Shown here piece after piece: positions 1 to 19,886 of a DNA stretch of 19,886 nucleotides. The position numbers and the translations under genes were made by a program. Each line of letters opens with the position of its first letter. Positions within the stretch are counted from its first letter, which is position 1. The notes beneath the pieces were generated by a model, which did no database searches, was not told the DNA's origin, and saw only the letters and a program-made list of their open reading frames with translations. Source of the DNA: a virus; IMG/VR virus record IMGVR_UViG_3300045988_066286; one strand, given 5' to 3'.

Positions 1-111
1 GTGGGAGGGGTGTGGGTGTGTGTGAAGATTTTCCCACGTGGTTTTTTTTATTTGTGTATTATTTTTTTTTGTTCTGTGATCTCGTTGTCACTTTGTTTTG
101 TTTACGCCTCT

Positions 112-140
112 ATTATATTTTTTTTGCGCTTGCCTGTCAA
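112..140 (-). promoter_or_regulatory. Perfect consensus sigma-A/sigma-70 promoter facing the left genome end
   Basis: The minus strand reads TTGACA (140-135), a 17-nt spacer, then TATAAT (117-112). The predicted start is near nt 105, and transcription would run off the end at nt 1. Confidence 0.6.
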
Positions 141-149
141 GTTTTTTTA

Positions 150-165
150 TTTCGGGCGTGTCGTT
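150..165. repeat. 16-nt direct repeat TTTCGGGCGTGTCGTT, copy 1 (candidate protein-binding site)
   Basis: Identical to 290-305; the match extends to 20/21 over 150-170 vs 290-310. It lies between the divergent -35 boxes at 135-140 and 174-179. The mirrored copy is at 19722-19737. Confidence 0.8.
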
Positions 166-173
166 TTTTTTTA

Positions 174-202
174 TTGACACTGTGTCAATGGTTGTATATA
201 CA
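174..202 (+). promoter_or_regulatory. Inward-facing ITR promoter (P-in), left copy
   Basis: Consensus -35 TTGACA at 174-179. The -10 candidates are TATATA (195-200, 15-nt spacer) or TATACA (197-202, 17-nt spacer). It overlaps the palindromes TTGACActgTGTCAA (174-188) and GTTGTATATACAAC (191-204). The -10 is imperfect. Confidence 0.45.
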
Positions 203-240
203 ACAATCTGTGTTTGACTAAGTTACGGTAACGTAACCGT

Positions 241-277
241 AGCTATCGGCCGTTCGGTGGCTGTCTTTTATTTTTTT
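241..277 (+). terminator. Intrinsic-terminator-like hairpin + T-tract inside ITR-L
   Basis: The stem 241-249/254-262 is 9 bp (4 GC, 2 AU, 3 G.U, so it pairs well only as + strand RNA) with loop CCGT. It is followed by GTCTTTTATTTTTTT. A 6-bp hairpin TACGGT/ACCGTA (224-241) precedes it. Confidence 0.5.
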
Positions 278-289
278 GCTTCATTTTGT

Positions 290-305
290 TTTCGGGCGTG
301 TCGTT
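290..305. repeat. 16-nt direct repeat TTTCGGGCGTGTCGTT, copy 2
   Basis: Exactly 140 bp downstream of copy 1 and just upstream of the extended -10 box at 316-324. The mirrored copy is at 19582-19597. Confidence 0.8.
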
Positions 306-315
306 GTTTTGTTTG

Positions 316-324
316 TGTTATGAT
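316..324 (+). promoter_or_regulatory. Extended -10 box TGtTATGAT upstream of the first gene (mirror copy at 19563-19571, minus strand)
   Basis: TGnTATGAT with no convincing -35. It sits about 35 nt upstream of the ATG at 358. Confidence 0.35.
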
Positions 325-357
325 GTAGTTATCAACTTCAAGGGAAAGGAAAATAAA

Positions 358-588
358 ATGAACACCGTTGTTTCGTTTGATTGGTGGCACAAGGACGTCA
401 CGGTTGCGTTCACTGATTACAATACCGCGCATTACTTCTCAATGGGCAATGCCTCAACCGTCAAGGGCGTGAAGGAGCGTATGCGTCGTGAGCTGCGTAG
501 GACGACTGGTGTGGAATTGTCTAATCTGAAGTACTGGAAAACGGACGGTTCTGTTGACTACTATCGGGCCAACCGGAAGGGAGAATGA
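358..588 (+). CDS. Early protein, paralogue family A (76 aa), unknown function
   Basis: The start was moved from the ORF-track 286 to ATG 358 because of the SD AAGGAAA 7 nt upstream. The promoter, UTR, SD and ATG all lie within the ITR. About 11/20 N-terminal identities to the next gene. Confidence 0.7.
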   Translation: MNTVVSFDWWHKDVTVAFTDYNTAHYFSMGNASTVKGVKERMRRELRRTTGVELSNLKYWKTDGSVDYYRANRKGE

Positions 589-590
589 TG

Positions 591-839
591 ATGGCAAATA
601 AAATGAATACCGTGATAGTCATTAGTTGGTGGGCTAAAACAGCTGTTGTTTTCTTCACTGATATTGATGATTTTTACATGCTGGACATTGGAAAGAACAG
701 AACTCTTCGAGGTGCTAAGTCTTATATCCGCAGAGAAGTATTTGGCAAGCATGGTATCACGCTCTTTCGTATGAGACGTGTGAAGGACACGCCTCCGGTT
801 ACGTTTTTGCTTGCCAAGCGTGTTGAAAAGGAGAATTGA
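591..839 (+). CDS. Early protein, paralogue family A (82 aa), unknown function
   Basis: MNTVIVISWWAKTAVVFFTD aligns with MNTVVSFDWWHKDVTVAFTD of the preceding gene. The SD GGAAGGGAG ends 7 nt before ATG 591. Alternative starts are 585, 588 and 603. Confidence 0.65.
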   Translation: MANKMNTVIVISWWAKTAVVFFTDIDDFYMLDIGKNRTLRGAKSYIRREVFGKHGITLFRMRRVKDTPPVTFLLAKRVEKEN

Positions 840-840
840 T

Positions 841-909
841 ATGTTCGCTTCTGTCCTTGTTGTCTGCGCGTGTGTTGTTGGTGTTGTTGTCGTTTTTGGC
901 ATGATATAG
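841..909 (+). CDS. 22-aa hydrophobic micro-peptide (MFASVLVVCACVVGVVVVFGMI)
   Basis: AAGGAG lies 7 nt upstream of ATG 841. This ORF is below the ORF-track size cut-off, and its small size makes it uncertain. Confidence 0.4.
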   Translation: MFASVLVVCACVVGVVVVFGMI

Positions 910-912
910 GAG
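883..912. repeat. About 30-nt direct repeat GTTGTTGTCGTTT(TT)GG(C/T)ATGATATAGG(A/G)G, copy 1
   Basis: It recurs at 1124-1151 with a 2-nt indel and a few mismatches. Each copy ends in the SD of a small membrane-protein gene. Confidence 0.8.
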
Positions 913-917
913 TTCTT

Positions 918-1118
918 ATGTTTGGTGTAATACAGTTTCTTCTTTGCTTGACAGGGTTCGTCGGTTGTTTGGCTGCTATCGTCCTTATGATATTCACGAC
1001 TAAGGAGCTTTGGCCGTGCAGTATTTGGGAGATTTTGCTTCTTGTTCTTTTTGTAATTGTGCTGTGTTTGTGCGCTGCTTTGTTTGTGTGCTTAAGCGTG
1101 GTACGGATTACAGTCTGA
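918..1118 (+). CDS. Small 2-TM membrane protein, family B (66 aa)
   Basis: TAGGAG lies 5 nt upstream of ATG 918, which is internal to ORF 870..1118. There are two hydrophobic stretches. Confidence 0.6.
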   Translation: MFGVIQFLLCLTGFVGCLAAIVLMIFTTKELWPCSIWEILLLVLFVIVLCLCAALFVCLSVVRITV

Positions 1119-1123
1119 TAGGC

Positions 1124-1151
1124 GTTGTTGTCGTTTGGTATGATATAGGGG
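1124..1151. repeat. Direct repeat copy 2 (see 883-912)
   Basis: Same motif, preceding the gene at 1163. Confidence 0.8.
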
Positions 1152-1162
1152 TGGTTGCTTTG

Positions 1163-1348
1163 ATGGTCTTCCGGTTCGTTGGATGCGCGATTTTGTTTTT
1201 CGCGCTCGTGGTGGGTATTTCTCTTGCTGTTGTCGGCTTGAGTGATGTCACGCATGATGATTTTCGTGACGTGATGTCTTTTATTGCCATCACAGAGACA
1301 TTGTGTTTGGTTGCCGCCGCTCTACTCGTTTTTCTTTATGGCATATGA
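1163..1348 (+). CDS. Small 2-TM membrane protein, family B (61 aa)
   Basis: ATG 1163 is internal to ORF 1010..1348 and follows the repeated GGGGTGG SD-like box. There are two hydrophobic stretches. The upstream part of the ORF overlaps the previous gene. Confidence 0.55.
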   Translation: MVFRFVGCAILFFALVVGISLAVVGLSDVTHDDFRDVMSFIAITETLCLVAAALLVFLYGI

Positions 1349-1366
1349 TCGGAAAGGGTGATTAAA

Positions 1367-1612
1367 ATGCGTTATGGTGATATTCGTGTTGGAAAATTCA
1401 ACAGCCCCCATATGGGGGGTGACGTGCGTATCGAATACTGCACGCATCAACAGTTGTTTTATCTGACGTATAACGTGGAGTTTCATACGCCTATCGGCTT
1501 GACCGATGGAGTCGCGCGATGTGGCTATGATCCTACAAAGTCGAATGAAATACGTGCTATGGTGCTGGACGCTATGGATATTGCATCCAAACCGCTTAAG
1601 GATAGGAGTTGA
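1367..1612 (+). CDS. Early protein, family C (81 aa), unknown function
   Basis: The SD GGAAAGGG lies 8 nt upstream of ATG 1367. The shared GDV..Y core and C-terminal PL.DR motif match the next gene. Confidence 0.6.
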   Translation: MRYGDIRVGKFNSPHMGGDVRIEYCTHQQLFYLTYNVEFHTPIGLTDGVARCGYDPTKSNEIRAMVLDAMDIASKPLKDRS

Positions 1613-1613
1613 T

Positions 1614-1841
1614 ATGTCTTTGGATAAAAAATATAAGGTTGCCGTATTTCCATCTCGATATGTGGACGGTGATGTTGTTTTATGGTATTCGCCTTCGTGT
1701 TGTATGTACACGTTGCGGTATGCGACGGATAGCGAAGGCATGAAGTCGCATGTGTATGGTGATGGATGCTATAGAGAGCTTGCGGCCATCGTTATTGATG
1801 GCTCCAGGATTGCCTGCACGCCATTGGAGGATAGAGAGTAG
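1614..1841 (+). CDS. Early protein, family C (75 aa), unknown function
   Basis: TAGGAG lies upstream of ATG 1614. The previous stop ends at 1612, so the two genes are tightly coupled. Confidence 0.6.
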   Translation: MSLDKKYKVAVFPSRYVDGDVVLWYSPSCCMYTLRYATDSEGMKSHVYGDGCYRELAAIVIDGSRIACTPLEDRE

Positions 1842-1843
1842 TC

Positions 1844-2047
1844 ATGTATTTTCGCGGTTGGATACACTCATGGGTGTGCGGTACGTGTCCGGACGCCGAT
1901 AGTTATTGGAGGTTGCGCGCGTTCTGGGCCGGAAGGCAGCATAAGCGGAGCGCCACCAATCCGCCAAAACGCTGCCCCGATCGGCAACTGTGGACGGCCA
2001 TGTGGATATATGGTGACAGTGATTTCGTTGATGAATTGGAGTTTTGA
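1844..2047 (+). CDS. Hypothetical W/C-rich protein (67 aa)
   Basis: It is coupled to the previous stop, with GAGAG upstream. The region is open in several frames on both strands, so the coding call is weak. Confidence 0.4.
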   Translation: MYFRGWIHSWVCGTCPDADSYWRLRAFWAGRQHKRSATNPPKRCPDRQLWTAMWIYGDSDFVDELEF

Positions 2048-2050
2048 AAG

Positions 2051-2227
2051 ATGTACAGCACTTTCGTCGCTCTCGCATACTTGAGGGATGCGCACAAACC
2101 TCCTATCGAAGTCGGCTACGCGTCCTCGTACAAGGACGCGTCGGACTTGATTAGACGATGGGCGGCTATCCGCTCTCACACGGAAAACATCTCATATTTT
2201 CGAGTCGAGGAACGGTATTATGTTTAG
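2051..2227 (+). CDS. Hypothetical protein (58 aa)
   Basis: ATG 2051 comes after GGAG-n9. The stop overlaps the next start (ATGTTTAG). This ORF is below the ORF-track cut-off. Confidence 0.45.
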   Translation: MYSTFVALAYLRDAHKPPIEVGYASSYKDASDLIRRWAAIRSHTENISYFRVEERYYV

Positions 2228-2735
2228 GCGCGGTGATGACAGACGGCCTATCTACCGCATGCGTGACTTTGATGACGCCATCATGGAAAGCAAACGTATC
2301 GTCCGCGCCACAAAAGGCCATAAACGTGAGCTGAACTTGAAACGTTTCGACATGGGTTTTGGCGATTTTGAAACGTGCTGCCGTGCCGTGAACATGCTAT
2401 GCGAACTGTGGCGAGATGCGCCTAGCAAATGGTTTACGCAAGCGGTTGTCATGGTGTCGCTGATTGCGGGCAGTCTGAGCACTTGGGACGGTTTGGCGAG
2501 TGCATTGTCTCGCACGTTCGACGTGGAATATTTGGACGGTTCCATCAATCCGCCTAACCTGATTGCATGGTGTGCGGTGTGTGCGGTCAAGGGCGGCACG
2601 TCGTATGACTGTTGCGCGATTTTCGACAACCCGCAAGCCAAAAATCTCATTATCGCAGTGTTCAAAAATTTTGACAGACTGGACACAAAACGATATAATG
2701 ACAATGAATTGCAAAAAATCTTACAAGGAGAATGA
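2220..2735 (+). CDS. Hypothetical early protein (171 aa)
   Basis: GAGGAA lies 8 nt upstream. It is a long ORF in a co-directional gene array, and I recognised no domain. Confidence 0.7.
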   Translation: MFRRGDDRRPIYRMRDFDDAIMESKRIVRATKGHKRELNLKRFDMGFGDFETCCRAVNMLCELWRDAPSKWFTQAVVMVSLIAGSLSTWDGLASALSRTFDVEYLDGSINPPNLIAWCAVCAVKGGTSYDCCAIFDNPQAKNLIIAVFKNFDRLDTKRYNDNELQKILQGE

Positions 2736-2739
2736 ACAC

Positions 2740-3054
2740 ATGGCTAGAACCAAAACCGACATTTTCCGCACGCGCGTTTATGCCGTGCTCAAAGGCATGG
2801 AATTGGTTGACGGCGATTTCATGGAAGCCGAACACGTTATCGACGGACGCTTGAAGGATGCACGCGCGTATTCGATTCGTGCGAAGAGACTGTTTCCGAA
2901 TTTTATCCCGCGTTCCATCAACATTTTTTCGCAAAAAGTCTCTATGAATGAGGAAACTTTTTACAAGTATGCTACTTTCGAGGAACCTAAAGAATGGAAC
3001 CCCGAAGAGCATACAAAACGACACGCCGACGTTGAAAATAATGAAGACGTGTGA
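2740..3054 (+). CDS. Possible phi29 p6-like double-stranded-DNA-binding (histone-like) protein, 104 aa
   Basis: GGAGA lies 8 nt upstream of ATG 2740, which is internal to ORF 2563..3054. Supporting points are its size, its acidic C-terminal tail, its position directly upstream of the SSB/TP/pol genes as in phi29 (6-5-3-2), and a loose by-eye resemblance to remembered p6 (..MELVDGDF.. vs ..MVMVDGEV..). The CDS itself is solid; the function is tentative. Confidence 0.35.
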   Translation: MARTKTDIFRTRVYAVLKGMELVDGDFMEAEHVIDGRLKDARAYSIRAKRLFPNFIPRSINIFSQKVSMNEETFYKYATFEEPKEWNPEEHTKRHADVENNEDV

Positions 3055-3116
3055 TATAAAAGATTTTAGGTGCAAGCCTGAAAACAAAATAACAACAATC
3101 TAGGAAAGGTTAAACA

Positions 3117-3554
3117 ATGGAAAACAACAATAATACCGCACTCGTCGCGTTCAATACCGAAAACACCGAACTCGGCACCGTCCAGCACTTCATCGACACT
3201 TCGACCCGTGAAGGCAAGATCAAGCTCTACAGCGCATTGCAGAACGCCGAAAAGCTTGACGAACATCTCAACGAGCCGCTGAACATGACGAACGCCGTCG
3301 CACAGGCTGTACAGGTGACGGACGACCAGACGGGAGAAATCTCCAACACCGTGCGCGTCATCATCGTGACCGACGACAACAAGGCGTACGCGGCCACCTC
3401 ACCGACTCTCGCCGCAGGACTTAACACCATGTTCGGCATCTTCGGCACGCCGAACACTTGGACTGAACCGCTGTGCATCAAGGTGGTTGAACGTCGTTCC
3501 CGTCGCGGCTTCAAGTTTTTCAGCATTGAGCCGGTGGATGAGGAAACCAAGTGA
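3117..3554 (+). CDS. phi29 p5-like single-stranded-DNA-binding protein (145 aa)
   Basis: By-eye alignment with remembered phi29 p5: GKIKLYSALQ ~ GQIKIFNAQ, and CIKVVERRSRRGFKFFSIE ~ FKVKVVQGTSSKGNVFFSLQ. The SD is GGAAAGG. Synteny with the TP and pol genes also fits. Confidence 0.65.
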   Translation: MENNNNTALVAFNTENTELGTVQHFIDTSTREGKIKLYSALQNAEKLDEHLNEPLNMTNAVAQAVQVTDDQTGEISNTVRVIIVTDDNKAYAATSPTLAAGLNTMFGIFGTPNTWTEPLCIKVVERRSRRGFKFFSIEPVDEETK

Positions 3555-3560
3555 ACAGCT

Positions 3561-3569
3561 TGCTATAAT
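3561..3569 (+). promoter_or_regulatory. Extended -10 box TGcTATAAT upstream of the TP-pol operon
   Basis: The same 9-mer occurs at 6048-6056. There is no good -35. Confidence 0.45.
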
Positions 3570-3591
3570 CGTTAGGTAGCGTTCGTTCATA

Positions 3592-3617
3592 GGGAGCACC
3601 CGACTTTGGGTGCTCTC
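3592..3617 (+). promoter_or_regulatory. 10-bp hairpin in the leader of the terminal-protein gene
   Basis: 3592-3601 pairs with 3608-3617 (one G.U), loop GACTTT. No T-tract follows, so it is more likely a leader or stability element, or a weak terminator for the SSB gene. Confidence 0.45.
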
Positions 3618-3639
3618 GCCATCTTAAGGACTGTGCCAT

Positions 3640-4620
3640 ATGTCTCGGAAGCAAAAGCATGTCAAGGCACGTCAGGCCGCGCAAGCACGTGCCGCCCGCA
3701 ATATCAAACAGCTTGGCACTTACTCACACTCGAATCTCGCCAAAACCGCCGACAAACAACTCGTCAATATCGCCAAAACTTTGGGTAAGGAGTGGGAGCG
3801 GCAGAAGAAACAGGCCATCGCGGAAGCGAAGGCAATCCCATATCATGCCACCGCCCTGGAAAAACCGACGAAAAAAGACTACCTGTTTGCCCAGCGCACA
3901 CCCATCACGAACGCGCAAATAGAAGCGGAACCCGTAGCGAAACGTCGCAAACTTCTGCGTCAACAGCAACGGAAAATCAATACGGCACGACGGAAGATCA
4001 ATGAATGGAACAAGGCGCAGGCCATGCCCGCGAGAAGCGTGTATGACCAGCGTGTGGCCGAGATCACCGGCACCACCGGCGAAAGTTTCGGGCGCAATCA
4101 GATCATCCCGTCAAAACTCACCGATTTTCTTCAAATGACGAACGTGCTGTCAGATGAAGCTTTCGTGCGCTCCCAATTGGAAAGCGGGCATCGTAACGAA
4201 TTGCTTGAGCAGATGCACGACGCCGCCGAAATACTGGGATTGCGCACCGAACAGAAACGCAAACCTTCCAAAAAGCGAAAAACGGGCAAGCAGAGCAAAG
4301 ACTTGTACGGCGAGCATGAATGGCCGTCATACATGAGTCGTGGCCGTTATGAGGTGTTCGAGAAAATCTTGTCCACCACGCTCGGCTCGAAACGTTTGAA
4401 ACGATTCCGTCAATTGTCGACAGCGCAAAAGAGGGCTTTTATCGAACAGACAGATGCCCCACGAATCGTGTTCGATTGGACGGTATATGACCCCGTTCGT
4501 CACGGTTTTACGTCGGTGTTTCGGGATAACAGCAAGGGTTATCAGCGTTCCCGCAAGCAGTTTGACAGGTGGATGGCGGAAGCGGGCGCGTTGGAGTTGT
4601 ACCATGACCATGCAGAATAA
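3640..4620 (+). CDS. Candidate terminal protein (326 aa, strongly basic)
   Basis: It lies immediately upstream of the protein-primed-type polymerase and overlaps it by 17 nt. It is K/R-rich. The genome has ITRs, as expected for TP-capped DNA. I saw no recognisable sequence similarity to phi29 p3. Confidence 0.5.
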   Translation: MSRKQKHVKARQAAQARAARNIKQLGTYSHSNLAKTADKQLVNIAKTLGKEWERQKKQAIAEAKAIPYHATALEKPTKKDYLFAQRTPITNAQIEAEPVAKRRKLLRQQQRKINTARRKINEWNKAQAMPARSVYDQRVAEITGTTGESFGRNQIIPSKLTDFLQMTNVLSDEAFVRSQLESGHRNELLEQMHDAAEILGLRTEQKRKPSKKRKTGKQSKDLYGEHEWPSYMSRGRYEVFEKILSTTLGSKRLKRFRQLSTAQKRAFIEQTDAPRIVFDWTVYDPVRHGFTSVFRDNSKGYQRSRKQFDRWMAEAGALELYHDHAE

Positions 4621-6055
4621 AAGAGTGGGATTGTGGTGCGCGGATAACGTCATGCGCTTCACGGACGGAACCGTCCTGCGTGACATCACCGCACCTAACC
4701 GCCTGTTGGCGTTCATCATGTCGAGTGGCAAACTCACAATTTATGTGGCTGATCCAGACGTTTTAGACCCATTCATGGCTCACGTCGTGCACTCTCTCCC
4801 GCACAACGAGCATAATGCTGATTTGAGCTGGGATGCGATAGTGTCGAAAAAAGGCAAGTTCTTCGGCTTCACGGTGCGTATCGACCGTGATAATTCCGCA
4901 CGTTTCTTCGACATATCGAATCTTTTACGCGAAAACTGCCGTATCACCATGACCGACACACAATTGCTCAACATCCTGAGAGAATACGACAGCCGCGGCT
5001 TGTGCAAAATCACGGCGGGCGGTGCGAGTATGGAGGCGTTCGCGTCCGGCGAGTGGAAATGGTTTTACAACAAATTTCCCCAGCTTGAGGATGAAACTAA
5101 AAAGTCATTGCATGACGCCTATATCGGCGGTTTCATGCTAGCTAAAGAAGGGGCGTATGGCAAGGCTATCGACGTTGACTGCAATTCCATGTATCCATCC
5201 ATACTTCGAGACGAATGGCTGCCGTGGGGTGAACCGGAACCATATGACGGCAAATATGAACAAGATAATGATATGCCATTGCATTGTGACGAAATCACGT
5301 TTCGCGCGGAACTCAAACCGGACGGACTTCCTTTTCTGCTCGATAATAGAAGTGTGTACGGGCTGAATCGACTCACCTCAACACGTGGATACGTCACGCG
5401 CGTACTCACCGACATTGACCAACAATTACTCTACAAAAACTATGACGTGAGCATATACAAGCACGTAAGGGGGTGGAAATTCCGCCGCTCAAAAGGCTTC
5501 TTCCGTTCTTTTATCGACGAATGGGGGGAACTGAAACAGCGGGCGACTGGCGAGAAACGGCAAATGGCGAAACTTATTATGAATGCTCTCGTAGGTAAAA
5601 TGGCGAGCTTGCCAAAAGGCGCCGTCATGCTCCCACTCTCTAAAGACGGTGTTACCTTGGACTGGGATGTCGCGCAACGTGAAGAGTCGAATCTGAAAAC
5701 CGACTATCTTCCCGTTCCCGTGTGGGTCAACGCTTATGCCCGCCGAAAGCTTATGGACGTCTGCCGTGCGAACGCCGACAGACTGTTGTACGCAAATACG
5801 GACGGTTGTATTTTGAGTGGCTGGGAGCCGGTGGAATCATGTGACATCCATCCCACCGAATTAGGCAAGTGGAAGATCGCCGCGAAATACGACCGGCTGA
5901 CCATTCTCGGCATGAACAGGTATCAAGGATGGCGAGATGACGGTGAAGTGGACGTCTGCATGGCTGGAAACATGTTTTCCCAGTCTATCCCCTATGAGGA
6001 GTTTAGGCATGGAACGCAAGCCATGGATGATTACGGCACAATGGTTGTGCTATAA
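4604..6055 (+). CDS. Family-B, protein-primed-type DNA polymerase (483 aa)
   Basis: Motifs present: AYIGGF (YxGG), motif A DVDCNSMYPS, motif B KLIMNALVGKM, motif C YANTDG. LPWGEPEPYDGKY..PLH matches phi29 LPYGEPIVFEGKY..PLH. The start was set at ATG 4604 (GGAG 7 nt upstream) because the ORF-track start 4454 lies inside the upstream gene. Confidence 0.9.
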   Translation: MTMQNKRVGLWCADNVMRFTDGTVLRDITAPNRLLAFIMSSGKLTIYVADPDVLDPFMAHVVHSLPHNEHNADLSWDAIVSKKGKFFGFTVRIDRDNSARFFDISNLLRENCRITMTDTQLLNILREYDSRGLCKITAGGASMEAFASGEWKWFYNKFPQLEDETKKSLHDAYIGGFMLAKEGAYGKAIDVDCNSMYPSILRDEWLPWGEPEPYDGKYEQDNDMPLHCDEITFRAELKPDGLPFLLDNRSVYGLNRLTSTRGYVTRVLTDIDQQLLYKNYDVSIYKHVRGWKFRRSKGFFRSFIDEWGELKQRATGEKRQMAKLIMNALVGKMASLPKGAVMLPLSKDGVTLDWDVAQREESNLKTDYLPVPVWVNAYARRKLMDVCRANADRLLYANTDGCILSGWEPVESCDIHPTELGKWKIAAKYDRLTILGMNRYQGWRDDGEVDVCMAGNMFSQSIPYEEFRHGTQAMDDYGTMVVL

Positions 6056-6056
6056 T
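6048..6056 (+). promoter_or_regulatory. Extended -10 box TGcTATAAT overlapping the polymerase stop codon
   Basis: TG 6048-6049, TATAAT 6051-6056, weak -35. It would start transcription near 6063. Confidence 0.45.
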
Positions 6057-6062
6057 ATCCAT

Positions 6063-6232
6063 GTCTTCTTGAGCATTGATCTTCGACTGGGAGCAACATG
6101 AGTCGGACCGCTACGGCTGAGAATGCCGCCGACCATGGAGTCGCTACCGTGGCGGTAGTGCCCTACGATTTTCGACTTGATGCTCGCATAGGACAGTTAG
6201 GCCCCGCGTGATTGCGGGGCCATTTTATTTTC
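6063..6232 (+). ncRNA. Candidate structured RNA of about 170 nt, possibly a phi29-type prohead/packaging RNA (pRNA)
   Basis: It is bracketed by a promoter box (6048-6056) and an intrinsic terminator (6200-6234). The 5' and 3' portions pair: 6071-6079/6177-6185, 6083-6086/6172-6175 and 6089-6091/6161-6163. This closes a junction carrying two hairpins, 6097-6137 (with a 7-nt bulge) and 6142-6160. The alternative reading is a 37-codon ORF at 6098..6211. Confidence 0.4.
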
Positions 6233-6234
6233 TT
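6200..6234 (+). terminator. Rho-independent terminator
   Basis: The stem GGCCCCGC/GCGGGGCC (6200-6207/6214-6221) has loop GTGATT and is followed by ATTTTATTTTCTT. Confidence 0.85.
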
Positions 6235-6240
6235 GCGGCA

Positions 6241-6249
6241 TGATATAAT
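6241..6249 (+). promoter_or_regulatory. Extended -10 promoter TGaTATAAT for the morphogenesis (late) operon
   Basis: It lies directly after the terminator and about 37 nt upstream of the scaffold gene ATG. There is no good -35. Confidence 0.55.
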
Positions 6250-6285
6250 TTTAATGGAAACATTGCCTGCCGGAAGGAGTTTTAC

Positions 6286-6570
6286 ATGGCAGACCCAAAT
6301 ACCGACGGAGAGGAAACCACCACTCCGCCGCCGACCGAAGAGGAACAGCAGACGGAAACCGTGGATGACGAGGTTAAGCCGAAAGAACCGGAACCGGAAC
6401 CGGAACCGAAGCAGGAGCCGGACGTAAGTGCGCGCCTTGACAGCATCGAAAAGGAAGTGGCCGCACTCAAGGCCATGATGGACACGCTCGGCTACACCGA
6501 ACCGGCACCGTCCGACAATGACGGTGACAACGACAATGATGGCGAGTCCATCGAAGATCTGTTTGACTAA
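6286..6570 (+). CDS. Scaffolding protein (94 aa, very acidic, helical C-terminal part)
   Basis: AAGGAG lies 6 nt upstream. The protein is D/E/P-rich and sits immediately upstream of the capsid gene, as phi29 gp7 does. Confidence 0.7.
   Translation: MADPNTDGEETTTPPPTEEEQQTETVDDEVKPKEPEPEPEPKQEPDVSARLDSIEKEVAALKAMMDTLGYTEPAPSDNDGDNDNDGESIEDLFD
6385..6408 (+). repeat. (GAACCG)x4 hexanucleotide tandem repeat encoding (EP)4
   Basis: Four perfect units are read directly within the scaffold gene. Confidence 0.95.
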
Positions 6571-6586
6571 AAGAAAGGTATAAACA

Positions 6587-8308
6587 ATGTCCAATATTCG
6601 ACCACTTGCAGGCAAAGGTGACGTTGAGATTTTCAACGCCGTCCGCAATGCCACTTCACCGCAGTTCCAGACTCGTATTCCGTCCGCAACGCAGGGCAAT
6701 ATCCGCAACGCGGTGGACACCATGCGCAACTTCCCTTACCTTCGCGACGAATTTACTGGGGTATTGATTCAGCGCTTGATCGGCCTTTACATACAGCACG
6801 CGGATTGGGATGACCCGCTCAAGCTGATCGGCTCACCCCGCACCCTCAAGCGCTACGGCAGCACCTACGAGCAGGCCGCAGTGGGTCTCGTCAAGGCACG
6901 TACTCGCAATTTCAACAAGGAATACCTTGGCGATGATGTTTACGGGCGTTACTCGCTTCCGACTGCAAGCGTTTTCCACCCCCTTACTTTCGATCATTAT
7001 TACCCCGTCACCATTCCGGAAGACGCGCTACTGACCGCGTTCGATGGCGAGTCGGGTATGTCGGATTACATTGCTGAGATTATGAACGCGCCTATCCTCT
7101 CGGATAGAAACGATATGTACCTGATGAAGGTGCAGACCTTCGCGGAATACGCACGCAAGGGTGGCTTCTATCGAGTGCATACCAAGGACGTCGGCGCACC
7201 TGACTCCACCGAAGCGGACGCCAAGAATCTGCTTCGCCTTATCCAGCAGACGGCAAACGAACTCAAGGCGTCGCCAATGAGCGCCATGCCGCGATATAAT
7301 GCAATGTCTTGGGTGACCCCGTGGCGCGATTCGGAAGCAATCCTCTTCGCTACGCCGCAGGTTATCGCCGCACTCAACGTCGAAGCATTGGCCGCCGCAT
7401 TTAACATCGATAAGGTCAACGTGCCGTATCGCATCATTCCGATTCCGGAGGACATGTTCGGCATCGGCGGTGCGGCCGGTAAGGTGCAGGCCGTCCTGAC
7501 CACGGAAGACTTCTTCTTCTGCTGGGACGAAATGTTGGAAACCACAAACTCGCCGGTCAATCCGATTGACGGCACGCGAAACATCTTCTACAAGCATAGG
7601 GGGTCTATCACCCCTAATCCGTTCGCAAACGCCGTACTGTTCTGGACCGGCGAAGGCTCCAACGAGTCCGTGACTCTGCCGGACACACTCACCACATCGA
7701 AGCCCGAGTTTACCTTGCGCGTGCGCAAGTATGGACAGCCCGCCATCACCCCCGAAAATGTTTCTCGCGGCGACCTCGTGCAGGTTGAGTCCGTCATTAC
7801 CAGCGCCAACAAGGATACGGCATCGTTCCAGCCGATTGGCATTGCATACGCCGTCGAGGGCGCGTCTTCGCAGTTCACAACCATCGACAACGGGGGTATT
7901 TTGCGTTGTGGTCTCGACGAGACCGCCGAAGCGCTCAAGGTCACGGCACAGGCCACTTATATTGACCCCGCCCACCCTGAGATCGACCAGACGGTTTCCG
8001 CCGCACTGTCCGTGCCGGTGGTTGGCACTTGGCTTGGCGGCTGGAAGGTTGGCGCCATCGAGTCAATTGAGATTCAAGGCGAAAAGACAGTCAAAGTGAA
8101 AGACCATGTCGCGCTTAAAGCGATCGCCACCAAGACGGACGGCAACAAGGCCGACGTGACCAACCTCGTACTGTGGACTGTGGACGCTAACGCGACCATC
8201 ACCCCTAACGGTGTACTGACCGGAACCACAGCGGGCGCCGCCAACGTTTCCGTGAAGTTCGCGGGAGCTACCGGAACGGCAAAAGTCACCGTCACCGCCG
8301 CCGCCTGA
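6587..8308 (+). CDS. Major capsid protein with C-terminal Ig-like (BIG2) domain(s), phi29 gp8-like
   Basis: DVEIFNAVRNATSPQFQTRIPSAT resembles phi29 gp8 [24 protein letters not shown]. The C-terminal ...LWTVDANATITPNGVLTGTTAGAANVSVKFAGATGTAKVTV is a typical BIG2 signature. Confidence 0.9.
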   Translation: MSNIRPLAGKGDVEIFNAVRNATSPQFQTRIPSATQGNIRNAVDTMRNFPYLRDEFTGVLIQRLIGLYIQHADWDDPLKLIGSPRTLKRYGSTYEQAAVGLVKARTRNFNKEYLGDDVYGRYSLPTASVFHPLTFDHYYPVTIPEDALLTAFDGESGMSDYIAEIMNAPILSDRNDMYLMKVQTFAEYARKGGFYRVHTKDVGAPDSTEADAKNLLRLIQQTANELKASPMSAMPRYNAMSWVTPWRDSEAILFATPQVIAALNVEALAAAFNIDKVNVPYRIIPIPEDMFGIGGAAGKVQAVLTTEDFFFCWDEMLETTNSPVNPIDGTRNIFYKHRGSITPNPFANAVLFWTGEGSNESVTLPDTLTTSKPEFTLRVRKYGQPAITPENVSRGDLVQVESVITSANKDTASFQPIGIAYAVEGASSQFTTIDNGGILRCGLDETAEALKVTAQATYIDPAHPEIDQTVSAALSVPVVGTWLGGWKVGAIESIEIQGEKTVKVKDHVALKAIATKTDGNKADVTNLVLWTVDANATITPNGVLTGTTAGAANVSVKFAGATGTAKVTVTAAA

Positions 8309-8328
8309 CAATAGACGTCGGCTAGTAA

Positions 8329-8366
8329 AATAGGTGCGAGAAGACAATTCTCGCACCTATTGTTTT
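8329..8366 (+). terminator. Rho-independent terminator/attenuator after the capsid gene
   Basis: A perfect 14-bp stem (8329-8342/8348-8361) with loop GACAA is followed by GTTTT. Confidence 0.8.
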
Positions 8367-8377
8367 AGGAGGACTTT

Positions 8378-10618
8378 ATGAGCGCAAATGATTTGCCCAT
8401 CAACTTTTCGTACGCGAAATGGACGCCGAACACAAAGTTTAAACTTTGCAATGTCCCGTGGGATATGGGCTACAGGGATATTGTGAAATGGGATAGGCAA
8501 GCCCAGAAAGAGTATTTCGACGGTTTGGATGGCATCGGGTTTACGGATTGCACGATGGCGAAATACGGACTTCCGGTGCGACTGCCGGTGCCGTTTGCTC
8601 AAGCGTCACGATACAATTATTTGATCGCAACTAACGATTATGACTTCGATACCCCCCGTAGTTGGTATTATTTTATCCAGACGTGCGATTACGTCAACGC
8701 CCACACGACGCAGCTGAACATCCAGCTTGACGTGTGGCAGAGCTTCCAGCATGACATCCAGCTTGGTAACGCGTACGTGGAAAGGGGGCATGTCGGCATT
8801 GCGAACGAGAACGCTTGGAAAGACTACGGCAAAACGTATCTTGACCTGCCGGAGGGTCTTGACACCGGCAAATGCACCGTGCTCACCAACGAAGCTTGGA
8901 AACCACTTATGGATGTCGGCGCGCATGACGGAGTGAAATACATATCGTACGGGTTGATTATTGTCAGCACAACCGACCTTGAAGCGGACACCGGCACCAA
9001 GGATAATCCAGTGGTCAACACGGCAACAGGCAGTGCGTTCGAGAACCAACTCAACGGCACCAGCATGTACTATTTGGATACTCCGGCCGATATTGTCACA
9101 TTTTTTACCGAGGGCATGAACGCGCCGTGGGTCACTCAGGGTATCTGTGGTATCTACGCCGTACCACATCTGCCGCAAGCGTTATTGGACGGCCAGCCGA
9201 AAAAAACGGAACTTTTCGGGCATTCAGTCGGTTTTATTGGAAACTGTTGGGAACTGCGCAAAGCTAAAAGCGATTCCAGCGCACGCTACGCGGATATTAT
9301 CAACCTCAAAAACTTCCGCGACACTTTCCAGCTGCCGGAACGCTATAAGTATCTGAAAAAGTTCTTGACAGCCCCTTACGCGTATATCGAATGCAGTTGC
9401 TTGAACGGCACCGTAATCACGTATGAACCTGAACAAATACCAAGTGCTGACCTGATTATCCGAGAATCGTGGAATTACGCGCCACCATCCCCCCGCCTGA
9501 ATTTCTACGCGCGCGGATATCATGCTGGAAACCTTGGCGAACGGCAACCATTGACGGACGGTAAAGGATTGCCTATCGATACGGGCGACATGCTCAACGC
9601 ATCATTTGGTATCACCAATTTCCCAACATTTATGGCGGTGAACAATGGTAGTGCGCTCTCGCTTGCAAACAGCGCGTACACGCGTCAATACGCCCAGCAA
9701 AGCGCGGATTGGTCATACCAGAAAACGCAGATGGGTATCAACAACGCTTACGCTCAAGCGCAACTTGGTACTCAGTATGCGAGTGCGCAAAACCAGCTTG
9801 GCACCAGCAACCGTAACGCAATGATGTCTATCAACAATCAAGCAGCGCAGATGTCGGCCGATCTGACATTGAAAAATCTGAGTTTCGGCAACCGTATGAA
9901 CCAGCTCAATACCATTGGGTCTGGTGTGGCGAACGCGGTTGGTTCCGCCGTTGCCGGTAACGTTGGTGGCGTGGTTGGCGCAGTGGCGGGCACGGCTATA
10001 GGCGCGGTGGCGAACCAGATGTCGTACAACAATGCCGTAGACTCTAACAGTCAGCAATTGTCGAACACGTTGGCAACGAACGGCGCAACCACCTCACAGA
10101 GCAATGCCTACAGTCTCGCGCAAACAAACCTCAGCAATCAGCAGACTATGCAGTTTGCGGATATGAACAGGCAACTTGCACAGGCGACGGCGCAAGGCGA
10201 TTATGAAAACACGATTGCGGGCATTAACGCCCAAGTGCAGCAGACGCAAACGGTACCCCCTACCACGTCTGGCGCGCTGGGCGGCGACGCCTTCAACCTC
10301 GCCAACGGCCTGATCGGTGTGATGGTGCGCTTCCGGCAGATACCGCCAGCAGCCATGCACTCCATTGGTGAGGTATGGTTGCGATATGGTTATTACGTCC
10401 AGAGGTTTATGCGGTTGCCGGAAAATCTTATGGCCATGAGTAATTTTACCTACTGGAAACTCCATGAGTTGTACGTGCGTTCGAGCACGTGCCCCGAAGA
10501 ATACCGGCTTACGGTTAAGGGTATTTTTGAGTCGGGCGTGACGGTATGGACTGACCCCGATAAAATCGGTGTCACTGATTATGCGGACAACGTGCCGCTC
10601 AGTGGTATCGCGTACTGA
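8378..10618 (+). CDS. Tail knob / distal tube protein, phi29 gp9-like (746 aa)
   Basis: NYLIATNDYDFDTPRSWYYFIQTCDYV..QLDVWQSF resembles gp9 YIMFQNADYGNKWFYAFVTELEF..EIDVLQTW. There is an internal Gly/Ala-rich hydrophobic loop. The C-terminal GVTVWTD matches GITLWHTD. Confidence 0.85.
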   Translation: MSANDLPINFSYAKWTPNTKFKLCNVPWDMGYRDIVKWDRQAQKEYFDGLDGIGFTDCTMAKYGLPVRLPVPFAQASRYNYLIATNDYDFDTPRSWYYFIQTCDYVNAHTTQLNIQLDVWQSFQHDIQLGNAYVERGHVGIANENAWKDYGKTYLDLPEGLDTGKCTVLTNEAWKPLMDVGAHDGVKYISYGLIIVSTTDLEADTGTKDNPVVNTATGSAFENQLNGTSMYYLDTPADIVTFFTEGMNAPWVTQGICGIYAVPHLPQALLDGQPKKTELFGHSVGFIGNCWELRKAKSDSSARYADIINLKNFRDTFQLPERYKYLKKFLTAPYAYIECSCLNGTVITYEPEQIPSADLIIRESWNYAPPSPRLNFYARGYHAGNLGERQPLTDGKGLPIDTGDMLNASFGITNFPTFMAVNNGSALSLANSAYTRQYAQQSADWSYQKTQMGINNAYAQAQLGTQYASAQNQLGTSNRNAMMSINNQAAQMSADLTLKNLSFGNRMNQLNTIGSGVANAVGSAVAGNVGGVVGAVAGTAIGAVANQMSYNNAVDSNSQQLSNTLATNGATTSQSNAYSLAQTNLSNQQTMQFADMNRQLAQATAQGDYENTIAGINAQVQQTQTVPPTTSGALGGDAFNLANGLIGVMVRFRQIPPAAMHSIGEVWLRYGYYVQRFMRLPENLMAMSNFTYWKLHELYVRSSTCPEEYRLTVKGIFESGVTVWTDPDKIGVTDYADNVPLSGIAY

Positions 10619-10626
10619 CATATATA

Positions 10627-10660
10627 ATGGAGAGAGTTATGCAACTCTCTCCATTATTAT
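10627..10660 (+). terminator. Perfect 12-bp hairpin (ATGGAGAGAGTT/AACTCTCTCCAT) + TATTATT: attenuator or terminator between tail knob and portal genes
   Basis: Stem 10627-10638/10643-10654, loop ATGC. The tail is A/T-rich rather than a pure T-tract. Confidence 0.5.
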
Positions 10661-10674
10661 TAAGGACGGTGACT

Positions 10675-11616
10675 ATGAGCAAGCGCAATAACGCGCGTAA
10701 GGCAGCGCATTGGGATAACCAGAGCGTGCTTGGCTCAATGTGGGGCAATCTGAATCTGCCTGAAATGCGGCAGTCGCTGCGCATCAATCAGTATATGAAG
10801 CTGATTGAAATGTTGGCGGTGTCGCGTTTCAAATGGATTAACCTGCCCCCCTATATCGATGAAAGATATTTGGAACTAACCCTATTCGAGAATGGCTTGG
10901 CCCTCTTCTTCCCCGACGAGCGTAAGGGAGTACGCCGTTTTATGGTCACGTCGGGCAATATCGGCGGAGTCAACAACTACAATAATCCAACATCATTCCA
11001 GCCGGTAGCCACGAATTACTCTCACCCGCAAATCGGCTCAAAAAAATGTGTTCCTGTTTGGGACAATCAGCTGCGTTGCACCATGATTGATGTCATGTGG
11101 AACTATGCCACGCGATTGGCGATCGCTGACCGCGCGCTGGACGTGAACTTGGACAATATCAGTGTTCCGTTGATTATCGCCACGTCCGAAACCAACAAAC
11201 TCACCGCACAGAATCTTATTAAGGCGCGAGAAGACGGAGACCCCTATATCTACGCGTATGACAGCGCGGATATCACCGGAATGTTTCAAACCTTTCCAAA
11301 CATGACGCCCTTTATGGCGGATAAAATCATTACGACGAAAACGCAAATCTGGAACGAGCTTGTAAACTACCTCGGCATCGACAACAGCACGACCGAAAAG
11401 AAAGAACGTCTGCTCGAATCGGAAGTGACGGCTGGGAACAGTCGTACGAACGTGTTCCGCCTGAGCTATCTTAAGGCGCGTCAACAGGCGTGCGATACGA
11501 TTAACCGGTTGTGGCCGCAAATGGCGGACTTAGGCAAACCAATAAGCATCGAATGGAACGACACCACTTCTGGCGGTTTGCTGGACGTTGACGGAAACAA
11601 GGAGGAAGAAAACTAA
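10675..11616 (+). CDS. Portal (head-tail connector / upper collar), phi29 gp10-like (313 aa)
   Basis: FKWINLPPYIDERYLELTLFENG matches gp10 [23 protein letters not shown], and KKERLLESEV matches KKERMVTDEV. The N-terminus MSKRNNARK is basic. The start was set at ATG 10675 (AAGGA 8 nt upstream), because the ORF-track start 10627 lies within the hairpin. Confidence 0.9.
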   Translation: MSKRNNARKAAHWDNQSVLGSMWGNLNLPEMRQSLRINQYMKLIEMLAVSRFKWINLPPYIDERYLELTLFENGLALFFPDERKGVRRFMVTSGNIGGVNNYNNPTSFQPVATNYSHPQIGSKKCVPVWDNQLRCTMIDVMWNYATRLAIADRALDVNLDNISVPLIIATSETNKLTAQNLIKAREDGDPYIYAYDSADITGMFQTFPNMTPFMADKIITTKTQIWNELVNYLGIDNSTTEKKERLLESEVTAGNSRTNVFRLSYLKARQQACDTINRLWPQMADLGKPISIEWNDTTSGGLLDVDGNKEEEN

Positions 11617-12428
11617 TGGTACAGGACTTAAGCGTGTACGCTGTCAAGGACGGTATGGCGGATTATACGTTGACCCTTGGTAATCTGATTGCGCGCGGTT
11701 TTAATACGGACGAAAAACTGCATTTAAGCTCGCAATATTACCCGATTTTCGACGAAAAATATAGGGCGAAATTGAACGAGAAAATCGTGGCACACTACGC
11801 ACTACGCGAAATCGGTTCGGAAACGCCGCAAATGTTCGTGTTTTATTTGGGGCGTACCATGCGGGAGCAGATGGACTATTTCAATCAACTGTATTTGTCC
11901 GCTCAACATAAGTTTGACCCATTTATCACTTCCGATATCAAGCAAACTATGGACTCGACCAGCACGAACGAGTCTAGCGGAAAATCGAGCGGCACACAGT
12001 CGAACGAGTCTACGGCGAACAGCACGTCCGACACCACCGCCGACAATTCGTCAATGACTTTTAACTCGGAGTTTCCGCAGACACGTATTGACGATTTCAA
12101 ACAATTTGCCACCAGCGCTTCGCAGACCGACTCGACCGGCAACACGCATACGAGCACACGGCAGGACAGCAGCACCACCGCGTCCAGCACCAGCAACACC
12201 GATTTTTCGCATTCGTCCGACAAAGGCAACAGTATGTCGCATACGCTCGGCACCAGCGGTTCGCAATCCCAATTATTGCAGGATTGGCGTAACACCATGC
12301 TCAACATCGACATGATGGTTATAAACTCACTCGAAGATCTATTTTTAGGAATGTGGGGCAGTGGCGACAACATGACCAACGTCCCGCAGCTTTACAGTAC
12401 GAGTCTCGCTTATAACCTCGGCCATTAG
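11616..12428 (+). CDS. Lower collar / tail tube adaptor (gp11-position), 270 aa
   Basis: The TAATG overlap with the portal gene and GGAGGA upstream support the start. Synteny matches phi29 gp11. There is a long S/T-rich central segment. Confidence 0.55.
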   Translation: MVQDLSVYAVKDGMADYTLTLGNLIARGFNTDEKLHLSSQYYPIFDEKYRAKLNEKIVAHYALREIGSETPQMFVFYLGRTMREQMDYFNQLYLSAQHKFDPFITSDIKQTMDSTSTNESSGKSSGTQSNESTANSTSDTTADNSSMTFNSEFPQTRIDDFKQFATSASQTDSTGNTHTSTRQDSSTTASSTSNTDFSHSSDKGNSMSHTLGTSGSQSQLLQDWRNTMLNIDMMVINSLEDLFLGMWGSGDNMTNVPQLYSTSLAYNLGH

Positions 12429-12459
12429 AGTATACTTGACATTGACAGATTGGAGGATT

Positions 12460-13059
12460 ATGAACGGAGTAAACCTATGCGCCGCGCCGCTTGACATTGA
12501 CCCGCGGCAGCGCTATTTCACAACGGTTCAGCCTTTTTCGTACCGCGACACGTTGACCGTGCTCGGTTACGTGCAGGAGGTGGCCGAACATGTGGACGAA
12601 TTGCGCGAGCAGCTTGACAATCTCGCCAAGGACGAGAACGCGGACGTCGAAGCCATCAAACAGCTGATAGCCGGTTTTAACGAACAGTTCGAGCGCATTA
12701 ACAAAACCTTGGATGATTTGGAAAAACAAGTCGGGCAATACGAAGACTCTGACTTAACCTATAATCCGACTCGCGGCAAATATGAAGACTCGAAAAACAC
12801 GAACCGTGACATGTACCGTGAATTGGCCGTGTTCGGCGCGCGCGTCAACCAAATGGCACAACTATCCACGCCAATGGCCGCCGCGCACACATGCCTTGAG
12901 TTCGCGGTGCTTGGCAACAAAACCATTTTTCACAACAACGAGCCACGTATCACGCCACGCGACATACACGTGGATGACGGTGAACCCGTCAGCCCGCTAT
13001 CGGTTGAAAATCTCGCCAATGGCGTCGTGGTCAATAATTTCATGAAAATCGCAAAATAA
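12460..13059 (+). CDS. Structural protein with central coiled coil (199 aa), function unknown
   Basis: GGAGG lies just upstream of ATG 12460, whereas the ORF-track TTG start at 12436 has no SD. It sits within the tail gene block. Confidence 0.6.
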   Translation: MNGVNLCAAPLDIDPRQRYFTTVQPFSYRDTLTVLGYVQEVAEHVDELREQLDNLAKDENADVEAIKQLIAGFNEQFERINKTLDDLEKQVGQYEDSDLTYNPTRGKYEDSKNTNRDMYRELAVFGARVNQMAQLSTPMAAAHTCLEFAVLGNKTIFHNNEPRITPRDIHVDDGEPVSPLSVENLANGVVVNNFMKIAK

Positions 13060-13077
13060 TAGGAAGGATTACGACAA

Positions 13078-13431
13078 ATGACTAGCAAAACCACAAATTA
13101 TAATCTTGAAAAGTATGACGCGACGGACGCGCCTAACCTTGAGGGGCAATACAACCGCTCGATGGACATTCTTGATACGACGTTGAAAACGCAGTCGGAT
13201 AGGATTGACGCCATTCCAACGCCGGAGTCGCTGCCGGAGGGATTGAGCGCGTTCGCCACCGCTCTCGGATTGAGCGCCGCTAACGCCAACGCGCTCGGCA
13301 CCGCGCTTAATCATTTCCTCAACCGTGTCCCCGCAACCAGCGGCGGACAGTACACCGTCAAAAACCTTAATGAGACGAAGGTCACTGCGGAAGGGCTGCC
13401 GTTCGTTTCCACTACACCGTCTGGAAAGTAA
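13078..13431 (+). CDS. Fibre/appendage-family protein 1 (117 aa) with shared N-terminal anchor motif
   Basis: GGAAGGA SD. The N-terminus NYNLEKYDATDAPNLEGQYNRSMDILDTTL aligns with the N-termini of the two following ORFs. Confidence 0.65.
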   Translation: MTSKTTNYNLEKYDATDAPNLEGQYNRSMDILDTTLKTQSDRIDAIPTPESLPEGLSAFATALGLSAANANALGTALNHFLNRVPATSGGQYTVKNLNETKVTAEGLPFVSTTPSGK

Positions 13432-13436
13432 CAATC

Positions 13437-13619
13437 ATGGCAGACAGTCAGCAGACCACGCCAGTGGACTCCGCCGCATACGACGTGACACGGCATTTTG
13501 GACTACCGCTTTATAATGACGTAACACCAATGGACATGCGCGACGGATATAATCGCTCCATGCGCATGATCGACCAAATTCTCAACCAACTGCAAACTCA
13601 GATTCGAGAAAAGGATTAA
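13437..13619 (+). CDS. Fibre/appendage-family protein 2 (60 aa): anchor motif only
   Basis: HFGLPLYNDVTPMDMRDGYNRSMRMIDQIL aligns with the neighbouring ORFs. GGAAAG SD. Confidence 0.55.
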   Translation: MADSQQTTPVDSAAYDVTRHFGLPLYNDVTPMDMRDGYNRSMRMIDQILNQLQTQIREKD

Positions 13620-13624
13620 CATAA

Positions 13625-15538
13625 ATGGCTACAGTATACACGAAAACCGACAATTACGGCCTGAACCTCTACGGGGACAATGACCCAGCCGATTTAAGGG
13701 ACGGCTACAATGGCAGCATGCGCACCATTGACGATACGCTCGAAAAGCACCTTAACCGCATCGAGGGCGTGGAGTCGCGTGAAACGCACGACGAAGAAGT
13801 AGTCAAAGCACTGATCGGCGATAACACGGTTGACAGCGCCACCGCATCGAAAGCCAAATGGGATAAATCGATTACAGACGCCGCAGCCGCAACCGCCGCC
13901 GCCACAGCCGCAGCAGGTAAGGCGGACAACAATACCGCGATTCTCGCCGCACTCGGCGCGGACTCCACCAGCCACGCCGCCGCCACAAAGACGAAATGGG
14001 ATAAAGCGGTGGATACGGCCAATGGCAACACTCAGTCGTTGACCGCGCTCGGCAGCAACACCACCGCCACCGCCGCCGCAAATAAGACCAAGTGGGATAA
14101 TGCCGCCGCCCGAGTCGAGGAACTTGCAGTCGCGCGCGTGGACAGTAAGCTTGATTCGCGCTTCATCATCCACGCGCACCGCGGCTCCTACCGTTTCCCC
14201 GAAAACACTATGGAGGGCATCATGTGGGCGGTACGTCACGGATACGTCCCCGAAATCGACGTGCAGCTCACGTCTGACGGCGTGCCGGTCATTCTTCACG
14301 ACACTTCCACCGCCCGCACCATGACGGGGACGGCGGCCAACGTATCCTCTATTACCTATGCGGACTTTATGAGCCGTGAAGTCAAGGCGAAAGTGCATGG
14401 TGGTGATACCGGCAAGCCGGTGAGCATGGAGCAGGTGCTTCAAGCTGTGGGCGATAGTCCGGTTGATTTTGAAATCAAGTCATTGAACAACGCAACCACC
14501 GACGCAATGCTAGAACTGCTCAAAAAGTATAACGCCACCGCAATTCACGAATTGACCTCATTCAGTTGGGAACAGTGTGTCCGCGCCGTGCAAGGGGGTA
14601 TAAAATACGTTTCGTGGACGTGGGATGTAGACGCCATGCCGCACTCTTGGACGGATATGAAGAATGCCGGTATTTTCTGCGGCAATCCACGTGAAGACAA
14701 ACTCACTTCTTCGATGGTCAGTGCCGCGCATTCGGCTGGCGTCAAAATTAATCCGTGGTTGATTAACGACCCCGTTGCATATGAGCGTATTTCTGCGCTC
14801 GGGGTGGATGGTATCACGTCCAATTGGCCGGATTATGCGACAAAACAGATGTGTCGCAACTTCACGCCGTTCAGTACCGGCGAAAATACTTTTATCCGTC
14901 CGACACGTTTCCAAGCGTATGGACAGCAAGCGTATGTTGACGTTTCGGACGCGGATAGGGCTAAAAGCACGTATCTTGCACCGGACGGACTGTTCCAGCT
15001 CGGTGACGCGGATGGGCAGATGGCTGTTGAACTTGTCGAGGTTGGACAGGTGACTTTGCCGGTGTCAATCGATCTCGAAGGCTTCATGTCCCGCGTGCAG
15101 ACTGGTACGGCTGGAGATACGCGCAATATTGCAGTAGTGGCCGTCAAAGAAAGCACGGATATTGAACCGTGGGAGGATAACAAGAAGGCTGGACAGGTTG
15201 GCATTATCGCAGGCGTACGCCGTAACGGTGCCACCTTCGGCGGTTTTTATCGAGACAATAGAGACACTGTGCCTTTTGACTCGACCGACACCAAGACGCC
15301 CGCTGTCGGCAATAACGATAGTGTCGCCGTGCATGCGTCCTTCGTGCTTGACAAAGACCATGCACGAATCATTTGGGCCTACTCCAATGGGCAGAATGGC
15401 GACATAATCACGGGCAACAACAAAAACGTCACGCTGCCGGACGAAAAGTACAGGCTCTACTTGCGTGTCAACCGCAATTTTAAGAGCGCTTGGAAAATCA
15501 GGGTACGTTCCACTGACGGCTATCTCTATGAAAGCTAA
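13625..15538 (+). CDS. Tail fibre/appendage with glycerophosphodiester phosphodiesterase (GDPD) domain (637 aa)
   Basis: N-terminal anchor NYGLNLYGDNDPADLRDGYNGSMRTIDDTL. Three Ala-rich K.KWD repeats follow. The GDPD signature is HAHRGSYRFPENTMEGIMWAVRHGYVPEIDVQLTSDGVPVILHD...GVDGITSNWPD (about 14160-14840). There is a C-terminal domain of about 230 aa with unknown fold. Confidence 0.85.
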   Translation: MATVYTKTDNYGLNLYGDNDPADLRDGYNGSMRTIDDTLEKHLNRIEGVESRETHDEEVVKALIGDNTVDSATASKAKWDKSITDAAAATAAATAAAGKADNNTAILAALGADSTSHAAATKTKWDKAVDTANGNTQSLTALGSNTTATAAANKTKWDNAAARVEELAVARVDSKLDSRFIIHAHRGSYRFPENTMEGIMWAVRHGYVPEIDVQLTSDGVPVILHDTSTARTMTGTAANVSSITYADFMSREVKAKVHGGDTGKPVSMEQVLQAVGDSPVDFEIKSLNNATTDAMLELLKKYNATAIHELTSFSWEQCVRAVQGGIKYVSWTWDVDAMPHSWTDMKNAGIFCGNPREDKLTSSMVSAAHSAGVKINPWLINDPVAYERISALGVDGITSNWPDYATKQMCRNFTPFSTGENTFIRPTRFQAYGQQAYVDVSDADRAKSTYLAPDGLFQLGDADGQMAVELVEVGQVTLPVSIDLEGFMSRVQTGTAGDTRNIAVVAVKESTDIEPWEDNKKAGQVGIIAGVRRNGATFGGFYRDNRDTVPFDSTDTKTPAVGNNDSVAVHASFVLDKDHARIIWAYSNGQNGDIITGNNKNVTLPDEKYRLYLRVNRNFKSAWKIRVRSTDGYLYES

Positions 15539-15549
15539 TAGACTATCCT

Positions 15550-15594
15550 GAGTAATAGCCATGCCACTATAATGGTGTGGTATGGCTATTACTT
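15550..15594 (+). promoter_or_regulatory. 16-18-bp hairpin that sequesters the SD region and AUG of the tail-lysin gene
   Basis: 15552-15567 pairs with 15577-15592 (15 Watson-Crick pairs plus 1 G.U; extendable to 15550/15594). The 9-nt loop is TATAATGGT. The ATG at 15582-15584 is fully paired. TTTT follows the stem. Confidence 0.7.
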
Positions 15595-16805
15595 TTGATG
15601 ATTGGATCAGGCAGACTCAAGGCCGATTCTGGGACATGGACGGGGCGTACGGTGCCCAGTGCTGGGATTTGTGGGCCAAATATTGCATGGACTTGTACGG
15701 TGCTTCGGTGTCCGATTGCATCACGCCAACCGGCTACGCCGAAGGAAACTACACAAGGTTTCCGACTAACTCTAAGATGGCTGCTATTTTTGAAAAGAAA
15801 CCAGCCGATTATATACCGGTGAAGGGGGATGTGGCGTTTTGGAATTTCTCAAGCCAACACACCGGCTCACATGTCTCCATCGTAATGGAGGATGGCGTGC
15901 ACAACGGGCGTATCACCGTGTTGTCTCAAAACCCGAACCCCGCACAGCGCATGACGTTCGACCTAACCGCATTCCTAGGCTACCTTCACCCCAAGGCACT
16001 AGGCGAAGGTGGCGGCACGACGTCCACCGAAAAGAACCCCACCGGAGACAATAGCCACGGTTCCGCCGACTCCGCGCGCGGTGGCGCGTGGATACACTGG
16101 CAAGGCGACGATCTTTATTTGCACGAAAGCGATAACGCTGGAACGCGGACTCGCATTTTCTACCGCACGACGGCTAATAATTTTTTGGAAAAGGCGTCGC
16201 AATCGCAGCCGTCCAGCGATAACGGGCAGGCGCATCCATCTGTGTCTTTGTCGGCGGAGAACTCTTATGCTCTCTATGTGGTTGGCGCTGTGGAAGCTGG
16301 GTTGCGGTGGGATGCAGTGGAAGCGGCCAACTTGCAGGGTATTGGAATTGCTCAATGGAGTTTCGAGCGCCGCCTGCAAGTGCTGAACGCCATGAAAGCC
16401 GCCGACCCAACCGGATACAATGCGTTCAGAACCGCCGCACCTGAGATCGCCGCGCTTATGGAGTCGGGTGGTACGTTTAAGCGTTCGCTCACTTCAGCGG
16501 AAGCGGCCGCGTTCCGCACGTGGGCGGCACGCAGTGAGTCGCGTGATGGTCAACGCAAGCAGTTCGCGGAAGACTACGCGAGCTACCCTAAACAGTACGA
16601 TGACGCCAGGATGCAAATTCTTTGGGTTACTGCATATCACCAGTCGCCAGCGAACGCGCTCAAAGTGCCGAAAGCATCGAACCTCACACAACTGAAAAAC
16701 AACATTCTAAGCACGTTCCCCTTCGGCCCGTACACGACACGGTATAATCAGGCATTTTCGCTTTTAAGTGTTTGGGATGGCAAGTCTAATCCGCCAGCGT
16801 TCTAA
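15582..16805 (+). CDS. Tail-associated peptidoglycan hydrolase: N-terminal CHAP + C-terminal lysozyme-like domain (407 aa), gp13 position
   Basis: CHAP catalytic motif GAQCWDLW, with the ..HVSIV.. His region. The C-terminal EAG..GIGIAQWSFERR resembles the phage tail lysozyme family. It sits between the fibre and ATPase genes. Confidence 0.8.
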   Translation: MAITFDDWIRQTQGRFWDMDGAYGAQCWDLWAKYCMDLYGASVSDCITPTGYAEGNYTRFPTNSKMAAIFEKKPADYIPVKGDVAFWNFSSQHTGSHVSIVMEDGVHNGRITVLSQNPNPAQRMTFDLTAFLGYLHPKALGEGGGTTSTEKNPTGDNSHGSADSARGGAWIHWQGDDLYLHESDNAGTRTRIFYRTTANNFLEKASQSQPSSDNGQAHPSVSLSAENSYALYVVGAVEAGLRWDAVEAANLQGIGIAQWSFERRLQVLNAMKAADPTGYNAFRTAAPEIAALMESGGTFKRSLTSAEAAAFRTWAARSESRDGQRKQFAEDYASYPKQYDDARMQILWVTAYHQSPANALKVPKASNLTQLKNNILSTFPFGPYTTRYNQAFSLLSVWDGKSNPPAF

Positions 16806-16810
16806 AAGTG

Positions 16811-16819
16811 TGGTATACT
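16811..16819 (+). promoter_or_regulatory. Extended -10-like box TGgTATACT
   Basis: It lies directly after the tail-lysin stop codon. There is no good -35. Confidence 0.35.
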
Positions 16820-16882
16820 TAGTAACGGCGGTGGTTATGTGATGACCTTTCCCCATTGAATGGCCGCCGATGATAGATTGGC

Positions 16883-16924
16883 GGAGGGCGTGCGAGTCAT
16901 GGCGCACGCCCTCCACTAGCTTTT
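16883..16924 (+). terminator. 12-bp GC-rich hairpin (GGAGGGCGTGCG/CGCACGCCCTCC) followed by ACTAGCTTTT
   Basis: Stem 16883-16894/16903-16914 with an 8-nt loop. The T-run begins 6 nt after the stem, so this is not a textbook terminator. Confidence 0.55.
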
Positions 16925-16940
16925 AAGAAGGGTTGTAAGC

Positions 16941-18008
16941 ATGACATTACAGACGCTTGACGAGAGCGATTATTACGACCTACACAATCTGTTGACGCGG
17001 AACGCGCCGTGGAATTTCGTGATCGGCGCGCGCGGTTTAGGTAAGACGTTCGCCGCGAAACGGTATGGCATCAAGGAATATCTCAAGCACGGCCATGAGT
17101 TCATTTATCTGCGCCGTACGGACGTCGAACAGCATAGGAAAGAGACCTTTTTCAAGGACATCCAAGAGTTCTTCCCCCAGCACGAATTTCGTGTCAACGG
17201 CGAAAAAGGGCAGATTCATAAAACTACTTGGGACGAGAAGGATTGGCGGACATGTTGCTATTTTGTGGCGCTATCTCAGGCGGGCGGACTCAAGTCTGTG
17301 GCCTATCCTAAAGTACACTTGATTATCTTTGACGAGATCTTTCCAGACAATCTACGATTTCTGAGTAACGAAGTAAACAGTTTTTCAGAATTTTACAACA
17401 CCGTAGACAGGTGGCAGGATAGAACAAAAGTACTATTCCTATCGAACGCGGTGCAAAAAGCCAACCCATATTTTGCCAAGTACCGGCTTGACATTGGTGC
17501 GCAACAAGACAACCAACAACAATACAAGCTTTATTGCAGTGGTTTTATCTGTCTCGAACTAGCGGACTATGGCGGTTTTTCTACCAAAGTCGCCAAGTCA
17601 AAGTTCGGTAGATTTCTTGAGCAGTACGACGGCGACTATGCGGATTACGCGATTCGCAACAAGTTCCGTGACGAGTCAGACACTTTGATAGCGCCAATAC
17701 CCTCAGACGGCGAGCTGTCCTACGTTCTGGACACCACCGATTACGCGCGTTTCGGCATATGGATATCCGTGTCAGAACGAGACGGGCGTGTTTCACAATA
17801 TGTTTCACGACGCATTCCAAAAGACAACAACCGCCCCGTCTACACACTCGACCCAAACCACGTTGACGAAAAAACATGGTATGTCAAAAAGTCGGACGAT
17901 ATAATAAGGCGACTCACCACCGGATATCGACTTGGCAAAATACGATTCGATGACTCACAAGTCAAAGCAGATTTTGGCTTGATTATCGGAGAATTGCTAG
18001 GCAAGTAG
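16941..18008 (+). CDS. DNA encapsidation (packaging) ATPase, phi29 gp16-like (355 aa)
   Basis: NFVIGARGLGKTFAAKRYGIKEYLKHGHEFIYLRRT matches gp16 NFVIGARGIGKSYAMKVYPINRFIKYGEQFIYVRRY. The Walker B IIFDEIF, LSNA and NPYF are also present. Confidence 0.92.
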   Translation: MTLQTLDESDYYDLHNLLTRNAPWNFVIGARGLGKTFAAKRYGIKEYLKHGHEFIYLRRTDVEQHRKETFFKDIQEFFPQHEFRVNGEKGQIHKTTWDEKDWRTCCYFVALSQAGGLKSVAYPKVHLIIFDEIFPDNLRFLSNEVNSFSEFYNTVDRWQDRTKVLFLSNAVQKANPYFAKYRLDIGAQQDNQQQYKLYCSGFICLELADYGGFSTKVAKSKFGRFLEQYDGDYADYAIRNKFRDESDTLIAPIPSDGELSYVLDTTDYARFGIWISVSERDGRVSQYVSRRIPKDNNRPVYTLDPNHVDEKTWYVKKSDDIIRRLTTGYRLGKIRFDDSQVKADFGLIIGELLGK

Positions 18009-18023
18009 GAAGAAACAATAACA

Positions 18024-18389
18024 ATGAACACAGCAGACGTATGGTGCGCTATCGCAGTGACTTTCTTCATTACCACCGATTACGTCACCGGCGTGGCGAA
18101 AGCCATCATGCAGGACAATTTAAGCTCGAAAAAAATGCGTGAGGGATTAGGCCACAAGTTCGCCTATATAATCCTCACGTTGACAGCATGGTTTATCGAT
18201 GAAATTAACCTGCATGTTGACTTGGGACTTCCGATGTCCGTATTCGTTTGCACGGTTGGCGGAATTTGCTTGATTGAACTCACGTCGATTCTCGAAAATA
18301 TCACCGTGATCAATCCGGAGTTGGCGGACGCGCCATTCATGCAGATTTTCGCACAGAACAGCACCAAGCCAAGGCATAGCAACAAATGA
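18024..18389 (+). CDS. Holin (phage_holin_4_1 / TcdE-like family), 121 aa
   Basis: There are three hydrophobic segments. The D.vTG..KA motif and ELTSILENI motif are typical of this family. It lies upstream of the endolysin. Confidence 0.8.
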   Translation: MNTADVWCAIAVTFFITTDYVTGVAKAIMQDNLSSKKMREGLGHKFAYIILTLTAWFIDEINLHVDLGLPMSVFVCTVGGICLIELTSILENITVINPELADAPFMQIFAQNSTKPRHSNK

Positions 18390-18562
18390 ACAGAGTAGTA
18401 GCATTCGATATGCTCAGCATCCTAGCTATCATAGGGTGGTCAGCATATTGCCTATCGCGCCTTAAGACTGGGCAACGGTACCGTAAAGGAGCCGTCCAAC
18501 TCATGCTAGTCACCATAATACCGTGGCTCACAGCAGTACTATACCTAACTCAAACCATGTAA
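18386..18562 (+). CDS. Small 2-TM membrane protein (58 aa), possible second holin / antiholin component
   Basis: The ATGA overlap with the holin stop suggests coupling. Two hydrophobic helices are separated by RLKTGQRYRKG. This ORF is below the ORF-track cut-off. Confidence 0.5.
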   Translation: MNRVVAFDMLSILAIIGWSAYCLSRLKTGQRYRKGAVQLMLVTIIPWLTAVLYLTQTM

Positions 18563-18575
18563 AGGAGTAGGAAAA

Positions 18576-19223
18576 ATGAACATCCAAGAATGGATTAACT
18601 CAGTCAACGGCAAAACCATTGACGTAGATGAAGCGTACGGCGGACAATGTTGGGACTTATGGAGTTCCTACGCTCAATACGTCTACGGAATTCCGCGAGC
18701 CGACACGAACACCGTAGACGGATATGCAGCAAGCGTATACACTGCACGATATGACCGCTCTCGCGCATTGCAGAACGCTTTCACCAAAGAGTCAGCCAAC
18801 TATACGCCCGTCTACGGTGACGTGGCGTTTTGGAAACGCAGCGGCATGAACCATGTCGCCATCGTAGTGCGAGACAATGGCAATGGCACTCTACAGACCA
18901 TCAGCCAAAACCCCAACCGCGCCGGATACGTCAATATCGACAAAAGAGGTATCATAGGCTACTTTCACCCACGCAACAGCATCAACAATACCGACACTAC
19001 CGCACGCGCTTATCGAGTCAACGTTGACGTGCTTAACGTACGTTCGGCGCCAAGTGTTCACAGTCAGATCGTGGCACAATACCGTAAAGGACAGACAGTC
19101 AACCTCATGAGCGGCACCACCACAGCAGACGGGTACATTTGGGCGCACTACGTAGGTTGGTCAGGCAAAACCCGATATGTAGCGCTGAAAGCAGTGAACG
19201 GTACTACACAATACCTTGTATGA
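18576..19223 (+). CDS. Endolysin: N-terminal CHAP + C-terminal SH3b-type cell-wall-binding domain (215 aa)
   Basis: AAAGGAG SD. It has GGQCWDLW and ..HVAIV.. motifs. The C-terminal YRVNVDVLNVRSAPS..GYIWAHYVGWSGKTRYVA is SH3b-like. Confidence 0.88.
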   Translation: MNIQEWINSVNGKTIDVDEAYGGQCWDLWSSYAQYVYGIPRADTNTVDGYAASVYTARYDRSRALQNAFTKESANYTPVYGDVAFWKRSGMNHVAIVVRDNGNGTLQTISQNPNRAGYVNIDKRGIIGYFHPRNSINNTDTTARAYRVNVDVLNVRSAPSVHSQIVAQYRKGQTVNLMSGTTTADGYIWAHYVGWSGKTRYVALKAVNGTTQYLV

Positions 19224-19230
19224 TATAAGT

Positions 19231-19261
19231 AAAGCCCTTAGGTTATCGACCTAAGGGCTTT
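19231..19261. terminator. Bidirectional terminator between convergent genes
   Basis: A perfect 13-bp stem AAAGCCCTTAGGT/ACCTAAGGGCTTT with loop TATCG is flanked by T-rich sequence on both strands. Confidence 0.85.
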
Positions 19262-19271
19262 TCTTTATATA

Positions 19272-19529
19272 TCAGTCTCCGTCATTAATCGAAACGATGT
19301 ACTCGCGGCACGGACGTCCTTCCTTTGAACGGATTTTAGCGAGCATGTTGATATCGTAGTTATCACCCAAGAAAACCTCTACGATACCCGCAAGCGCACG
19401 ACGGAACGAAAGAGTAGAATTATCTTCCAGCCCATCGATGGAAGTAAAGCCACTCCAAACTCCCTCAATAGTCACCTCGTATCGATTATCCTTCTCGAAC
19501 TCGATAACATGTGCAGTAAAGTTAATCAT
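19272..19529 (-). CDS. Right-end early protein (85 aa), unknown function
   Basis: It starts at the ITR-borne ATG (19529), with the same promoter, UTR and SD as the gene at 358, but the protein is unrelated. A faint HicB/UPF0150-like pattern (Y.V.IEG...G..S.) is not trustworthy. Confidence 0.7.
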   Translation of the reverse strand: MINFTAHVIEFEKDNRYEVTIEGVWSGFTSIDGLEDNSTLSFRRALAGIVEVFLGDNYDINMLAKIRSKEGRPCREYIVSINDGD

Positions 19530-19609
19530 TTTATTTTCCTTTCCCTTGAACTTGATAACTACATCATAACACAAACAAAACAACGACACGCCCGAAAACA
19601 AAATGAAGC

Positions 19610-19646
19610 AAAAAAATAAAAGACAGCCACCGAACGGCCGATAGCT
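19610..19646 (-). terminator. Intrinsic-terminator-like hairpin + T-tract inside ITR-R
   Basis: Mirror of 241-277. Confidence 0.5.
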
Positions 19647-19684
19647 ACGGTTACGTTACCGTAACTTAGTCAAACACAGATTGT

Positions 19685-19713
19685 TGTATATACAACCATT
19701 GACACAGTGTCAA
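19685..19713 (-). promoter_or_regulatory. Inward-facing ITR promoter (P-in), right copy
   Basis: Mirror of 174-202. Confidence 0.45.
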
Positions 19714-19746
19714 TAAAAAAAAACGACACGCCCGAAATAAAAAAAC

Positions 19747-19775
19747 TTGACAGGCAAGCGCAAAAAAAATATAAT
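19747..19775 (+). promoter_or_regulatory. Perfect consensus promoter facing the right genome end (ITR copy)
   Basis: TTGACA 19747-19752, 17-nt spacer (ggcaagcgcaaaaaaaa), TATAAT 19770-19775. The predicted start is near 19782, about 105 nt from the terminus. Confidence 0.6.
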
Positions 19776-19886
19776 AGAGGCGTAAACAAAACAAAGTGAC
19801 AACGAGATCACAGAACAAAAAAAAATAATACACAAATAAAAAAAACCACGTGGGAAAATCTTCACACACACCCACACCCCTCCCAC

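Follow-up and report, generated by a model that had tools for sequence, protein, structure and literature searches.

Why does a linear phage genome carry, in each of its terminal repeats, a perfect consensus promoter that points at the nearby DNA end? The opening of protein-primed genome ends and the activation of the first genes are, to our knowledge, understood in detail only in phi29, which employs a protein of its own, p6. We analysed such a pair of promoters in the window, by which we mean the whole stretch of 19,886 nt, the complete linear genome of a phi29-like Bifidobacterium podophage. As a promoter the feature is ordinary; its orientation, conservation and recurrence raise a concrete question on how host transcription relates to protein-primed ends.

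The nearest isolates of the window phage are the Bifidobacterium podophages BP1 (PQ571273) and BD811P1-3, and the hosts of its relatives are B. pseudocatenulatum and B. dentium. The genes annotated in these close relatives include a type-B DNA polymerase, an SSB, a portal and a phi29-type packaging ATPase, on the strength of which we consider the window phage phi29-like and presumably protein-primed. Comparison of its early proteins with PHROGs gave no candidate for the terminal protein.

The position of the physical ends follows from the BP1 record, in which an Illumina adapter directly adjoins GTGGGAGG, the homologue of window position 1; the true DNA end thus coincides with that position or lies only a few bases from it. 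The full terminal sequence is also present at both ends in many independent related contigs. At each end, 194 nt of the window are absent from the IMG/VR record of the same genome, which has 19,498 nt and therefore contains neither outward promoter. The left end of the BP1 record (1-290) seems misassembled: the true terminus is preceded by about 290 nt that are unrelated and close with the adapter …ACACTCTTTCCCTACACGACGCTCTTCCGATCT. The right ITR of the record (19316-19463) is truncated to 148 nt. The BD811P1-3 records are without the outer ITR, BD811P2 retaining only a 55-nt inverted repeat that spans the early promoter and start codon, and one IMG/VR contig starts with a Nextera adapter (1-19).

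The terminal block of the ITR (Table 1) is probably the protein-primed origin. The corresponding block of a sister clade of B. dentium type is recognisably related, with a G-rich tip, GA(G/A)ATT..CCCA and a T-run plus ATT. In the window the 5' tips are G-rich (1-24, GTGGGAGGGGTGTGGG…), and the 3' end of the RNA or DNA complementary to them contains CCUCC. One relative has 8 extra nt, GGAGGGAG, ahead of GTGGGAGG, which would fit slippage or sliding-back in protein-primed initiation.

Reading the letters directly confirmed what the preliminary description had reported, a perfect consensus promoter in each ITR directed at the terminus. The minus strand at 140-112 reads TTGACA ggcaagcgcaaaaaaaa TATAAT, with a spacer of exactly 17 nt, and the identical 29-mer occupies 19747-19775 of the plus strand. 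When the window was scanned with at most one mismatch allowed, three promoter sites came up, each without any mismatch. The expectation from 200 dinucleotide shuffles was 0.11 sites, and none of the shuffles reached three. The third site, internal and on the plus strand (2671-2699), is likewise 12/12, so the claim that the outward promoter is the best match in the whole window needs correction: it shares that rank. For an exact TTGACA, exactly 17 bp and an exact TATAAT, the chance expectation in an ITR of the same composition is about 1e-4. The same ATTATA, read on the plus strand, was ruled out as part of an inward promoter, the nearest TTGTCA lying at a distance of 20 nt.

Table 1 Positions of the terminal repeats, promoters and predicted RNAs in the window.
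Feature	Position	Strand	Remarks
Left ITR	1..361		plus strand T/G-rich: T 168, G 85, A 61, C 47
Terminal block, highly conserved	1..84		core GATTTTCCC, then T-run + ATT; recognisable in the promoter-less sister clade
Predicted non-coding run-off transcript, left	1..105	-	start near G105 inferred from the -10 position; 80% A+C
-10 hexamer TATAAT, left outward promoter	112..117	-	5 Fitch changes in 6 columns, 24 relatives
17-nt spacer, outward promoter	118..134	-	A8 tract beside the -10 (118-125) conserved; G+C-rich half (126-134) hypervariable
-35 hexamer TTGACA, left outward promoter	135..140	-	2 Fitch changes in 6 columns, 24 relatives
A/T-rich stretch upstream of the -35	141..152	-	AAATAAAAAAAC on promoter strand; conserved; UP element-like
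Motif CGGGCGTGTCG, copy 1	153..163	+	
Inward promoter-like site	174..202	+	TTGACA-17-TATACA; -35 at 174-179; overlaps perfect palindrome TTGACAC-T-GTGTCAA (174-188)
Motif CGGGCGTGTCG, copy 2	293..303	+	
Extended -10 TGtTATGAT of inward early promoter	316..324	+	serves the first gene (start codon ATG, 358); hexamer 15 nt downstream of motif copy 2
Internal 12/12 promoter	2671..2699	+	end of 171-aa gene, upstream of replication genes; positive control
pRNA-like candidate	6048..6234		own extended -10 TGcTATAAT at start; long closing helix, multibranch core; strong terminator 6200-6221
Right ITR	19526..19886		mirrors 1-361; single mismatch, position 336
Right copy of outward promoter	19747..19775	+	12/12, 17-nt spacer
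Predicted run-off transcript, right copy	19782..19886	+	mirror of 1-105

Start-site mapping in B. breve gave a vegetative consensus of TTGACA and TATAAT with an optimum spacer of 17 bp (PMC5746004). Both ITRs hold this consensus of the host genus in full. To follow it among relatives, we gathered 27 distinct related ITRs through a word of the terminal block that lies outside the promoter. Their alignment showed conserved islands exactly at the two hexamers, with 9 hypervariable, G+C-rich spacer bases between them and a hypervariable start-site region. Pairwise differences were low in the hexamers (-35, 0.03; -10, 0.07), as opposed to 0.46 in the spacer and 0.35 in the start-site region. On a neighbour-joining tree covering 24 relatives, the 12 hexamer columns required 7 parsimony (Fitch) changes, compared with about 50 expected at the rate of neighbouring spacer and start-site columns that were picked after the alignment had been seen. 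The promoter is 12/12 in 19 of the 27 ITRs and mildly altered (TTAACA, TACAAT) in 5, while in 3 the -10 is broken at normally invariant positions (TATAAC, TCTAAC, CATAAT). One genome rated complete by CheckV has the same TCTAAC in its two ITRs, and the two worst-affected relatives yielded no compensating outward promoter. A metagenome scan with a 15-mer of the terminal block returned 120 matches, nearly all of them random and only 1 a true relative; a further record, from an independent gut metagenome, has the same promoter box.

Because the hexamers are conserved amid hypervariable flanks and Bifidobacterium uses exactly the same consensus, the outward site is very probably a genuine host sigma-A promoter. 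About 60 relatives, among them members of the sister clade, keep the internal site, with every variant retaining TAnnnT; it is probably the main promoter of the replication operon. To judge from this conserved site, the phage demonstrably relies on the TTGACA-17-TATAAT consensus elsewhere in its genome.

The hexamer region could also be kept for another reason. Its AT-rich blocks may bind or bend for a p6-like protein or for the terminal protein and DNA polymerase, in which case no promoter would work in vivo and the promoter look would be largely a by-product. Conservation does exceed the hexamers, taking in the A8 tract and forming the blocks TATTATA+T8 and TGTCAAG+T7ATTT, which resemble other T-run/ATT repeats of the ITR. 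Runs of 7-9 T followed by ATT occur at 42, 62, 118, 142 and 164 (window 42-172), TATTAT+T8/9 is found twice (56-71, 110-126), and the T-runs at 118, 142 and 164 are spaced by 22-24 nt, which recalls the arrays and the 24-bp binding period of phi29 p6 (PMC4974454). Two ITRs of the promoter-less sister clade contain similar repeats, and the substitutions in the outward -10, unlike those in the internal promoter, hit critical positions. Given the longer blocks and the occurrence of this repeat family in promoter-less ITRs, part of the conservation of the hexamer region may serve an origin function at the level of DNA. That such a function accounts for the whole site appears improbable to us. Exact hexamers at 17 bp would be a rare by-product at a chance of about 1e-4, TGTCAA lies outside the T-run repeat, hypervariable bases between fixed hexamers are a classic promoter signature, and the perfect outward promoter recurs in unrelated ITRs.

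The expectation that relatives would keep the box despite divergence of their ITRs held within the clade, where the hexamers stay and the spacer drifts, and failed beyond it. The sister clade has no outward promoter above 9/12, and none of consensus type was found at the ends of BadAztec1, Voltaire, Av-1, Curie, Prophecy, Anjali, P68, C1, Mycoplasma P1 and CPS1, several of them with long ITRs; in a few close relatives the box is broken. With the promoter absent from the sister clade and other long-ITR relatives and broken without replacement in some, the comparison of these ends indicates that it is a lineage-specific accessory and no core component of the origin.

Inward promoters lie behind the outward one in a divergent, back-to-back geometry that is present in both ITR types. 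The gap between the outward and inward -35 elements measures 33 bp in the window (135-140 and 174-179) and 34 bp in BP1; BP1-type ITRs lack the entire 140-bp module inserted in the window ITR. The inward early promoters combine a poor -35 (GCGTGT or TTGTGT) with an extended -10. Located 15 nt upstream of their extended -10 boxes (TGnTATNNT) is CGG(G/C)CGTGTCG, seen at both motif copies of the window and at 18960-18990 in BP1; the sister clade has CGGGTTGTGTTG at the corresponding position, and the two sequences may represent a clade-specific -35-like or activator element. The ITR possibly holds a further small inward unit at 174-277 (mirror 19610-19713), comprising the TTGACA-17-TATACA site, the palindrome TTACGGTAACGTAACCGTA and a G+C hairpin with a T-run (239-277). 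Its predicted RNA of about 70 nt would form two hairpins (-18.9 kcal/mol).

What would the outward promoter transcribe? Downstream of it lie about 105 nt and no minus-strand ORF of at least 20 aa, in line with the preliminary description. A hidden small ORF was considered and rejected, as the region offers only a 10-codon GTG frame, which falls in the hypervariable block and has no SD. The predicted 105-nt RNA consists of A55 C29 U11 G10, with a minimum free energy of -9.4 kcal/mol. It is C/A-rich and unstructured, as had been proposed; "nearly G-free" overstated the case, the RNA being G-poor (9.5% G).

Like a pRNA gene, the outward unit lies near the genome end and is oriented towards it. 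The comparison originally drawn with the A1 promoter of phi29 proved apt to this extent, A1 being a 12/12 outward promoter near the left end (EU771092, 356-328). A1, however, drives a structured 174-nt pRNA, lies outside the ITRs (which are 6 bp long in phi29) and is found at one end only. The length and fold of a pRNA (about 120-174 nt, a 5'/3' helix, a three-way junction and ring-forming loops) were not found in the run-off RNA, which is A/C-rich and unstructured and is therefore no pRNA, as was first concluded. A search with the Rfam Phage_pRNA family gave no match at E <= 1 anywhere in the window; the test is weak for distant phages, since Cp-1 and asccphi28 also give none. The pRNA reading of the outward unit was dropped on these grounds and because a much better candidate is present at 6048-6234 (-69 kcal/mol, z = -2.9).

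With a pRNA-like candidate now at that internal position, and with A1 sharing its perfect match, orientation and location, the outward promoter might be the leftover of an ancestral end-proximal pRNA gene, a counterpart of A1 whose pRNA body has moved or been replaced. We regard this as very unlikely. A relic would be expected to decay, yet the hexamers are strongly constrained; the right end of Cp-1 has two outward plus-strand promoters, the one in its ITR and another at 18529-18558; and absence from the sister clade makes the outward promoter look like a gain.

The RNA of a real promoter might instead be a product that acts in trans, as a sponge for Rho, for an SD-binding or for an ssDNA-binding factor, or by annealing to the G/T-rich 5' end of displaced strands (panhandle or origin use). 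A/C-rich, G-poor and unstructured RNA is the composition typical of Rho-loading sites, and the predicted RNA (52% A, 28% C) matches it and ends in the CCUCC-containing sequence. Its A/C richness, on the other hand, is a mere continuation of the T/G skew of the whole ITR. The bulk of the transcribed region (17-84) is highly conserved, but this part is also kept in the promoter-less sister clade, so a DNA-level origin function explains it, and the first 20-25 nt at the 5' end of the RNA are hypervariable. In asccphi28 the ITR promoter makes a discrete terminated RNA, going by the annotated promoter and terminator; the RNAs of Cp-1, asccphi28 and the window phage, however, have no composition or structure in common. 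Taken with these points, action of the RNA in trans has a low probability in our assessment.

The roles first suggested for the promoter were opening of the origin, a sink for RNA polymerase, and production of a decoy or antisense RNA. We prefer the reading, at slightly less than an even chance, that a genuine sigma-A promoter has been selected in both ITRs and acts in cis through transcription at the genome end. Host polymerase would fire towards the near DNA end and yield a short (about 105 nt), non-coding and unstructured run-off RNA. The selected feature would be the act of transcription and not the RNA, as suggested by the lack of anything shared among the RNAs of the three phages, by the variable 5' part and by the retention of the conserved part even without a promoter.

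Two steps, both purely inferred by us, could connect transcription at the end to phage function. With the early promoters on one side and the free, protein-capped end on the other, an outward polymerase would create negative supercoils behind it and block their escape through the end. Supercoils trapped in this way would make it easier for the early promoters, which are weak and of the extended -10 type, to form open complexes. Such torsional coupling would explain the conserved back-to-back geometry, and also the perfection of the outward promoter, which itself would need no torsional help. In the second step, the polymerase would enter the terminal 85-nt origin block and run off, transiently unpairing the end for priming by the terminal protein. 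In phi29, 6 unpaired terminal nt make the origin up to 30-fold stronger (PMC4150772), and p6 is required for unwinding the ends (PMC4974454). Opening by run-off cannot be the mechanism common to all three phages, given the terminator before the end in asccphi28. The outward-promoter module would act as an accessory enhancer and not as an essential part of the origin.

A wider proposal would make outward ITR promoters a recurrently evolved cis module in the Bifidobacterium clade, Cp-1 and asccphi28, serving as a torsional barrier or generator that activates early promoters on a relaxed linear genome and as an origin opener that partly replaces unwinding of the p6 type. We put this forward as doubtful.

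Occupancy by the polymerase might matter more than its movement. In that case the promoter would be a parking site or timer, tightly bound and head-on to the forks started at the end, gating replication until it is shut off by an early protein, or else titrating or anchoring the polymerase. Very strong binding is predicted from the perfect consensus and the UP-like tract, the neighbouring TTGACA-containing palindromes are operator-like, and in phi29 the promoter C2, close to the end, is repressed by p6 when replication starts (PMC4974454). One would not expect three lineages to acquire and retain such a brake on replication independently, and in some relatives the promoter was lost without replacement. 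No regulator was identified either: the early proteins have no family matches in PHROGs, which gave nothing usable on p6-like or regulator genes among them. We consider a parking site quite improbable.

Transcription acting in cis at the genome end, the reading we prefer, is directly accessible to experiment, as the BP1 isolate has the outward promoter and grows on a culturable gut commensal. Controls already exist in nature, in the variants whose -10 is broken.

Host transcription at genome ends is also encountered in more distant systems. The linear replicons of the actinobacterium Streptomyces are capped by terminal proteins, replicate from an internal origin with patching of the ends, and have their telomere promoter in complex palindromes; the telomere repeats are reportedly bound by RNA polymerase holoenzyme and strongly active as promoters. 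Work on these telomere promoters by Lin et al. (2009, J Bacteriol 191:773) is cited in PMC4487206. These telomeres have no sequence relation to the window ITR, which belongs to a phage genome and not to a chromosome or plasmid, and no extensive palindromes of the folded Streptomyces type were found in window 1-140, where the strand folds weakly. Adenovirus resembles the window phage in its protein-primed linear genome and in an ITR that recruits host transcription machinery beside the origin, and the host transcription factors of its ITR also stimulate replication. These factors are eukaryotic (NFI, Oct-1, Sp1/ATF), in contrast to a bacterial sigma-A promoter. Bidirectional transcription of the adenovirus ITR is credited in PMC6141750 to Hatfield and Hearing (1991, Virology 184:265). 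Among phages, Glutamicibacter phage Voltaire has 179-nt ITRs with a 12/12 promoter pointing inward (34-63, 18356-18385), a polarity opposite to that of the window phage; its left copy is antisense to the first three genes.

The layout itself is not new, outward 12/12 promoters being already annotated in the ITRs of Cp-1 and asccphi28. In the Streptococcus phage Cp-1 (NC_001825; Martin, Lopez and Garcia 1996, J Virol 70:3678), GenBank annotates an outward promoter in the 236-bp ITR, mirrored at the right end, with the sequence TTGACA-16-TGaTATAAT (12/12; -35 at 177-172, -10 at 155-150) and no downstream ORF. Like the window phage, Cp-1 is a protein-primed podophage, and its outward promoter stands back-to-back with an inward early promoter, with 44 bp between the -35 elements (172-177 and 222-227). 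Cp-1 differs in its unrelated ITR sequence, its extended -10 TG and its 16-nt spacer, and its run-off RNA of about 143 nt is G/U-rich and moderately structured, whereas that of the window phage is 105 nt long, A/C-rich and unstructured. The Cp-1 record gives mapped starts for PE1-5 and PL1-9, and none for the outward ITR promoter. The further plus-strand promoter directed towards the right end of Cp-1 (18529-18558) is antisense to orfb and has no downstream ORF; the putative pRNA of Cp-1 is associated with this promoter. In Av-1, a 'packaging RNA' is annotated at 16295-16402, in an analogous antisense position.

The Lactococcus phage asccphi28 (NC_010363; Kotsonis et al. 2008) has 577-bp ITRs with an outward putative promoter P1, mirrored as P8 (TTGACA-17-TGgTATAAT, 12/12). 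As in the window phage, the region downstream of P1 is non-coding, and P1 has an inward promoter, P2, at its back, some 100 bp away (100 bp between the -35 elements at 396-401 and 502-507). The outward promoter is situated 373 nt from the end, and a putative terminator, T1 (mirror T4), precedes the terminus by 23-75 nt. The resulting RNA of about 300-340 nt would be strongly structured, the 366-nt stretch folded up to the DNA end giving -96 kcal/mol.

The window phage has in common with this pair its long ITRs, protein-primed replication genes in its relatives, an outward ITR promoter without an ORF, and an inward promoter back-to-back with it. We found no homology among the three in ITR sequence, and no agreement in spacers or in distances to the end (112, 150 and 373 nt). 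As the three ITRs are unrelated in sequence, the shared layout represents a recurrence of architecture, an analogue and not a demonstrable homologue. The outward promoter is conserved within one Bifidobacterium clade and recurs in two Firmicute phages whose ITRs are unrelated; both facts point to a connection of host transcription with the genome end, hitherto recorded only as annotation.

Follow-up and report, generated by a model that had tools for sequence, protein, structure and literature searches.

A candidate packaging RNA gene between the polymerase and scaffold genes of a phi29-like Bifidobacterium phage

The prohead or packaging RNA (pRNA) of phage phi29 is, to our knowledge, the only RNA that a viral DNA-packaging motor requires as a structural component, and it is a widely used building block in RNA nanotechnology. 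The base on which it is known is narrow so far, since all experimental work as well as the Rfam model come from phi29 and its Bacillus relatives. Reviews restrict pRNA to phi29 and its relatives among the Bacillus phages (PMC11476376, PMC5066667); the first of these lists 2115 phi29-like genomes. For Streptococcus phage Cp-1 a pRNA was predicted by Martin et al. 1996 (cited in PMC6266182), and a covariance model based on Bacillus sequences could not reliably find the Cp-1 RNA (PMC6266182). The record of Actinomyces phage Av-1 (NC_009643), which like the phage studied here infects an actinobacterium, has a misc_RNA labelled "packaging RNA" at 16295-16402, close to the right end of the genome and overlapping two ORFs of the other strand. 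We rejected this feature as a comparator since shuffled sequence folds just as well (z = +1.0); the gap before ORF 8 of Av-1 contains only a short segment and a terminator. In the searchable literature we found no covariation support for the Cp-1 or Av-1 predictions, and no report of a pRNA in phages of Bifidobacterium, Arthrobacter, Curtobacterium or Microbacterium. An earlier sequence-only reading of the present DNA had held that a pRNA in such a divergent relative would be new. This has to be narrowed in view of Cp-1 and Av-1, where pRNAs had been predicted and annotated outside Bacillus.

The stretch of DNA analysed here (the window, 19,886 nucleotides) is the complete, linear 19.9 kb genome of a small phi29-like Bifidobacterium phage, with terminal inverted repeats of 361 bp. 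It encodes a protein-primed type B (phi29-type) polymerase, a tail knob and a phi29-type capsid protein (Phi29_MCP match at 3.7e-58). Moreover, the two protein partners of a pRNA that had been claimed for this genome are both recovered by Pfam:

10675-11616, plus strand: gp10-type connector (portal) gene, PF05352 at 1.8e-39
16941-18008, plus strand: gp16-type packaging ATPase gene, PF05894 at 2.9e-47, full-length match

The ATPase is 30% identical to phi29 gp16. The true start of the connector is likely the ATG at 10675, which yields the N-terminus MSKRNNARK, and we take this basic end to be similar to the RNA-binding N-terminus of phi29 gp10; the alternative upstream ATG at 10627 falls within a 15-bp hairpin after the tail-knob gene. 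The connector is presumed to be the RNA-binding partner of the candidate pRNA, and the ATPase its second partner. Phi29 and the window phage are both about 19 kb long and protein-primed, and share the gp16 ATPase and gp10 connector.

Layout of the gap RNA compared with phi29 pRNA

The candidate occupies the gap between the polymerase (pol) and scaffold genes, and consists of the following elements:

6048-6056, plus strand: extended -10 promoter box TGCTATAAT, identified by sequence, overlapping the last pol codons and the stop
6063-6194, plus strand: Domain I, the whole folded core of 132 nt, scoring 128.9 bits with covariance model R1
6063-6091, plus strand: 5' strand of the A helix (6063-6067/6190-6194, 6071-6079/6177-6185, 6083-6085/6166-6168 and 6089-6091/6161-6163)
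6097-6137, plus strand: C/E hairpin, 9+4 pairs with an unbroken 13-nt 3' strand
6097-6100/6134-6137 and 6102-6106/6129-6133, plus strand: C helix, with a 1-nt bulge between its parts
6107-6113, plus strand: CE bulge, 7 nt, on the 5' strand of the C/E hairpin
6110-6113, plus strand: last four CE bulge bases, GCUA (consensus GCCA), complementary to 6150-6153
6114-6117/6125-6128, plus strand: E helix, 4 bp
6118-6124, plus strand: E loop UGAGAAU, 7 nt
6142-6160, plus strand: D hairpin, 8-bp stem with UGG loop
6150-6153, plus strand: UGGC, the D-loop partner of the CE bulge, complementary to 6110-6113
6161-6194, plus strand: 3' strand of the A helix, including the U-rich unpaired 6169-6176
6200-6234, plus strand: Domain II, intrinsic terminator, a 9-bp hairpin (6200-6221) followed by a T-tract
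6241-6249, plus strand: second extended -10 box TGATATAAT, outside the RNA and marking its boundary

The Rfam RF00044 (Phage_pRNA) consensus, a family from Bacillus phages only (phi29, PZA, M2/Nf, B103, SF5, GA-1), served as the phi29 reference. The window RNA has a predicted length of about 170 nt against 174 nt for phi29 pRNA, and its core 132 nt against 117-120 nt; an A helix formed from the two ends, a three-way junction and a 3' hairpin domain are common to both. The C/E hairpin has 9+4 bp and 13 unbroken nt on its 3' strand in either RNA. Its C helix comprises 5 bp, a 1-nt bulge and 4 bp in phi29, and 3 bp, a 1-nt bulge and 6 bp in the window in the register of the model (4+5 bp in the window's own fold); the CE bulge, on the 5' strand in both, is 9 nt versus 7 nt, the E helix 4 bp in each, and the E loop 6 nt versus 7 nt, with UGAG shared (UUGAGU in phi29, UGAGAAU in the window). 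The linker to the D hairpin is 3 nt in phi29 and 4 nt in the window, and in both RNAs the D hairpin leads straight into the 3' strand of the A helix, and four bulge bases beside the E helix match the D loop by complementarity. The two RNAs also differ. That of the window is richer in G+C (about 56% versus 41%), its A helix is more interrupted, with larger internal loops and no evident CCA bulge, and five unpaired bases lie between the A and C helices where phi29 has one. Unlike in phi29, the 4-bp contact can form only once the closing pair of the D stem (8 bp, 3-nt loop) has opened. The window RNA has a putative promoter of its own after pol, where the replication block ends, and phi29 pRNA likewise lies behind a promoter, A1; the window gene, however, is found mid-genome in a one-strand genome, directly after pol, whereas that of phi29 lies at the genome end after genes 1A-1C.

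No match to RF00044 was obtained at the gathering threshold in the whole window, nor at E <= 10 in the 401 nt from 5950 to 6350; phi29 pRNA, the positive control, scored 145.4 bits (gathering threshold 100 bits). Nor did any Rfam family reach gathering on the whole window, and the weak small-RNA look-alikes at E <= 10, such as anti-hemB (20.9 bits, threshold 49.5), were discarded as matches to the terminator hairpin. Conversely, R1, the model of the Bifidobacterium RNA, left the pRNA of phi29 undetected, and no statistical bridge was obtained. The case for homology with phi29 pRNA is consequently one of architecture and context and not of sequence statistics.

As regards the limits of the gene, the box TGCTATAAT is present where the sequence-only reading had placed the opening of the element, and includes the pol stop codon TAA (6053-6055). 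TG-N-TAT(A/G)AT is kept at this position in 77 of 78 aligned sequences. Coding could account for some of this conservation, in view of the overlap with the pol stop codon. Nine-mers of this class occur six times in the window versus 0.95 expected, including at 3561, before the TP/pol genes, and at 6241, before the scaffold gene; the box at 6241-6249 is presumed to be the late promoter of the scaffold and capsid genes. Judged by its sequence, the box at 6048-6056 would act as a promoter, and the predicted 5' end of the RNA is G6063, 7 nt after the box. At the other end, a terminator scan gave the stem 6200-6221 with 9 pairs (8 G-C), followed by ATTTTATTTT; the hairpin and T-tract had been correctly recognized, while the stem has 9 pairs rather than the 8 bp first assigned to it. 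Among relatives this stem has undergone a compensatory change from CCCCG/CGGGG to CCCTC/GAGGG. The conserved -10 box, which overlaps the pol stop, and the intrinsic terminator flank about 168 nt, the predicted transcript, and these signals suggest where transcription of the candidate would begin and end.

Fold and covariation among relatives

The minimum free energy of 6060-6234 was -69.4 kcal/mol versus -53.8 +/- 4.3 kcal/mol in 200 dinucleotide shuffles (z = -3.66, no shuffle as good), and the corresponding fold reproduces the layout proposed earlier, with an end-pairing helix, a bulged hairpin (6097-6137), a second hairpin (6142-6160) and the 3' terminator hairpin. In a sliding scan (170 nt, first 14 kb) the pol-scaffold gap ranked 11th of 355 (z about -4.2) and was outranked by large hairpins after the capsid and tail-knob genes. 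Folding energy was rejected as a discriminator, since other parts of the genome are more stable than the RNA region; taken alone its folding energy is not exceptional, and the strong evidence is comparative.

All 85 relatives retrieved carry the RNA element in the corresponding gap, at 70-98% identity, and the gap is without annotation in the five GenBank records. An exact-motif scan of IMG/VR yielded 76 contigs (about 6-20 kb, mostly 17-20 kb) and one chance match, on an 89-kb contig, which lies inside a 515-aa ORF and has no R1 match. In the window, R1 finds Domain I and scores everything else at 10 bits or less. The comparison set comprised 77 distinct relatives, of which 5 are GenBank records and 72 are distinct sequences from IMG/VR, and pairing and covariation were counted in an alignment of 78 distinct sequences. 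The helices were paired in 98.5% of 3664 cells, versus 34-50% in controls with slid partners, and the count was repeated on a trimmed alignment; for the 40 nested pairs together with the 4-pair bulge/loop contact the range was 96-98.5%. Double changes were found at 20 pairs versus 9.6 +/- 1.4 in shuffles, none of 500 of which did as well, so that the covariation check proposed along with the fold came out in its favor. The RNAalifold consensus of the 78 sequences recovers the A helix, the three-way junction and the C/E and D hairpins, that is, the pRNA secondary structure including the 5' bulge of C/E.

The changes are unevenly distributed. In the A helix they are compensatory in the distal and middle parts, while the junction-adjacent part is almost invariant, as are the junction and loops of the 132-nt core. 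Seven pairs of the D stem (its closing pair being assigned to the bulge/loop contact) are 100% paired, five with compensatory changes; the closing G-C pair is also well kept, and the stem continues without a gap into the CCC of the A helix. One helix that had been drawn from the single sequence, 6083-6086/6172-6175, has to be abandoned as specific to the window, with 71% of cells paired and no better than shuffles. The relatives keep 6083-6085/6166-6168 instead (99.6% paired, almost invariant), and their comparison favors 5 bp, a bulged U and 3 bp for the middle of the A helix. Read as the plus strand, 98.6% of cells are paired, versus 88.0% read as the minus strand, and G-U pairs make up 10.8% of cells. 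Our results show that the gap holds a conserved, plus-strand-specific RNA structure with covariation.

The sequence-only reading had also suggested a search for complementarity between the 7-nt bulge and the second hairpin loop. The two are complementary, and their pairing covaries: positions 6110-6113 and 6150-6153 are paired in 97.4% of cells, and the outer pair is G-C in 64 sequences, G-U in 9, A-U in 5 and A-C in none. The A-U state arose in four independent lineages, whose nearest neighbours have G-U or G-C. The fourth pair is broken in 8 of 78 sequences. C6153 doubles as the closing base of the D stem, and that pair must therefore open for kissing. Natural pRNAs use 2-5 such kissing pairs (PMC4201828), a range within which the complementarity of the CE bulge and D loop (GCCA/UGGC) falls.

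Comparable RNAs in other phi29-like phages

In the Arthrobacter phage clade of Anjali and relatives, the matching gap holds an RNA of the same layout, with 35 predicted pairs, 18 of them with double changes in 11 sequences. A same-layout RNA also lies in the matching gap of the Curtobacterium phages Squall, Reje, Grotle, Ayka and Ellison17, where covariation is thin given 5 distinct sequences. Neither RNA is annotated in the respective records. Like that of the window, these RNAs occupy the slot before the scaffold gene and have a D hairpin and a terminator hairpin, as well as a C/E bulge of 6-7 nt on the 5' strand that is complementary to the D loop; the E loop reads UUGAAU or (C/U)UGAAA. The kissing sequences differ, however (GCU/AGC, CAGCU/AGCUG, UGCAG/UUGCA), and the RNAs can hardly be aligned with the Bifidobacterium RNA. 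Restricted to the matching actinophage gaps, R1 found the C/E hairpin only, and weakly (10.1 bits, E = 0.012; 5.1 bits, E = 0.18), and genome-wide searches with it gave no significant match in phi29, BadAztec2, Av-1, Squall or Anjali. RF00044 likewise had no match in the genomes of Squall, Anjali and BadAztec2. In BadAztec2, which is the closest outgroup (44% identity in the ATPase), the corresponding gap is 178 nt long and contains a TGCTATAGT box as well as an end-pairing helix; its inner part folds into a long stem with two small hairpins (z = -2.0), a layout that we were unable to fit to the pRNA plan.

Function, alternative readings and implications

We consider the RNA in the pol-scaffold gap to be the pRNA gene of an actinobacterial phi29-like phage, with a probability of roughly 0.78. 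The fold, the covariation, the lack of a conserved ORF, the bulge/loop complementarity and the context all support the candidate that had been put forward, and by analogy with phi29 the RNA would bind the prohead and the ATPase and be needed for packaging. Among the papers and records searchable, this is the first case of a candidate pRNA outside Bacillus with covariation support.

It could also be hypothesized, though we regard this as rather unlikely, that a conserved structured non-coding RNA or 3' untranslated element has another role and resembles pRNA by convergence, for example as a stabilizer of pol mRNA, an elaborate terminator insulating early from late genes, or a regulatory small RNA of the early-to-late switch. 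The element lies exactly at the early/late boundary, adjoining the late promoter, and has no statistical sequence link to RF00044; moreover, no terminator lies between the pol stop and the RNA, and pol mRNA must consequently read into it. A terminator or stabilizer, however, needs no 132-nt three-way junction with nearly invariant junction and loops, nor would it need a covarying bulge/loop complementarity or the order and sizes of the phi29 pRNA elements. The same layout recurs in two further actinophage clades that share the gp16/gp10 motor, and target complementarity was neither found nor needed for the data.

Whatever its role, the RNA might act as a monomer in which bulge and loop form a pseudoknot within one molecule. 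Sequence analysis cannot separate intramolecular from intermolecular pairing, but the equivalent phi29 loops pair between molecules (PMC2241910, PMC4201828), and in the window RNA the bulge and the loop belong to two different arms of the same junction, the D stem being apparently stacked on the A helix as it is in phi29. We consider the monomer improbable; by analogy, the pairing would be between molecules and ring-forming.

The conserved element might instead be a signal in the DNA itself, for instance a site bound by a protein that controls transcription or serves replication. This would suit the location between two promoters, but is very improbable in that RNA pairing rules are kept, the G-U pairs would be A-C mismatches on the other strand, where pairing falls as noted above, and covarying positions lie up to about 130 nt apart. 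That the gap encodes a small protein is scarcely credible: the 37-codon ORF 6098-6211 has an ATG and GGGAG 4 nt upstream in the window, but the ATG is kept in 36 of 78 sequences (elsewhere ATA, ACG, ACA, GCG, GGT, CGT or TAT), ORFs read from the aligned start vary between 1 and 51 codons in length, the region lacks any ATG ORF in 16 sequences, single-base indels break the frame, and substitutions are compensatory across stems, not codon-periodic, as a coding gene of this kind had been expected to show.

Returning to the pRNA reading, transcription of the RNA would begin at its own extended -10 promoter or arrive by read-through of pol mRNA, and end at the 6200-6234 terminator. Its central part, with the three-way junction and the C/E and D hairpins, would bind the connector end of the prohead, and a ring of copies would form as the bulge (6110-6113) of one pairs with the D loop (6150-6153) of the next. 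The protruding A helix would then dock the gp16-type ATPase, which would pump the protein-primed linear genome into the head. Each step of this scheme is modelled on phi29.

If the reading is correct, it would show which pRNA features are truly conserved, namely the geometry of the junction, a C/E hairpin of 9+4 bp, the place at which the kissing bases lie and the UGAR of the E loop. Engineering would gain natural three-way junctions rich in G+C as well as new kissing pairs, and roughly 80 or more genomes that currently show an empty gap would have their annotation corrected. Cultured pairs make the prediction testable (BP1 with B. pseudocatenulatum U19; BD811P1-3 with B. dentium DA811). The phages concerned are abundant Bifidobacterium phages of the human gut, and the RNA has probable counterparts in soil actinophages.

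The finding bears on whether the RNA is ancestral to the phi29-like lineage. We lean slightly towards the view that pRNA is an ancestral, widespread part of the phi29-type motor rather than a peculiarity of Bacillus phages, and that actinophages of Bifidobacterium, Arthrobacter and Curtobacterium carry G+C-rich versions of it before the scaffold gene. If so, the three-way junction, the bulge/loop ring contact and the UGA(G/A) motif of the E loop would have been kept across bacterial phyla, and the Rfam model, together with the reviews that confine pRNA to Bacillus phages, would describe one branch of a much larger RNA family.

Genome context and fold of the RNA element

The window carries perfect 361-bp inverted terminal repeats (1-361 and 19526-19886) and is therefore a complete linear phage genome, with almost all of its genes on the + strand. 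Its nearest public genomes, at 74-80% nucleotide identity, are the Bifidobacterium podophages BP1 and BD811P1-3 and an unannotated human faecal contig; the phage is phi29-like and has a gut actinobacterium as its host. The Pfam assignments and hairpins referred to below are as follows.

4454-6055, + strand: ORF of the protein-primed type B DNA polymerase (Pfam)
6587-8308: phi29-type major capsid protein (Pfam)
8329-8361: perfect 14-bp hairpin with U-rich tail, directly 3' of the capsid gene
8378-10618: tail knob (Pfam)
10624-10657: perfect 15-bp hairpin with U-rich tail, directly 3' of the tail-knob gene
10627-11616, + strand: gp10-type connector, ORF as listed (Pfam)
13625-15538: 637-aa late protein with a glycerophosphodiester phosphodiesterase domain (PF03009, 1.6e-23)
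16941-18008, + strand: gp16-type encapsidation ATPase (Pfam)

The polymerase ORF as listed (from 4454) overlaps an upstream 326-aa ORF by 167 nt, and shorter polymerases are annotated in relatives. The 637-aa late protein may be a teichoic-acid-degrading tail enzyme.

The sequence-only reading had proposed a phi29-type packaging RNA (pRNA) in the gap between the polymerase and scaffold genes, at 6048-6234, and each sequence feature that it named was recovered. The extended -10 box that it described, TGCTATAAT, is present at 6048-6056 and overlaps the pol stop codon. Its closing GC hairpin and T-tract were also recovered, as a hairpin at 6200-6221 followed by ATTTTATTTT, with a stem of 9 bp (8 G-C) instead of 8 bp. 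The + strand folds into the proposed layout of an end-pairing (A) helix, a bulged (C/E) hairpin at 6097-6137, a second (D) hairpin at 6142-6160 and the terminator hairpin, and does so at -69.4 kcal/mol compared with -53.8 ± 4.3 for dinucleotide shuffles (z = -3.66; 0 of 200 as good). The energy of folding by itself does not set the region apart. It ranks 11th of 355 in a 170-nt scan of the first 14 kb, outranked by the two large hairpins 3' of the capsid and tail-knob genes, whose folding z-scores, -4.5 to -6.9, are the strongest of the genome and which probably act as partial terminators or mRNA stabilisers in the late operon.

Conservation and covariation

Together with five GenBank relatives, in none of which the pol-scaffold gap (228-230 nt) is annotated, 80 related IMG/VR loci collected via the capsid protein gave 85 loci, and the RNA region is present in every one (identity 70-98%). 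With duplicates and truncated copies taken out, the alignment comprised 78 distinct sequences, one of them the window, and their RNAalifold consensus has the structure of the single-sequence fold. Counted over that structure plus the bulge/loop pairs (47 pairs, 3664 cells), standard pairs occupy 98.5% of cells; pairing dropped to only 34-50% in a control in which the 3' partners were slid by 1-3 columns. Both sides have changed in 20 of the 47 pairs, as opposed to 9.6 ± 1.4 in shuffles (0 of 500 reach 20), so that the covariation expected of the proposed RNA was found, and a trimmed realignment of 6063-6194 left the picture of pairing and covariation unchanged. Moreover, G-U pairs make up 10.8% of cells, and pairing falls from 98.6% on the + strand to 88.0% if the opposite strand is assumed, which argues that the structure is selected at the RNA level and on the + strand. 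The small ORF in the same region, whose conservation the sequence-only reading had named as a refuting outcome, is not conserved: its ATG occurs in 36 of the 78 sequences, the frame from the aligned start runs for 1-51 codons, and 16 sequences have no ATG ORF there.

The observation stands, with minor revisions to the pairing. The proposed pairing 6083-6086/6172-6175 is found in 71% of cells across relatives, the same as in shuffles, and was abandoned; an alternative, 6083-6085/6166-6168, is 99.6% paired, but its two sides are nearly invariant. Across relatives, 5 bp, a bulged U and 3 bp describe the middle of the A helix best; the pair after the bulged U is standard in 78 of 78 sequences, with changes from C-G to U-A. 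We are nearly certain that the element is a real, conserved, structured RNA of the + strand. An exact-motif scan placed it in 76 IMG/VR contigs, whose lengths of about 6-20 kb (17-20 kb for most) fit whole or partial phi29-like genomes. One further match elsewhere in IMG/VR was a chance hit.

The motif TGNTAT(A/G)AT, to which the -10 box belongs, occurs six times in the window (0.95 expected; 0 of 200 shuffles reach six):

316, 1136, 3561, 6048 and 6241, + strand: motif copies
19563, - strand: motif copy

Three of these are intergenic and head gene blocks: 3561 precedes the TP/pol genes, 6048 the RNA and 6241 the scaffold gene. The motif copies have poor -35 regions, and together these phage-specific extended -10 motifs look like the promoter set of the phage. 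Of the 78 sequences, 77 keep the copy before the RNA; A-to-G changes in it turn the pol stop TAA into TGA. The spacer that separates the box from the first conserved bases of the RNA (GUCUU, from 6063) is variable in both length and sequence, which fits a start site at about G6063; the predicted transcript, terminator included, would be about 168 nt long. From these signals we infer both promoter use and transcript ends. There is no terminator between pol and the RNA in the window, and consequently pol mRNA should also read through the RNA. Each terminal repeat contains a terminator-like hairpin (239-264 and 19623-19648) and a perfect TTGACA-17-TATAAT consensus directed outward to the genome end:

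140 to 112, - strand: outward promoter consensus, left repeat (sequence)
19747 to 19775, + strand: outward promoter consensus, right repeat (sequence)

Comparison with the phi29 pRNA

The Rfam Phage_pRNA model (RF00044) gave no match in the window and 145 bits for the phi29 gene as control, so the comparison rests on architecture. Elements were read from the Rfam consensus structure line for phi29 and from the covariance-model structure line for the window.

Elements of the phi29 pRNA and of the window RNA
A helix: built from the 5' and 3' ends in both
A-to-C linker: phi29 1 nt; window 5 nt
C helix: phi29 5 bp, 1-nt bulge, 4 bp; window 3 bp, 1-nt bulge, 6 bp (own fold 4+5)
CE bulge, 5' strand only: phi29 9 nt; window 7 nt
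E helix: 4 bp in both
E loop: phi29 6 nt, UUGAGU; window 7 nt, UGAGAAU
C/E hairpin, 3' strand: 13 unbroken nt in both
C-to-D linker: phi29 3 nt; window 4 nt
D hairpin: phi29 6 bp, 5-nt loop; window 8 bp, 3-nt loop
D stem to A-helix 3' strand: 0 unpaired bases in both
3' domain: phi29, dispensable in vitro (174 vs 120 nt; PMC11476376); window, terminator hairpin

The genomic position corresponds as well: in phi29 the pRNA gene closes the leftward early operon, downstream of pol, and has a promoter of its own, A1, in front of it, and in the window the RNA follows pol immediately and closes the replication block.

The bases of the phi29 contact are AACC, the four CE-loop bases beside the E helix, and GGUU of the D loop. 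Pairing of the CE loop with the D loop takes place between RNA copies in phi29 (PMC2241910; PMC4201828), and natural pRNAs have 2 (GA1), 4 (phi29, M2, B103) or 5 (SF5) such pairs (PMC4201828). Complementarity between the bulge and the second loop, which the sequence-only reading had proposed to look for, was found in the window: G6110-C-U-A6113, which adjoin the E helix (consensus GCCA), complement U6150-G-G-C6153, and the positions pair in 97.4% of cells (n = 78). The outer pair is G-C in 64 sequences, G-U in 9, A-U in 5 and A-C in none; the two middle pairs are standard throughout (C-G except in five sequences, among them the window, where U-G occurs), and the pair beside the E helix is broken in 8 of 78. 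The five A-U sequences represent four separate lineages with G-U or G-C nearest neighbours, which indicates repeated compensatory change. Because C6153 also closes the D stem, that closing pair must open for the contact to form. The sequence data would fit pairing between copies or within one molecule.

Both proposed protein partners are encoded. The ATPase at 16941-18008 matches the gp16 family along its whole length; its identity to phi29 gp16 is 30%. ATG 10627, with which the connector ORF as listed opens, sits within the 15-bp hairpin 3' of the tail-knob gene, and the true start is probably ATG 10675. This would give MSKRNNARK, a basic N-terminus resembling that of phi29 gp10, which binds RNA. 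On the basis of architecture, context and the covarying kissing contact, the best-supported reading, to which we assign a probability of nearly 0.8, is that the element functions as a prohead RNA in the manner of phi29.

Other actinobacterial phages and the range of pRNA

A similar unannotated gap lies directly before the scaffold gene in other actinobacterial phi29-like phages. The loci compared are as follows:

Anjali (Arthrobacter), 4991-5096, terminator to about 5135: unannotated structured RNA in a 303-nt gap before the scaffold gene
Squall (Curtobacterium), 4081-4193, terminator to about 4240: structured RNA, likewise unannotated, in the gap that precedes the scaffold gene
BadAztec2 (honeybee Bifidobacterium phage), 12706-12890, - strand: gap after pol, beginning with TGCTATAGT
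Av-1 (Actinomyces phage), 16295-16402: annotated 'packaging RNA', overlapping two ORFs on the other strand

The Anjali gap folds on the same plan as the window RNA (z = -5.2), and with ten IMG/VR relatives (11 sequences) gives a consensus of 35 pairs, 18 with compensatory changes. The C/E hairpin of this clade has a 6-nt 5'-strand bulge, a CCCC/GGGG E helix and the E loop UUGAAU, and the D loop NUAGCN complements the bulge (GCU/AGC throughout, extended to CAGCU/AGCUG in Anjali). The Squall gap folds at z = -5.0; the C/E hairpin common to five distinct Curtobacterium phage lineages has a 7-nt bulge and the E loop (C/U)UGAAA, and the Squall bulge, AUCGCUA, is nearly identical to ACCGCUA of the window. 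Their D loops contain UUGC: in one type the bulge UGCAG pairs with UUGCA; in the other, CGCUA and UUGCG pair, and here there is one compensatory change and a single U-U mismatch. In the Curtobacterium phage Reje an annotated CDS (4056-4508) overlaps this RNA and may have been called too long. The covariance model of the Bifidobacterium RNA recognized only the C/E hairpin in the actinophage gaps (10.1 bits, E = 0.012; 5.1 bits, E = 0.18). The Arthrobacter and Curtobacterium RNAs, known from fewer sequences than the Bifidobacterium set, suggest a wider RNA family.

In the BadAztec2 gap there are an end-pairing helix and a hairpin that is rich in G+C and lacks a U-tract; its inner fold, a long stem and two small hairpins (z = -2.0), could not be fitted to the pRNA plan. 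The feature annotated in Av-1 folds no better than shuffles (z = +1.0) and is probably not the real pRNA. Between pol and ORF8 of Av-1 (4290-4615) lie a small ORF, an annotated promoter and a strong terminator.

The Av-1 record aside, our literature search found no published pRNA in Bifidobacterium phages or other actinophages. Recent reviews regard pRNA as confined to phi29 and its relatives among Bacillus phages (PMC11476376; PMC5066667). A Cp-1 pRNA was proposed in 1996, and a Bacillus-derived model failed to recover it (PMC6266182); the packaging field presumes that other phi29-like ATPases keep the pRNA contacts (bioRxiv 10.1101/2020.07.27.223032). As a probable prohead RNA, the Bifidobacterium RNA would extend the range over which pRNA is known, and phage-host pairs are available in culture.
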